Source of the DNA: Methanobacteriota archaeon
GTDB taxonomy: Archaea > Undinarchaeota > Undinarchaeia > Undinarchaeales > Undinarchaeaceae
NCBI GenBank assembly: GCA_002687935.1
Contig: NZBN01000007.1
Location: 69,030-133,029 of the forward strand
DNA: 64,000 nucleotides
Direction of reading: 5' to 3'
Shown piece after piece: positions 1 to 64,000 of this stretch. A program made the translations under genes and the position numbers. Each line of letters opens with the position of its first letter. The stretch's first letter is position 1. The notes below the pieces were generated by a model that did not search any database, was not told the DNA's origin, and saw nothing but the letters and a program-made list of their open reading frames with translations.

Positions 1-750
1 TATTCCTGCAACCTCAACTCCGCCTGCGAAACTCACTGTATTGGCGTCTGATTCCCAAGCATCATAATACTCAACAGAATATTCTTCGTATCCTCCTGAA
101 TCTGTTTGCCTATAAATATGGAACACCGACACTCCTAAAACAATTATTTCATCGTCCCCGTCCCCGTCCAAATCCCCGACAAGTAGTGGTTTGTTCCCAA
201 TTATAATTTCCCCGTCATCTTTTCTGAAAGCTCTTAGGTCTCCCAAACTATCTCCTGCACCTTCAATCATATTTGAATCACTCGGACTTTCCTCTTCAAG
301 ACTTATTACGTCCCAATTTGTAAGCCCTGCAAGGTTTGAAGTGGTATAGTCATTCAATTGTTCATACTGTTCTGTATAATCTTTAATGTTAAAAATTACG
401 AGTTCCTTATCTTCTGTCAATGCTACGAAATCATCATCAATTCCGTCTCCATCAAGGTCTCCAACTCTTACTTGTACCCATGGGTTCCTCCCATTTCCGA
501 ATACATTCGGAAATTCATTTCCAACTTCCGGACCAAAGAAAAGTTTGGCGTCTCCGTCACCGTAACCTACTACCATTAGATTTCCTGGATTCCCCAGAGC
601 CACAAGTTCCAGTCCCTCAAATTGGAACGCATCCTTCACTCCAAAAATCTGTCCTCCCATATTGAAAATGAAAGCCGCGCCGATGAGTGAAAGTACTATG
701 GCGATTATCAGTGAGGCTCCGAAAGGAAGCCCTCCTTGCGCTTTTCTCAT
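1..750 (-). CDS. FG-GAP/VCBS-repeat surface protein with class III (prepilin-like) signal peptide; partial, runs off window start; paralog of 764..2584
   Basis: Translated by hand from ATG at 750, open to base 1 (absent from ORF track because no stop in window): MRKAQGGLPFGASLIIAIVLSLIGAAFIF...LVALGNPGNLMVVGYG...VGDLDGDGIDDD...VGDLDGDGDDEIIVLG...VSFAGGV, collinear with the neighbour (LIALGNEGDIRLIGYG; AGDLDGDGYDE; VSFGGGV). Confidence 0.85.
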   Translation of the reverse strand, partial: MRKAQGGLPFGASLIIAIVLSLIGAAFIFNMGGQIFGVKDAFQFEGLELVALGNPGNLMVVGYGDGDAKLFFGPEVGNEFPNVFGNGRNPWVQVRVGDLDGDGIDDDFVALTEDKELVIFNIKDYTEQYEQLNDYTTSNLAGLTNWDVISLEEESPSDSNMIEGAGDSLGDLRAFRKDDGEIIIGNKPLLVGDLDGDGDDEIIVLGVSVFHIYRQTDSGGYEEYSVEYYDAWESDANTVSFAGGVEVAGI

Positions 751-763
751 TTGTGTTTTCATT

Positions 764-2584
764 TTATTCGCTTATCAGAGTTTCTGACTCCTCTCCTGTT
801 TTTTCGCCGATGATATTCGCCGGGACAAGGCCTATCCAGCTGTTGAACCAGGTGGGGTCTGTCACAAATTTTTCACTATCATTTGTAAAACCTATATTAG
901 CCCAGGACCAAGGGAGTCTATTTATCATTTGTTCATCATTCATATCCTTGAGTCCTTCTATTCCTCCAGAAAGGAAGGTATCAATTTCACTATTTCCTAT
1001 TATGTAAACAGTTCCCGGCTCTTCTACTAAAACCAAGTCCATCTTGCCATTTCCTGTAAAGTCGTCGCAGGCAATATCAACCCATTTAACAGGCCAGTTT
1101 AGTGCACATTCATAATTGCCTGCCAACCAATTTGTGAAGTCCGTATATGCTACTAATACATTAAATGCAATTCCTCTGCTTCCAAATCTAATAAGATTCC
1201 AGTCATAATCAAAATCTATTTGATCACATTCTGACGAAGAAGTATAGTCTATGTCTATTATTGGTTGAGGTAGTTCTACAGAACCCTGTGAAACTATCTC
1301 TCCATAAGTACTACTTACTACATACTTTCTTACAGTTGGACTCAAACCCTCTCCCCTTCCTGGTACTGTATCTTCACTATTATATGTTCCAAACCAAGGG
1401 TTTGCATAGTCACTGCAACTCGGATTGGCCAGGTTTACAACCATGTCCTGAAGTAGTAGTATGTCATTATTTGATTTGTCACGATACCACAAATCCTCAT
1501 CAATCTGTGTCTCGTATATTGCCCCTGGTTGCGTGCTTGCTAGCGCTGGACTGTCGTCATAATCATATTCACAACCATCAACATAACCCTTCCAATCCAT
1601 ATCATAACCCCAAACTCCATATACATCAGACGTCAAGAATAGTATCTCGTCTTTTCCATCTTCATTGTAATCACACATGGTAGCTGAGGGATAAAGCTCC
1701 GCAAAGTTTGCTAACAATTCATCATTCTCATCATACATTGTCCTATAGTTTCCATTATCATCCTTCCAAATCTCAAATATCGCCAGGCTTCTCCTACTCT
1801 CTTCGTAATCACTGGCTGTTCTATATGCAACAACAATCTCTGTATTATCGTCGTAGTCAGCATTCCCAACAGCGACAGAGTCAACGCCACCTCCAAAACT
1901 TACGGAATGCGAAAATCCAATATTGTTATTTGCATTATCCGAGCAAAATTCGGATGTACAATATTCATCATATTCATCTATTACAGTTTTCACATAGCTA
2001 CTTCCGGTATAATCGTAAATAACAAGTTTATTCTCCCCGACAACTAATATCTCATCCTTTTCGTCATTGTCAAAGTCTCCTGCTGCAAGGGCGTTCTTTT
2101 CGTAGTTCATACCAGAATCAAAATGTAGTACGTCCCAATCCCAGTTCTCAAGATCTGAAACAGTTTTCACATTCAATGATGCTTCATCTGTATCTGTCAT
2201 CAAGGGAGCAATCTCATCAATAGGTATTATGATAATATCACTGCTATCTGAAAGTCCGATAACTTCGTCATAGCCGTCTCCGTCAAGGTCTCCTGCTGCA
2301 AGCCCATACCATGCGTCACTTCCTAAATTTGGAAATGTTGCCCCCACTTCTCCTTGTAGCTGAACCTTTACACTTGCATCTGGACCGTATCCAATAAGTC
2401 TAATATCTCCTTCATTCCCCAGAGCAATAAGCTCCTTCCCTTCTGTTGGAATAATATCTTCCGTTCCTCCAAACAGCCCACTTGCAAGTTTTCCAAGACC
2501 GAGAAGCCCTATCATAGTAGGTATAAGTACAATTATCAGAACGACTCCCAGAACTAATCCGGCTGCTGCTTTCCTATTGGGCAT
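764..2584 (-). CDS. Acidic FG-GAP/VCBS-repeat (beta-propeller-like) surface protein with N-terminal RKA + hydrophobic segment
   Basis: 606 aa ORF; MPNRKAAAGLVLGVVLIIVLIP N-terminus; repeated GDLDGDGYDE, GDFDNDEKDEILV, GNADYDDNTEIVV, CDYNEDGKDEILF, DDFTGNGKMDLVL motifs. Confidence 0.8.
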   Translation of the reverse strand: MPNRKAAAGLVLGVVLIIVLIPTMIGLLGLGKLASGLFGGTEDIIPTEGKELIALGNEGDIRLIGYGPDASVKVQLQGEVGATFPNLGSDAWYGLAAGDLDGDGYDEVIGLSDSSDIIIIPIDEIAPLMTDTDEASLNVKTVSDLENWDWDVLHFDSGMNYEKNALAAGDFDNDEKDEILVVGENKLVIYDYTGSSYVKTVIDEYDEYCTSEFCSDNANNNIGFSHSVSFGGGVDSVAVGNADYDDNTEIVVAYRTASDYEESRRSLAIFEIWKDDNGNYRTMYDENDELLANFAELYPSATMCDYNEDGKDEILFLTSDVYGVWGYDMDWKGYVDGCEYDYDDSPALASTQPGAIYETQIDEDLWYRDKSNNDILLLQDMVVNLANPSCSDYANPWFGTYNSEDTVPGRGEGLSPTVRKYVVSSTYGEIVSQGSVELPQPIIDIDYTSSSECDQIDFDYDWNLIRFGSRGIAFNVLVAYTDFTNWLAGNYECALNWPVKWVDIACDDFTGNGKMDLVLVEEPGTVYIIGNSEIDTFLSGGIEGLKDMNDEQMINRLPWSWANIGFTNDSEKFVTDPTWFNSWIGLVPANIIGEKTGEESETLISE

Positions 2585-2659
2585 ACTTGCCCTTAATCCT
2601 GCTTTATATTAATTCTTTCCCCGCAAGTCTTTTATCATAGTCTTGTAATAAATAAAAAG

Positions 2660-3286
2660 ATGAAAGAAAATCCGGCAGGTGCAATAATCACCAGAATCAT
2701 CGGCGGAGTCGCACTTGTAGCAATTTCCCTGTATCTCCTCTTCGGTAAGTTTTCTGCTGCAATAAACAGCTCTCCGCAGAATAATGTCCTTGTACTCTTC
2801 CTTCTCTTACTCATGCTTCTTATATCGCGTATTACCGTCCTCACAAAAGTCGGCGTTGCATTCCTCTTCCCTATATTATTTGCAGTTAATTTGGTCTACG
2901 GAACTTTGGCAACGCTTCTAATTCTTTGGGTTTCAACAATGCTCTTCATCTTTTTGGCACTTAAACCAACTCCGATAGATATGTTCATACACAAGGGAGC
3001 CGGTCCTGCTATAACCCAGACTATTTACATGTCGCTCTGGATAGTTCTTGTTGGAATTAGCTTTTCAGTTGTTCCGTTCAATGAGGTTCTTTCGAATCTT
3101 CGTGTTTTCTATCTCAGTTGGCTCGCAGTTTATGTCACTTTCATGTACTTTGCATACAGAATCTTTACTGCCGATCCAATTCCCCAAATACTGCTCAATG
3201 TGTTCTCAAGTGCTGGTTTTCAATATCTCACAATAACTTTCTTCGAGGCATCTTATAGAAGTTACATAATTGCGATGGCGGCTTAA
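2660..3286 (+). CDS. Hypothetical polytopic membrane protein
   Basis: 208 aa, about 6 hydrophobic segments; divergent from the FG-GAP genes; stop abuts next ATG. Confidence 0.65.
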   Translation: MKENPAGAIITRIIGGVALVAISLYLLFGKFSAAINSSPQNNVLVLFLLLLMLLISRITVLTKVGVAFLFPILFAVNLVYGTLATLLILWVSTMLFIFLALKPTPIDMFIHKGAGPAITQTIYMSLWIVLVGISFSVVPFNEVLSNLRVFYLSWLAVYVTFMYFAYRIFTADPIPQILLNVFSSAGFQYLTITFFEASYRSYIIAMAA

Positions 3287-3287
3287 A

Positions 3288-4748
3288 ATGACTAAAATAG
3301 ATGAGCTTTTCAAGAAATGCACTGAAGGCAATGGAAAATTTGTCAAAGGAGGGGATCTTGCCAATTACATCAAGGAGCCCTTCATAATTTACTGTAATGA
3401 CTTTGCCCCGGAAGATGCTCGTGACAAACCGAAAAGATTTCAGGAGCTTCTGTCAGAGGCAGGAATGAAGCATGAAGCCGACTCAATAGAGGCTCAACAT
3501 CCTGGAATGAATCCACTCAAGTTTACAAAGGAAAGAGAAGGCTTCAAACTGGTGCTAGATGCTTTTTTCACAGGAAAAGAAGCCGTCGCAAATGGTCCTC
3601 TTATCTATCTTCCAGAAAATCTCATAGGTCGGGCAGATCTTCTTGAGAAAAGGAAAGGGGAAAGCGTTTTTGGAAATTATCATTATATTGTGAAGGAAAT
3701 AAAACTCGCCAAGAATCTAAAGCGAGATCACGTTCTTCAGGCAGCTTATTACAATCTTGTTCTTGGAAAAATACAGGGCTTTACACCTGAGGAATTTTAT
3801 CTTGTAAATCGAAATAACGATATTTTCTCTTACAAGTTTTCTGATTACAAATCAACACTCGAACTCGCTATTTCCGATGTCCTAAAAATAAAAACTGGCG
3901 AAATTATTCCTTCGGCAACATATGGCTCTGTAAAATATAACTGGACGACTTACACGAATAAGATAGCAAAGGAAGCTGATGACGTTTCACTTATCCCTGG
4001 AATCTCCGGGGCAATGAAGACAAAACTAAATTCTTCCCAGTTTTTCACAGTTTCCGATATAATGGAAGCCGATATTTCAAATTTGACAGATATAGAGGGT
4101 ATCGGAGACGTGAAAGCAAGCCAGTTCAAACTTTGCGCAGAGTCACTAAAAACCGGAAAGCCATTACTCAAGAACAAGGATGCAATAATTCTGCCAGATA
4201 CGAAATCTGAACTGTATTTCGACTTGGAGGGGACTGATGAAGTAACTTCTGGAGCCGAGCCCTTTGATTATCTGATGGGTATTCTTGAATCGGAGAATGG
4301 CTCTGAAAAATACATATCCTTCTTGGCCGAGACGCCAGACGATGAGGAAAAAATCTTCCGTGACTTCCTAAAGTACTTGGATTCAAAAGAAGATTATATC
4401 CTCTATCACTGGAATACCTACGAAGTCACTGCACTGAAAAAACTTTTTGAAAAGTACCAGGTTGATGGAACAAAGATTCTTAAAAGAATGGTAGATTTAT
4501 ACAGAGTTTCTCACAAATCAATTGTTTTTCCTCTCTACTCCTACTCTCTGAAAGCTATCGCAAAATTCTTAAAACCGGATTCATGGAGGCACGAAGATGT
4601 TGACGCTATGCAGTCGATTGTGCTCTACAAGGAATTTGTTGATACTGGGGACAGGGAAAAGCTCCAGAAAGTCATAGATTATAATGAAGATGATTGCAGG
4701 GCAACTTTGCTTGTAAAGAAGTATCTTGCAAATCTAATAAAACAGTAA
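3288..4748 (+). CDS. TM0106-family RecB-like nuclease (PD-(D/E)XK + HhH + RNase H-like domains)
   Basis: GRADLL...KEIK nuclease motif, IEGIGDVKA helix-hairpin-helix, LYFDLE...YSLKAIA...YNEDDCRAT RNase H-like C-terminus; ATG at 3288 chosen over 3270. Confidence 0.85.
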   Translation: MTKIDELFKKCTEGNGKFVKGGDLANYIKEPFIIYCNDFAPEDARDKPKRFQELLSEAGMKHEADSIEAQHPGMNPLKFTKEREGFKLVLDAFFTGKEAVANGPLIYLPENLIGRADLLEKRKGESVFGNYHYIVKEIKLAKNLKRDHVLQAAYYNLVLGKIQGFTPEEFYLVNRNNDIFSYKFSDYKSTLELAISDVLKIKTGEIIPSATYGSVKYNWTTYTNKIAKEADDVSLIPGISGAMKTKLNSSQFFTVSDIMEADISNLTDIEGIGDVKASQFKLCAESLKTGKPLLKNKDAIILPDTKSELYFDLEGTDEVTSGAEPFDYLMGILESENGSEKYISFLAETPDDEEKIFRDFLKYLDSKEDYILYHWNTYEVTALKKLFEKYQVDGTKILKRMVDLYRVSHKSIVFPLYSYSLKAIAKFLKPDSWRHEDVDAMQSIVLYKEFVDTGDREKLQKVIDYNEDDCRATLLVKKYLANLIKQ

Positions 4749-4807
4749 GCTTTATATATCACCTCAAGTAGAGTAAGGACACTACGTAATACTTGGAGGT
4801 ATTAGAG

Positions 4808-6451
4808 ATGACACAAATGACTGGACAACCAGTAATAGTTCTATCTGAGAATTCTAAAAGAACTCTTGGAAGGGACGCACAAAGAATGAATATTATGGCA
4901 GGTCGCATTGTAGCGGAAGCCGTAAGAACTACTCTTGGTCCAAAAGGAATGGACAAGATGCTTGTCGACTCGCTTGGAGATATTGTTATCACAAATGATG
5001 GCGCTACTCTGCTCGGCGAGATGGACATACAACACCCTGCAGCTAAGATGCTTGTTGAAGTATCAAAGGCTCAGGAAGACGAAGTCGGAGATGGAACAAC
5101 AACTGCTGTGATAATCGCAGGAGAACTTCTCAAGGAATCAGAGGCTCTTCTCGACCAGAACATACATCCGACTGTTATTGTACAGGGCTACAGAAAAGCG
5201 AATGATATTGCTCAGGAATTTCTGGCTTCAGCGGGAGAAAATGTTTCTCCAGATGATACTGGAATTCTAGAAAAAGTTGCTATGACTGCAATGACTGGAA
5301 AGTCAGCAGAGAGAGCAAGAGAAAGTCTTGCAAAACTCGCAGTTAAGGCTGTAACACTTGTTGCAGACGAGTCAAATGGCTCACTTTCTGTCGATCTTGA
5401 TAATATCAAGATTGAGAAAAAGAGTGGAGGCTCAATTGACGATAGCGAGCTTATAATGGGACTCATAATCGACAAAGAGCGAGTTCACCCTGGAATGCCT
5501 CAGTCTGTCAGCGGTGCAAAGATAGCTCTTGTTGACGCAGCTCTTGAGGTAAAGGAAACTGAAACCGATTCTGAAATCAGAATCACTGATCCAAACCAGC
5601 TTCAGGCCTTCCTTTCACAGGAAGAGGGAATGCTCCGAGATATGACTGACAAAGTTAAAGCATCCGGGGCAAAGGTACTCTTCTGTCAGAAGGGAATTGA
5701 CGATATGGCACAGCACTTCCTTGCAAAAGAAGGAATCTTCGCTGTAAGACGTGTCAAAAAGTCCGATATGGAAAAACTATCCCGTGCAACAGGCGCAAGT
5801 ATAATTTCAAATCTTGACGACCTTGACAAGGAAAGCCTTGGAAATGCCGGAAGCGTCGAGGAACGCAAGATTTCCGGAGACTCAATGGTCTTCGTTACTG
5901 ACTGCAAATCTCCAAAGGCTGTTTCTCTTCTAGTAAGGGGCGGAACTGACCATGTGGTTGATGAAGTCAAGCGCGCACTGGATGATGCAATCGGTGGCGT
6001 TTCAGCAACACTTGAAACTGGAAAGATAGTCGCAGGCGGAGGCGCAATTGAGATAGAAGTTTCCAAGACTATCCGAAAAGCTGCAGAGAAGGTCAGTGGA
6101 AGAGAACAGCTGGCAATAAATGCCTTTGCGGATGCTCTGGAAATTGTTCCAAAGACACTGGCAGAGAATGCCGGTCTTGATCCGATTGACAAAATGACTG
6201 AGCTAAGGTCTGCACATGACAAGAAGGGTCAGAACTCACACGGTCTTGATGTGTTCCTCGGAAAGGTCATCGACATGCAGAAGGAAGGTGTTCTTGAGCC
6301 TCTTAAGATTAAGACACAGGCAATTAAGAGCGCATCAGAAGCAGCGGAAATGATAATCCGCATCGATGATGTAATCTCTGCCAAGGAGCTTGGCAAGGGA
6401 GGAGCCCCAGCAATGCCCCCAGAAATGGGCGGAATGCCGGGCATGATGTAA
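4808..6451 (+). CDS. thsA: Thermosome subunit (group II chaperonin)
   Basis: [28 protein letters not shown] motifs, GGMPGMM tail; GGAGGT Shine-Dalgarno 7 nt before ATG 4808. Confidence 0.97.
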
Positions 6452-6464
6452 TATCCTGAAATCT

Positions 6465-6491
6465 GGGGCCTTCGGGCCCCCTTTCTTTTTT
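6465..6491 (+). terminator. GC-rich hairpin with UUCG tetraloop followed by U-tract, 3' of thermosome gene
   Basis: GGGGCC-TTCG-GGCCCC (6465-6480) then CTTTCTTTTTT. Confidence 0.8.
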
Positions 6492-6545
6492 CCCCACTCT
6501 TTAAAAGCAACATTTATATAGACTCTCCCTTTAAACCGAGTAGCC

Positions 6546-7124
6546 ATGGCGGAAGAGTCTGAATCATACGAAGTTGTTGCGTCAAGCCCTTATGACGAGC
6601 TCGAACGAAAGGAAGAGAAGCTCGAGCACGATATAAATGAAATTAAATCCGCTCTGCGCGGCACTGTCGGGCTCACAAAAATTGAATCACACGCAGACGA
6701 ATTCATAAAAAAAATGATGGGGCTCTTAGAGTCAACCCAGAGAATGCAGGAGCAGGTTTCAAAGTCAAATCAGCAAGTCGCTGAAAAAATCCAGAATGCT
6801 CTTGATTTGATGAATGAGACAAACCGTGGGCTTTCTCAGAAGCTTTCCAAAATACTTACAATATTCGCCGAAGCAACAGAGGCAATGGAAACCGAGGAAG
6901 AAGGCAGCATAAAGGAAGTTTCATCGGCTATCGGGGATATGAAATCTGCAATGAACGATTTCAAGGCACAAAACAAGCAATTATCTCAGACTCTCAATTC
7001 CTTAGAAATGTATTTAAAGAGACAGAGCGTAGCTCCCCAAAGAGTGGCAAGGGTTCCTGTGCCTGTTCAGAAACCTCAGCAGCCACGAAGGCAGTTGCCT
7101 CCCCCTCCACTACCTCCACAATAA
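6546..7124 (+). CDS. Hypothetical coiled-coil protein with Pro-rich C-terminus
   Basis: 192 aa helical/heptad composition ending PQQPRRQLPPPPLPPQ; TATA-like TTTATATA upstream; first gene of the run into the pilus locus. Confidence 0.75.
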   Translation: MAEESESYEVVASSPYDELERKEEKLEHDINEIKSALRGTVGLTKIESHADEFIKKMMGLLESTQRMQEQVSKSNQQVAEKIQNALDLMNETNRGLSQKLSKILTIFAEATEAMETEEEGSIKEVSSAIGDMKSAMNDFKAQNKQLSQTLNSLEMYLKRQSVAPQRVARVPVPVQKPQQPRRQLPPPPLPPQ

Positions 7125-7125
7125 T

Positions 7126-7329
7126 ATGACTACAAGAAAATCCCGTAAAATCGTAATCCAGATAACAATAATTCTGGCTTTTATATTCTCTCTAGTAATT
7201 GCCTATATTGCGAGAGGAACCGGTATGTCTTCAATGCTCTTAATTTTCATGGCAGGTCTTCAGGTCATTGTCCTGCTTTCAATATTATATGTCCTTGAAA
7301 CTGTGATCGAGATTATAGAGGTAAAATGA
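7126..7329 (+). CDS. Small two-TM membrane protein
   Basis: 67 aa, basic N-terminus and two hydrophobic helices; 1-nt gap and ATGA overlap with neighbours. Confidence 0.65.
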   Translation: MTTRKSRKIVIQITIILAFIFSLVIAYIARGTGMSSMLLIFMAGLQVIVLLSILYVLETVIEIIEVK

Positions 7330-7823
7330 GATTTCCAAAATTCTTTTCAAGTAAAAAGGGAATAACTCCTATAATTTCGGTTATTCTACTTCTTATGATG
7401 ACTATAGCAATAGCCGGTCTAGCTTATACTTTCCTTCAGAGAATGCAGGGTACAATCCAGACTTCAAGCGAGAACACAAGTCTGGAATTGCTCGGTGGTC
7501 TTAATGTTCAGCTGAAAGTTGAAGGTTTTGTGGCAAATTGCTCAGCAAGCACAGATAAAGCAAACATCACAATTTATGTAAGAAATGCGGGAACGGAGCA
7601 GGCTGAGAAGCTTCAACTCTTTGTCGATGATGCTCTTCAGTCAAATATGGCGAATGATACACTCGCCGCAGGTACTGTAACTTCTTATAGCGGAGGCGTC
7701 TTGAATGATGTTTCCTGTTCTGAGTGGATAAACAAAACAAAAGAAGTAAGACTTTCTTCAAAAGAGACCTCTGCAGAGAAGCTCATAAAATTCACCTGCA
7801 CATATTCCAGCTACCTGTGCTGA
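7326..7823 (+). CDS. Archaeal type IV pilin (probable major pilin)
   Basis: Class III signal KKG|ITPIISVILLLMMTIAIAGLAYTF; IYVRNAGTE Ig-like strand. Confidence 0.88.
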   Translation: MRFPKFFSSKKGITPIISVILLLMMTIAIAGLAYTFLQRMQGTIQTSSENTSLELLGGLNVQLKVEGFVANCSASTDKANITIYVRNAGTEQAEKLQLFVDDALQSNMANDTLAAGTVTSYSGGVLNDVSCSEWINKTKEVRLSSKETSAEKLIKFTCTYSSYLC

Positions 7824-7838
7824 ATGTCCTTTCATATT

Positions 7839-8489
7839 ATGGTTTCCAATTACCGCTCTAGAAAAGGACAGTCTCCGGTTATATCTTCTGTCGTGATGAT
7901 TCTTGTTGTAACAGCTCTTGTTATACTGACTTTTAGCTGGGGAAAGGAAATGCTGGAAAGTCAGCAGGTTTCAGTCACGGTTACTTATTCTCAGGCAAAA
8001 CTTCTTGACATAAAAAACGCAATTCTTGAAGTTGGACAGGAGCAGATAAACTCAACTCGTATAGTTCGCATGAATCTTAGAATGGGCAGTTTATCTGTTC
8101 TGAATGGAAGTCACTGTTCCGGAGCTAATGTAAACAAGAACGCAATTTTATACAATCTTACGAACGGCAGAAAGCTCATAAATTCATTAGATTGGGTGTC
8201 AATAGATCCGATTGAGCCGAATATCCGTTGCTCTGCCAATCAGACTAATAGCAGTTCGGGGGTTCTCATTGCCAGACCCTTTTCAGTGGGTAACAGCTAC
8301 GCAAATTCCTTCATGATGTGGTTCAGACAGATAAATGACACAACTTCTTCAACTTCATATTTGATTAACATATCTCTTGGTGAAGTTTCCAGGATTTCTG
8401 GAACTTCTGCAACTGTCGTAGTAAGAAACATTGGCAGAGTCAATAGTAGTGGAACAATACATACAAATGTCCTTGTTGATCTCAGATAA
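7839..8489 (+). CDS. Type IV pilin-like protein
   Basis: RKG|QSPVISSVVMILVVTALVILTFSWG class III signal; start 7839 or 7824. Confidence 0.8.
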   Translation: MVSNYRSRKGQSPVISSVVMILVVTALVILTFSWGKEMLESQQVSVTVTYSQAKLLDIKNAILEVGQEQINSTRIVRMNLRMGSLSVLNGSHCSGANVNKNAILYNLTNGRKLINSLDWVSIDPIEPNIRCSANQTNSSSGVLIARPFSVGNSYANSFMMWFRQINDTTSSTSYLINISLGEVSRISGTSATVVVRNIGRVNSSGTIHTNVLVDLR

Positions 8490-8530
8490 GACATCAAAAT
8501 AGATAAATAAGCGCTTTCTTTAGTCGTAAT

Positions 8531-8977
8531 ATGGGCTTCTCCAATCGTAAAGCTAGCACGGCCATATTTGAGCAGGTATGCTTTGCGATTATGGGCGTTT
8601 TCATCTTTGTAATGTTTCTAACAGTTTTTGGCGGAATAAAGGACGAGATGTCTGATTTTCAGGCAGGTCACCAGTTCAGAAATGTTGCTTCCTATGTCCA
8701 CCTCGCTATTTCTAACTCCTATATTTATGGAAGATATGTGGACAATTACTCACTCAATATAGAACTTCCTCCATATCTCGCAGGTCATCGCTATTTGGTT
8801 ATTGCAAATAACACCTCAATACTGGTCAGAGATGAATTCTATGACATAAATCGTACCCACCCTCTACTGAAATTTAACATTTCAATCAATGGAAGTTTCA
8901 GTTCAACAGCCGGAGGGCGGCATCGCATAGCTTATAATTCAACAGCCGGTATTATGGTATTAGAGGATATAGCATGA
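8531..8977 (+). CDS. Minor pilin-like protein
   Basis: NRKA|STAIFEQVCFAIMGVFIFVMFL N-terminus; LNIELPPYLAGHRYLV motif typical of archaeal minor pilins; adjacent to ATPase. Confidence 0.7.
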   Translation: MGFSNRKASTAIFEQVCFAIMGVFIFVMFLTVFGGIKDEMSDFQAGHQFRNVASYVHLAISNSYIYGRYVDNYSLNIELPPYLAGHRYLVIANNTSILVRDEFYDINRTHPLLKFNISINGSFSSTAGGRHRIAYNSTAGIMVLEDIA

Positions 8978-10893
8978 AGAACCTGACAAAGTTCCTAAAA
9001 CACGCAAAGAAGACATATCACTCCAGACCTGCTCCTCTTCAGATGCCTCCGGATGTTTCTCAAAAGAGAGCCGCTCCAAATATGCTTGAAATGTTACAAC
9101 CTGCCATCGATGCAAGGAACAAAGAGGCAATAAGCGAGGAAAGTTTTGATCGGATTTCTTCCGAGCTCTCCAAAGAGAGCAGCAGCGGAGCTTCTGAAAG
9201 TGAGCTTAAATCTCTGGTGTCTGAGCTTCTGAAACTTGCTCTCGAAAAAGAGGCAAAGACCGAGAGAGTGAGTCTTCCTGTGAAAGAGCTGCAGACAGAT
9301 TCCCGTGCAACATCAGACTTTTCATTGTCACTTCCTTCGAGTCCTGGTGTACAAAACAAGCCCGGAGTAAAAAAACAGAAACCTGAAAAGAGAGAATCCC
9401 TTCTTGGAATCAATATGACCTATCCTCTAATTTATCGTGGAGGGAAGGTACATGTTTATGCAAATATAAGATATGACCCACGAGCTCAGGGGCTTCTTTA
9501 CAAAGTAATAGAACCGGTTCTTACTCCACAGGAAAATGAGATACTCAAAAGAATAGAAAGCACTCTTGTCGAGGAACTTGAAGTTGATTTCGCCGCACTT
9601 AAGACACTTAAGGCTGAACAATATCTTTCACAGAAGCTGGATTCCGTAATAGCTTACTATAATTTCAGAATGAGTGAGAGAACCCGACATTTCATAGAAT
9701 ACTATATTCAGAGAAATTTCATCGGTCTTGGAAAAATAGATGCTCTGATGAATGACCCAAATATAGAGGACATAAGCTGTGATGGTGTCGGTGTTCCAAT
9801 TTACGTCTATCACCGTGACCAGAGATTTGGTTCAGTAAGAACCAATGTTAAATTTGACACAGAAGAAGAGTTGGATTCCTTTGTTATGAGGCTGTCCCAG
9901 AAATGCGGTCGTTCCATAAGTATAGCTGACCCCCTTCTTGATGGGGCTCTACCTGACGGTTCACGTGTCCAGGCTACCTTTGGCTCTGGAATTTCTATGA
10001 AGGGTTCAAATTTTACAATAAGAAAGTTCACAGCTGATCCTATGACGTGTGTTGACCTTCTTAACTATGGGACTGTAAATTCTGAGATTCTTGCTTACCT
10101 CTGGCTTGCTATAGAGCACGGCAAGTCCATCCTTATTGCCGGACCGACAGCTTCCGGAAAAACTACTATGTTGAATGCGCTGTCTCTTTTCATCAGACCT
10201 GAGCTCAAAGTAATTACCATTGAGGACACTCCTGAACTTCGTCTTCCTCATGAGAACTGGGTGTCTCAGGTTTCAAGAACCGGCTTTGGTCCTGAGGGAG
10301 TAAGCGGAAAGAAACTTGGCGAGATAGACCTCTTTGACCTTCTCAAGGCTTCTCTGCGTCAGAGACCTGACACTATAATTGTCGGTGAAGTGAGAGGTCG
10401 TGAGGCATATGTTCTCTTCCAGCAGATGGCCACAGGTCACCCTGGTATGAGCACAATTCACGCCGAATCTATGATGGCTGTGGTTAACAGACTCAGAACA
10501 CCTCCTATAAATTTGCCCCCGAGTCTGCTTCAGCACCTTGACCTACTTCTTGTTCTTACAAGACAGAGAATAAAAGGCAAGTACATTCGTCGGTCAAAGG
10601 AATTGGTTGAAGTTACAGGATATGATATAGAAAAGGATGTTCCAAAAACAAATACTGCATTTACTTGGTCAGCCGCCGCTGACAAATATTCCTATTATGG
10701 TAAAAGTTCAATATTAAAACGGGTTATGGAAATAACAGGTGGAACTCCGGATTCAATCTACGAGGAGGTAAAGAACAGAATGAGGGTGCTGGACTGGATG
10801 AAGTCAAAAAATATCAGGGACTACAGGAATGTTGGCAGAGTCATACACGAGTACTACCAGAATCCAAGCAAACTTCTCAATCACATAAAGTGA
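8974..10893 (+). CDS. Type IV pilus/T2SS assembly ATPase (FlaI/TadA/VirB11 family) with N-terminal extension
   Basis: DPNIEDISCDG, GSRVQAT, FTIRKF, Walker A GPTASGKTT, TIEDTPEL, LRQRPDTIIVGEVRG, TGH...STIHA. Confidence 0.95.
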   Translation: MKNLTKFLKHAKKTYHSRPAPLQMPPDVSQKRAAPNMLEMLQPAIDARNKEAISEESFDRISSELSKESSSGASESELKSLVSELLKLALEKEAKTERVSLPVKELQTDSRATSDFSLSLPSSPGVQNKPGVKKQKPEKRESLLGINMTYPLIYRGGKVHVYANIRYDPRAQGLLYKVIEPVLTPQENEILKRIESTLVEELEVDFAALKTLKAEQYLSQKLDSVIAYYNFRMSERTRHFIEYYIQRNFIGLGKIDALMNDPNIEDISCDGVGVPIYVYHRDQRFGSVRTNVKFDTEEELDSFVMRLSQKCGRSISIADPLLDGALPDGSRVQATFGSGISMKGSNFTIRKFTADPMTCVDLLNYGTVNSEILAYLWLAIEHGKSILIAGPTASGKTTMLNALSLFIRPELKVITIEDTPELRLPHENWVSQVSRTGFGPEGVSGKKLGEIDLFDLLKASLRQRPDTIIVGEVRGREAYVLFQQMATGHPGMSTIHAESMMAVVNRLRTPPINLPPSLLQHLDLLLVLTRQRIKGKYIRRSKELVEVTGYDIEKDVPKTNTAFTWSAAADKYSYYGKSSILKRVMEITGGTPDSIYEEVKNRMRVLDWMKSKNIRDYRNVGRVIHEYYQNPSKLLNHIK

Positions 10894-10894
10894 T

Positions 10895-11776
10895 ATGGCA
10901 GAGAAAAAATCATCATATGAAAAGTATGTAGAAGTTGCCAGCAGGCTTTTTAGGGATTTTGTTGAAAGAAAAATAGAGAAATTCCGCTGGATACACCCCT
11001 TCCTTAGGCAGGCGAATATGGGTATAATGCTCCGTGAATATGTCTGCGTAAGTTTTCTGAATGCTCTGATAACTCCGGCTATTGCCCTTCCAATAACTTA
11101 TCTTTACATAATTCTTCTTGGAAAACCCTTTCTTCTTGCCCTTGTACTTTCTTTGGCAGTTACCGTAGTTCTGACAACTGGAGTTTTTTTCGGGTCTCTC
11201 TATTATCCTCAGATGCTTGCTGCAGATAGAAAGAAGAACATAGAGAATAACCTTCCCTTTGCGACTTTGTATATGAACACAATAGCGGGGACTGGAGCTC
11301 CCCCCTTTGCTATGTTCAAACTTCTTGCTGATTTTAAGGAATACGGAGAAGTTTCCAAGGAGGCGCAGAAAATAGTGGAAGATGTTGAGATAATGGGGCG
11401 TGATATAGATGATGCACTTCATAAGGCAGCGGAGCAGACTCCTTCCAATCAGTTCAAAGAAATGCTTCTTGGAATTTCAACTACAATAGTCGGAGGAGGT
11501 AATCTCAGAGTCCTTCTCTCAGGAAAGTCAAAACTTCTTATGAATGCATACAGAAGGAAGATAGAAAAATATACAAATGAACTCTCGATTTACATAGAAC
11601 TTTACATCACTCTCGTCATAGTCGGCTCAATATTCTCAACTGTAATGCTAACTATAATGGGTTCAATCTCCGGTTTCGAAAGCTTTAGATTCCTCCAACA
11701 GGCGCTTGTCTACATCTTCCTACCAGTTGCCGGAATAGTCATGATAGGTCTACTAAAAATCGCTTCCCCACTCTAA
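10895..11776 (+). CDS. Type II secretion system F-family (TadC/FlaJ-like) platform protein
   Basis: IENNLPFATLYM, YGEVSKEA, GRDIDDAL...TPS, GGNL; several TM helices. Confidence 0.9.
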   Translation: MAEKKSSYEKYVEVASRLFRDFVERKIEKFRWIHPFLRQANMGIMLREYVCVSFLNALITPAIALPITYLYIILLGKPFLLALVLSLAVTVVLTTGVFFGSLYYPQMLAADRKKNIENNLPFATLYMNTIAGTGAPPFAMFKLLADFKEYGEVSKEAQKIVEDVEIMGRDIDDALHKAAEQTPSNQFKEMLLGISTTIVGGGNLRVLLSGKSKLLMNAYRRKIEKYTNELSIYIELYITLVIVGSIFSTVMLTIMGSISGFESFRFLQQALVYIFLPVAGIVMIGLLKIASPL

Positions 11777-12606
11777 TGGATATAAAAAATCTTTCAGTAA
11801 AAACACAGCACATTGTGCTCGGAATCAGCGGAGCTTTGGCTTTAATTCTTATGATTATTCCCTTTGCAGTCGGTCGAAACGATTTATTGCCTCCCGCCTT
11901 CAGTGTTGCGATTCTCCTTATCTTTCTTCCTTACTCGTATTTCTCATATACTTCACGGAAGGAAATAGAGGAAATCGAGGACCAGCTTCCGGCATTTCTC
12001 AGAGATATAGCAGAGTCAAGAAAGTCAGGACTTACGCTTCCTCAGGCTGTTTCAAAAAGTTCAAAGACTGATTATGGGGTCCTTAGCAAATATGTCAGGA
12101 AAATGGCCGTCCAGTTGTCCTGGGGGGTTCCCTTCATAGAAGCTCTAAGAAGATTTTCAAGAAAGTCCCGAAGTCGTTTCGTACAAAGGGCTATTGCAAT
12201 CATCATAGAAACTCAAATGAGTGGAGGGGCGCTTTCTGAGACGCTTGACGCGGTCGCGAATGACGCCCGTATAATTAAGGAAGCCGAAGCCGAGAGAAAA
12301 ACAAAGCTTCAACAGCAGACAGTAATAATGTATGCAATATTCTTTCTCTTCCTGATGATAGTTATCTCACTTCAGAAGCTTCTCGTTCCTCTTGTATTTT
12401 CACGCGGATTTACAATTGCCTCAATTGACCCTGAAGCAGTTCTTTCCTTCTATCAGGGAATATTTTTCTCAATGGTCGTTATACAAGCTATATTTACTGG
12501 CTTGATAGCCGGTCAGATAGCTGAGGACTCTGTAAAACTTGGTCTTAAACACAGCGCAATATTCCTTGTAACGGGGGTTATGGCATCATGGATATTCCTC
12601 TTCTAA
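11776..12606 (+). CDS. Type II secretion system F-family (TadB/TadC-like) platform protein
   Basis: IEDQLPAFLRDIAESRKSGLTLPQA, DYGVLS, LSWGVPFIEAL, SGGALSETL; C-terminal TMs. Confidence 0.9.
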   Translation: MDIKNLSVKTQHIVLGISGALALILMIIPFAVGRNDLLPPAFSVAILLIFLPYSYFSYTSRKEIEEIEDQLPAFLRDIAESRKSGLTLPQAVSKSSKTDYGVLSKYVRKMAVQLSWGVPFIEALRRFSRKSRSRFVQRAIAIIIETQMSGGALSETLDAVANDARIIKEAEAERKTKLQQQTVIMYAIFFLFLMIVISLQKLLVPLVFSRGFTIASIDPEAVLSFYQGIFFSMVVIQAIFTGLIAGQIAEDSVKLGLKHSAIFLVTGVMASWIFLF

Positions 12607-13115
12607 AGCAAGATAACGGACAGGGAAACCTAGGAGTTATTGTCGCGGTAGTCCTCCTAATAATAATGGTTATGTCGGCGACTATGTCAATTCTTGATAT
12701 GGCTCCTTCAGTGAAAGAATCCTCTGACCGCTTTGTTCTCCAGTCTAGAGCTCTCGATATAAGCAATCTTTTGCTGAATGACCCCGGACTTCCGGCTGAT
12801 TGGAATTCGGGCGATCTTCCGGACAGAATCGGACTTGCTGAATACAATAATTTTAGCAATTCAACTCTCAGGAACAAATTGGATTGGAAAAAAGTCCTCT
12901 ACATAAATGATACTATAGCTAATAATTACACAAAAGTGAGCCAGAACTTAAGCCTCGAGAATAGTACACGATTCTGGCTCAAAATGGAGGCTTCTGGACG
13001 TGTTTATCTTAATATGACCGAAGGCTACCCCTCAAGGCTTTCAGATGTTGTGGTTCTCACAAGAATTATGGTAATAAATCAGACAATAGTTAATGTGACT
13101 TTGATGGTATGGTAG
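12588..13115 (+). CDS. Minor pilin-like protein
   Basis: NG|QGNLGVIVAVVLLIIMVM segment then LLLNDPGLPADWN; 19-nt overlap with preceding gene. Confidence 0.65.
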   Translation: MDIPLLKQDNGQGNLGVIVAVVLLIIMVMSATMSILDMAPSVKESSDRFVLQSRALDISNLLLNDPGLPADWNSGDLPDRIGLAEYNNFSNSTLRNKLDWKKVLYINDTIANNYTKVSQNLSLENSTRFWLKMEASGRVYLNMTEGYPSRLSDVVVLTRIMVINQTIVNVTLMVW

Positions 13116-13116
13116 T

Positions 13117-13602
13117 ATGATGAAAAACAGAAAAGCGTGGATAAAATTAGTAGGTCTAGTCTTAGCCTCAGTTTTGATATTTGTTTCTATAATGTATCTG
13201 CAGTCTCTTCAGCTTACAGAAAGCAGTCAGCCCGGGGACTGGGGAAATGTTGTTCTTAATACCTATGCAAAAGACTCTCTTAATTCCCTCTGGAGAAGTG
13301 ACTTGAATAATGATAGTTCAAAAGATCTTGCTAAGTTTGTTATAAATCAATTTTGGACCAGTGACGAAGATCCCTTTAATCTGGAAGATGAACTGACTAA
13401 AATGCTTCCAGACCATCTTGGTTTCACATTTTACTTATATGACAATGGAACAATATCACATAAGGGAGGCTCTCTTGTAGGTCTACAACCTTCCACAAAA
13501 GAAATAGTCTCTGTCGGTAGAACAATCTCAGGTGCAAATGTGAATAACACCTGTACTGTCGTTCCTTGCTCAGTATATCTTGCAGTGTGGTTTATACAAT
13601 GA
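13117..13602 (+). CDS. Minor pilin-like protein
   Basis: KNRKA|WIKLVGLVLASVLIFVSIMYL N-terminus. Confidence 0.65.
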   Translation: MMKNRKAWIKLVGLVLASVLIFVSIMYLQSLQLTESSQPGDWGNVVLNTYAKDSLNSLWRSDLNNDSSKDLAKFVINQFWTSDEDPFNLEDELTKMLPDHLGFTFYLYDNGTISHKGGSLVGLQPSTKEIVSVGRTISGANVNNTCTVVPCSVYLAVWFIQ

Positions 13603-14579
13603 ACAAAAATAGAAAGGCTCTCATCGGAGTTGCTGCAATAGCTGGTGCAGTTATTGTTATTGTTGTCGCAACTGGTGTTTTTATTGAAGCTGAAGAAGCT
13701 GAGGAAATCACTACACAACAGGCTCAGTCAATTGTCGCCCAGAATCCAGGGGAGGTTTTTGAAGTTATTCGTGAGGTTATGGATGAATGTGTCAGCGAAG
13801 CGCTGTTTTTCGCAAATTTTGAGGATATTGGGGACATGATGGCATATGAGGATTTTCTTAATAATATCTGTTCTCATTCAGTACTGGAGTTAGAGTCCTT
13901 CATAACTTCAGAAGGTTTTTCGCAAAATATCACTTTTGTGGTGGACACAGCTCTTCAGGAAGTTATGACTATAAATGTTTCAGCTCAGTTGTCCTCAGCC
14001 GCAGGAACAGTAAGCAAGGATTTTGTATCTTCTGATGCTAGATATGTTTGTGTTCCTCAGACAGAGGCGGTTGATCCTGAATGTATAACTGACAGTGCAA
14101 ACCTTAAGGATTTTAACACATCTCCAACGGAACCAACAACTGACTGCGAGCTCCACTTCACAATTCTTGATGAGTCTCTTGACTATCTACAAATGCCAGT
14201 TATGATAGGTTTTGGGATGACCCTTCCTCCTATGGGCGGTGGTCCTGGTACTCCTTATACTGTTAGATTTATTACAGCTGAAGATCCTCTTGGAGAAGCT
14301 ATAGTAGAGGACTATAGGCTGAGTTTATGTAGATTGGATGCAAGTTTCTCAAGTACTGGAAAAATCTTAGACCTAACTCTAGATACAGCAACTTGTCTAA
14401 TGAGAGATCCCCCCGGTCCTGGTTGTGAGGATTGTGCCCAGTGCGAGTCTGTAAATTCTTCCTATTATAGGTTCTTATCTCTCAACTTGCAAATTGACCA
14501 TCCTGAAGATATCAGTGTAACGCACTGCCGTATAGAAAATCTTACTGATTGCTTACCTGTCTTTGGTGTTGGAAAATAA
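13599..14579 (+). CDS. Large Cys-rich pilin-like/surface protein
   Basis: ATG 13599 overlaps previous stop (ATGA); KNRKA|LIGVAAIAGAVIVIVV signal; acidic with about 12 Cys. Confidence 0.7.
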   Translation: MNKNRKALIGVAAIAGAVIVIVVATGVFIEAEEAEEITTQQAQSIVAQNPGEVFEVIREVMDECVSEALFFANFEDIGDMMAYEDFLNNICSHSVLELESFITSEGFSQNITFVVDTALQEVMTINVSAQLSSAAGTVSKDFVSSDARYVCVPQTEAVDPECITDSANLKDFNTSPTEPTTDCELHFTILDESLDYLQMPVMIGFGMTLPPMGGGPGTPYTVRFITAEDPLGEAIVEDYRLSLCRLDASFSSTGKILDLTLDTATCLMRDPPGPGCEDCAQCESVNSSYYRFLSLNLQIDHPEDISVTHCRIENLTDCLPVFGVGK

Positions 14580-15696
14580 TATCAAAATATGGCATCTGCT
14601 CAAGCACGCGTTTTTTTGAGCAGTGCAGAGCTTCCCCAAGCTCGGCGGCTTCGGAATCTCGTTTTGCTCGCTGAAACTTTGTTCTTCCCATAATAGCAAT
14701 TATCTGCGGAAAGACACAATCTATACTTTTTCCATTCTTCTCTTTTTTCGCCCGGGCAGTTCCTATTGACATTAGCTCGGAGGCGTAGCTAAGCAGAGCC
14801 CACTGCTGCCCTCTTCTTATTCTTCTCAAAAAGATGTCTGCCCGTGAGACTTTGTCATAGGCCTCTGCAATCTCCGAAGCATCTCCGTACTCACGCGCTA
14901 TATTCTCTTCTATCCACAGCATTATTTCTTCAGGCGCCACATCGCAGGCAAACATAGACTTCCGTATAAAATCTGCATCCTTAGTTTTGAATATAGCTTT
15001 TAGAGCGTCAGAAATGGCAATTCTCTTGCCATGTTCTCCTAAATGCTCCAAATTTTCCTTTGTTATTTTCTGCCTTCCGGTCGAAACCGCCTGAAGCTCA
15101 TTTATTGCAATTCTCATATCTCCCTCTGAGCGCCACGCTATCTGCATAATTACGCTGTCGGCTGCTTCTATTCCTTCTGAAGAAAGTATATCCTTAAGCC
15201 TCTTCGCCACATCTGCCTCACTCAGCTTTGCCATTTTAACAACCTTGCACTTCTTCTTCAGCTCTTTTACTGCTCTCACATCAGGATTATTTGCAGTTAG
15301 AACAATCGGGAATGCGCTGTTTTGAACTATCTTCAGTATCGCAGGCACTCCTCCTCTATCAGAGTTTCCGTGGATTCCGTCTGCTTCGTCAACGAGTATT
15401 ATTTTTCCATCCCCTGTCAGACTCATCTGACGGGAAGCACCTCCTATAATTTCTTCTATATCTGCCTTCTTCCTTACATCTGAGGCGTTTGTCTCCAGAA
15501 GCTCATTTCCAGTTTCCTTTGCCAGGGCTGAAACAAGAACGTTTTTCCCGCAGCCACTCGGTCCAATAAGAAGAATTCCTGAACCTGGTTTGTAATTCTT
15601 AACAAAAGTTTTCAGAGTCTCTGCAGCCTTTCCCTGGCCAAGCACTTCCTCAATTTTCGTCGGGCTGTATTTCTCAGCCCACGGTTCATTTCCCAT
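14542..15696 (-). CDS. rfcL: Replication factor C large subunit
   Basis: PWAEKYSP, GPSGCGK, LETNASD, LVDEAD, GDMRIAINELQ; ATG 15696 preferred; 3' end overlaps convergent pilin gene by 38 nt. Confidence 0.93.
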   Translation of the reverse strand: MGNEPWAEKYSPTKIEEVLGQGKAAETLKTFVKNYKPGSGILLIGPSGCGKNVLVSALAKETGNELLETNASDVRKKADIEEIIGGASRQMSLTGDGKIILVDEADGIHGNSDRGGVPAILKIVQNSAFPIVLTANNPDVRAVKELKKKCKVVKMAKLSEADVAKRLKDILSSEGIEAADSVIMQIAWRSEGDMRIAINELQAVSTGRQKITKENLEHLGEHGKRIAISDALKAIFKTKDADFIRKSMFACDVAPEEIMLWIEENIAREYGDASEIAEAYDKVSRADIFLRRIRRGQQWALLSYASELMSIGTARAKKEKNGKSIDCVFPQIIAIMGRTKFQRAKRDSEAAELGEALHCSKKRVLEQMPYFDIIFQHQRQVSNQ

Positions 15697-16657
15697 CTTT
15701 TCCGGTCTTGTAAAGCTGAGCCAGGAAGGCATTTATCTGTATAATATCGTTCGAGCCTTCGGTTATTCTGAAGTCATATTCTCCTAGCCTGTCCAGGAGT
15801 CCTGCCAATGCGTTTTCCGGAATTTCTTCCATTCTCAGAAGAGCTCGGTGCATCTGCCTTATCACATCTTCTCCAGAAACACCTTTGTCAATCATCATAG
15901 TGGTAATTTTTTTCCGTGCTTCTCTGAATCCGCCATTCATGGCGAGCTTGAGACAGTCTTCAACTTCTCCGGGTTTGCTTCTTGCCGAAACAAGATAAAC
16001 TGATTCCTCGCTTATACTCTCCCCACTAGATGCGACAGCCTGCATAAGGTTTATCGCTGTTCTAAGGTCTCCGGTTGCGATTTCAAGAAGAGCTTCTATT
16101 CCACTGGCGTCTACAGAAAGTTTCTCCTCCGCTGCTATAAATTTCAGTCTTTTTTCAACTTCTCCCTTCTCAACTGGTCCGAATCTGAAAATTGCGCATC
16201 GTGACTGTATCGGGTCTATAATTTTTGAACTGTAATTACAGGAAAGTATGAAGCGGCAGGTATGTGTATAATTTTCCATAGTGCGTCTTAGTGCCTGCTG
16301 TGCCTCTTTCGTCAGAGCGTCACTTTCATCCAGATAAATTATTTTGTAAGGAACATCTCCGAGTGCTTTTGTTCTTGCGAAGTCCTTTACTTTATTTCTT
16401 ACTACGTCAATTCCTCTTTCATCAGAGGCATTTAACTCAAGAAAATTACCTTGCCAGTTGTCTCCAAAAGTTTCTTTCGCAAGAGCGAGTGCGCAGGTAG
16501 TTTTCCCCGTTCCTGCAGGTCCTGAAAAGAGCAGATGCTGAAGCGTTTTAGATTCTGCGAAGGCGCTTAGTCTTTCCACTATGTGTTTTTGTCCCACGAC
16601 TTCCGATAGTACAGTGGGTCTGTACTTCTCTGTCCAAATATCTGTGCTAAATTCCAT
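15686..16657 (-). CDS. rfcS: Replication factor C small subunit
   Basis: WTEKYRP, GPAGTGKTT, LELNASDERGIDVVR, LDESDALT, QSRC; no intein. Confidence 0.97.
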   Translation of the reverse strand: MEFSTDIWTEKYRPTVLSEVVGQKHIVERLSAFAESKTLQHLLFSGPAGTGKTTCALALAKETFGDNWQGNFLELNASDERGIDVVRNKVKDFARTKALGDVPYKIIYLDESDALTKEAQQALRRTMENYTHTCRFILSCNYSSKIIDPIQSRCAIFRFGPVEKGEVEKRLKFIAAEEKLSVDASGIEALLEIATGDLRTAINLMQAVASSGESISEESVYLVSARSKPGEVEDCLKLAMNGGFREARKKITTMMIDKGVSGEDVIRQMHRALLRMEEIPENALAGLLDRLGEYDFRITEGSNDIIQINAFLAQLYKTGKDGK

Positions 16658-16740
16658 CTCCCAAAACTGTTTTTGTCTGCGTGTTATATAAAACTTCGTT
16701 GCCTGTTAATTTTTTATAGAAGTGTCTCTAATGATAGTGT

Positions 16741-17409
16741 ATGAATTATCCTCTTCACATGGGAATAATCCCTGATGGCTGTCGCCGATGGGCTTCTGAA
16801 AAAGGCTCACTTCCTTGGGATGGCCATCTTAAAGGAATTGGGGTTATGGAAACAGTTTCCAAATGGATTCTTTCTGAAACTCCTGTGAAACATCTCACTG
16901 CATACGGACTTTCTGCGTCAAATTTGAAGCGTCCTGCTTCTCAGCTGAAGGCTCTTGAAAAATTGTATTCAAAATATTTCATTAAACTTTCAAAAGACAA
17001 GGATATTCACGAAAACCAGGTAAGGGTTGGAATTATAGGTTCCCGTAACCTTTTACCGGAAAAAATCCTTGATGCTGCTGATGTTGCTGTGGAGGCAACA
17101 GCTAATTATGACAGCAAATTTTTCAGAGTTGCTCTTGCCTATTCTGGTCGCCAGGAAATAGTAGATGCTGTCAAGAAATCCGGAGAAAAATTGTCAGTGG
17201 AAAGTATATCCCAAAATCTTTATTCAGATTATCCTGATGTCGACTTGATATTCAGGACTTCCGAGCGCCGCCTGAGCAATTTCATGCTCTGGGCTTCAAG
17301 TTATTCTGAGCTCTATTTTTTAGACAAGTATTGGCCTGATGTAAGCGTTGACGATATTCGCGTGGCACTTGAAGACTATGATTCCCGTCAACGAAGGCAC
17401 GGAGAATAG
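16741..17409 (+). CDS. uppS: cis-prenyltransferase (undecaprenyl diphosphate synthase family)
   Basis: HMGIIPDGCRRWA, ALAYSGRQEIV, DLIFRTSERRLSNFMLW, C-terminal RRHG. Confidence 0.9.
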   Translation: MNYPLHMGIIPDGCRRWASEKGSLPWDGHLKGIGVMETVSKWILSETPVKHLTAYGLSASNLKRPASQLKALEKLYSKYFIKLSKDKDIHENQVRVGIIGSRNLLPEKILDAADVAVEATANYDSKFFRVALAYSGRQEIVDAVKKSGEKLSVESISQNLYSDYPDVDLIFRTSERRLSNFMLWASSYSELYFLDKYWPDVSVDDIRVALEDYDSRQRRHGE

Positions 17410-18471
17410 CTATCTCAGAAGACCTCTGATAAAAGGAACCTGAGTTATTAGTCTGGGATTTTTTAAGAAACCTTTCAGAAGAAGAGTCGGCTTGTCCATA
17501 TCTCCATATTCCTGCATAAGTTTTACCATACTCTCGTTTCCAAGCGTGTCCCAGAATTTGTCCATCTCTTCGTCTGTCATGCTTGAGAGAATGTTATTAA
17601 TCGCCACAGCCTTTTTCAAATCAGGATAAATCTCATTCCTAAATCGTTTTTCATATATGTTTAAGTCCTTTTTTTCTATTGCATCTGCCAATATTTCTGC
17701 GGATTTCATACCCATATAAATTCCCCCACCTGTTGTTGCCTTTACCTGACCTGCCGCGTCTCCAACCAAGGCAACATTTCCCTTCAATATAGGTTTTCTG
17801 ACACGCATTGGTATAAATCCTGCCAAACATTTTCGCTGTTCGACTTTTCCAAACCTCTCTTCTATAAATCTGTCAAGGTACTCCTTCGGTTTCTCTCTTG
17901 TTCCTAGGCCTACACGGAGATTTTTGTCCGTCGGTATTATCCAGGCAAAGAAACCTGGAGCCACCTTCTGTCCAAGATGGAGCTCTACAAAGTCCTTGTC
18001 ATATCCGTCGTTGTCTATTTCAACTTGAACTCCAACGACATGTTTTTCTAGTGGCGGAAACCCTGCCAGCCTCGCAACTGTTGAGTGGGCTCCGTCTGCA
18101 CCAACTATATATTCAGAATTAAAGTCTAAAGAGTTGACGTGCACTCCTTCCTTGACATCAAGACCCTTCGCTAGATGTCTGTCATATTCTCCTCTGTCAA
18201 CAATATCTGCTTGTTTCTCTTCTCTTGAAACTTCAACAACTTTTTTGCTTGGAGAATAAAGCTTAGCTCCTTTTACTTGATTGAGTATTACTTTTTTTGG
18301 CATATCAAGAAGTTCTGCAAAATTGTTACTAAAAACTCCGGAACACTGAACTGGTCTTCCTATGTCTGGACTACTTTCATACACTGTCGAATCTATTCCC
18401 TTATCTTTAAGCTTTCTCGAAAGATGTAGTCCGGCTGGTCCTCCACCGACTATTGTAACTTGAGAATCCAT
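17410..18471 (-). CDS. Geranylgeranyl reductase family FAD oxidoreductase
   Basis: IVGGGPAG, PVQCSG, VGADG, PGFFAWIIP, LVGDAAGQVKATTGGGI. Confidence 0.88.
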   Translation of the reverse strand: MDSQVTIVGGGPAGLHLSRKLKDKGIDSTVYESSPDIGRPVQCSGVFSNNFAELLDMPKKVILNQVKGAKLYSPSKKVVEVSREEKQADIVDRGEYDRHLAKGLDVKEGVHVNSLDFNSEYIVGADGAHSTVARLAGFPPLEKHVVGVQVEIDNDGYDKDFVELHLGQKVAPGFFAWIIPTDKNLRVGLGTREKPKEYLDRFIEERFGKVEQRKCLAGFIPMRVRKPILKGNVALVGDAAGQVKATTGGGIYMGMKSAEILADAIEKKDLNIYEKRFRNEIYPDLKKAVAINNILSSMTDEEMDKFWDTLGNESMVKLMQEYGDMDKPTLLLKGFLKNPRLITQVPFIRGLLR

Positions 18472-18504
18472 AAGTTTAAATTGCTCCTTCGGATATAATA
18501 ATTT

Positions 18505-18753
18505 ATGGTCGAACAGGAATATCTTGAGGAATTAAAACGTGCAGTTCTTGAAATAGAGGAACACGCAAATATGTTTTCCCTTGAGGACCTTATAAGTTAC
18601 GCAAAAGGACATGGAATTCCTGAAAAAGAAGTAGATGGCTTGATTCATGAGCTTATTGCGGAAGAATACATTCACAAAATAAAGGGAACAGAACTTTATT
18701 CAAGAACTATTCACAAGGATTACAGTCAGGCGGCAGAGAAGCAGCCTCTTTAG
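18505..18753 (+). CDS. Small stand-alone winged-helix-like protein
   Basis: 82 aa; SLEDLISYAKGHGIPEKEVDGLIHELIAEEYI resembles the MCM/RPA2 C-terminal WH pattern; TATA upstream. Confidence 0.55.
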   Translation: MVEQEYLEELKRAVLEIEEHANMFSLEDLISYAKGHGIPEKEVDGLIHELIAEEYIHKIKGTELYSRTIHKDYSQAAEKQPL

Positions 18754-19544
18754 GCAGTGGCGCCTTCCATTGCGTTTTTACATTCATCAGAGCGCTCGTC
18801 CGGAATTTTTGCTATGACTTCTGCAAGGAGTTTTTTGATTTTTCCGACATTCTGTTCCATAACTGAGATTACTTCTTCATGACTTACAATATGACCTTCC
18901 TTCCAACAATCGTAATCAGTTACCATTGAAACAGGTGCATAGCAAATCGATGCCTCTTTTGCCAGAATAGATTCTGGGACAAGTGTCATTCCTATTATGT
19001 CAGCGTTCCAGCTTCTGAAAAGTTCTGATTCTGCGCGTGTAGAAAATCTTGGTCCTTGTATACAAACATAAGTAGCTTTTTCGTGGTGCTTAATTCCGAG
19101 CTCCCTTGCTCCACTTATCAGGATTTCTCTAAGGGGTTGGCACATAGGGTCAGCCATTGATACGTGGGCAACTTTTCCTTCATCGAAAAAAGTGGACTCT
19201 CGTCCTGAAGTCCTGTCTATAAACTGGTCTGTAAAAGCAAGGTCTCCAGGTTTATATTCTTCCTTTAAAGAGCCGACTGCCTGAGCCGCTATTATTCTTT
19301 GTACTCCAAGCTGTCTGAACCCGTCTATATTTGCACGATAGTTCACCTGATGGGGTGCAAGTGCGTGATCCTTTCCGTGTCTTGGAAGAAATGCAATCTG
19401 CTTCCCAAGGTATTCTCCAACAAGATAGCTATCAGCCGGACTTCCATACTTACCTTCTAAAGTAATTTCTTCTGAGTTTTTCAGAAACTCAGCGTCGTAG
19501 ACTCCTGAGCCACCTATAACTCCAATATCAACTTGCCTTTCCAT
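18750..19544 (-). CDS. mtnP: S-methyl-5'-thioadenosine phosphorylase
   Basis: IGVIGGSG, FLPRHG, VNYRANI, DQFIDRT, QGPRFSTRAES, IIGMT, MVTDYDCW. Confidence 0.93.
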   Translation of the reverse strand: MERQVDIGVIGGSGVYDAEFLKNSEEITLEGKYGSPADSYLVGEYLGKQIAFLPRHGKDHALAPHQVNYRANIDGFRQLGVQRIIAAQAVGSLKEEYKPGDLAFTDQFIDRTSGRESTFFDEGKVAHVSMADPMCQPLREILISGARELGIKHHEKATYVCIQGPRFSTRAESELFRSWNADIIGMTLVPESILAKEASICYAPVSMVTDYDCWKEGHIVSHEEVISVMEQNVGKIKKLLAEVIAKIPDERSDECKNAMEGATA

Positions 19545-19595
19545 TGTTTTTCTATGCCTAATAAAAGTTATAAGCTTATCTTACAATTTTCCTAT

Positions 19596-20117
19596 ATGGA
19601 TTTAAAGGACAAAATACGGAACATACAGGATTTCCCAAAAAAAGGAATAGTTTTCCGTGATATAACGACTTTAATACAGGATCCAGAGGTCTTCCAATAT
19701 ATTGTCGACAATTTCAAGAATGAATTTTCAAATTCCGAAATCGATGTAATTGTCGGAGTAGAATCTCGTGGTTTTATTTTCGGAGCAGCTCTTGCATATG
19801 CAATGGGCATTCCCTTTACAATGGTCAGAAAACCCGGAAAACTTCCAAGTAGTATTGTTTATGAGGAATACGAACTCGAGTACGGGACCGACAGGCTGGA
19901 AGTCCATGACGATGCGGTCAAGGAAGGGGACAAAGTCTTAATTGTAGATGACCTGTTAGCGACCGGAGGAACTTCTCGAGCAACTGCCAACTTAATAGAA
20001 AAAATAGGTGGGGAACTTGTAGCCTTCGCTTTTGTCATTGAGCTGTCATTTCTTAATGGACGAGAAAAGCTTAAAGACTACAAAATATACTCGCTTGTTG
20101 ATTACAAATCAGACTAA
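19596..20117 (+). CDS. apt: Adenine phosphoribosyltransferase
   Basis: DFPKKGIVFRDITTL, VESRGF, RKPGKLP, YELEYGTD, VDDLLATGGT; ATG 19596 about 25 nt after a TATA-like element. Confidence 0.95.
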   Translation: MDLKDKIRNIQDFPKKGIVFRDITTLIQDPEVFQYIVDNFKNEFSNSEIDVIVGVESRGFIFGAALAYAMGIPFTMVRKPGKLPSSIVYEEYELEYGTDRLEVHDDAVKEGDKVLIVDDLLATGGTSRATANLIEKIGGELVAFAFVIELSFLNGREKLKDYKIYSLVDYKSD

Positions 20118-21367
20118 TGAGTAAAATAGCAGATGAAAAACTGGCGGCACAAGGTCGAAAGAAAATAGAGTGGGCAGAATCCAGAATGCCTGTTCTTATG
20201 AGCCTGCGCGAGAAATATGGAAAGACCAAGCCTCTGAAAGGTCAGAGAATAGCTGGCTGTCTCCATGTTACAAAGGAAACAGCTGTTCTCATAGAAACTT
20301 TGGTTGCAGCAGGGGCGGAAATCTCCTGGAGTGGTTGCAACCCCCTTTCAACACAGGACGATGTGGCAGCAGCTCTCGCCGAAGCGGGTACGGACATCTA
20401 TGCCTGGCACGGACTTTCAAATGAGGAATTCTACTGGTGTATAGACCAAACTCTGAAGTTCAAACCGACACTTACTCTCGATGATGGGGCTGATTTAATT
20501 TTTACAATACACAATAAACACCCTGAACTTGCTAAAGAGGTTATTGGAGGAACAGAGGAAACAACGACTGGCGTTCACAGACTTCGCGCAATGGGGAATG
20601 AAGGAAAGCTTCTTTATCCTATAATAGCTGTCAATGATGCTGAAACAAAATGGGATTTCGACAATGTCTATGGAACAGGTCAGAGCACTCTCGATGGAAT
20701 AATGAGGGCCACATCTGTCCTTTTCGCAGGAAAGACGGTTGTTGTCGCAGGATACGGACACTGTGGTAGAGGACTTGCTCTCCGGGCAAGCGGTCTTGGA
20801 GCAAATGTAATTGCAACTGAAGTTGACCCCGTTGCCGCGCTTAAGGCAACTCTAGAAGGTCACCGAGTTATGAAAATGGACGAGGCAGCAAAACTTGGAG
20901 ATATATTCATAACAGCAACAGGAATGAAAGACGTAATTGTTAAGAGACATTTTGAAAGCATGAAGGACGGGGCAATAGTTTGCAACACCGGACACTATGA
21001 CCTTGAAATAAATATTGGTGATTTGGAATCTATCAAAAAAGACAAACGAGAAATTCGCCCAAACAATGAAGAATATCTTTTGCAGAATGGACGAAGAATC
21101 TATCTTCTTGCGCAGGGACGTCTTGTTAATCTTGCTGCAGCAGAAGGTCATCCCTCTGAAGTTATGGATATGAGTTTTGCAAACCAGTTTATGTCAATGA
21201 TGAGTCTTGTAGAGAATAAGGGAAGTCTTGAAAACAATGTTCATGACATAGATGCTGAGCAGGACCGGCAAATCGCTGAACTAAAACTTGAAACAATGGG
21301 GTTTTCTCTGGACAAACTCACAACAGAGCAGATAAAATACCTTACTGATTACGCCTCTGGCACATAA
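20117..21367 (+). CDS. ahcY: Adenosylhomocysteinase
   Basis: GCLHVTKET, CNPLSTQD, DDGADL, EETTTG, FDNVYGTGQS, GRLVNL, GHPSEVMDMSF. Confidence 0.97.
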   Translation: MSKIADEKLAAQGRKKIEWAESRMPVLMSLREKYGKTKPLKGQRIAGCLHVTKETAVLIETLVAAGAEISWSGCNPLSTQDDVAAALAEAGTDIYAWHGLSNEEFYWCIDQTLKFKPTLTLDDGADLIFTIHNKHPELAKEVIGGTEETTTGVHRLRAMGNEGKLLYPIIAVNDAETKWDFDNVYGTGQSTLDGIMRATSVLFAGKTVVVAGYGHCGRGLALRASGLGANVIATEVDPVAALKATLEGHRVMKMDEAAKLGDIFITATGMKDVIVKRHFESMKDGAIVCNTGHYDLEINIGDLESIKKDKREIRPNNEEYLLQNGRRIYLLAQGRLVNLAAAEGHPSEVMDMSFANQFMSMMSLVENKGSLENNVHDIDAEQDRQIAELKLETMGFSLDKLTTEQIKYLTDYASGT

Positions 21368-21449
21368 TAAAAAATCTTTATAATTTTGACTTTAGGGGAG
21401 CCTTTATATACTTTAAATACTACTTAAAGCACTCCTGGGAGGGATTATT

Positions 21450-22079
21450 ATGGCAAAAACCGCAAAAACCGCAAAAACCGCAAAAACTTCAAAAACTTCA
21501 AAAACTTCAAAAACTTCAAAAACTTCAAAAAGCACACTTAAACCAAAAATAAAGATTGAAAATGTTGTCGCAAGCGCTGCCGTCGATGCTGAAATTGACC
21601 TGGATAAGATTGCTGCGACTCTAGATAACGCTGAATATGAGCCAGAGCAGTTTCCAGGTCTCGTTCTGAGACTGACTAAACCAAAGGCCGCAATTCTCGT
21701 ATTCTCTTCGGGCAAAATGGTTTGCACCGGTTCAAAAGAGATAAAAACAGTAAAGGTCGCTATTGCAGAGACTCTTAAACAAATCCGCAAATGCGGTATA
21801 AAAGTAAAGGGTGAGGCAACAATAAAAATACAAAATATTGTCGCATCTTCTGATCTAAAATCTGAGCTAAATCTGGATAATATTGCGTTTACGCTTGAGA
21901 ACACAGAGTTCGAACCGGAACAGTTTCCTGGTCTCGTTTTCAGAGTTACTGATCCTAAGGTAGTTTTCCTACTTTTCAGATCAGGTAAAATTGTGTGCAC
22001 AGGTGCAAAGAAAATTGTCGACGTCAGTAGAGGCGTCGAGAAGTTGGTCAAGGAGCTCAAAAAAGCCAAAGTTCTTTAA
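21450..22079 (+). CDS. tbp: TATA-box-binding protein with repetitive Lys/Thr N-terminal tail
   Basis: Two TBP repeats (IENVVAS...YEPEQFPGL...LVFSSGKMVCTG; IQNIVAS...FEPEQFPGL...LFRSGKIVCTG); GGGAGG SD upstream. Confidence 0.97.
   Translation: MAKTAKTAKTAKTSKTSKTSKTSKTSKSTLKPKIKIENVVASAAVDAEIDLDKIAATLDNAEYEPEQFPGLVLRLTKPKAAILVFSSGKMVCTGSKEIKTVKVAIAETLKQIRKCGIKVKGEATIKIQNIVASSDLKSELNLDNIAFTLENTEFEPEQFPGLVFRVTDPKVVFLLFRSGKIVCTGAKKIVDVSRGVEKLVKELKKAKVL
21453..21533 (+). repeat. In-frame 9-nt tandem repeat, 9 units, encoding (AKT)4(SKT)4SKS
   Basis: GCAAAAACC x3, GCAAAAACT, TCAAAAACT x4, TCAAAAAGC read directly. Confidence 0.95.
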
Positions 22080-22116
22080 CTAGGCTTTCCTAATACAAAT
22101 TCTGTGAGTGGGAGAT

Positions 22117-24153
22117 ATGCAGGATTCTATTGACAAATTTGAGCAGTTTTTCAAGACGAAGAAATACTACGGAAGACTTCTCGAAATAGCTAAGGAATAT
22201 CCGGACAAGAGGTCTGTTTTAGTAGACTTTGCTGATATTGACAAATCCTTTCCGAACTTGGCTGATGACCTACTTCTTCATCCAGAAGAAGCGCTTCGCC
22301 AAGCGCAGGATGCAATATCTGAAATAGATCTTCCAATCGATGTTGAAAATCTGTCCATCAATGTCCGTCTGCATAATCTTCCAAAAGCACACACCATTGT
22401 TATCAGGGACGTTCGTTCAGACCATCTTGATAGATTAATTTCTGTTGAGGGTATAGTTAAAAATGCGGCTGAAGTCAGACCAAAGGCTTTGAAAGTCACT
22501 TTTGAATGCCCTGAGTGTAAGACTAATATGGTTTTGCCACAGTTTACAAAAAACATGGTTTCTCCTAGTCAGTGTGATAATTTCGAGTGCGCACGCCGTG
22601 GAAGATTCAAAATTATCAATGAAACATTGATCGACTCTCAGATACTCAAAGTTCAGGAAGCCCCTGAGTCAATTTTTGGAGGAGAACAGCCTTCTGAATT
22701 ATATGTTCACCTTTCTGATGACTTAGTTTCTCCTCCTGAAAGAAAGAAAGTAATGCCAGGAAACAGGGTTCAGCTCGTCGGCTCTCTGAAAAAAGTCCCA
22801 ATTCCTTCAAGGAGTGGAGCTCAGACTGTTAATTATGATTTCTATCTGGAGGTTAATCACGTTGACCCAACTGAACAAGAATTCCAGGAAATTGATTTGT
22901 CGGATGAAGATATTGAAAAAATAAAGAAATTCTCAAAAGATCCAAAAATCTATGAAAAACTTATTGCATCCATTGCACCATCTATTCGAGGAAATGAAGC
23001 AATTAAAGAAGCAATACTTCTCCAGCTCATGGGTGGTGTCAGAAAACAACATCCTGATGGAACCCTTGTCAGAGGAAATGTTCACATTTTCATTGTTGGA
23101 GACCCCGCTGTCGGGAAATCTCAGATACTTCGTTATGTTTCAGGACTGGCTCCAAAAGGTCGTTTCGTTTCAGGAAAAAAAGCATCTGGGGTCGGTCTTA
23201 CTGCAGCAGTTGTTCGTGACGATTTTGCAGGTGGTTGGACATTGGAAGCGGGGGCACTTATTCTTGCAAATAATGGAATTGTCTCTGTCGATGAGTTTGA
23301 CAAAATGAGTGATGACGACCGCTCGGCAATGCTGGAGGCTATGGAGCAAGGTACAATTTCTATAGCAAAGGCAGGTATTGTAACAACCCTGCGAGCTAAT
23401 ACCTCTGTTCTTGCTGCAGCAAACCCAAAATACGGACGTTTTGATGTGTATAAACCTCTATATGAGCAAATAGACCTGTCTCCCGTTATATTGAGCAGAT
23501 TTGATCTGAAGTTCACTTCAAGAGACTTGCCAGGCTCTGACAAGGATACTCTTCTTTCAGAACACGTTCTTACAGCCCTTATTTCTCCAAAGACAATTGA
23601 GCCTGAAATTTCTTCTGAATTCATTCAAAAATATGTTGCATATGCCAGAAATCTTGATCCGGAAATGACTGAAAAGGCAAAAGAGCTAATACAACACTTC
23701 TACGTTAGCTGGAGGGGTAAATATAGAGATGATGACGACAATGGCGGAGTAGTCCCTCTTACCCCAAGACAGCTTGAAGCTATGGTTCGTCTCTCTGAAG
23801 CCTCAGCCCGCATCAGACTGGCAAAGAAGGTGTCCCTAAATGACGCAAAGAGGGCTACAAAACTTATAGAGCAGTCCTTAAGGGATCTCGGTACTGACCC
23901 TGAAACAGGAAAAATTGATATAGACCGAATGGAAGCAGGAACTTCCTCAGTGCAGAGGAGCAGAATAAATACAATCCTCACTATAATAGATGAACTCTCA
24001 AAAGAGCAGGGTCCCAATATAAAAATAGATGATGTTTTGATAGAGGCAGCCAACCGTGGAATAGACAATCTCAAAGCAGTTGAACTTATAAGCAAATTAA
24101 AATCAAAGGGTGATTTGTTTGAGCCGCGCCAAGGTATCCTCAAAAAGCCCTGA
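22117..24153 (+). CDS. mcm: MCM replicative helicase
   Basis: CPEC...CDNFEC Zn finger, GDPAVGKSQ, VSVDEFDKM, LAAANP, SRFDL, PRQLEAMVR, C-terminal WH; no intein; ATG 22117 (GTG 22108 alternative). Confidence 0.97.
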   Translation: MQDSIDKFEQFFKTKKYYGRLLEIAKEYPDKRSVLVDFADIDKSFPNLADDLLLHPEEALRQAQDAISEIDLPIDVENLSINVRLHNLPKAHTIVIRDVRSDHLDRLISVEGIVKNAAEVRPKALKVTFECPECKTNMVLPQFTKNMVSPSQCDNFECARRGRFKIINETLIDSQILKVQEAPESIFGGEQPSELYVHLSDDLVSPPERKKVMPGNRVQLVGSLKKVPIPSRSGAQTVNYDFYLEVNHVDPTEQEFQEIDLSDEDIEKIKKFSKDPKIYEKLIASIAPSIRGNEAIKEAILLQLMGGVRKQHPDGTLVRGNVHIFIVGDPAVGKSQILRYVSGLAPKGRFVSGKKASGVGLTAAVVRDDFAGGWTLEAGALILANNGIVSVDEFDKMSDDDRSAMLEAMEQGTISIAKAGIVTTLRANTSVLAAANPKYGRFDVYKPLYEQIDLSPVILSRFDLKFTSRDLPGSDKDTLLSEHVLTALISPKTIEPEISSEFIQKYVAYARNLDPEMTEKAKELIQHFYVSWRGKYRDDDDNGGVVPLTPRQLEAMVRLSEASARIRLAKKVSLNDAKRATKLIEQSLRDLGTDPETGKIDIDRMEAGTSSVQRSRINTILTIIDELSKEQGPNIKIDDVLIEAANRGIDNLKAVELISKLKSKGDLFEPRQGILKKP

Positions 24154-24988
24154 TTTTAGACCAAGGCTTCTTTTGTCTGAGTTATCTCTTTTCTTTACTG
24201 TTCAGATTATCGGACTTTATGTTGCGATTAGGATTGCAGCAGTCGAGATAATCCCTGTTGTTGAAACAGGACCTGCTGTAAAAAGCTTTCTGATTCTGTT
24301 CACAATAGCTACTGCAGTTTTCCTGCTATTGATAAGATTCCTCAAGAAGCGTCTCGGATTTATGAAAATTCTTATGGCTTTCATAATATTCGTCGGAAGC
24401 GAAACAGTTTTCATCGTCTTTTTCTCTGAGTTTACAGCAATGCTTCTTGCAATTTCACTTGTTATAATAAGATTCACCTATCCTACAATTTTTGTCCAGA
24501 ATGCATCTCTAATTCTGGCACTTGCCGGCGTCGGAGCAAGCATTGGCCTCCTCTTCAATGTAAGTACGATTTTCATTATACTTGCTGTATTATCTGTGTA
24601 TGACATTATAGCAGTTTACAAGACAAAGCATATGCTGACATTATTTAAGGGCACAATCAAAGGAGGTGTTCCTTTGGCTCTCATAGCTTCTGAAAAGATT
24701 TCAGGCATGCGCTCTAATTTAAAGAAAGCTAATATAAACAAACCTGCTACAAAAAGGGAGTATACTTTCCTTGGAACAGGTGACGTGGCATTTCCTCTTA
24801 TACTTGCTGTATCTGCTCTTAGAACTGGCTTATTTGCTTCCCTTGCAGTCGTCGTCGGAGGACTGGTAGGAATATTAATAATTCACAGCCTTCTAATCTA
24901 TGGAAAAGGAAAGCCGATTCCGGCTCTGCCTCCTCTCGCTGCCTGCACCATGGGGGCATATCTCGTCGCGTCCTACCTACTAATCTAA
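24110..24988 (+). CDS. Presenilin-family intramembrane aspartyl protease (PSH); start codon uncertain
   Basis: YDIIAVY, LGTGD and PALPPL motifs; first in-frame ATG is only at 24362, after two TM helices; alternatives GTG 24110 (inside mcm) or TTG 24173. Confidence 0.88.
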   Translation: MICLSRAKVSSKSPDFRPRLLLSELSLFFTVQIIGLYVAIRIAAVEIIPVVETGPAVKSFLILFTIATAVFLLLIRFLKKRLGFMKILMAFIIFVGSETVFIVFFSEFTAMLLAISLVIIRFTYPTIFVQNASLILALAGVGASIGLLFNVSTIFIILAVLSVYDIIAVYKTKHMLTLFKGTIKGGVPLALIASEKISGMRSNLKKANINKPATKREYTFLGTGDVAFPLILAVSALRTGLFASLAVVVGGLVGILIIHSLLIYGKGKPIPALPPLAACTMGAYLVASYLLI

Positions 24989-24989
24989 A

Positions 24990-25607
24990 ATGACAGAAAA
25001 CTCTCAACTTGCATCGAAGAAAGTTCACGTAGAAAAAATAGTCACAGGAGAATACGTGGAGAGCGAAGGCTATGGAGTTCTCAGAGTTTCTGATGGTTCT
25101 AAAATATCAAGAGTTCGTATACTTGGCACAGTTGTTGATAGATATGTTTCAAATGATGGTGAATATTCAAGTATTACCCTTGATGACGCGACTGAGACAA
25201 TACGTGCAAAGGCTTTCAAAAAACGCGCTGACACTCTCGCGAAACTCGAAATTGGGGATATTGCTGATGTAACTGGGTCTGTCCGAGAATATGACGGAGA
25301 AATTTACATAAACTCTTTTGCAGTCCAAAAAATAAGTGATCCAAATTTCGAATTACTGAGGAAGGTTGAACTTTCACAGCAAGTTGAATTACAGTCTTCA
25401 GAAGACAAGCCAGAAAAACTACACGAAGATGTAGAGGCTCTTATTTTAAAGACAATTAGTGAAGTCGGTAGTGATGGAGCTTCCTTGGATGATTTGACAA
25501 GTGTTTTAAATGACTTAGATTACAATGATATACTCGAGGCAGTAAAGTCCCTTCTTCATAAAGGGGACTTATACGAGCCAAAACGAGGTGTATTCAAACA
25601 AGTATGA
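24990..25607 (+). CDS. RPA2-like OB-fold ssDNA-binding protein with C-terminal winged helix
   Basis: RVRILGTVVD...ITLDDATETIRAKAF...VTGSVREYDGEIYI; C-terminal GDLYEPKRG. Confidence 0.85.
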   Translation: MTENSQLASKKVHVEKIVTGEYVESEGYGVLRVSDGSKISRVRILGTVVDRYVSNDGEYSSITLDDATETIRAKAFKKRADTLAKLEIGDIADVTGSVREYDGEIYINSFAVQKISDPNFELLRKVELSQQVELQSSEDKPEKLHEDVEALILKTISEVGSDGASLDDLTSVLNDLDYNDILEAVKSLLHKGDLYEPKRGVFKQV

Positions 25608-26011
25608 AATCCTATGAAGAACTTCTGAAAAAAGCTAAAGAACAGCTTCCAGAAGTAAGCAGTGAAAAGGCAAGATTTGAAATTCCAGTTTTCGAATCAT
25701 TTATTCAGGGTGCTGAAACAATAATCTCTAATTTCCTTGAAGTAGCTAACAAGCTCGAGCGTGACCCTGCACACCTACAAAAATTTATTCTTTCTGAAGC
25801 AGGAACTTCCGGAACTCTTTCTGGTCAAAGATTGACTTTCAAGGGAAATAAAACTCCTAAATTCTTGAACTCAAAACTCACTGATTATTACAAAGCCTTC
25901 GTTTCCTGCAAACAATGCAATCTTCCAGATACAATCCTCAATGAAGGGGATGATTCTGCAGAACTCAAGTGTAAAGCCTGTGGAACTAAGTATATGGTAA
26001 AAGTTCTATGA
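25604..26011 (+). CDS. eif2b: Translation initiation factor aIF-2 beta
   Basis: YEELLKKA, RFEIP, LERDPAHL, CKQCNLPDT...CKACG Zn finger. Confidence 0.93.
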   Translation: MKSYEELLKKAKEQLPEVSSEKARFEIPVFESFIQGAETIISNFLEVANKLERDPAHLQKFILSEAGTSGTLSGQRLTFKGNKTPKFLNSKLTDYYKAFVSCKQCNLPDTILNEGDDSAELKCKACGTKYMVKVL

Positions 26012-26301
26012 TTTGTGCAAGAATAATTTCCTCAGATGCTGGCTCAATTCTCGCAGCCTGCGACAAAGAGCTCCTAGGAAAGACTTTTTCTGAAGGAGAT
26101 ATTTCCCTAACTGTTGATGAAAATTTTTATGGAAATGAAGAAGTTGATGCTGAAACTTTCAAAGAAATGCTAAAATCTTCAGGAATAGCAAATCTAGTTG
26201 GTGAAAATTGTGTTTCTATCGCAATTGAGCTCGGATTGGTTACAGAAAAGACCGTTCTTAAAATTGAAGGTATTCCACATGCGCAGATTCTCAACCTTTA
26301 A
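26008..26301 (+). CDS. DUF424 family protein
   Basis: [34 protein letters not shown]. Confidence 0.85.
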
Positions 26302-26543
26302 TAAAGCATAGTTTCCAAGTCAGTTTCACTTATATCAACAGTTATTGCGTCCTGTCCCTGTGCCCTTCGTATAACTGTCATAGGAACTGTTCGTTCTTTA
26401 AATTCCTTAACAGCTATTTCTGTCGGGTCAGTCTCAAGTTTTCCAAGCTTAACTAGAACTGGAGCACCCATAGATATCTGGAGAGATCTGGCTCCAATTA
26501 TCCTTGCTCTTTCAAATCGTGTAAGTCTGTTTTCGTTATACAT
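26298..26543 (-). CDS. rpoK: RNA polymerase subunit K (Rpo6)
   Basis: [22 protein letters not shown]...IAVKEF...PMTVIR. Confidence 0.95.
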
Positions 26544-26632
26544 CGTGAGCTTTTATTATCCCCTCAGTAATATATAAAGCTTGACACTGTTCCCAAAACC
26601 TTAAAAACAAGACCCCTTACATAAGGTGTTAT

Positions 26633-27118
26633 ATGTCTTATCACAAGAAAAAGAAAAAACACGGAAGCTTCGACCCAAATGCCCCTGTCCGTGTAAGAAT
26701 GCCCCGGACTGACAAGAGAGAGGTACTTGGAATAATTATTGAGCATTATGGCACAAAACTTCTTGTTGAGTGTATGGATGGCTATACGCGTCTTTGCAGA
26801 GTTCCTGGGAAAATAAGATATAAACTCAGAGTAAAACCAGGGGATGTTATACTTGTTCAGAAGTGGCCAATCCAGGAAAATGAGAAAGGAGATTATCTTT
26901 ACAAATACAGACCAAATCAGATAAACATACTCAGGAGAAAAGGTCTTTTAACTACTGAGTCTGAGGAAAAAGAAAAGTCAGAATCTTCAACACCTACATC
27001 TGAAGCACCTGAAAAAGAAACTGAAACTAGTTCTGAAGACGCTCTAAAAGAGGAAGAAAGCAGTTCAGAGAAAAGTGAAAAAAGCGAAACAGACGAGGGA
27101 AATTCGGCTGACGCATAG
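26633..27118 (+). CDS. eif1a: Translation initiation factor aIF-1A with long acidic C-terminal tail
   Basis: VECMDGYTRLCRVPGKIR, GDVILV, KGDYLYKY; about 55-aa Glu/Ser tail. Confidence 0.9.
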   Translation: MSYHKKKKKHGSFDPNAPVRVRMPRTDKREVLGIIIEHYGTKLLVECMDGYTRLCRVPGKIRYKLRVKPGDVILVQKWPIQENEKGDYLYKYRPNQINILRRKGLLTTESEEKEKSESSTPTSEAPEKETETSSEDALKEEESSSEKSEKSETDEGNSADA

Positions 27119-27186
27119 CGATTAGACATAATTAACTTTATATAGTTTCATCCCCAATATATTGTGTTGAATTTTGTTTCATTCAA

Positions 27187-27732
27187 ATGGCTGAATACGT
27201 AAAAATTCCAAAAGAGCGCCTGAAACTTCTTCTCGAGGAGGATGGTAAGCTCATTAAATATATTGAATCTCAATCTGATACGAAAATTCGTATAGATAAA
27301 CTTGAACAGGAGATTTCCATAGAGTCTTCTGGAAAATCTGATGAAATTCTTGATTTATGGCGGGCTCGGGATACAATAAAGGCCATAGGAAGGGGCGCAG
27401 AACCCGAAGCTGCAATCGATATATTGGAATCTGATGCAGAGTTACAGATTGTTGATCTCAGTGAATTCGTTGGAAAAAAACATAATGCATTAGTCAGGAT
27501 AAAAGGAAGAGTTATCGGAACAAAAGGAAAGGCAAAGAATATAATAGAGAACCTCACAAATACACAAATCTTCGTTTACGGAAAAACTGTTACGATAATT
27601 GGCGAACATGATATGGCTGTCATCGCAAAGGGTGCGGTGGAGCTTCTTGCCAGAGGTACTATGCACAGCACTGCAATCCATCATATAGAAACCGAGTTGA
27701 GCAAACTAGGAGTGAAATATAAAGATGCCTGA
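27187..27732 (+). CDS. KH-domain RNA-processing protein (Dim2/Pno1/Krr1 family)
   Basis: IKAIGRG, RIKGRVIGTKGK, VYGKTVTIIG, LARGTMH. Confidence 0.9.
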   Translation: MAEYVKIPKERLKLLLEEDGKLIKYIESQSDTKIRIDKLEQEISIESSGKSDEILDLWRARDTIKAIGRGAEPEAAIDILESDAELQIVDLSEFVGKKHNALVRIKGRVIGTKGKAKNIIENLTNTQIFVYGKTVTIIGEHDMAVIAKGAVELLARGTMHSTAIHHIETELSKLGVKYKDA

Positions 27733-29380
27733 ACAAATATCTGGTGAAAAACTGTTTGAAGAATTCAAGACCGTCCAGCTCAGCGAATTCTTCAGAAAAA
27801 ACAGGCAATATCTTGGTTATGTCGGGAAAATAAAGTCCTTGACTACGGTTATACATGAGCTTCTGTCAAACTCTCTTGACGCCTGCGAGGAGTCTAAAAT
27901 AGTCCCTTCAATAAAAATTACAATCACAGAAATGGGAACGGAGCATTACAAAGTCCGTGTCGAGGATAATGGTCCGGGAATTCCTGAAAAACACCTTGAA
28001 AAAGTATTTGGACAGCTTCTCACAGGAACCAAATTCCACAGAAATATCCAACTAAGAGGTCAGCAGGGTCTTGGTGTTTCAGGTTGTGTTCTTTTCTCTC
28101 AGATGACTTCTGGAAAACCAACTTATGTAAAATCAGGTACTGGGAAGGGTAAAGTTGTTGAAGCCATGGTCGAACTTGACATAAAAACAAACTCTCCAAA
28201 ACTCATCGATAAGACTGTTGAAAACAGTACAATGCGCGGAACTGTCGTTGAATCAGAATTCAAAGGAGTTCAGTACACTAAAGGAATGCGCGGACCTTTT
28301 GAATATGTCCGCTGGACTGCCGCCGCAAATCCCCATGCTGAGATTATGTTCAAGGATCCGGAAGGAAATGAGATGCTCTTCGAACGTGTCATTGACAAAG
28401 TTCCAAAAGTTCCAAAAGAAATTAAGCCACATCCCTCAGGTTTAGAAGCCCACGATATCTTAGATATGGCTCTCAAGTCAAAATCACGAGCAATTTCCTC
28501 ATTTCTTACAACTGACCTTGCAAGGGTAAGTTCTGAGAAAGTCAGAGAAATTCAGTCTCGTGTTGATTTTGACCTGGCAAAAAGTCCGAAGCGTCTTGAA
28601 TGGCCAGAAGCTGAGCAAATAGTCAAATCCTTTAAGAAAATAAAGTTCATGGCACCCCCTACTGATGGTCTTATACCAATTGGAAAAGACCAGATAGAGA
28701 AGGCTCTGAATAACTTACTTTCTCCTGACTTTATAGAGGTCATTTCAAGGAAGCCAACAACATACAAGGGGGGTATTCCTTTCATAGTTGAGATAGCAAT
28801 AGCCTATGGAGGAAATTCCGGCAGAGCCACTTCATCTAAGGAAGTTCATGAAAGAAAGGTTGAAATAATGCGATTTGCCAACCGTTCCCCACTTCTTTTC
28901 GATGCTGGAGGATGCGCTCTTACAAAAGCTGTCAACTCTATAGAATGGAGGCGCTACAAACTGAAGGATATGGAAAATTCCCCTGTATCTCTTTTCATTA
29001 ATCTCATTTCGACTCATGTCCCTTACACCTCTGCAGGAAAACAGGCTGTCGCCGGCGAGGAAGAAATACTCAATGAGATAAGGATGGCGCTAATGCGTGC
29101 TTCTCGCTCTCTTCAGCGTTTCCTTTCAGGAAGAAGAAAGGCAGCTGAAATCGCAGAGAGAAAGAAGATGTATGAAAGATACATTCCAGAAACTGCCAAG
29201 GCTCTTGCAAAATTAACTGGAGGCAAGGAAGACGAGCTGGAGAAGAAGTTAAAGATATTAGTTCTTGAACGCTTCGGTGACGATGAACCGGATGAAAATG
29301 ATGAGGCAGAAGAGGATTTAGAGGAAGAGGGAGCGGCATACGACGAGATTCCTGAAGATGTATCTGAGGAGGGTGAATAA
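27725..29380 (+). CDS. top6B: DNA topoisomerase VI subunit B
   Basis: ELLSNSLDA, VEDNGPGI, GTKFH, RGQQGLG, RFANRSPLLF; acidic tail. Confidence 0.97.
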   Translation: MPEQISGEKLFEEFKTVQLSEFFRKNRQYLGYVGKIKSLTTVIHELLSNSLDACEESKIVPSIKITITEMGTEHYKVRVEDNGPGIPEKHLEKVFGQLLTGTKFHRNIQLRGQQGLGVSGCVLFSQMTSGKPTYVKSGTGKGKVVEAMVELDIKTNSPKLIDKTVENSTMRGTVVESEFKGVQYTKGMRGPFEYVRWTAAANPHAEIMFKDPEGNEMLFERVIDKVPKVPKEIKPHPSGLEAHDILDMALKSKSRAISSFLTTDLARVSSEKVREIQSRVDFDLAKSPKRLEWPEAEQIVKSFKKIKFMAPPTDGLIPIGKDQIEKALNNLLSPDFIEVISRKPTTYKGGIPFIVEIAIAYGGNSGRATSSKEVHERKVEIMRFANRSPLLFDAGGCALTKAVNSIEWRRYKLKDMENSPVSLFINLISTHVPYTSAGKQAVAGEEEILNEIRMALMRASRSLQRFLSGRRKAAEIAERKKMYERYIPETAKALAKLTGGKEDELEKKLKILVLERFGDDEPDENDEAEEDLEEEGAAYDEIPEDVSEEGE

Positions 29381-29382
29381 TT

Positions 29383-30501
29383 ATGGCAGCAAAAAATAAG
29401 GACAAAAAATTTGATGAGAAAATTAAGAAAGAGTCCTTGGACTCAATAAGCGGTTTCGGCAAGAAAATTGTTGCCGCTGTGGAGAACAAAAATCCCCCTG
29501 TCTTTGAGATACCACTTCGTTCAAAGACAAACATAAGTTTTGATGAAAAACAGAAAATCCTTGTTCTCGGAGACAAGAAATCAAGCAGGCGTTTCCTTAA
29601 TGTTGCTCACGCAAGAAAGTTCATGCAGTCAGCTTTGATAGCTTCTGCTTGCAAGGAATACATTGAACACGACAGAACAGTCGGAAAACGTGAGTTGTAT
29701 TACAACTTGAAACATTCTCTTCCAAACTCTAAAGAGAATACGTTTGAAGACGATATAGAGTCCGGAACAGTTCTCAATGACCTTGAAGCATCAATGGGAG
29801 TTCTTAGAGAACGTCTCCACATAGAGGCAAAAGCCCGCGGTTCTATCTATGGAGATATCACTCTTAGTCAGGCAGGGGATACATTCGACTGCAGTAAACT
29901 TGGAAGAGGCGGATGGGCAATTCCTGGGTATACAGAAGACGTTGATATTGTAAACTATAAAGCGGACTTCATTCTTGCAATAGAGAATGACGCAATGATG
30001 TCCCGTCTTATACAGGAAAAAGTCTATAAGAATTTGAATTGTCTCCTCATCACTGGTGAAGGTATGTTTCCGCGCGGTGTAAGGCGCTTCATCAAGCTTC
30101 TTAACGAGAAACTAAAACTTCCTGTCATATCATTCGTTGACGGAGATCCTTACGGATTTTACATATATTCCGTTCTGAAATACGGTTCCATCGAACTTGC
30201 GCATCTTTCAGAAAGGTATGCAGTTCCAAATACTCGCTATGTTGGTATGACAATGGATGACATAGAAACTTATGAGCTTCAGAATGTTACGGAACAGCTC
30301 AAGGAAGTTGACAAGAAGCGAATAAAAGAGGAGCTAGGTTATATGTGGTTCAAGAACAATCCGGCTTGGGTAAGGCAGCTCAATAAGATGCTTGAGATGG
30401 GTGTCAGAATAGAACAGCAGGCTCTCGCAAACAAGAGTCTGGACTTCGTCGCAAAGAAGTATCTTCCTGAGAAAATAAATGAAGAAAAATTCCTGGACTG
30501 A
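29383..30501 (+). CDS. top6A: DNA topoisomerase VI subunit A
   Basis: RELYY catalytic Tyr, LAIENDA Toprim, GEGMFPR, DGDPYG, IEQQAL. Confidence 0.97.
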   Translation: MAAKNKDKKFDEKIKKESLDSISGFGKKIVAAVENKNPPVFEIPLRSKTNISFDEKQKILVLGDKKSSRRFLNVAHARKFMQSALIASACKEYIEHDRTVGKRELYYNLKHSLPNSKENTFEDDIESGTVLNDLEASMGVLRERLHIEAKARGSIYGDITLSQAGDTFDCSKLGRGGWAIPGYTEDVDIVNYKADFILAIENDAMMSRLIQEKVYKNLNCLLITGEGMFPRGVRRFIKLLNEKLKLPVISFVDGDPYGFYIYSVLKYGSIELAHLSERYAVPNTRYVGMTMDDIETYELQNVTEQLKEVDKKRIKEELGYMWFKNNPAWVRQLNKMLEMGVRIEQQALANKSLDFVAKKYLPEKINEEKFLD

Positions 30502-30637
30502 TTATAGCAAAAAAGAATGAGTTATTTGGGTTTAAGTAAAGTATTTTAAGCTGTTAATTTATGAATTCATTCTATTATCTTAAATAATGCCTCTGCCTAT
30601 CTGACGATGGGCTAAATAGGCATATCATAGATAAAGT

Positions 30638-30709
30638 GCCCCTGTAGCTCAGCGGTAGAGCGTGTGGCTGTTAACCACAAGGTCGCAGGTTCGAATCCTG
30701 CCGGGGGCG
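30638..30709 (+). tRNA. tRNA-Asn(GTT)
   Basis: GCCCCTG/CGGGGGC acceptor, TGTGG-CTGTTAA-CCACA anticodon arm, GGTTCGAATCC; CCA not encoded. Confidence 0.97.
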
Positions 30710-30821
30710 CTCGTTTTATTAAATATAAACTCCGTTAACAACTTATCAAATAAAAAAAATATTCGCCCCGTAAAAGTTGTTTAGACTTTAACAGGGCGTA
30801 TTTTAACTAAAATTAGTAAAC

Positions 30822-30965
30822 TTAGTAGTTCCTTCGCTTTGAGAAGCAATCCCTGCAATATACAGGCCTATCTTCTGCCGGCTTGAATGGAACTTCACAT
30901 TCGTTCTTGCACTCAGCGCATGTTGCCTTATGCATTTCTCTCTGTGGTCTTTCAAATTCTGCCAT
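30822..30965 (-). CDS. CxxC-x17-CxxC small zinc-ribbon protein (47 aa; not in ORF track)
   Basis: Hand translation MAEFERPQREMHKATCAECKNECEVPFKPAEDRPVYCRDCFSKRRNY; AGGAGG SD upstream. Confidence 0.9.
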   Translation of the reverse strand: MAEFERPQREMHKATCAECKNECEVPFKPAEDRPVYCRDCFSKRRNY

Positions 30966-31101
30966 GATATCTATCCTCCTATATGACTTATAGCTACTTT
31001 ATCTGCAGTTTGGGGTTTATTAAGCTTTGTATGCGCCTTCATTTTGATATTGAAAGGAATCAAAGGTCTCAAAACCCCTCCAACTTAATTTAGAGCTACA
31101 C

Positions 31102-31386
31102 TTATTGTTCAAAATCCATCTCTCGTTTTCCAAGTCTTTTTGCAGCCAAATTGTATAGAATTGCACCAACAAGCCCTGTAACAAAACCAAAGACTGCAAA
31201 ATATAATGGCATGACTGGAATTGCAATATAGGCAAGTATCGTTCCTTTGTTCAGACCAATTGTCTGCAAGTCATAAAAAGTCCCACCCACAGAATATATC
31301 AGGCCTGCAATTATTCCAGCAAATGCCATTACAATGGCCTGGAATTTTGCATAGGAAAACACTTTGATTTTTTTAACTTTTGCCAT
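31102..31386 (-). CDS. Small two-TM membrane protein (DUF3566-like)
   Basis: 94 aa, KKIKVFSYAK start, two hydrophobic helices, ILYNLAAKRLG end; family call tentative. Confidence 0.6.
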   Translation of the reverse strand: MAKVKKIKVFSYAKFQAIVMAFAGIIAGLIYSVGGTFYDLQTIGLNKGTILAYIAIPVMPLYFAVFGFVTGLVGAILYNLAAKRLGKREMDFEQ

Positions 31387-31439
31387 AGTAACTCATCATA
31401 AATTAAAATAATAAATATTTTTAAAATTTCATACAGAAT

Positions 31440-31655
31440 TTATGTTATTGACTTTATTGTGTTCTGAGTCAGCCAGAGAATGAAAAAACCACTTACTAAT
31501 GTCGTTAAGTGGCTTAGAAGATACTTCTCTGGAAATATGTAATTGTCCATCAGTCCCCAAAGACCTCTCCAGACGCCTATTATTGCGACAACTATGAGGC
31601 TCCCGAAAAGAACTCTGTGGTGCCTCTGGAGTTTCCAGAACTTTCTGTGAACCAT
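31440..31655 (-). CDS. Small membrane protein
   Basis: 71 aa; GVWRGLWGLMDNYIFP motif and two TMs. Confidence 0.65.
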   Translation of the reverse strand: MVHRKFWKLQRHHRVLFGSLIVVAIIGVWRGLWGLMDNYIFPEKYLLSHLTTLVSGFFILWLTQNTIKSIT

Positions 31656-31686
31656 AATTTCCTTTAATAAATAAGCCTATAAATAA

Positions 31687-32289
31687 TTATTCTGAATCAG
31701 CTTTCAGATATTTTTGTATTTTTTTGTAATCTTCCTGTGTCAATTCATTATTTTTTAGTCCGTATTCCAGTGTTTCACTGAGTGTTGCGAGTGAGTGGAG
31801 TTCAATTCCCAGATTTTTCAGCCTCTTACGACCTCCCTGCTCTCTGTCGAAAACTACAAGACAGTGTTCCACAGTCGCGCCTGAATTTCTAATTCCTTCT
31901 ACAAAAGAGTCTTTACTGTATCCGCTCGTTATTAGATCCTCAACCAAAAGTACTTTCTTCCCTGCATCCATCGAACCCTCAATTTGCGATGTTCTTCCAT
32001 AACCCTTCGGTCTCCGTCTAATGTAGGTCATTGGAACTTTAGTTCTTGCAGATATCCAGGTCGCATATGGGATCCCTGCAGTTTCTCCGCCAGCAAGTAT
32101 CTCAGTTCCAGTTTCCTTCACTATTTTTGCTGCTTCGTCTGCTATGAGGTCCATAACATCCGGATATGATATTAGTGAGCGACAGTCGATGTATATTGGA
32201 CTTTTATGTCCGGATGCAAGTTCAAAGCCCTCATCTGTCGATACAAGAATCGCTCCATACTCCCAAATTTTTTCAACTATACTATTCAT
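31687..32289 (-). CDS. pyrE: Orotate phosphoribosyltransferase
   Basis: FELASGHKSPIYIDCR, GGETAGIP, YIRRRPKGYG, VEDLITSG, FDREQGG. Confidence 0.93.
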   Translation of the reverse strand: MNSIVEKIWEYGAILVSTDEGFELASGHKSPIYIDCRSLISYPDVMDLIADEAAKIVKETGTEILAGGETAGIPYATWISARTKVPMTYIRRRPKGYGRTSQIEGSMDAGKKVLLVEDLITSGYSKDSFVEGIRNSGATVEHCLVVFDREQGGRKRLKNLGIELHSLATLSETLEYGLKNNELTQEDYKKIQKYLKADSE

Positions 32290-32990
32290 CGTTTTTCATA
32301 ACCTCTCAGTGCACTCTCATATATCTCATCTACGACTTTCAACGGGTCTTCGGAAAGATAGATTGCCCTTCCTACAATTGGATAGTCTGTTCCTGCTTTA
32401 ACTGCTTTCTCTGCCTGACCGCCTTGACTTCCTATTCCTGGTGACATTATCTTTGCTCCTGAACCTGACTCGTCAATCCAGTTTCTGTATTCTCTAAGTC
32501 TTTCGTATTTATTTCCTGGTGCGACAATATTCTTCACTCCAAGCTCCATAATATGATCAAAAATTTTTCTAGCAGTATCTTCTTTGTGATAATCATGAGC
32601 TCCTACATGAGTCATTTCAAGAAGTACAATTGGTTCAATTCCTGCACTTTTACAACTGGTGCAGAATCTCTCCAGTGACTTTGGACCTGCTCCGTGCGGA
32701 ACCCCTATTACTGCATCTATACCACAGTCAGAAGCCAGAAGAACCTGCCTTTCAACAATGTCTGGTATGTCACTGCATCCTTTCTGGTGGTCATAAATCA
32801 GTGGAAAGTCGGAAACTTCCTTCAACATTTTTATTGTTCCCCTGAGTCCAGTATCCATTGCATGGAGTGAGCCGACTTTCAGAGCTCCAATCTTGTCTCT
32901 TACAGGAAGTAATTTCTCTGCAAGTTGAACAGCCTCATTTGGCGCAATGTCTGCAGATACTATTATCTTCGGAGTTTTCCCAAAGTCCAT
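32286..32990 (-). CDS. pyrF: Orotidine 5'-phosphate decarboxylase (OMPDC/HUMPS family, variant motif)
   Basis: IIVSAD, LKVG, YDHQKGCSDIP, SPGIGSQGG, IVGRAIY; overlaps pyrE start by 4 nt. Confidence 0.8.
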   Translation of the reverse strand: MDFGKTPKIIVSADIAPNEAVQLAEKLLPVRDKIGALKVGSLHAMDTGLRGTIKMLKEVSDFPLIYDHQKGCSDIPDIVERQVLLASDCGIDAVIGVPHGAGPKSLERFCTSCKSAGIEPIVLLEMTHVGAHDYHKEDTARKIFDHIMELGVKNIVAPGNKYERLREYRNWIDESGSGAKIMSPGIGSQGGQAEKAVKAGTDYPIVGRAIYLSEDPLKVVDEIYESALRGYEKR

Positions 32991-33023
32991 TTTGTCTAAT
33001 TCCTTGTGTTACTATATATCGTT

Positions 33024-33500
33024 TTAGAACATTAAGGTCGCAAGTATGTCTGCAAAAGAGTATATTACGAAAATCTCAAGCCCGAGCTTTCCAAGGTTCC
33101 CATACTCCTTGAAAATATGTTTGTTTCTTCTGTAAGCCAGACCAAGTTCAATAACAACAAAGAATGAGAGAAGAAATATTGCCATTGACTGCGGGTTCAG
33201 ACTTATGAATCCAGTTTTTGTTGCAACATCGGTTCCGACTACAGTTGTTCCGTATCTTGCAGAGAGTCTTCCACTTAGTCCTCTCCCTAAAAGGGCTGCT
33301 TCTCCTACAAAAAGTCTCCTTGTGGCAAGTTTTCCAGCGAGTTTAACCCAATATTTTCTGGCAATGTGGGGTATCACAGAAAGCATACGCTTTGGAGCCA
33401 TTCCCCAGTGAAGGATTACTTCTTTTTGCTGATAAATTATATAGTGAAGTAGCCATGCAATTCCTGTTGCCGCTCCAATATATTGAATAAATCCTGTCAT
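33024..33500 (-). CDS. Hypothetical membrane protein inside the PPP/pyr operon
   Basis: 158 aa, 3 hydrophobic segments, basic central region; start overlaps tal stop by 4 nt. Confidence 0.6.
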
Positions 33501-34141
33501 TTTTTTCGGTTTTTCCAGTCCTCAAGGAATTTCTCAAGCCCTGCATCTGTCAGTTCGTGTTTTGCAAGATTTTCAAGAACTTTCATAGGAACTGTTGAAA
33601 CATGAGCTCCTGCAAGAGCTGCCTGCAGTACATGCTCTTCACTGCGGATACTCGCTACAAGAACTTCCGTTTCAAGCCCATAATTTTGATATATCTGAAC
33701 AATATCTCTGATTAGCTGCATTCCGTCTTCTCCTCTGTCATCCAGCCTTCCGACAAAGGGACTGACATAACTTGCGCCTGCTTTTGCCGCCAGAAGTGCC
33801 TGATTTGCCGAGAAAACAAGAGTTACGTTAGTTCTTATTCCCTTTGAGCTCAGTTCCTTCGTAGCAGCCAGACCTTCAAGAGTCATAGGTATTTTTACAA
33901 CAGCATTTCCTCTCAGCTTGGCTATTTCGTAGGCTTCCTTCAACATTCCCTCGGTGTCTGTGCTAATTACTTCAATACTGACTGGCCAGTCTGACTCAGA
34001 AAGTATATCTTTGACAGTTTCATCTCTTCCTTTTTCCATTTTTGCAAGAAGGGAGGGATTTGTTGTTACTCCGTCAACTATTCCGTAGGATTTTGCCTTC
34101 CGTATTTCCTCAATATCTGCGCTGTCTATAAAGAATTTCAT
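33497..34141 (-). CDS. tal: Transaldolase (FSA/TalC-type)
   Basis: [47 protein letters not shown]. Confidence 0.93.
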
Positions 34142-34150
34142 AATAATAAA

Positions 34151-35086
34151 CTATTTTACTTCCTCTTTAACCTTTTCGGCAATACTTTCCGAGTCGAGCC
34201 CATATTTCTTATATAGCTCTTCAGGACTTCCGGATTCTCCGAAAACATCCTGGACACCTATTCTGACAAGTCTCGTCGGGCATCTTTCAGAAAGAACTTC
34301 AGCAACTGCGCTTCCAAGTCCCCCAATTATGCTGTGGTCTTCTGCCGTTATTATTAATTCAGTTTCATTTGCACACTTTTCTATAAGTTCGGAGTCTATC
34401 GGTTTTATTGAGGACATATTAACCACTCTTGCTGATATTCCTTCTTTTTCAAGAATTTCAGCGGCTTTCAGAGATTCAGAAACAAGAACTCCACAAGCTA
34501 TTATTGTAAGGTCGTTTCCTTCTTTCAGAACACTTCCTTTTCCAATTTCGAATTTGTAGTTCTCATCATAAATTATTGGGGTTTTATTTCTCCCAAATCT
34601 AAGATAAAATGGTCCAGGCGTTTCAGATGCAGTAATTGTTGCCGCTTCTGCTTCCACAGAATCTGCCGGAACAATGACGCGCATATTTGGAAGAGTCCTA
34701 TATATTGCTATATCTTCAACTGTCTGAGCACTGGAACCGTCTTCTCCGGTGTGAAGTCCTGAGTGGCTTCCCATTACTTTAACGTCAAGGTTCTGCCTCG
34801 CGACGGAGTTTCGTATTTGCTCAAAGGCTCTCTCTGTAAATATTGCAAAGCTTGCAGCAAAAGCAACCTTTCCTTCAGCTGCCATCCCTGAGGCTGTGCA
34901 GATCATGTCCTGCTCGGAAATTCCAACATTAAACGAGCGCTCTGGGAGCTCTCGTTTAAATTCAGCGGTTTTGCAGGAGGCTCCAAGATCGGCTTCAAGA
35001 GAAACAACATTGTCGTTCTTCTTTCCTGCCACCAGTAGGCCTCTCCCATATCCTGTTCTAGTTGCTTCGACTGCTTCAGAGCTCAT
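34151..35086 (-). CDS. tktC: Transketolase, C-terminal subunit
   Basis: FNVGISEQDM, GSHSGLHTGEDGSSAQ, YLRFGR, EDHSIIGGLGSAVAE, DVFGESG. Confidence 0.93.
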   Translation of the reverse strand: MSSEAVEATRTGYGRGLLVAGKKNDNVVSLEADLGASCKTAEFKRELPERSFNVGISEQDMICTASGMAAEGKVAFAASFAIFTERAFEQIRNSVARQNLDVKVMGSHSGLHTGEDGSSAQTVEDIAIYRTLPNMRVIVPADSVEAEAATITASETPGPFYLRFGRNKTPIIYDENYKFEIGKGSVLKEGNDLTIIACGVLVSESLKAAEILEKEGISARVVNMSSIKPIDSELIEKCANETELIITAEDHSIIGGLGSAVAEVLSERCPTRLVRIGVQDVFGESGSPEELYKKYGLDSESIAEKVKEEVK

Positions 35087-35889
35087 TTTAGTTCCTCCAT
35101 TGCTGTTTTAAATTCTTCATCACTCGGAGCCATTCCGTGGAATTTAGGATTCAGTTCCATAAATGATACTCCATATCCTTTCTTGGTATTCGCTATAATT
35201 GCTACAGGTCCGTCAAGCTTTTTTGCCTCTTCCAATGCTGAAAGTATCTCTTCAAAATCGTGTCCGTCCTCCACTTTTATTGTATGCCAATTGAAGGACT
35301 TCCATTTTTCTGTGAATGAGCAAAGGCTCTTTGTTTTTTTCACAAAGTCATCATTCTGAATTTGATTCCTGTCAATAATTGCTATGAGGTTCTGTGTTTT
35401 CATATGTCCTGCAGTCATTGCAGCTTCCCAAACTTGTCCCTCTTGACATTCTCCGTCTCCGAGAAAGGCGTAAACATAGTGATTTTTCTTATTCAGATCT
35501 CTTGCAAGTGCCATGCCGTGAGCAAAGGACAGTCCCATGCCGAGAGAGCCGGCGGACATTTCAACTCCCGGAACTGTGATGTCAGAATGCCCCTGTAAAA
35601 GTCCTCCAAGCTTTCTAAAATTCTTAAATTCACTTTTCGGAAAGAAGCCCAGGTCTCCGAGAATCGCATACAAAACTGGGCAGGCGTGACCCTTACTATA
35701 TATTATCCTGTCCCGACTTTCGTCCTTTGGATTCGTCGGATTTACTTTTGCTGCATTATAATATAGTGAGCAAAGAAGTTCTACTGCAGAAAGTGAACCT
35801 CCGGGGTGGCCACACTTTGCATCGTAGACCATCTGAACAATGTCTCTTCGTACTTGCTTCGCCTTCTCCTTCAAAGCATCAATTTCCAT
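35083..35889 (-). CDS. tktN: Transketolase, N-terminal subunit
   Basis: GHPGGSLS, DRIIYSKGHA, LQGH, GSLGMG, GDGECQEGQVWEA TPP motif. Confidence 0.95.
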   Translation of the reverse strand: MEIDALKEKAKQVRRDIVQMVYDAKCGHPGGSLSAVELLCSLYYNAAKVNPTNPKDESRDRIIYSKGHACPVLYAILGDLGFFPKSEFKNFRKLGGLLQGHSDITVPGVEMSAGSLGMGLSFAHGMALARDLNKKNHYVYAFLGDGECQEGQVWEAAMTAGHMKTQNLIAIIDRNQIQNDDFVKKTKSLCSFTEKWKSFNWHTIKVEDGHDFEEILSALEEAKKLDGPVAIIANTKKGYGVSFMELNPKFHGMAPSDEEFKTAMEELK

Positions 35890-36538
35890 TACTTTCTCCC
35901 TTCATTTTAATTATGGCTCCAAGAGGGTCGTCAGAGCCAAATATTGCAGAGCCAGCAATTAATATATCTGCTCCAACTTCAATAATTTTTGGCGCTGTCT
36001 CTATATTTACTCCCCCGTCAACGGCTATTTCAAATTGAAAATCATTTTCCTTCCTCAACTTTTTCAATTCTTCAATCTTCGGAAGAGCTTCCGGCATAAA
36101 AAATTGTCCTCCAAATCCTGGATTTACTGACATAACAAGAACCTGCCCGACAGAGCCGAGATAGCTCTCTATTTCCGAAACTGGCGTTTCCGGATTTATT
36201 GAAATTCCTGATCTTTTATTATGGTCTTTTATATCTTGAAGAGGCTTTCCGTCCTTTATTGTTTCAGTATGTACTATTATAGTATCTGAACCTGCGAGAG
36301 CAAAAGCTTCAATATACTTTTCAGGATTTTCTATCATCAAATGCGTGTCAAGTCGCATCTCCGTAAATTTTCTTACTGACTCAACGACAGGAACACCTAT
36401 CGATATGTTTGGAACAAAATGACCGTCCATAACATCTATATGAAGTAAGTCTGTATGCTGTTCTACTATTCCTATATCCTTCCCTAAATTGGCGAAGTCA
36501 GCCGAAAGTATGGAAGGCGCTATCTTAATTTCTGCCAT
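35879..36538 (-). CDS. rpe: Ribulose-phosphate 3-epimerase
   Basis: IAPSILSADF, LHIDVMDGHFVPN, DTHLMI, MSVNPGFGGQ, VDGGV, AGSAIF; ATG 36538. Confidence 0.95.
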   Translation of the reverse strand: MAEIKIAPSILSADFANLGKDIGIVEQHTDLLHIDVMDGHFVPNISIGVPVVESVRKFTEMRLDTHLMIENPEKYIEAFALAGSDTIIVHTETIKDGKPLQDIKDHNKRSGISINPETPVSEIESYLGSVGQVLVMSVNPGFGGQFFMPEALPKIEELKKLRKENDFQFEIAVDGGVNIETAPKIIEVGADILIAGSAIFGSDDPLGAIIKMKGESNGN

Positions 36539-36602
36539 TTCCCGTGATTGTTGGGGGAAGCTCCTATATATTATTGATGTTAGGCTTTCAATAAAATATT
36601 TA

Positions 36603-36890
36603 TACCTCGACGGAAATGGCCTCAATGACCTAAGAGTAAGTCTCTTGGGTATAAGTGAGTCTGGAAAAGCTGATTTGAAGTTTGAGATTCTCGAGGAAAC
36701 AAGTCCGACATCAGCTCCTACAGAGGCTCCGTCAGCTGAAGATCTAGAAGAGGAAGTAGCCGAAGAGCCAGCCTCTGAACCTGTAACAAGTCCGGCAGAA
36801 GAGGAGCCAGTACCTTCCTCCTTACTGTGGATATTCGGAATAGTTTTGGTCGCAGCACTCTTCCTTTACTGGAAAACACAGAAGAAATAA
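36603..36890 (+). pseudogene. 5'-truncated remnant (or tail-anchored mini-protein) resembling the C-terminus of a surface protein
   Basis: Frame reads YLDGNGLNDLRVSLLGISESGKADLKFEILEE-(T/P/E-rich linker)-LLWIFGIVLVAALFLYW-KTQKK; no ATG or signal peptide between it and the divergent rpe promoter. Confidence 0.55.
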
Positions 36891-36931
36891 TCTGATTTAA
36901 AAATAATATTATTAAAAAGTCTCAGCTAGAC

Positions 36932-37162
36932 TTATTCTGAACTTTCTTTAGCTTCCTCTGCAGGCTTTTTTCCCTTCTCTTCAGGACTATCTTCTTCTTT
37001 AGGTTTGTTTGGGAACTCTGTATATCCGCAGGCTCCGCAGGACTCTCTGTCTGCGTGCTTAGCTAAGAATATTCCTGGTCCGCATCGTGGACAAATCTTA
37101 TTCTTCCTTGAGACACCTTCTGATGTATCGTAAAGTTCGTGCTTATTCCTCTTCTGCGGCAT
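36932..37162 (-). CDS. rps27ae: 30S ribosomal protein S27ae with charged C-terminal extension
   Basis: [31 protein letters not shown]. Confidence 0.93.
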
Positions 37163-37565
37163 TTTCTGCCTCCTTTGCCTCTTCTACAGGCTTTTCATCA
37201 GCTGGAGCGTCTTCTTTGCTTTCTTCAGTTTCCTTTGGAGCCTCTTCTTTTGGTGTTTCTTCAGATGTCGCAGAAGGCGGTTCCTCAGATTCTGGTTTTT
37301 CTTCTACAGCCTTTGTCTCTCCTTCGTATTGCTTCAAAATATCTTCTGAATTATAAACATCAACACGAGCAATTGAGTGCTTTGCACCGTAGACTTGGTT
37401 TATTTGCTGTATAACCATGAGACCTTCTTCGCATTTTAGAGCCTTGCACACCTCAGGAATAAGACTTTCCTTGCTTGCAGTAGGTCCTGGATTCTCTACA
37501 AGTATCTCGTACTCCTTCCTGCCTATAAGTTTGTTCTCTTTCTCATTAAGAATTTTAAGATTCAT
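37143..37565 (-). CDS. rps24e: 30S ribosomal protein S24e with acidic tail
   Basis: [22 protein letters not shown]; upstream of S27ae; about 60-aa Glu-rich tail. Confidence 0.9.
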
Positions 37566-37744
37566 TGCACGCTAAGGGCATATTCGCCCTTCTCCTTTAT
37601 TCCCAGTTTTTCGGCTACTACAGATTTCTCTGGGTTTATGATTATGACAAGTCCGTTCCACCTGCTTGAAAAGTCTGTTGCTCCGCAGGCGACACAAACA
37701 TTGCTTTCATTCAGTCTGCTGCAGGCTTTACATGCCTTACTCAT
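37562..37744 (-). CDS. spt4: Transcription elongation factor Spt4 (RpoE'')
   Basis: ACKACS...CVACG...WNGLVIIINPEKSVVA...GEYAL. Confidence 0.93.
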   Translation of the reverse strand: MSKACKACSRLNESNVCVACGATDFSSRWNGLVIIINPEKSVVAEKLGIKEKGEYALSVQ

Positions 37745-38325
37745 TTCTTTGCCCCCTTCTTGGGAGTTTTAACTTTCTTTTCTGTTGGTTCTTCTTTCTG
37801 ATTTATCCAGTCCAATTTTCCAAGACCTGGCTGTCTCATTGTAAGTCCTATTTTATTTTCCTTTGCCTTCTTCAGACTTATTGTAACTATTCTTGCTCTT
37901 ACCTTGTCTCCGTTTTCAAGTGTTTTCTTTGATTCCTTACCCATAAACCTCTGTCCCTTCTCATCGTAGTTCAGATAATCATCAGTTATCTGCGAAACGT
38001 GAACAAGTCCGTCAAGAGGTCCAAGTCTTACAAAGGCTCCGAACTCAACTATTTCTATTACATCCCCTTCAACGATTTCCTGAAGCTCGGGTTTGTATGT
38101 AAGTGCTCTGAAGCTGGCATTATAATATGCGGCTCCGTCTCCGGGTATAACACGACCGATTCCGTCGCTTTTTACATCAAGAACAGTGATAAGAGAGCCG
38201 ATTTCTCTGTCTAGTTTTCCTTCATACTGCTCAGCCAGAATCTTCTTTAATGTTACTTCAAGTTCCTCATTGAAGTGCTCCGCTGGAACTCTTACCATGT
38301 CCTCTATTCTTACTATTTGGTACAT
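37741..38325 (-). CDS. rpoE1: RNA polymerase subunit E' (Rpo7)
   Basis: VRVPAEHF, GRVIPGDGAAY, EFGAFVRLGPLDGLVHVSQI, IGLTMRQPGLGK. Confidence 0.96.
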   Translation of the reverse strand: MYQIVRIEDMVRVPAEHFNEELEVTLKKILAEQYEGKLDREIGSLITVLDVKSDGIGRVIPGDGAAYYNASFRALTYKPELQEIVEGDVIEIVEFGAFVRLGPLDGLVHVSQITDDYLNYDEKGQRFMGKESKKTLENGDKVRARIVTISLKKAKENKIGLTMRQPGLGKLDWINQKEEPTEKKVKTPKKGAKK

Positions 38326-40313
38326 TATATCAGTGAATGCGCAAGCACGAGCCCAATCTCAAGAAGTGCAACCATGTTGACAACCTTGATGAGGGGGTTT
38401 ATTGCAGGTCCTGCTGTATCTTTTGTTGGGTCTCCAACAGTATCTCCTACAACAGCTGCTTTGTGTGCTTCAGATCCCTTTCCTCCGTAATTTCCGTCCT
38501 CTATATACTTTTTGGCATTGTCCCATGCCGCCCCTGAACTTGTCATAAAGAGTGCTAGGAGTAGACCTGAAACAATAACTCCTACTAACATTGCTCCGAG
38601 TGTGATGGGTCCTAGAAGGAAACCGACAGCTATTGGAGCTCCAACTGCAATTACTGCAGGCAGTGCCATCTTCTTTATTGCTGCCTGTGTTACTATATCA
38701 ACACATTTTCCATATTCTGGCTTTGCAGTTCTTTTCATTATTCCCTTTATTTCTCTGAACTGCCTTCTAACTTCATTTACTATTGAGAATGCTGCCTCTC
38801 CGACTGCCTTCATCAGAAGTGAAGAGAATATGAAGGGTAGTACAGCTCCTATAAAGAGCCCAACAATCACGCGTGGGTCATTCAGACTGAATACAAATGT
38901 AGTTGATGTGTGTAGTGCTATTTCTTCTGTATATGCAGCAAACAATACAAGTGCTGCAAGAGCAGCTGAGCCAATTGCATATCCCTTTGTAACAGCCTTT
39001 GTTGTATTTCCTACTGAGTCAAGAGCGTCTGTTATGTTTCTTACTCTTGAAGGAAGGCCTGACATTTCTGCAATTCCTCCTGCATTGTCAGTTATTGGAC
39101 CATATGAATCTATAGCGACTACAATTCCTGTGAATGAAAGCATTGCCATCGCAGCTATTGCAATTCCATAAATTCCTGCTGCAGAATAGGCTATCATAAT
39201 TCCTGCAGATATTACAAGAACTGGAACAAGAGTTGCTTCAAGACCGACTGCCATACCACTTATCAAGTTTGTTGCAGCCCCTGTCTGAGATGCCTTTGCT
39301 ATGGACTGGACTGGTCTGAAATTTGCTGATGTGTAATAATCTGTTATAAACATTATTGCGAATGTAACACCGAGACCTACAAGTGAGGCAATGAAGAGTC
39401 CTATGTCATTCATCACGTACTTAGTTATTGCATAGAAAAGTACGACTGCGATTATTCCTGTTGCGATGACTCCCTTGTAGAGTGCACGCATTATATGCTT
39501 CTTGCTATCTGTTTTTACAAAGTATGTTCCTGCAATAGATGCGAAAATTCCCCCTGCACCAAGAACCATTGGATAGAGTACAGCATTTGCACCTTCAAAG
39601 AGTAGAGTTCCCAAAAGCATTGCACTTATTGCTGTTACTGCATAAGTCTCAAATAGGTCAGCTCCCATTCCTGCACAGTCTCCAACATTGTCTCCAACAT
39701 TGTCAGCTATAACTGCAGGGTTCCTTGGATCATCTTCAGGTATTCCCGCTTCAATCTTTCCGACCATGTCTGCTCCGACATCTGCGGCCTTTGTAAATAT
39801 TCCTCCGCCAACTCGGGCAAACAAACTAACTAGTGATGCTCCAAAACCAAAACCAATAAGAAGTGCAGCTTCTCCGAACCACATATAGAATCCACTGATT
39901 CCAAGAAGTCCAAGACCAACAACTGCCATTCCAGTTACTGCTCCTCCTCGGAAAGCTACTGCAAGTGCATTTTTCAATCCAGATTTTGCAGCAGATGCTG
40001 TCCGTACATTTGCGGCAACAGATATTGCCATTCCTATATATCCTGCAAGGGCGGACATAATTGCTCCGGCAACGAAGCCGACTGCGGTCTGCCAGTTAAG
40101 GAAGTAATATAATATTGGTGCTATAAGTGCTGTGAAAATTGTGATGGTTCTGTACTGTCTGTTCAGATATGCCATTGCACCCTCACTTATGGCGGATGCT
40201 ATCTCCTGCATTTTTGGAGTGCCCTTATTGCACTTCCTTACATCAAGTACAAGGTAGGCTGCAAAAAGCAATCCTGAAATCGCCGCTAGTGGTGCTACAT
40301 ATATTATGCTCAT
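38325..40313 (-). CDS. hppA: Membrane-integral pyrophosphatase, K+-independent H+-pumping type
   Basis: [53 protein letters not shown] (Lys at the K+-dependence position), [11 protein letters not shown]. Confidence 0.95.
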
Positions 40314-40374
40314 TGGTACATCTTAGTCTAAAGAACTCTTTTCTAATATTACGCGTAATATATAAGCCTTATGC

Positions 40375-40782
40375 TCAAGCCTTCGGGTGCCTCGATTTCT
40401 TGGGATATTTTTTCTGGCTGATGTAAATAGTAAGTATATTCCGTTTTTTTGCCCTGTCTCGAAGTCCGCGGTCATTGGTATATATATAGGCGCCTCGTTC
40501 CTGTGCAAAGGAAAGTATGGCACTGTCAACAGTTCTCTGTCCTTTATTGGCTTCAACGATTTTTGCTTTTTTAATTATCTGATTCAGCGCAAGTTTTGCT
40601 GCGGCCTTTGTCTGACCTCGCCCTTTCTCAGAAAGTTTTTTCACTTCTTCGACAACGAAGCTAGGAATTATAGCATCATAGCTCCCTAGGAAATGTTCAA
40701 GGTCACTGAAAATATCTCTGCCTCCTTTCTTTCCCGGAATCAGAAGGGCATTCGTATCCAGAACAACTTTATTGACTTTCAT
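40375..40782 (-). CDS. PIN-domain protein (Fcf1/VapC-like)
   Basis: VVLDTNALL...VVEE...VDSAIL...YTND; conserved position after aIF-2 gamma. Confidence 0.88.
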   Translation of the reverse strand: MKVNKVVLDTNALLIPGKKGGRDIFSDLEHFLGSYDAIIPSFVVEEVKKLSEKGRGQTKAAAKLALNQIIKKAKIVEANKGQRTVDSAILSFAQERGAYIYTNDRGLRDRAKKRNILTIYISQKKYPKKSRHPKA

Positions 40783-40818
40783 ATTGCTAATTAAGTTTGT
40801 TACTTATAAAAAATATTC

Positions 40819-42021
40819 CTATCGTACTATTCCATAGCCAATAAGTCGCCATCTTGAGCCATATCTTCTTGCTATTGTTATACGGCCTCCTGTTTCTACA
40901 CAGGCGGGGAATTTGAACTTGAATTCATACTGCCCCTTCTTTCCACCTGATTGCACTATTCCTACATTCGTTGAGGTTCCTATGTTTAGCATCAGAGGCT
41001 CGTGCTTTGAAAGTGGCTTAATTTCAAGCTCCTCTTCAGAGCCGACAGCTCTGTCCAGCAGATGAACTTCCATACTCACAGTTTTTACGGATTCAGTAAG
41101 ACTTCCCCTATTTCCGACTATTCGTCCGGCCATTTTATCTGATTTTGTCAGGCTTGGGTCCAAGCCAGTTTCAATTCCAAAAGTTCCACCCCTTTCAACT
41201 ACTTTAACTTCGTCTCCTCCTGACGTCAGCTTGATTATTTCTGTGCTTACAAATTTTCCGTCTCGGCTTGGTCCAATATCAATTTCATCTCCGACTTTTA
41301 GAACTCCTTCAACAAGAGCTCCTCCTATTACACCGCCCTTCATTTTAACCGGGTCAGAACCTGGCTTGTTTATGTCGAATGAGCGGGCAATGTACATCCT
41401 CGGTTTCTTACCTTTCTTAGATTCTGCTGTTGGAATGCTTTCTTGAATAGTTTCGATTAAAGAATCTATATTAGTTCCCAGTTCTGCTGAAACCGGTATT
41501 ATCGGGGCATTCTCGGCGACTGTACCTTTAACAAATTCCTGTATCTGTTTATAATTTTCAATAGCCTGCGCCTCTGTAACTAAGTCTATTTTATTCTGAA
41601 CAATTATTATGTTCCGTATTCCAACAATGTCGAGTGCCATTAAATGTTCCTTTGTCTGTGGCTGAGGACAGTCTTCACTTGCTGAAACAAGAAGAAGTGC
41701 TCCGTCCATAATTGAAGCTCCTGAAAGCATAGTTGCCATGAGGGTTTCGTGCCCCGGGGCGTCAACAAAACTTACTGAGCGAAGCTTAGTCGCGTTGCCC
41801 TTGCAATTTTCGTCCTTCTCCGTAGGGGTGTAAAAAACATTTCCTTTCTTATCTTTGCATTTGTAAAATGTCGCGTCGGCATACCCAAGCCGGATTGTAA
41901 TTCCTCTCTTAAGTTCCTCAGAATGTCTGTCTGTCCAGACACCTGTCAGTCTCTTTGTAAGTGTAGTTTTGCCGTGATCAACATGTCCCACAAGCCCAAT
42001 AGTAAGTTCAGGGAGCGACAC
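40819..42021 (-). CDS. eif2g: Translation initiation factor aIF-2 gamma
   Basis: GHVDHGKTT, RGITIRLGY, DAPGHE, QNKID; GTG start. Confidence 0.96.
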   Translation of the reverse strand: MSLPELTIGLVGHVDHGKTTLTKRLTGVWTDRHSEELKRGITIRLGYADATFYKCKDKKGNVFYTPTEKDENCKGNATKLRSVSFVDAPGHETLMATMLSGASIMDGALLLVSASEDCPQPQTKEHLMALDIVGIRNIIIVQNKIDLVTEAQAIENYKQIQEFVKGTVAENAPIIPVSAELGTNIDSLIETIQESIPTAESKKGKKPRMYIARSFDINKPGSDPVKMKGGVIGGALVEGVLKVGDEIDIGPSRDGKFVSTEIIKLTSGGDEVKVVERGGTFGIETGLDPSLTKSDKMAGRIVGNRGSLTESVKTVSMEVHLLDRAVGSEEELEIKPLSKHEPLMLNIGTSTNVGIVQSGGKKGQYEFKFKFPACVETGGRITIARRYGSRWRLIGYGIVR

Positions 42022-42024
42022 TAA

Positions 42025-42603
42025 TCAGCCCTCCACGGCCTTTTCGTCGCTTTCTTCCTCTGCGTTTTCTGAACTTTCTTCCTCTTTTTCCTCAGAAGCT
42101 TCTCCCGTCTTCTTTTCTTCAACGGGTGCTTTTCCTTTCTCTTCTGCTGGTTCTTCAGCCTTTTCCTCAGCTGAAGCTTTCTCAGCTTTTCCTTCAACAT
42201 TTGTCTCAGTTGCTCCTTCTTCAGCAGGCGCCTCTTCAGCCGCCGGTGCGAGAAGTTTGTCCAAAGGCTCCTTACCTTCTTTGACTATTTTTGTGTTAAG
42301 CTGAACAATATTTCCTGAAACAATGGTTCCGTGAACTCTCTTCTTTCTTCTTTCTCCCTTCCTCTTTGCTCTGAATCCTGTGCTATTTGAAAGGAGAAGT
42401 TTTCTAGAAGTGGCTCCGGAAACATCACGCCTCATTGGAGTGCCACTGGCATCTGAACCTCCAGTTATTTCAAGTTCGTATCCTGCCAGGTTCAATACTT
42501 CGCCCTTTACTGCGTCTCCTACTTTCTTCCCAGTAAAATTGCTTATATCTGTTTCAACAGAGTAAGTTTTTCCTGTCTTTGTATTCCCAATAACAACTTT
42601 CAT
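42025..42603 (-). CDS. rps6e: 30S ribosomal protein S6e with long acidic tail
   Basis: ITGGSDASGTPMRRDV, KGERRKKRVHG, QLNTKI; about 70-aa Glu/Ala tail. Confidence 0.93.
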   Translation of the reverse strand: MKVVIGNTKTGKTYSVETDISNFTGKKVGDAVKGEVLNLAGYELEITGGSDASGTPMRRDVSGATSRKLLLSNSTGFRAKRKGERRKKRVHGTIVSGNIVQLNTKIVKEGKEPLDKLLAPAAEEAPAEEGATETNVEGKAEKASAEEKAEEPAEEKGKAPVEEKKTGEASEEKEEESSENAEEESDEKAVEG

Positions 42604-42683
42604 AGTAACTCCCTAAAAGGTGGTGTACTGCTTAATAACCTTTGTGCTATTTAAGGATTGTGAGCTTGTTCGCTTTTCCCTTT

Positions 42684-44435
42684 TTACTTCTTCCTTGCTA
42701 TTTTTTCGGTTTCCTCAAGAATCGCTATATCAAAACCTGTCAAAATATCTGCCAGTTTCTCTCGCATTTCCCTTGCTTCACTCGGAGCCATTTTAACATA
42801 GAATTCATCTCCTTCAAAAATGTTCTTTCCGACAGATGCACCGTCTATCGATACCGAAACTTGATCTCCAATTATTGCTTTTTGAACAGTATCTCCCTCT
42901 TTCTGCATTTCTTTTATTGTCCCAACAGTGATTCCGTCCTGGTTCATCAGCTCACACTTAGGAGATATACTGCCTCCCAAGACTTCAAGACCAACAACTG
43001 CCGGCTTGTTCTGCCTGAATATCATACCTTTCATAAATTTGGCTTTTCCAGGGAGAGTCCTGTCTTTCAGAGCATTTTCCTTCCTTCTCTCTACTTCTTC
43101 CTTCTCCCATTCCTTATAATCATCAATGAGACTGTAAACTACTCCTCCCTCAAATACCTTTATTCCAAAGTCATAAACATCTTTATCGACTCCTGGAAGC
43201 AGTTTGACATTAAAGGCAAATATAACTGCATTTGCAGGACTCTCTTCCTTCAATGCAGCAACTTCTGTTATATCTTTCTTGGAAATTGCCCCGACTTCTG
43301 CCTTCCTCACTGATATTCCTCCTTCTGTCAGAAGTCGCACAAGAGCTTCCAATGAACCAAGTGTATCTGCCTTAACGAATGCTCCGGTTTCTCCTGTTTC
43401 AATCTGAATCTCTTCCAACTCAGACTTCACCAGATTTTTCATCTCTTCAATTCCCTCTTCATCTCGGGCTGCGTATACTGGTGAACCTGCAATTACATCT
43501 TCAAGCCCTGGTGCCGAAATTTTTACTCCTATTGCGGCTGTGACTTGGTCAACTGATTTGAATTTTTTCTCAACTCTGAGTTCTGCAAGAGGATTTGGGA
43601 GGAAAATTGCCTTAGTATTTGTAACTAAAGGCTCGTCAAGAGTTCCGACAACAATTTTGTCCCCTTTCTTTAAAGTTCCGTCATAAAGTATGACGTCCAT
43701 AGTCGTTCCGAGCCCTTCAGACTGCTTGACTTCTAGAACTGAGCCCTTGGCAGGCCTGTCTTTATGAACTTCCAACTGTTCTTCCATATACCTCTGAACC
43801 AAACCAACAAGGACCATAAGAATTTCCTTCAATCCCTCTCCTGTTTTTGCGCTGAAAGGAACTATTGCCACCTGCTTTGCAAAATCATTTACTCTGTCAT
43901 ATCGTTCCGAGCTTATGTCAGCTTTGTAGAGATTTTCAACCAAGGAGTAAAGTTTCATATCAAGATTCTGCTGAACATCTTCCTGCTGACTCTTGAATGA
44001 ATCCATAAAATTCTTCTCGGGCTGACTGTTCCATCTTGGGATTAGGTCAACCTTATTCGCGGCGACTAGGAATGGCGTTTTATAAGATTTCAGAATGCTT
44101 AGCGCCTCGTGAGTCTGGGGTTTGAAGCCCTCATTTACATCGACTACGAGAATTCCCATGTCTGATATTGAGCCTCCTCTCTTCCTGAGGTTCGTAAAAG
44201 CGGCGTGCCCCGGTGTATCTATAAACAGGAGTCCCGGAGTTTTCAGTCCATCATCTTTAAGCAGATTTCCACAGAGTTTCTTTACAACTTCCATCGGAAC
44301 TTCTGTTGCGCCGATGTGCTGCGTTATTCCTCCTGCTTCCTTTTCTGTTATAGCTGAGCCTCTAATCTTGTCTAGAAGTGATGTCTTTCCGTGGTCTATA
44401 TGGCCAAGCACCGAAACTATTGGTTGTCTAATCAT
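42684..44435 (-). CDS. infB: Translation initiation factor aIF-5B (IF-2)
   Basis: LGHIDHGKTSLLD, EAGGITQHIGA, DTPGHAAF, NKVD, KADTLGSLEAL. Confidence 0.97.
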   Translation of the reverse strand: MIRQPIVSVLGHIDHGKTSLLDKIRGSAITEKEAGGITQHIGATEVPMEVVKKLCGNLLKDDGLKTPGLLFIDTPGHAAFTNLRKRGGSISDMGILVVDVNEGFKPQTHEALSILKSYKTPFLVAANKVDLIPRWNSQPEKNFMDSFKSQQEDVQQNLDMKLYSLVENLYKADISSERYDRVNDFAKQVAIVPFSAKTGEGLKEILMVLVGLVQRYMEEQLEVHKDRPAKGSVLEVKQSEGLGTTMDVILYDGTLKKGDKIVVGTLDEPLVTNTKAIFLPNPLAELRVEKKFKSVDQVTAAIGVKISAPGLEDVIAGSPVYAARDEEGIEEMKNLVKSELEEIQIETGETGAFVKADTLGSLEALVRLLTEGGISVRKAEVGAISKKDITEVAALKEESPANAVIFAFNVKLLPGVDKDVYDFGIKVFEGGVVYSLIDDYKEWEKEEVERRKENALKDRTLPGKAKFMKGMIFRQNKPAVVGLEVLGGSISPKCELMNQDGITVGTIKEMQKEGDTVQKAIIGDQVSVSIDGASVGKNIFEGDEFYVKMAPSEAREMREKLADILTGFDIAILEETEKIARKK

Positions 44436-44517
44436 TTTACAAATCTCCTTTTCTACTGGTTTACTGGCTTAATAACCTTTATTAAAGCTTATATAGTGAC
44501 AAACTCACTCCTATATT

Positions 44518-44861
44518 GCGAGGAGCAGAAGGGCAACTAACCCGAATGGTCTAACTATTTGGGAGGAAAATCTTCCACCTTCAGCAATGCAGTCAGAAAT
44601 GACAGTCGCGAGAGCGGCTATCGCAGTCACAGAAACGAACGCCCCTGGGTTAATGCAATGACGCCTACAGCAGAGGTCGCACAGGGATACGGTGAAACGA
44701 GCTGCGGATGCGCGGGTGCAAGCCAAAAGTATTCCATTGACATGCTGATGAGGAATACGGTTCGGCGCTTAGTAGAATGTTGCCTGCTCCGTCAAAGGAG
44801 CCCGGTTGGCTAATTACAAATCATCCGGATAACAGAAGGAGATTTACTCTCTGCACCTCGC
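44518..44861 (+). ncRNA. rnpB: RNase P RNA (archaeal, about 344 nt)
   Basis: P1 GCGAGG/CCTCGC plus GCAGA/TCTGC; CR-I GAGGAAAATCTTCC pairs with CR-V ACAGAAGGAGATTTA (P4); internal ACAGAAA, GTGAAAC and GCAAG conserved motifs; TATA about 25 nt upstream. Confidence 0.92.
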
Positions 44862-44917
44862 ATCTTACTTTTCCCAGTCTGCGGATTCTTTTTATAGTCC
44901 TTCTTACTAGATGTTCT

Positions 44918-45268
44918 ATGGGAGATTGGCAGGAACTGAAGAAGAAAGTAGATGAATTTATAAAAGTGCGTGACTGGGGACAGTTCCACAATCCAAAAGA
45001 TATAGCTGTGTCAATTTCAATTGAGGCGGCCGAGCTTCTTGAGAATTTCCAATGGGTAAGGTCTGACGATGTTGAAGCACATCTTGGAAACGGCAAGCTT
45101 GCTGAAGTCAAGGACGAACTCGCAGATGTGATTATTTATTGCCTGAGTATGGCATCCGCACTTGATGTTGATTTAGAGGCATCAGTTCTTGAGAAGCTCA
45201 GGAAAAACGGGGAGAAATATCCTGTAGATAAGTCTAAGGGCAGTTACAAAAAATATAATGAGTTATAG
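44918..45268 (+). CDS. MazG-like nucleotide pyrophosphohydrolase (DCTPP1-like)
   Basis: RDWGQFHNPKDIAVSISIEAAELLENFQW...DELADV...KNGEKYP; ATG 44918. Confidence 0.9.
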   Translation: MGDWQELKKKVDEFIKVRDWGQFHNPKDIAVSISIEAAELLENFQWVRSDDVEAHLGNGKLAEVKDELADVIIYCLSMASALDVDLEASVLEKLRKNGEKYPVDKSKGSYKKYNEL

Positions 45269-45417
45269 TGCAAAAATTCTCTCTGCAGTTAAATACTCAG
45301 TTGTTTTTAATCCGTTCTGATTTTAATCATAAGAAATAGTTATATTTGGGCTATCTAAGTATCTCTAGATGAATTAAGAAAGATTATAGCTCGCGCTATT
45401 TTTTATAAAAATAAAGA

Positions 45418-48441
<3,024 letters not shown>

Positions 48442-48550
48442 ACGCAGCAATTGCTGCTCTTAGCATAAGGACCCTTCATCGGAGAGAGGGATCTATCCAT
48501 CTCCTGGGTGCCTCTTAGCTCCTCGACACTTGTCTTGGAGCCGCACTACA

Positions 48551-48625
48551 TGGACTCGGCGTGATTTGAACACGCGGCCTCCTGCTTGCAAAGCAGGCGC
48601 TCTAGCCGGGCTGAGCTACGAGCCC
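48551..48625 (-). tRNA. tRNA-Ala(TGC) in the 16S-23S spacer
   Basis: GGGCTCG/CGAGTCC acceptor; CCTGC-TTTGCAA-GCAGG anticodon arm. Confidence 0.96.
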
Positions 48626-48663
48626 TTTATCCGGCTTGTTCCGACCACACGAGCCGGTTATTT

Positions 48664-50210
<1,547 letters not shown>

Positions 50211-50435
50211 GATCAGATACCAATACTAAGTATTAGTCCTCATGATAAGCAAGCTACAATAAACTGTCTAAGGAAGTATAGATTCGATCACTCCTCCCAA
50301 AGCAATCATTGCAGCCGCTATCTATTTAGCCATACTTTGTAGAGGGCTAAGCTCAAATTAAATTGAGCGACTTATTGAATGCCCGAGCCACTATATATAG
50401 TTTATTAGAATTTTCCAAATTTCCTTAAAATAAAA

Positions 50436-50566
50436 TGCGGGGAGTAGGATTCGAACCTACGAAGGCACTAAGCCACATGGTGTCTTATCATCACGTCCTG
50501 CGACGTTCATCGCTCAAGACTGTGTGATCTTGAGCCATGCCCATTTGACCGCTCTGGAATCCCCGC
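50436..50566 (-). tRNA. tRNA-Leu(CAA) with 47-nt intron at 37/38
   Basis: GCGGGGA/TCCCCGC acceptor, CATGG/CCATG anticodon stem, CTCAAG|A loop, long variable arm GGC-TTAGT-GCC, GGTTCGAATCC; BHB bulges AGA and ACA around CUCA/UAAG (one C.A mismatch). Confidence 0.93.
50482..50528 (-). ncRNA. tRNA-Leu intron; candidate minimal box C/D guide RNA for Cm34
   Basis: Intron ATCACACA-GTCTTGAGC-G-ATGA-ACGTCGCAGGAC-GTGATGA-TAAGAC: 9-nt antisense to tRNA G31-C39, D-like AUGA, exact box C GUGAUGA. Confidence 0.65.
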
Positions 50567-50601
50567 ATCGGCAAGTTTCACTTCTTTTCGGTAACTTGCA
50601 A

Positions 50602-50673
50602 TGCGCCGACCGGGACTCGAACCCGGGTTACGAGCTTGGAAGGCTCGGGTCATAGCCACTAGACCACCGGCGC
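50602..50673 (-). tRNA. tRNA-Gly(TCC)
   Basis: GCGCCGG/TCGGCGC acceptor; CGAGC-CTTCCAA-GCTCG anticodon arm. Confidence 0.96.
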
Positions 50674-50720
50674 ATAAGTGTTTCTTTTGAAACAATCTTC
50701 AAGAAGCTATTAAAGAGTTT

Positions 50721-51113
50721 CTATTCTCTAGTGTTTCCAAACTCTTCCAGAATCTTGTCAAGGTCCAAGCCCTCTTCATGATTCAGAGAAAGTGGCATCT
50801 TTCCGTAATAGGGAATAAGATGTACATGTGTGTGCGGAACTTCTTCACCCATCAGAAGAACAAAAATCTTCTCAGCTCCGAAAGATTCCTTCATTTTCTT
50901 TCCGACTTCTTGGACAGCTCCGAAAAGCTCCTTCTCAGAGTCCCTTGCCATATCCAAAAAACTCTCAGAATGTTCCTTCGGTATAACAAGCGCGTGTCCC
51001 CTGGAAGCCGGTCGGATATCCAAAAATGCAATGTGGCTCCCATCCTCCCACAGCCGCTTTGCCGGTATGTCACCGGCTGCAATCTTACAGAATATGCAGT
51101 TTTCAGTAGCCAT
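50721..51113 (-). CDS. HIT family hydrolase
   Basis: CIFCKIAAGDIP, AFLDIRP, GHALVIPKEH, VPHTHVHLIP. Confidence 0.93.
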   Translation of the reverse strand: MATENCIFCKIAAGDIPAKRLWEDGSHIAFLDIRPASRGHALVIPKEHSESFLDMARDSEKELFGAVQEVGKKMKESFGAEKIFVLLMGEEVPHTHVHLIPYYGKMPLSLNHEEGLDLDKILEEFGNTRE

Positions 51114-51212
51114 TCTGGAAACTCTTAGAGTTCTCTGTCATTTAAAAAGCTTTCTTTTTCCCCAGTTTCGCGGGATTCGTGTTAAATAGCTTTTCTTGAC
51201 ATTAATAATATT

Positions 51213-53405
51213 ATGAAAATAGTGATGAGTTTCAAAAAGTTTTTCACCATCTCTCTAATCCTTCTTGCTGTTTCAGTCGCTGGTTGCACAGGAAGTTTTG
51301 ACAATCTTCCTTACAATATCAGCTCAACGGACTATGCAAATCTCTCTGGAATAATAGAAGATAATCTAAACCAACTTTCTTGTGTCAACCAGACTGCGTC
51401 GGCGAGCTCGACAGGTTCAGTCATAAATGGACGAGTAAAAGTGGAGATAAGCCACGATCTTTTCTTCAATGGACAGAATGTAAACAGCAAATTTATGTAT
51501 CTCATCGACAGCAAGAGAACTCCTGAAAAATTCTTCCCAAAATACAGTGACTTTGTTCCAGATATCTTTGGAACTTACTATCTCTATGTTGATACTACAA
51601 CAGGCAGGATTTACACAAGCCCTACAATAAATATAACGGTCGATGAGGAGTTGCATGATGGGTTTTTCACAGATTCCGATTGGCGCTGGCTTTATTCAGC
51701 AGTAACAAAGTGCTATGACTATAGCCTCGTCAATTCTAATGTTTGCTCTAGTCTCAGTATTGAGAAATTTGCTGAGTCCATAGAAGGAAATAATTATATC
51801 CGTGATGCGCAGTGTCTTACAGACCAGAAAAACCGTCACTGGTGGAGTCAGATGAATCTTATTTATGACGGAAAGGTCCGTTCTGACCCAGAGTCTTCTG
51901 AAGAAGCCATTCTTGTTGAGGGGTCACCGGCCGAAGAAAATCTGACTTTCGAGGGTTTCAATGGCTCTGAAAGATGCTGGTCGGATTCAAGCTGTCCTTG
52001 GAATCAGGAATGTTATGGCGGTCTCTTTTCTATGCCTCCGGGGCGGGGTGTTTGCAGAGATATAGACTGCCCTGATGGAAAGATAAAGAATAATAAATGC
52101 GTTCCAAATGTTTGCCAGGTAAACAGTGATTGTACTTCAGGCTATCGCTGTGAAAGCGAAAGCAACAAATGCGTTCCAAATTCAGACTGTACGATTGTTC
52201 ATGACAGCGGTCTTGGTCTTGGAAAGCTGGATATAACTTTCATAGGTGCTGGTTTCAATAGCATATCGGATGTCCATCAACTTGCCGAAGGGCTTGCTGG
52301 TAGCACCCGTGGAAGAAAAAGGACTGGCATTCTCAGAAGCAGTCCTTTCAACAAATACTCTGACAAAATTAACATAAGAGTTGCCAACCAACAGTCCGTG
52401 CTTGACGCAGGAACTACAGACATGTTTAGAAACACACCAAGATTCAAAAGAAATAATATTAATAAAGAGAAAAGACTCTGCCCAGAAAATGATGTCGTTA
52501 TCACATTAGTTGACAAAAATCTGGCGGCTGAAAATGATGTTTCTATTGCTCACTGCAGCGGACCTACAATGGATACCTGCTTTATTCCTGTAGCCGGAAC
52601 ACATGCAAGTAGTAATGATATCGGGGCAACTCTACATGAACTTGGTCACGCCTTTGCTCACCTTGCCGAAGAATATGAATTTACTGAAAAATCATGGTAT
52701 TTACCTTCAGGAATTTCTACAGCAAAGCCAAACTGTGCTCCTGATTTGGATGTCGCTGAAAACTGGTGGGGGGAGCTGGCAGAAAAATATCCGGCAGAGG
52801 TTGGATACTATATTGGGTGTGGTTACGGGGATGAAAATGTCCGACCTCACAGAATATCTGTTATGCGTGACTTCAGAAGGACACACTCATATGGGCTTGT
52901 CAATGAACTGGAGATAGAAAAAACATTTGACAGATATTCACACTTTGAACCTCCGATTGTCAGATTGGCATTGAATCAGATTCATGTACCTTTTGGAATT
53001 GGAGGGCCAGAAAATGATAGGACTGTTGCTCATGGTAATGAAAAAAGCAGAAAACGGCAGATGAAACCACGGGAGGAGAAAAATTACTTTGATCATCTCA
53101 AGAATAAATTGAGTGCCATGATTGCGGTGGATGAAAAATCAGAAAGGAAGAGAGGGAATCGGGGTAGTAAGGGTGGAAGAAATGGAAGAAAAAGTTCAGA
53201 CCTGAACTACTTTGAGAAATTCAGGAAAAGCATTGACAAAGTGTTCGAACCCGATGCACCACCTCGCCGAGGAAAACGTGCCAGAGGTAGTGAAATAGAC
53301 AGAATGCTCGAGCCAAAACAGGACAAGGGTCTGAATAAACTTCTTGATAAGGTAAAGAGGGACTTCGAAAATCTTCAGAATATAATCACGAAACAAAATA
53401 CCTAA
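51213..53405 (+). CDS. Secreted lipoprotein with Cys-rich repeats and an M64 (IgA peptidase)-like metallopeptidase domain
   Basis: Lipobox-like VSVAGC; Cys clusters; LDITFIGAGF, HELGHAFAHLAEEY, GCGY...RPHRISVMR; basic disordered C-tail. Confidence 0.75.
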   Translation: MKIVMSFKKFFTISLILLAVSVAGCTGSFDNLPYNISSTDYANLSGIIEDNLNQLSCVNQTASASSTGSVINGRVKVEISHDLFFNGQNVNSKFMYLIDSKRTPEKFFPKYSDFVPDIFGTYYLYVDTTTGRIYTSPTINITVDEELHDGFFTDSDWRWLYSAVTKCYDYSLVNSNVCSSLSIEKFAESIEGNNYIRDAQCLTDQKNRHWWSQMNLIYDGKVRSDPESSEEAILVEGSPAEENLTFEGFNGSERCWSDSSCPWNQECYGGLFSMPPGRGVCRDIDCPDGKIKNNKCVPNVCQVNSDCTSGYRCESESNKCVPNSDCTIVHDSGLGLGKLDITFIGAGFNSISDVHQLAEGLAGSTRGRKRTGILRSSPFNKYSDKINIRVANQQSVLDAGTTDMFRNTPRFKRNNINKEKRLCPENDVVITLVDKNLAAENDVSIAHCSGPTMDTCFIPVAGTHASSNDIGATLHELGHAFAHLAEEYEFTEKSWYLPSGISTAKPNCAPDLDVAENWWGELAEKYPAEVGYYIGCGYGDENVRPHRISVMRDFRRTHSYGLVNELEIEKTFDRYSHFEPPIVRLALNQIHVPFGIGGPENDRTVAHGNEKSRKRQMKPREEKNYFDHLKNKLSAMIAVDEKSERKRGNRGSKGGRNGRKSSDLNYFEKFRKSIDKVFEPDAPPRRGKRARGSEIDRMLEPKQDKGLNKLLDKVKRDFENLQNIITKQNT

Positions 53406-53458
53406 CTATACTACTTCTTGTGATAGTATAGTTTCAACAGATACAGGAGAACAAAAAA

Positions 53459-54010
53459 ATGAAAAAAACAATTGCTGTAATGCTTGCGTTCCTTTTGCTT
53501 TCAATTGGAGCCTATGCACAAACTGAGACTGGTCTGCGTTATGTGACTGATCTCAAAATCGACCCTGCTAGTGGGGTATTTGAATACATAGACTTGGATG
53601 TTGTTCCAGGAAGTGGGATAAGTGAGGCTTCTGAAGAGAGCGGTCTTGTTGTTTCCTTACACGATTATGAAGATACACTTCTCTACTATGCGTATTTCCC
53701 TGTCGATTTGAGCGGCTCTGAGGATGTATATCTTCCAATAACTCTACCTTATTTTTACGAGGGAGCTTGGCTGGATGTATATCTTCCTAATGGCACACAG
53801 TCTCATTCAATTGATGTTCGAAACTTTGCCCAGTGCAACCAGAACGCTGTTTGCGACGACAATGAATTCTTCGAAACTTGCCCATCCGACTGCGCTCTTG
53901 AGAGTCAGTATCCACAGAAGAGTAACTGGATTTTGTATGCGGCTCTGGCAGGATTGATTGGCTACGGAGCATTCAAGCTGTTCGGCAAGAAAAAACGTAT
54001 TGTGAAATAA
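53459..54010 (+). CDS. Secreted, C-terminally membrane-anchored protein with a Cys motif
   Basis: Signal peptide MKKTIAVMLAFLLLSIGAYA; CNQNAVCDDNEFFETCPSDC; C-terminal TM then KKKR. Confidence 0.75.
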   Translation: MKKTIAVMLAFLLLSIGAYAQTETGLRYVTDLKIDPASGVFEYIDLDVVPGSGISEASEESGLVVSLHDYEDTLLYYAYFPVDLSGSEDVYLPITLPYFYEGAWLDVYLPNGTQSHSIDVRNFAQCNQNAVCDDNEFFETCPSDCALESQYPQKSNWILYAALAGLIGYGAFKLFGKKKRIVK

Positions 54011-54017
54011 AGGCTAG

Positions 54018-54091
54018 TGGACCCGGCGAGATTTGAACTCGCGGCTTCTACCATGCCAGGGTAGCACTCTACCGAGCTGAGCTACGGGCCC
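54018..54091 (-). tRNA. tRNA-Ala(GGC)
   Basis: GGGCCCG/CGGGTCC acceptor; CTACC-CTGGCAT-GGTAG anticodon arm. Confidence 0.96.
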
Positions 54092-54182
54092 ATCGAATTG
54101 GATAAATGTGGCGACTCGTTATTAAAGCTTGCGCCAAAACAAAATCTTTAAAACGGGGTGGAAACATCAAGAAATCCTTAAT

Positions 54183-54257
54183 GCCCCGATAGTGTAGTCC
54201 GGCCAATCATACTAGGTTCTCATCCTGGTGACCTGGGTTCGAATCCCAGTCGGGGCG
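54183..54257 (+). tRNA. tRNA-Glu(CTC)
   Basis: GCCCCGA/TCGGGGC acceptor; CTAGG-TTCTCAT-CCTGG anticodon arm; GGGTTCGAATCCC. Confidence 0.95.
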
Positions 54258-54266
54258 CTTGCTTCA

Positions 54267-54980
54267 TCAGCCGACTTCGTTCAGCTTCTTTTGAGTGTAC
54301 TTCTTCCGGACTTTTGGAACTGTGTGCTTTTTCAGTTTTTCCAGATGTCCTGGGAACATTCTGTCCATTCCAAAGGCAACCAAAGATAGTCCGATAACAA
54401 CAACAAGCAACCTTCCTATCCATTCTGTCATCAAGGTAGATATAATATCTTTAAATGTCAGGAGATTTTCCTGTGTTGCGAAGAACCCTGTAAAAAATAT
54501 AGACATCCCAAGAAGAAGGTAAAGGAATCCTCTTGTTCTGTCTCCTATTATGCTGGCTCTTTCATAGAAAATTATAACATTTTTTCTTGTACTATGCAAA
54601 CCAGAACCAGCGACCTCCTTAAGGTTTCCTATCTGGCTCCTGACTTTCGGGCTTTCCAGCGTAAAAGTAATCGGATTTTTATTTATTTTTCGTATATCTT
54701 TCTCTATCTTTGTACTGACTTCTTGGCTTACAGCCTCTCCCAGAGTTTCAAGAACTTCTTCTACTTTCTTTTCCTGTATGTCTTTTGGGGTCTCAAGTTT
54801 TTCATATATCTCCCCTTCTTCAAGAACGGCTTTTACTGATTTTACTTCTCGACGAGAAGCTGGACTTTTCACATCTTCAGCTTCTATAAGTTCAATTCCT
54901 GCCTCTTCAACAACTTTCTTTTTTGAATTTCGTTTCCCCCGTTTCGTTGGAATTTTGATAGTCTTCTTTGTTTTGCTCAT
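54267..54980 (-). CDS. Hypothetical membrane protein (charged N-terminal region, two TMs, basic tail)
   Basis: 237 aa; start overlaps asnS stop by 4 nt. Confidence 0.65.
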   Translation of the reverse strand: MSKTKKTIKIPTKRGKRNSKKKVVEEAGIELIEAEDVKSPASRREVKSVKAVLEEGEIYEKLETPKDIQEKKVEEVLETLGEAVSQEVSTKIEKDIRKINKNPITFTLESPKVRSQIGNLKEVAGSGLHSTRKNVIIFYERASIIGDRTRGFLYLLLGMSIFFTGFFATQENLLTFKDIISTLMTEWIGRLLVVVIGLSLVAFGMDRMFPGHLEKLKKHTVPKVRKKYTQKKLNEVG

Positions 54981-56266
54981 GGCGCATTCCTGTTAATTGT
55001 TCTTGGAAATGGTATAGTATCTCGTATATGTTCAAGTCCACATATCCACATTACAAGCCTTTCAACACCCATTCCAAAACCTGCGTGAGGTACAGCTCCA
55101 TACTTTCGTGTGTCGAAATACCAGTCATAGGTGCTCAAATCCTCTCCCTCTTCCTTCAGCACTTTTTTCATCGCATCAACATCAAGATCTCTTACTGAGC
55201 CGCCTATTAGCTCCCCAACTTCAGGTATTATTAAGTCAAAGCAAAGAGCAGTTCCTGGATTCTCCGGATCCTCAGGTTTGTAGAAGGCCATTATCTCCTT
55301 CGGGTAGTTTGTCACAAATACTGGCTTTTCAAAATGCTTTACGAGTTCTCGTTCTTCAAGAGTTCTCAGGTCTTTTCCGTACTTTACCTTCATCCCGTTC
55401 TTTGCCAGAATGTCCAGAGCTTCTTTGTAAGTTATTTTCGGGAAAGGTGCCTTCACCTTCTTCAGTTCAGCTGGGTCTTGTCCGAGCTCTTTTAACTCCT
55501 CAACATTTTTCCGTGCTACTTCCTGGCAGACATGCGAAACAAGCTCTTCTCCATATTTCATTAGCTGGGGAAGATCACAATATATCGCTTCCATTTCGGC
55601 GTGCCAGTATTCAGTCAGATGGCGCGGAGTTCTCGACTTCTCAGCCCTGAAACTCGGGGCTATTGTATAAAGCTTTTCAAGAGATGCCGTCAAAGCCTCA
55701 GAATATAGCTGCCAACTCTGGGTCAGGTAAACTGTATCTCCAAAATAGTCCACCTTGAATAATGAGCTTCCTCCTTCGCATGCTGTCGGGGTCAGAACAG
55801 GAACTTGAGTCTCAAAGAAGTCATTTTTTCTGAAATAATCGTGTATAGCCCCAACGACTGTTGAGCGTATTTTGAAAACATTGGTCAGCTTTCTTGACCT
55901 CACCCACAGATGTCTTACGTCTAAAAGGAATTCCTCACTCTTATCTCGCGAGATTGGGAATGGAGCGGCCTTTCCAACTACTTCAAGATCTTTTACCTGA
56001 AGTTCATACCCTGTTGGTGCTCTCTCGTCTTTTCTTATTTTTCCGGAAACAATAACTGAGGATTCCATCGTCGCATCCTCGGCAATCTTGAATAGCTTCT
56101 TGTCCTCAGCCTTTACAATTGCCTGTATTGTTCCACTTACATCTCTTATTACAAAAAACTTGAATTTATTGCTTCCACGTTCTCTGTGAACCCAACCTCT
56201 TATACTTACAATCTTTCCATCATTCTTCGCTGAAAGTGCCTCCCTAATCGGGATAGTTTTCTTCAT
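54977..56266 (-). CDS. asnS: Asparagine--tRNA ligase
   Basis: OB-fold IRGWVHRER, FLLDVRHLWVRS, LTQSWQLY, SFRAEKSRTPRHLTEYWHAEME, GELIGGSVR, PHAGFGMGVER. Confidence 0.9.
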   Translation of the reverse strand: MKKTIPIREALSAKNDGKIVSIRGWVHRERGSNKFKFFVIRDVSGTIQAIVKAEDKKLFKIAEDATMESSVIVSGKIRKDERAPTGYELQVKDLEVVGKAAPFPISRDKSEEFLLDVRHLWVRSRKLTNVFKIRSTVVGAIHDYFRKNDFFETQVPVLTPTACEGGSSLFKVDYFGDTVYLTQSWQLYSEALTASLEKLYTIAPSFRAEKSRTPRHLTEYWHAEMEAIYCDLPQLMKYGEELVSHVCQEVARKNVEELKELGQDPAELKKVKAPFPKITYKEALDILAKNGMKVKYGKDLRTLEERELVKHFEKPVFVTNYPKEIMAFYKPEDPENPGTALCFDLIIPEVGELIGGSVRDLDVDAMKKVLKEEGEDLSTYDWYFDTRKYGAVPHAGFGMGVERLVMWICGLEHIRDTIPFPRTINRNAP

Positions 56267-56418
56267 ACTTGTTTATGAGGCGCCTTCATTTATTAAGCTT
56301 TAGGGAAATTTCCTAAAAAATAAGATTTTTTCCAAATAAAATAACAAGTTAAAGTATATTCTCCAGAACAACAATGGATATATAAATAGCTTCCTGATTA
56401 GAGAATTAGCCAACAGAA

Positions 56419-56551
56419 ATAGAGCAAGTCTTTGCCAAACATCAGTTGCCGCTGATGTCTTGATTTGCTATGTTTCGAGTGTGAGTCGAATTATAGATAA
56501 GTCCTATTCAGGAGTTTATCCATTAAATTTTATTAATGAGTGGTTACACTC
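56419..56551 (+). ncRNA. Candidate structured RNA (consecutive hairpins) between two TATA boxes upstream of ftsZ
   Basis: Stems GCAAGTC/GATTTGC enclosing ACATCAG/CTGATGT; TTCGA/TCGAA; GATAAGTCCT/AGGAGTTTATC; CATTAA/TTAATG; GAGTG/CACTC; TATA elements at about 56378 and 56556. Confidence 0.4.
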
Positions 56552-56602
56552 TGAGGTATATAAAGCCTTGTAACTACTCGCAAGTGAAATGGAGGGAAAA
56601 AC

Positions 56603-57694
56603 ATGGAATTCTTAGTAAAAAACGCGATGAATCGCGAACCAGAACATTCGGCAGCACCCGCTGTCGGAAAAGCAAAAATTGTAGTTGTCGGCGCTGGAGG
56701 CGCAGGCAACAACTCTATCAGCCGGCTCATGACAATGGGCGGCGTTCACGGTGCAGAAACTGTAGCAGTGAACACAGACATGCAACATCTTGAGGCCACA
56801 AAGGCTGATACAAAGATACTGCTTGGCTACAAGCTCACACAGGGGCTTGGTGCCGGAGGATATCCTGAGGTTGGCCGGAAGGCTGCAGAAGACAGCAGGA
56901 ACGAAGTCCGTGAAGTTATGAGGGGTGCACATCTTGTCTTCCTCACTTGCGGACTTGGAGGAGGTACAGGAACTGGCGCAGTTTCTATATTGGCAGACAT
57001 CGCCAAGAAGGAAGGTGCAATAGTAATCGCAACGGTTACGACGCCTTTTGACCTCGAGAAAGCCCGCCTAATAAAGGCAGAAGAAGGTCTTTCGGAACTC
57101 AGGAAAGTTGCAGATACAGTAATTGTAATAGATAACAATAAGCTTGTTGAGCAGGTTCCGAACTTGCCACTTGAGCAGGCTTTTGCAGTCTGCGATGAGC
57201 TTATAGCGACTATGATTAAGGGAATATCAGAAATAATAACTGTTCCTAGCTTGGTTAATCTGGACTTTGCCGACATAAAGTCAATAATGACTGGTGGCGG
57301 AGTTGCTATGATTGGAATCGGAGAGTCTGACACCACCAATAAAGTCGAAGAAGCAGTGAAGAGTGCAATGCAGCACCCACTTCTTGATGTCGACTACAAT
57401 GGCGGAACTGGTGCCTTAATCCACATAGCCGGTGGACCAGGAATGACTCTGTCTGAAGTTACAAAGGCAGGTAATCTGATATCCGGTGAGCTGGATCCAA
57501 GTGCCCAGGTAATCTGGGGTGCAAGAGTTGATCCTGAACTTGATGGACGAATACGAGTGATGACAATCGTAACTGGTGTCACCTCACCTCATATACTTGG
57601 AAGGAACAGTCCAAGTCCTACACTGGAAAAAAATTCTTCTCCGGGTGCTGAAGCGCCTGAAATGATGAAGGAATTGCGAATAGATTACACATAA
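56603..57694 (+). CDS. ftsZ: Cell division protein FtsZ
   Basis: VVGAGGAGNN, VNTDMQHL, GLGAGG, GLGGGTGTG, NLDFAD, IWGA; GGAGG SD. Confidence 0.97.
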   Translation: MEFLVKNAMNREPEHSAAPAVGKAKIVVVGAGGAGNNSISRLMTMGGVHGAETVAVNTDMQHLEATKADTKILLGYKLTQGLGAGGYPEVGRKAAEDSRNEVREVMRGAHLVFLTCGLGGGTGTGAVSILADIAKKEGAIVIATVTTPFDLEKARLIKAEEGLSELRKVADTVIVIDNNKLVEQVPNLPLEQAFAVCDELIATMIKGISEIITVPSLVNLDFADIKSIMTGGGVAMIGIGESDTTNKVEEAVKSAMQHPLLDVDYNGGTGALIHIAGGPGMTLSEVTKAGNLISGELDPSAQVIWGARVDPELDGRIRVMTIVTGVTSPHILGRNSPSPTLEKNSSPGAEAPEMMKELRIDYT

Positions 57695-57708
57695 TAAAAC
57701 CACCCACG

Positions 57709-57748
57709 GGCTCCTAGTTTAAATCCTGGGAGCCTCCCTCTTTTTTTT
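57709..57748 (+). terminator. Hairpin plus U-tract between convergent ftsZ and DASS genes
   Basis: GGCTCCTAG-TTTAAATC-CTGGGAGCC then TCCCTC and T8. Confidence 0.7.
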
Positions 57749-57754
57749 AATTTA

Positions 57755-59497
57755 TTAGAAGGTTCCAGACCAGATTCCTATTGTTATCCAGTAGGTTTTT
57801 ACTAAGGTGTAGAGAGCCAATAATATGAGTATCTCGACCATCAGACCGGCTTTCAGGAGATCTTTTTGTTTGAAGTATCCTGTTGAATATGCCATAGTAT
57901 TTGGAGGAGTTCCATAAACTGTCAAGAAGGCGAATGCAGTAGGTATGGCAGTTACTAAAGCTATTAGGACTGGGTCTATATTTGAGATGAGAGCTATGTT
58001 AAGAGATATCGGAATAAGTATTGCTGCGGATGCTCCGCCACTGAGGAACTCCGTTGCTATTGCAGCTACAATTATTATACTGAGCATAATTAGAAGTGGT
58101 GATTCAGAAGGAAGAACATTTAGAGCTCCTCTTGCAAGCCACTCTGCCGCCCCTGTATCTTTGAGTGAGATACCCATTGTTATCGCAGCTCCGTAAATAA
58201 ACATAATTCCCCACGGTATACTCCGTTCAGCCTCTTCCCAGTCTATAACTCCGGCAAGGAACATGAGGATGGAGCCGAATATAGCAATAGTTCCTAAGTC
58301 TATAAGGCTCGAGCTGGTAATGAAGAGAAGAATTGTAAAGCCGAATACTCCAAGTGCCCTCCATTGTCTGGTACTCATTGGTTTTACAGTTTTCTTTATT
58401 TCAGCAAGTGCATTTTCAATCGAGAAGTCCTTAGGGGGTGGGAAGGTTATTCTTAAAATTATCCACACGATTGGTATCATTATCAGGGTCAAAGGTGCCG
58501 CCGCCTTCATCCATGTGAAATATGAAAGTTCAATTCCTGCCAATTCCTGAAGGAATCCTAGTGTCACAGCATTTCTTGCTCCTCCAGATGGAGTTGCTAA
58601 ACCGCCAATACTGGCTCCGAATGCCACAGCAAGAACTAGGGCTATTCTGAATGGTCCCTTCAACTCAATCATGCTCACTATAAGTATGGCAACTGGAATC
58701 AGCATCGCGGCGACTGTATGGTCCGATATAAACATGGCAAGGAATGCGGAAACTGTGACAAAAAGAAGGAGAAGGAGATTGGCGCTATTTCGTGAATATG
58801 TAAGAATTTTGACAGCTAGTCTCTTCGCAATACCACTTTGTGTAAGCCCTTGGGCAAGTAGAAGAGAACCTATAATAAAGAATACTGCAGGGTGGGCATA
58901 GGTCTTGAAGGACTCTGTGGGTGTCCCATATATTCCGAAGAAGTATAGCAATATTCCGGGGAGGAAGGCAGTAACGGGTAAGGGGACTACCTCAGATACC
59001 CAAAGTATGATTATAAAGACGAAAATTGCAATTGCCCTCTGCCCCAATATACTCAGCCCTGGCATAGGGATTATCAAAAGAAGAAGTAAAATTATTACTG
59101 AAAAAAGACCGAAATATCGTTTCTTTGTTACATCTTCTCTAAATTTCTCAACGTCAGTAATTTCCTCCTTTAATTTGGAGATTTCCACACGCATTCTCTC
59201 GATTCCTGTGACATCAACTTCCTTTTTCCCAATTGCGTCAAGTTCCTTTGTTACTTTCTCAAGATGCTTACTAATGGAATCACGCGCTTTCGCTTCTTTT
59301 ATCTCCTCTTTCATCCGCTCCTCTTCTGTTTCGCGGATTATGTACTCAAGAGGCTCCTCCTTTTCAGCTTTCTTATTCTCAGCTGACTTTCCGGTTTTCT
59401 TCGTTTTATCTTTCCCCTTACCGTTGCCATTGATGAGCTTTTTAAGCTTTTTAGACGTCTTTTTAACCACCATCTCTTTTTTCCTTGAGTTGTCCAC
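57755..59497 (-). CDS. DASS/SLC13 family sodium-coupled anion (di/tricarboxylate) symporter with charged N-terminal extension
   Basis: LWVSEVVPLPVTA, MFISDHTVAAMLIP, SIGGLATPSGGARN, TEFLSGGA, GTPPNTMAY. Confidence 0.9.
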   Translation of the reverse strand: MDNSRKKEMVVKKTSKKLKKLINGNGKGKDKTKKTGKSAENKKAEKEEPLEYIIRETEEERMKEEIKEAKARDSISKHLEKVTKELDAIGKKEVDVTGIERMRVEISKLKEEITDVEKFREDVTKKRYFGLFSVIILLLLLIIPMPGLSILGQRAIAIFVFIIILWVSEVVPLPVTAFLPGILLYFFGIYGTPTESFKTYAHPAVFFIIGSLLLAQGLTQSGIAKRLAVKILTYSRNSANLLLLLFVTVSAFLAMFISDHTVAAMLIPVAILIVSMIELKGPFRIALVLAVAFGASIGGLATPSGGARNAVTLGFLQELAGIELSYFTWMKAAAPLTLIMIPIVWIILRITFPPPKDFSIENALAEIKKTVKPMSTRQWRALGVFGFTILLFITSSSLIDLGTIAIFGSILMFLAGVIDWEEAERSIPWGIMFIYGAAITMGISLKDTGAAEWLARGALNVLPSESPLLIMLSIIIVAAIATEFLSGGASAAILIPISLNIALISNIDPVLIALVTAIPTAFAFLTVYGTPPNTMAYSTGYFKQKDLLKAGLMVEILILLALYTLVKTYWITIGIWSGTF

Positions 59498-59556
59498 TCC
59501 TTATAAGTCTTTAGATTTGCATTAATAATTTAAATACAGGGCTTATATTGTAGCGT

Positions 59557-61227
59557 ATGAAATACGGAAAACTTGTTGATTCTTACAGAAAGCTCAGCTC
59601 CACAAACAAAAAACTGGAAAAAACGGACATAGTCTCAAAACTCTTAAAATCGGCATCAGACGAGGACCTCGAAGTTCTTGTACTACTTTCCCGTGGTAGA
59701 ATTTTCCCTGAATGGGATGTGACTGAACTCGGCGTTGCCGACAGTATAATGATAAAAACTCTTGCCAAAACTTCCGGAGTTCCTGAATCTGAAATAAAGT
59801 CAATTTCAAGAAAAAAAGGAGATCTTGGAGATGCAGCTGAGGAAATACTTGAAAAGAAAAGACAGACAACTCTTCACAAGAAGAGTTTAAGCCTTTCTGC
59901 AGTCTATTCAAACCTTCGCAAGATACCTTCTATTGGAGGTTCTGGTTCTGTTGAAAAAAGAATGGCATTAATTTCTGAGTTATTGTCGTCAGCTACTCCT
60001 GAGGAAGGAAAATACATAACCAGAACAGTATTACAGACTCTCCGCCTTGGTGTCGGGGAAGGAACCATCCGTGATGCTATAGCAAAGGCTTACGGACTTG
60101 AGGCTTCTCTTGTAGAGAGAGCTCACAATATAAGAAATGACTTCGGGGAAATTGTAAAAATAGCCAGAAAAGCGGGTGAAACTGGTCTTAAGAAGCTCTC
60201 TCTGGAAGTCGGACGTCCATTGAAACCAATGCTGGCACAGAAAACAGAGGGCATAGAAAAAGCTGTCGAGGATATGGGTGGACTCGCTGCATGGGAAATA
60301 AAATATGACGGAATGCGTGTTCAAATACACAAAAAAGGAAGTGATATTCGCGTTTTCACACGAAGGCTTGATGATGTTACTAAGCAGTTTTATGATATAG
60401 TTGAAATTTCCTCAAAATCTATTGTTGCAAAAGACTGCATACTTGAAGGTGAAGCGGTTGGTGTAGATCCAAAGACAGGGAAGCCACTTCCCTTTCAGCA
60501 ACTGTCCCGTAGGATAAAGAGAAAATATGACATCGAAGAACTTTCAAAAGAGATTCCTGTCACAGTCAATCTTTTTGATATATTATATCTTGACGGAAAA
60601 TCCCTTCTGGATTCTCCATTTGAGGAGAGGCGAAAGCTTCTTGTAAAGTCCGTAAAGCCAAACGGAGCAAAATTTGCTCTCGCTGAACAAGTTATTTCTG
60701 GTGACAAGAAAAAAATCACGAGATTTTATGATCATGCTCTTTCTATGGGTCACGAAGGTCTTATGGCGAAGAATCTCAGTGCAAAATACACTCCTGGTTC
60801 TAGGGTGAAGCATATGTACAAGCTGAAACCTGAGATGGAAACCCTTGATTTAGTCGTAATCGGTGCCATTTGGGGGGAGGGCCGCAGAGCAAACTGGCTC
60901 GGTTCATTCATTCTCGGAGCCCGCGATGTTGATACATCAGAATTTGTCGAAGTTGGTAAGGTTGCAACAGGACTTAGCGATGAGAATCTAAAAAATCTTA
61001 CAAAAATTCTCAAACCACTTATAACAAAGGACAATATTTCCACTCTTGATGTAAAACCGAAGCTAGTTGTTGAAGTCGGATATGAGGAGATACAGAAATC
61101 CCCAACATATCGCTCCGGTTTCGCTCTCCGATTTCCAAGAGTCAAGCAAATCCGGGACGACAAGGGTCCTGAGGATGCTGACAGTATAGAAAGACTGGCT
61201 AGGCTCTATGAAATGCAGAGAAAATAG
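59557..61227 (+). CDS. lig: ATP-dependent DNA ligase
   Basis: KPMLAQ, WEIKYDGMRVQIH, ILEGE, FDILY, EGLMAK, YKLK, LRFPR. Confidence 0.97.
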   Translation: MKYGKLVDSYRKLSSTNKKLEKTDIVSKLLKSASDEDLEVLVLLSRGRIFPEWDVTELGVADSIMIKTLAKTSGVPESEIKSISRKKGDLGDAAEEILEKKRQTTLHKKSLSLSAVYSNLRKIPSIGGSGSVEKRMALISELLSSATPEEGKYITRTVLQTLRLGVGEGTIRDAIAKAYGLEASLVERAHNIRNDFGEIVKIARKAGETGLKKLSLEVGRPLKPMLAQKTEGIEKAVEDMGGLAAWEIKYDGMRVQIHKKGSDIRVFTRRLDDVTKQFYDIVEISSKSIVAKDCILEGEAVGVDPKTGKPLPFQQLSRRIKRKYDIEELSKEIPVTVNLFDILYLDGKSLLDSPFEERRKLLVKSVKPNGAKFALAEQVISGDKKKITRFYDHALSMGHEGLMAKNLSAKYTPGSRVKHMYKLKPEMETLDLVVIGAIWGEGRRANWLGSFILGARDVDTSEFVEVGKVATGLSDENLKNLTKILKPLITKDNISTLDVKPKLVVEVGYEEIQKSPTYRSGFALRFPRVKQIRDDKGPEDADSIERLARLYEMQRK

Positions 61228-61286
61228 TCACTACTCGAGAATAATAAAACTTTTATATACCACCTTAGTAACTGTACCTGTGGGAA

Positions 61287-62039
61287 ATGAGTAAAAATTC
61301 AGACGTCCTTAATTTGCTGAACCGCGTTGGCTTAAACAAGTATGAATCAGAGCTCTATACGGCGCTTCTTAAACTAGGAAGCTCTACTGCCGGCGAGCTT
61401 GCATCAAAGTCAAACGTTCCAAGGTCAAGAGTTTATGATGTTCTTATAAGTCTGGAGAAGAAGGGCTTTGCCCTTATTCAGGTGGGAAGGCCTGTAAAAT
61501 ATACAGCAACAGCTCCGGATAAACTTGTCGGAAGTATAGTTTCAAATTATGAGGATGACCACAAGGAAAGACTTTCAGATTTTGAAAGAATAAAAGGAAA
61601 TCTTTTGAAAAGTCTCAGCAGTATTCACGGAACTGAAGGTTCTGAAGATGACAATCTTGTCGGAATTATTCGCGGAAAGTCTAATATCTACAGTCAGATG
61701 AAAAATATGATTTCTGATTCAAAATCTTCAATTGTGAAGATTGCAAGCGGAGAAAGTGCAGGGCATTTTGAAAAACATTGTTCAGGTCATATTGAGGGAG
61801 CAAAGAAAAGAGGAGTCAATACTCGTCTTATAATTAATTCAGACGGAAAGGACTCAGATTCAAAATCTTCAGCAGATTCAAGACTGTCAAAAAACAGCCA
61901 CGGACGTTTTTTCGTTAAAGATGGAGAAGAACTTCTTGCATTTCTAAAGGGTGGCGAATCTGCTCTCTGGATACGCGATTCATCTTTGGCAGGCTCTTTT
62001 GCAGGACTCTTCGAATCAGTTTGGCAGAACAGCAAGTAA
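61287..62039 (+). CDS. TrmB family transcriptional regulator
   Basis: GLNKYESELYTALL...TAGELASKSNVPRSRVYDVLISLEKKG...GRPVKY; C-terminal PLD-like sensor region. Confidence 0.9.
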   Translation: MSKNSDVLNLLNRVGLNKYESELYTALLKLGSSTAGELASKSNVPRSRVYDVLISLEKKGFALIQVGRPVKYTATAPDKLVGSIVSNYEDDHKERLSDFERIKGNLLKSLSSIHGTEGSEDDNLVGIIRGKSNIYSQMKNMISDSKSSIVKIASGESAGHFEKHCSGHIEGAKKRGVNTRLIINSDGKDSDSKSSADSRLSKNSHGRFFVKDGEELLAFLKGGESALWIRDSSLAGSFAGLFESVWQNSK

Positions 62040-62056
62040 TCACTTATTAAACAAGG

Positions 62057-62118
62057 TTTATAAATGGAGTTACACTACATTTTCAGGGTGTAACCAGCAC
62101 TATGTGGCGTTACACTAC
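62057..62118 (+). promoter_or_regulatory. TATA box followed by operator-like repeats
   Basis: TTTATAAA 62057-62064; GTTACAC(62069)-N12-GTGTAAC(62094) inverted repeat; GTTACACTAC directly repeated at 62069 and 62109. Confidence 0.5.
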
Positions 62119-62135
62119 TAAAACGGTGCTTTGAA

Positions 62136-64000
62136 TTGGTCTATAAACGCTATATCAAAAAAGGCGGGAAGAAAGTAGGTCCTTATTATTATGACAGTAT
62201 GCGCGACGCAGACGGAAAAGTTCGTACAATATATATAGGACGCGACCCGACGGAATATCTCAGGAAAAAAGAGAGTTCAAAAAATAATATTTCATCTCCG
62301 TCTTCAAATTCTTCATCTCCAATGAGGAAAATTCCCTCCCGTCCCTTGGGCGGTTATCGCAAGACGAAAGTTGACTCAAAGTTCATAGGTTTCTCTCTGG
62401 TTTTTCTTGCTCTTATTGCAGTGGTTCTATCTTCTCCTTTATCGGACGCGCCAACAGGACTTCTTGCGGGCGGTCAAAAAGTTTCAACAAGCTGGGAAAA
62501 TGTAGAGTTTCTGCAAATCGCGACTGGTCAGAGAGCGGTTTCCCATCACATAGTTTTCGGAAGCAACAAGCCAGAGGCCTGTGAAGATGGCATATTTGTT
62601 CTCTCTGGTAATGGAGAGGAAGTTGATTTTACTCTTACTGACAAGATTATTTCTGGAGGAGAATGTCAGAAAGCAATTATCCACTTCACTGCGGGTCCTG
62701 AGGCAGATATTGCTGCTGTTTTAGGCCTCTTTGAAATAGATGAAATAAATCTTGCATCTGAATATTCAATATTCTATGGTCTTGTAATATCAGGGGGTGT
62801 CGGAAGTTCTCCTTCTACTGTTGAAGCGGCAGACGAACAGGAACTGCAGGACATTCACCTGGAATCTTCCCAGATAGTCGCCGGAGAAGATATTATGTGG
62901 ACAAAGAAGGTGAAAGTTCAGAATACTGAAAAGCGCCCAAGGACCCTGGATGTCAGTATTGGCATACCAGATGATGCGAAGAGTGTCACTTTTACAAGCT
63001 ACACATCTCCAAATGAATTTTTTGTTTCAGACACTGTGGAGGGGCAGTCTGTTGATTACGAGTATTCATTAGAGAGTCTTGAGTCAGAAACTTTTGAAGT
63101 AGAATATGTTACGGAGGGTCCAGTTGTTGAAGAATCAAATCTTTCAGAGGCTGATGGCAGGCTCACAAAGACTGTTAATGTTTCATCGGACTATCATTAC
63201 GAAAATGTTCTCACCTATGCAGCAGTTCCTGACCTCGAGCCTGAGCAGGTTCATCTCTTCTGGATTATTGATGGTATTAAAACTGATGTCACTGAAAGGG
63301 CAGATTTCAATGTGAGCTTCTACGACGAGAACGGCGACGGGCTCATTGATAAAATGTCCTGGGTCGTTCCCCACCTCTCTACTCAGGAATTCGTTCTTGT
63401 TTTTGACATCACTGTAATAAATCCATGGCATTATGGAGCCAGCGGAGAGGACTGGATTGTTTACTTTAACACAACGGGTGAGGGGACGCTGAACATAAGC
63501 AAAGACAGTTTAGCAGATTCAGTGCTTTCTTTTAACTGGATAAAATGCGGTATTGCTACCCTGACTCCGATTATTGATGGTCCAAGTGTTATTGTCTACA
63601 ACTATTCCTGTGACTATAAAGGAAGTATCAGTCATACGATATCTGAGATGCCGTCTGAGGTCTTCAGTCAGACTTTGAACTTTGGAAATGACCTGTATAA
63701 TGATGTTGATTTTGCTTATGATCCTTCGTGTACTGAAGAGCTTCAACATCCAATTACTTGCGACACTTCAACATACCCTGGTGGTGGTCCAGGGATTACT
63801 TGCGATATGATGTTTGGACTTCCTGTTGTATACCAGGATGGAACGAACTGCTTCGCAACTGGAGCTCCTGGCACCGGAATGGAGTGCACTAACATGGGGC
63901 CTCCCGTCTCCGTAGAATGCGCGGTCTTCAGTTCTGGAATTCCGGAAGCAACAATAACGGCCTCCGATGCAACTGCAACAGAAGCAGGTTTAACAACTGG
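62136..64000 (+). CDS. Very large membrane-anchored surface protein, partial (runs off window end)
   Basis: Hand translation open from TTG 62136 (GGTG SD-like 7 nt upstream) to 64000: VYKRYIKKGGKKVGPYYYDSMRDADGKVRTIYIG, one TM (FIGFSLVFLALIAVVL), DENGDGLIDKMSWVVPHLSTQEF, YFNTTGEGTLNI, Cys-rich stretch, ATITASDATATEAG. Confidence 0.85.
   Translation, partial: MVYKRYIKKGGKKVGPYYYDSMRDADGKVRTIYIGRDPTEYLRKKESSKNNISSPSSNSSSPMRKIPSRPLGGYRKTKVDSKFIGFSLVFLALIAVVLSSPLSDAPTGLLAGGQKVSTSWENVEFLQIATGQRAVSHHIVFGSNKPEACEDGIFVLSGNGEEVDFTLTDKIISGGECQKAIIHFTAGPEADIAAVLGLFEIDEINLASEYSIFYGLVISGGVGSSPSTVEAADEQELQDIHLESSQIVAGEDIMWTKKVKVQNTEKRPRTLDVSIGIPDDAKSVTFTSYTSPNEFFVSDTVEGQSVDYEYSLESLESETFEVEYVTEGPVVEESNLSEADGRLTKTVNVSSDYHYENVLTYAAVPDLEPEQVHLFWIIDGIKTDVTERADFNVSFYDENGDGLIDKMSWVVPHLSTQEFVLVFDITVINPWHYGASGEDWIVYFNTTGEGTLNISKDSLADSVLSFNWIKCGIATLTPIIDGPSVIVYNYSCDYKGSISHTISEMPSEVFSQTLNFGNDLYNDVDFAYDPSCTEELQHPITCDTSTYPGGGPGITCDMMFGLPVVYQDGTNCFATGAPGTGMECTNMGPPVSVECAVFSSGIPEATITASDATATEAGLTT

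Follow-up and report, generated by a model that had tools for sequence, protein, structure and literature searches.

The window analysed here, a 64,000-nt stretch spanning positions 69030-133029 of contig C7, belongs to an Undinarchaeota (DPANN) assembly of marine metagenome origin (genome G000; 0.67 Mb, 11 contigs, 86.6% complete), and a search of sequencing runs for the locus matched marine DNA metagenomes only. Archaeal content in the window includes an rRNA operon, with tRNA-Ala in its spacer, and an archaeal RNase P RNA. On the minus strand of the window, between 50172 and 50674, lie tRNA-Gly(UCC), a gap of 34 nt, tRNA-Leu(CAA), a gap of 263 nt, and the start of the 16S rRNA, and both tRNAs may be transcribed within the leader of the rRNA operon. 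The genes concerned are as follows.

50601-50674, minus strand: tRNA-Gly(UCC), 34 nt upstream of tRNA-Leu(CAA).
50436-50566, minus strand: tRNA-Leu(CAA) gene (Rfam RF00005, 39.8 bits; ARAGORN with introns).
50566-50529 and 50481-50436, minus strand: 5' exon and 3' exon, respectively, of tRNA-Leu(CAA).
50528-50482, minus strand: 47-nt intron of tRNA-Leu(CAA) at the canonical position 37/38 (ARAGORN -i).

Within the anticodon arm and intron of tRNA-Leu(CAA), we distinguished the following elements.

50529-50535, minus strand: target strand G31-G37 (GCUCAAG), read from the sequence and paired with the guide in the minimum-energy fold.
50532, minus strand: C34, the predicted methylation site.
50521-50528, minus strand: 5' end of the intron, AUCACACA, comprising A50528 and U50527, which lengthen the duplex, and the hairpin loop CACACA (50526-50521).
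50512-50520, minus strand: candidate guide (antisense) GUCUUGAGC, the exact reverse complement (9/9) of spliced G31-C39.
50511, minus strand: spacer G50511, unpaired, position 1 upstream of box D.
50507-50510, minus strand: box D-like AUGA, the non-bulged strand of a kink-turn (4n A, 3n U, 2n G, 1n A).
50493-50506, minus strand: C stem of the kink-turn in the form of a hairpin, ACGUC (50506-50502), loop GCAG and GACGU (50497-50493).
50485-50492, minus strand: bulged strand of the kink-turn, with bulge GAU (50492-50490), G50489 and A50488 as tandem G.A partners, and U50487.
50481-50487, minus strand: 3' strand of the BHB, in which UAAG (50487-50484) pairs with C32-A35, including a C34.A mismatch.

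A sequence-only reading of this DNA had proposed that the intron is a minimal box C/D guide aimed at C34 of its own tRNA, and the strings on which it was built (intron, guide, AUGA, hairpin, and GUGAUGA) were all found in place when the sequence was read again. The guide is followed by G50511, AUGA, the hairpin (50506-50493), and GAUGAUAAGAC, which extends to the 3' splice site. Against the unspliced tRNA, the guide forms 8 Watson-Crick pairs and one G.U pair, and G50515, which lies fifth upstream of AUGA, is the partner of C34; on both counts the earlier reading was correct. An antisense element directly 5' of box D or D', with the target nucleotide at the fifth position (D+5), is one mark of an archaeal C/D guide RNA. 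By an arithmetic estimate, the chance expectation for an exact 9-mer complement inside a 47-nt intron is about 1.5e-4. When rRNA was considered as a target in trans for the Leu intron guide, the only match was a 7-nt stretch of 16S, which is at chance level.

A kink-turn needs a C stem, three bulged nucleotides, and tandem G.A pairs. Because the stem and the 3-nt bulge have to precede the GA, we placed the G.A pairs of the window at G50489 and A50488, which gives G50489.A50507, A50488.G50508, and U50487.U50509 (a U.U at 3b.3n). All three kink-turn components are then present, and the GAU bulge ends in U (L3). The hairpin named in the sequence-only reading exists, although its stem has 5 bp (ACGUC/GACGU) rather than 3 bp. 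That reading had also taken GUGAUGA (50494-50488) as an exact box C. The relatives described below keep a stem, a 3-nt bulge, and then GA, which makes the box C in kink-turn register AUGAUAA (50491-50485), 3 nt downstream; judged by this comparison of sequences, GUGAUGA is probably not the working register, and we rejected it in favour of the register of the relatives, several of which have no second GA on the bulged strand. Two features of the kink-turn count against the guide reading: the boxes in the window are degenerate (AUGA compared to CUGA, AUGAUAA compared to RUGAUGA), and the 4b.4n pair is A.A, not G-C. Some relatives have a canonical CUGA box D.

The topology of the element is that of a terminal C/D motif with loop-joined ends, or equally that of a C'/D' motif in which a stem replaces the K-loop; in one relative (L170), the hairpin stem gives way to a short K-loop. 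Downstream of the C strand, no second kink-turn or second guide was found, with no CUGA and no second RUGA pair. The 47-nt intron, like those of its relatives, has one box pair and lacks the bipartite layout of a second C'/D' motif with spacers of about 12 nt. A cmscan search of 50380-50700 (E up to 10) gave no match to Rfam C/D families, only tRNA and spurious plastid or mascRNA matches; this is weak evidence because the C/D models in Rfam are lineage-specific only. Judged by its layout, the Leu intron appears to work like a box C/D guide yet lacks the bipartite organisation of the family.

Whether the arm or the whole precursor was folded, the minimum-energy structure was a 9-bp guide hairpin with a CACACA loop (z about -4), and this hairpin buries the 5' splice site. 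In the BHB, the 5' bulge consists of A36, G37, and the first intron nucleotide A50528, and the 3' bulge of A50483, C50482, and A50481 (A38). The canonical set of two 3-nt bulges, a 4-bp helix, and the anticodon stem alongside is present, with one C.A mismatch. A fold constrained to contain the BHB had an energy of -17.3 kcal/mol compared to -23.9 kcal/mol for the minimum-energy fold, and was thus 6.6 kcal/mol less stable. Folding bears out the earlier claim that the guide hairpin with its CACACA loop excludes the BHB. In an alignment of 26 distinct sequences, the BHB was 94.8% paired with URAG-NN-A conserved, and the URAG pairing (n = 26) comprised C32-G in 26, U33-A/G in 26, C34-G in 14 or C34.A in 12, and A35-U in 24. 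Both mutually exclusive folds are conserved, which suggests that both are under selection and supports the idea, also put forward in the sequence-only reading, of a fold switch between methylation and splicing. In the minimum-energy fold of the naked RNA, C27-U29 is also paired to the AUG of box D; such pairing would compete with kink-turn formation and counts against the guide reading.

The C34.A mismatch had been taken as a hint of either an intron origin in tRNA-Leu(UAA) or deliberate destabilisation. Relatives split between UGAG (14) and UAAG (12), and the tRNA-Met intron of the same genome shows UAAG opposite CUCA, so we rejected it as a mark of origin; on the sequences compared, the mismatch appears to be a tolerated variant that carries no trace of origin.

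We looked for the Leu intron in other genomes by several routes. A similarity search identified homologues with an intron in four further families of the order, and a core pattern search recovered the layout in 9 of the 13 genomes of the order, from five families, with no match to a reversed control. Four Undinarchaeota genomes outside the order matched neither the core pattern nor a covariance model. A pattern scan of one genome per species gave at least 120 matches; among the matches listed, about 20 were tRNA-Leu(CAA) introns, labelled Woesearchaeota, Nanoarchaeota, Aenigmatarchaeota, Nanobdellati, or unclassified archaeon, and the remaining listed ones, largely from bacteria, matched by chance. 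Among 401 genomes sampled from the phylum to which one Woesearchaeota genome belongs, the pattern matched 22, compared to one match for the reversed pattern. The design is patchy (22 of 401 sampled genomes, and 0 of 4 Undinarchaeota genomes outside the order), and this counts against the guide reading. The guide, the one-nucleotide spacing to NUGA, and the kink-turn are nonetheless kept in homologous introns of five Undinarchaeota families and of Woesearchaeota, Nanoarchaeota, and Aenigmatarchaeota, which is the conservation that the earlier reading had named as a check on itself.

Two side observations came from these searches. The tRNA-Leu(CAA) of Ca. Naiadarchaeum limnaeum (G003; L034/L152) has an extra insertion within its T arm. 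A DPANN-type tRNA-Leu intron is present in genomes that bear the label 'uncultured Methanosarcinales archaeon' (L104, L108, L139); these labels look unreliable, and one of the genomes, G043, is only about 1.1 Mb.

We counted pairs of the guide-plus-kink-turn structure in the alignment of 26 sequences. The structure was 91.8% paired, with a covariation score of 0.39 compared to 0.11 for shuffled columns and at most 0.07 for slid registers. As the pattern used in the wide search fixes the core and the spacing, these columns are conserved by construction in the pattern matches; the position 31 pair and the six hairpin pairs are not fixed by it. Position 31 and the 3' nucleotide of the guide formed AU in 19, GC in 4, CG in 2, and GU in 1 of the 26 sequences and were never unpaired, and all six stem pairs of the hairpin were altered on both sides. 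The guide core CUUGAG and the partner of position 31 are conserved. A one-nucleotide spacer is present in all homologues and is mostly G, with A or U in some covariance-model matches; box D (NUGA) in 34 homologues is AUGA in 15, CUGA in 11, and UUGA in 8; and the N-R-U bulge is GAU in 19, AAU in 6, UAU in 4, and AGU in 2, with GA next. The hairpin geometry is also unforced by the search pattern, and the chance matches of the one-genome-per-species scan serve as a control with the same ascertainment: among the matches listed, a flush stem of at least 3 bp between NUGA and N-RUGA was present in 17 of 20 tRNA-Leu introns compared to 2 of 100 chance matches. These results bear on the alternative that an ordinary BHB intron happens to contain box-like strings. 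UGA and GA motifs are common, and an intron must pair with the anticodon loop in any case to form the BHB. The BHB, however, uses a separate 4-nt URAG, so the 9-nt antisense is additional, and neither the covariation and conservation across phyla nor the difference in flush hairpins is expected of a chance resemblance, which was already disfavoured and which we regard as highly improbable. The comparative evidence (conservation, covariation, and the machinery described below) instead supports the earlier proposal of a single-kink-turn self-guide in the Leu intron.

Across the family, guide duplexes have 6-10 bp and the loops that join guide to target have 3-7 nt, GNRA tetraloops among them; in one genome (G007), the extension of the duplex fits the unspliced form only. 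These dimensions bear on the alternative of a guide that works mainly in trans, with the excised intron, linear or circularised by RtcB, forming an RNP that methylates other pre-tRNA-Leu or spliced tRNA-Leu. Archaeal tRNA introns do circularise (PMC7994747), the tRNA-Trp intron of Haloferax reportedly acts in trans (Singh 2004, cited by PMC7994747 and by PMC11408192), and the guide of the window fits the spliced sequence better than the unspliced one (9/9 compared to 8 plus one G.U). Against this, loops of 3-7 nt would overwhelmingly favour the intramolecular hairpin, the G007 extension does not fit the spliced form, and in spliced tRNA the anticodon stem would need to unpair at both position 31 and position 39. 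We consider a mainly trans-acting guide quite unlikely, and favour action in cis because the loops are so short.

The same device occurs in other tRNA introns. In the window genome, the elongator tRNA-Met(CAU) gene at C2:128008-128147 (outside the window; L167/L204) has a 64-nt intron with the same single-kink-turn layout, which reads CUCAUAA/GCAUC-UUAUGAGU-G-AUGA-hairpin-AGU-GA and places the tRNA's own C34 at D+5. Three families of the order share this Met version, as does another archaeon (G012, G011, G005, and G009; G045). A covariance model built from the Leu alignment and used for a further intron search detected additional Met versions as well as a tRNA-Trp version in G011, and in a 150-genome sample of relatives it matched 34 genomes, in introns of tRNA-Leu(CAA) and tRNA-Leu(UAA) as well as of tRNA-Met and tRNA-Trp. 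The tRNA-Trp(CCA) introns with the device (L202, at G011:C16:32088-32160; L218; L220; L227) come from G011 and three other archaeal genomes; in the tRNA-Leu(UAA) introns (L214, L217), the D+5 nucleotide is U34. Across the four tRNAs, the guides are thus retargeted with the register unchanged. Within the window genome, tRNA-Trp and tRNA-Leu(UAA) have no intron, and the device is absent from the introns of tRNA-Tyr and tRNA-Ile(UAU). The latter (G000 C4:27882-27985, outside the window) has a 29-nt intron without a kink-turn; a tRNA-Ile with a UAU anticodon is unusual for archaea. In the tRNA-Met of G003 (L208), the guide and kink-turn adjoin the 3' half, and because the 5' anticodon segment is not adjacent to it, this tRNA would be a multi-intron or split one.

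In Pyrococcus, C/D sRNAs target position 34 of tRNA-Leu(CAA) and tRNA-Leu(UAA) as well as of tRNA-Met and tRNA-Trp, and the Trp guide alone is intronic (PMC7994747; PMC7668247). The tRNAs that host the device are the same four. This coincidence weighs against the possibility that the intron is a structural or regulatory device without methylation, in which binding of L7Ae chaperones folding of the pre-tRNA, masks the anticodon, times splicing, or stabilises the intron. L7Ae binds many kink-turns outside the C/D class, in RNase P RNA, SRP RNA, and mRNA leaders (PMC5539422), and both the blocking of the BHB by the guide fold and the degenerate boxes are compatible with such a role. It would leave unexplained, however, why, in four tRNA identities, the wobble nucleotide always occupies D+5 and the spacer is fixed at one nucleotide, why the device resides in the four tRNAs that Pyrococcus methylates at position 34 by means of guides, and why the duplex stays within the 10-bp limit of C/D RNPs. 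We judge a device of this kind unlikely, and continue with the methylation guide as the preferred reading.

The proteins that such a guide would use are encoded in the genome: L7Ae, Nop5, and fibrillarin were all found (PF01248, PF01798, and PF01269, all above cut-offs), as the sequence-only reading had required of its proposal. Nop5 (321 aa) and fibrillarin (217 aa) are encoded side by side at C7:65796-67042, just upstream of the window, and the L7Ae gene is on another contig. The Nop5 protein (L161:1147-2109; C7:65442-66404) is ~40 residues shorter than Pyrococcus Nop5 in the dimerisation coiled-coil, a region that is still there. In a search for canonical sRNAs, a strict regular expression gave 0 matches and a relaxed version 3, from which we retained two candidate dual-box C/D sRNAs with spacers of about 12 nt, on the minus strand of C7 near 58541 and on the plus strand of C10 at 24039 (outside the window). 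Their guides include contiguous 10-nt matches to 23S rRNA (positions 2582 and 2631), and one guide also matches 16S rRNA near 1333 at 10 of 12 positions. Because canonical dual-box candidates match rRNA, the C/D system is apparently in use. The only SPOUT methylase found was of the TrmJ family (L229:1498-2178, on C8), which we take to methylate position 32 (Cm32/Um32). TrmL and FtsJ/Trm7 had no match in the 86.6%-complete assembly, and no protein-only route to Cm34 is visible in it.

To our knowledge, intron-borne self-guides are textbook knowledge only for tRNA-Trp. In the literature searched, DPANN included, we found no report of an intronic guide in tRNA-Leu or of the halfmer class as such. 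A close precedent is the guide in the euryarchaeal pre-tRNA-Trp intron (sR50 in Pyrococcus, and its counterpart in Haloferax volcanii; work of Clouet-d'Orval 2001, Bortolin 2003, and Singh 2004 that PMC7994747 and PMC11408192 summarise). As these two papers present it, the Trp guide and the Leu intron share position 37/38, a guide that pairs across the exon-intron junction with its own anticodon loop, C34 at D+5, and mutual exclusion of guide duplex and BHB. The tRNA-Trp intron is, by the same account, a full sRNA that has two guides (for C34 and U39) and the boxes C, D', C', and D, whereas the Leu intron has one hairpin-closed kink-turn and one guide in 47 nt, has tRNA-Leu(CAA) as its host, and does not fit the sR50 type. 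A trans-acting Pyrococcus C/D sRNA targets C34 of tRNA-Leu(CAA), according to PMC7994747 and to PMC7668247, which cites the Lowe snoRNA database. The target nucleotide, the tRNA, and the core proteins are the same as here; the Pyrococcus guide, however, is a free-standing dual-box sRNA gene, and here the candidate guide lies within the intron of its substrate, tethered to the target by a short loop. The 66-nt elongator tRNA-Met intron of Nanoarchaeum equitans gives rise to a stable C/D-like RNA (Randau 2012, PMC3491384), and, as that paper describes it, it resembles the Leu intron in coming from a DPANN archaeon and in having a strong hairpin and a single copy each of box C and box D. The account in PMC3491384 concerns tRNA-Met only, and we liken the two by description.

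Natural archaeal C/D sRNAs have two kink-turns, and the presence of only one in the Leu intron counts against the guide reading. A single box pair is not disqualifying, since, with Sulfolobus proteins in vitro, halfmer C/D RNAs whose guide is open-ended target methylation to a specific site when pairing is at most 10 bp (Yang et al. 2020, PMC7229835). An engineered single-site C/D RNP had lost site specificity (Hardin and Batey 2006, PMC1635284), a loss that PMC7229835 attributes to the 15-bp duplex used; the 2020 study asks whether halfmers occur in cells. The natural duplexes of the intron family described here never exceed 10 bp, and the Leu intron shares with the engineered halfmers one box C/D set, one open-ended guide, and pairing of at most 10 bp. 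The engineered halfmers are laboratory constructs that act in trans, whereas the intron guides, as we read their sequences, would be natural, conserved, and tethered in cis.

Taken together, these results make it probable that the Leu intron serves as a minimal methylation guide of box C/D type, with a single kink-turn (a halfmer), and that it acts on its own precursor. Sequence and comparison suggest that the intron's 5' part would, within the pre-tRNA, fold back on the anticodon loop to form a tethered duplex of 7-9 bp, comprising positions 31-37 plus 1-2 intron nucleotides, followed by one unpaired nucleotide and then a kink-turn made of NUGA, the hairpin C stem, the N-R-U bulge, and GA. 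By analogy with established C/D biology, L7Ae would bind the kink-turn and recruit Nop5-fibrillarin, and fibrillarin would 2'-O-methylate C34, whose partner is the fifth nucleotide 5' of box D. With the guide hairpin formed, the 5' splice site is expected to be locked in a helix, so that refolding to the BHB, with C32-A35 paired to URAG, would have to precede the EndA cut; as refolding would be needed before cleavage, methylation would be ordered before splicing. In the mature tRNA, Cm34 would then restrict wobble.

A broader and distinctly less certain proposal, which we offer tentatively, is that DPANN archaea have a natural class of single-kink-turn, cis-tethered C/D RNPs in the introns of wobble-methylated tRNAs (Leu-CAA, Leu-UAA, Met, and Trp). 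In such a class, the short hairpin loop might replace the second kink-turn as the ruler for the site, the intron might be kept because it is the guide, and the alternation of guide fold and BHB might act as a checkpoint that permits splicing only after methylation; halfmers could also be ancestral to dual-box sRNAs. Candidate self-guides in tRNA-Leu(CAA), and in the Met, Trp, and Leu(UAA) tRNAs of related genomes, suggest a general reason why tRNA introns persist: in very small genomes, an intron may serve as the guide for modification of the wobble base. The arrangement also bears on how site specificity can hold without a second box pair, and the 64-nt RNA comprising substrate plus guide is a possible test system for the order of methylation and splicing.
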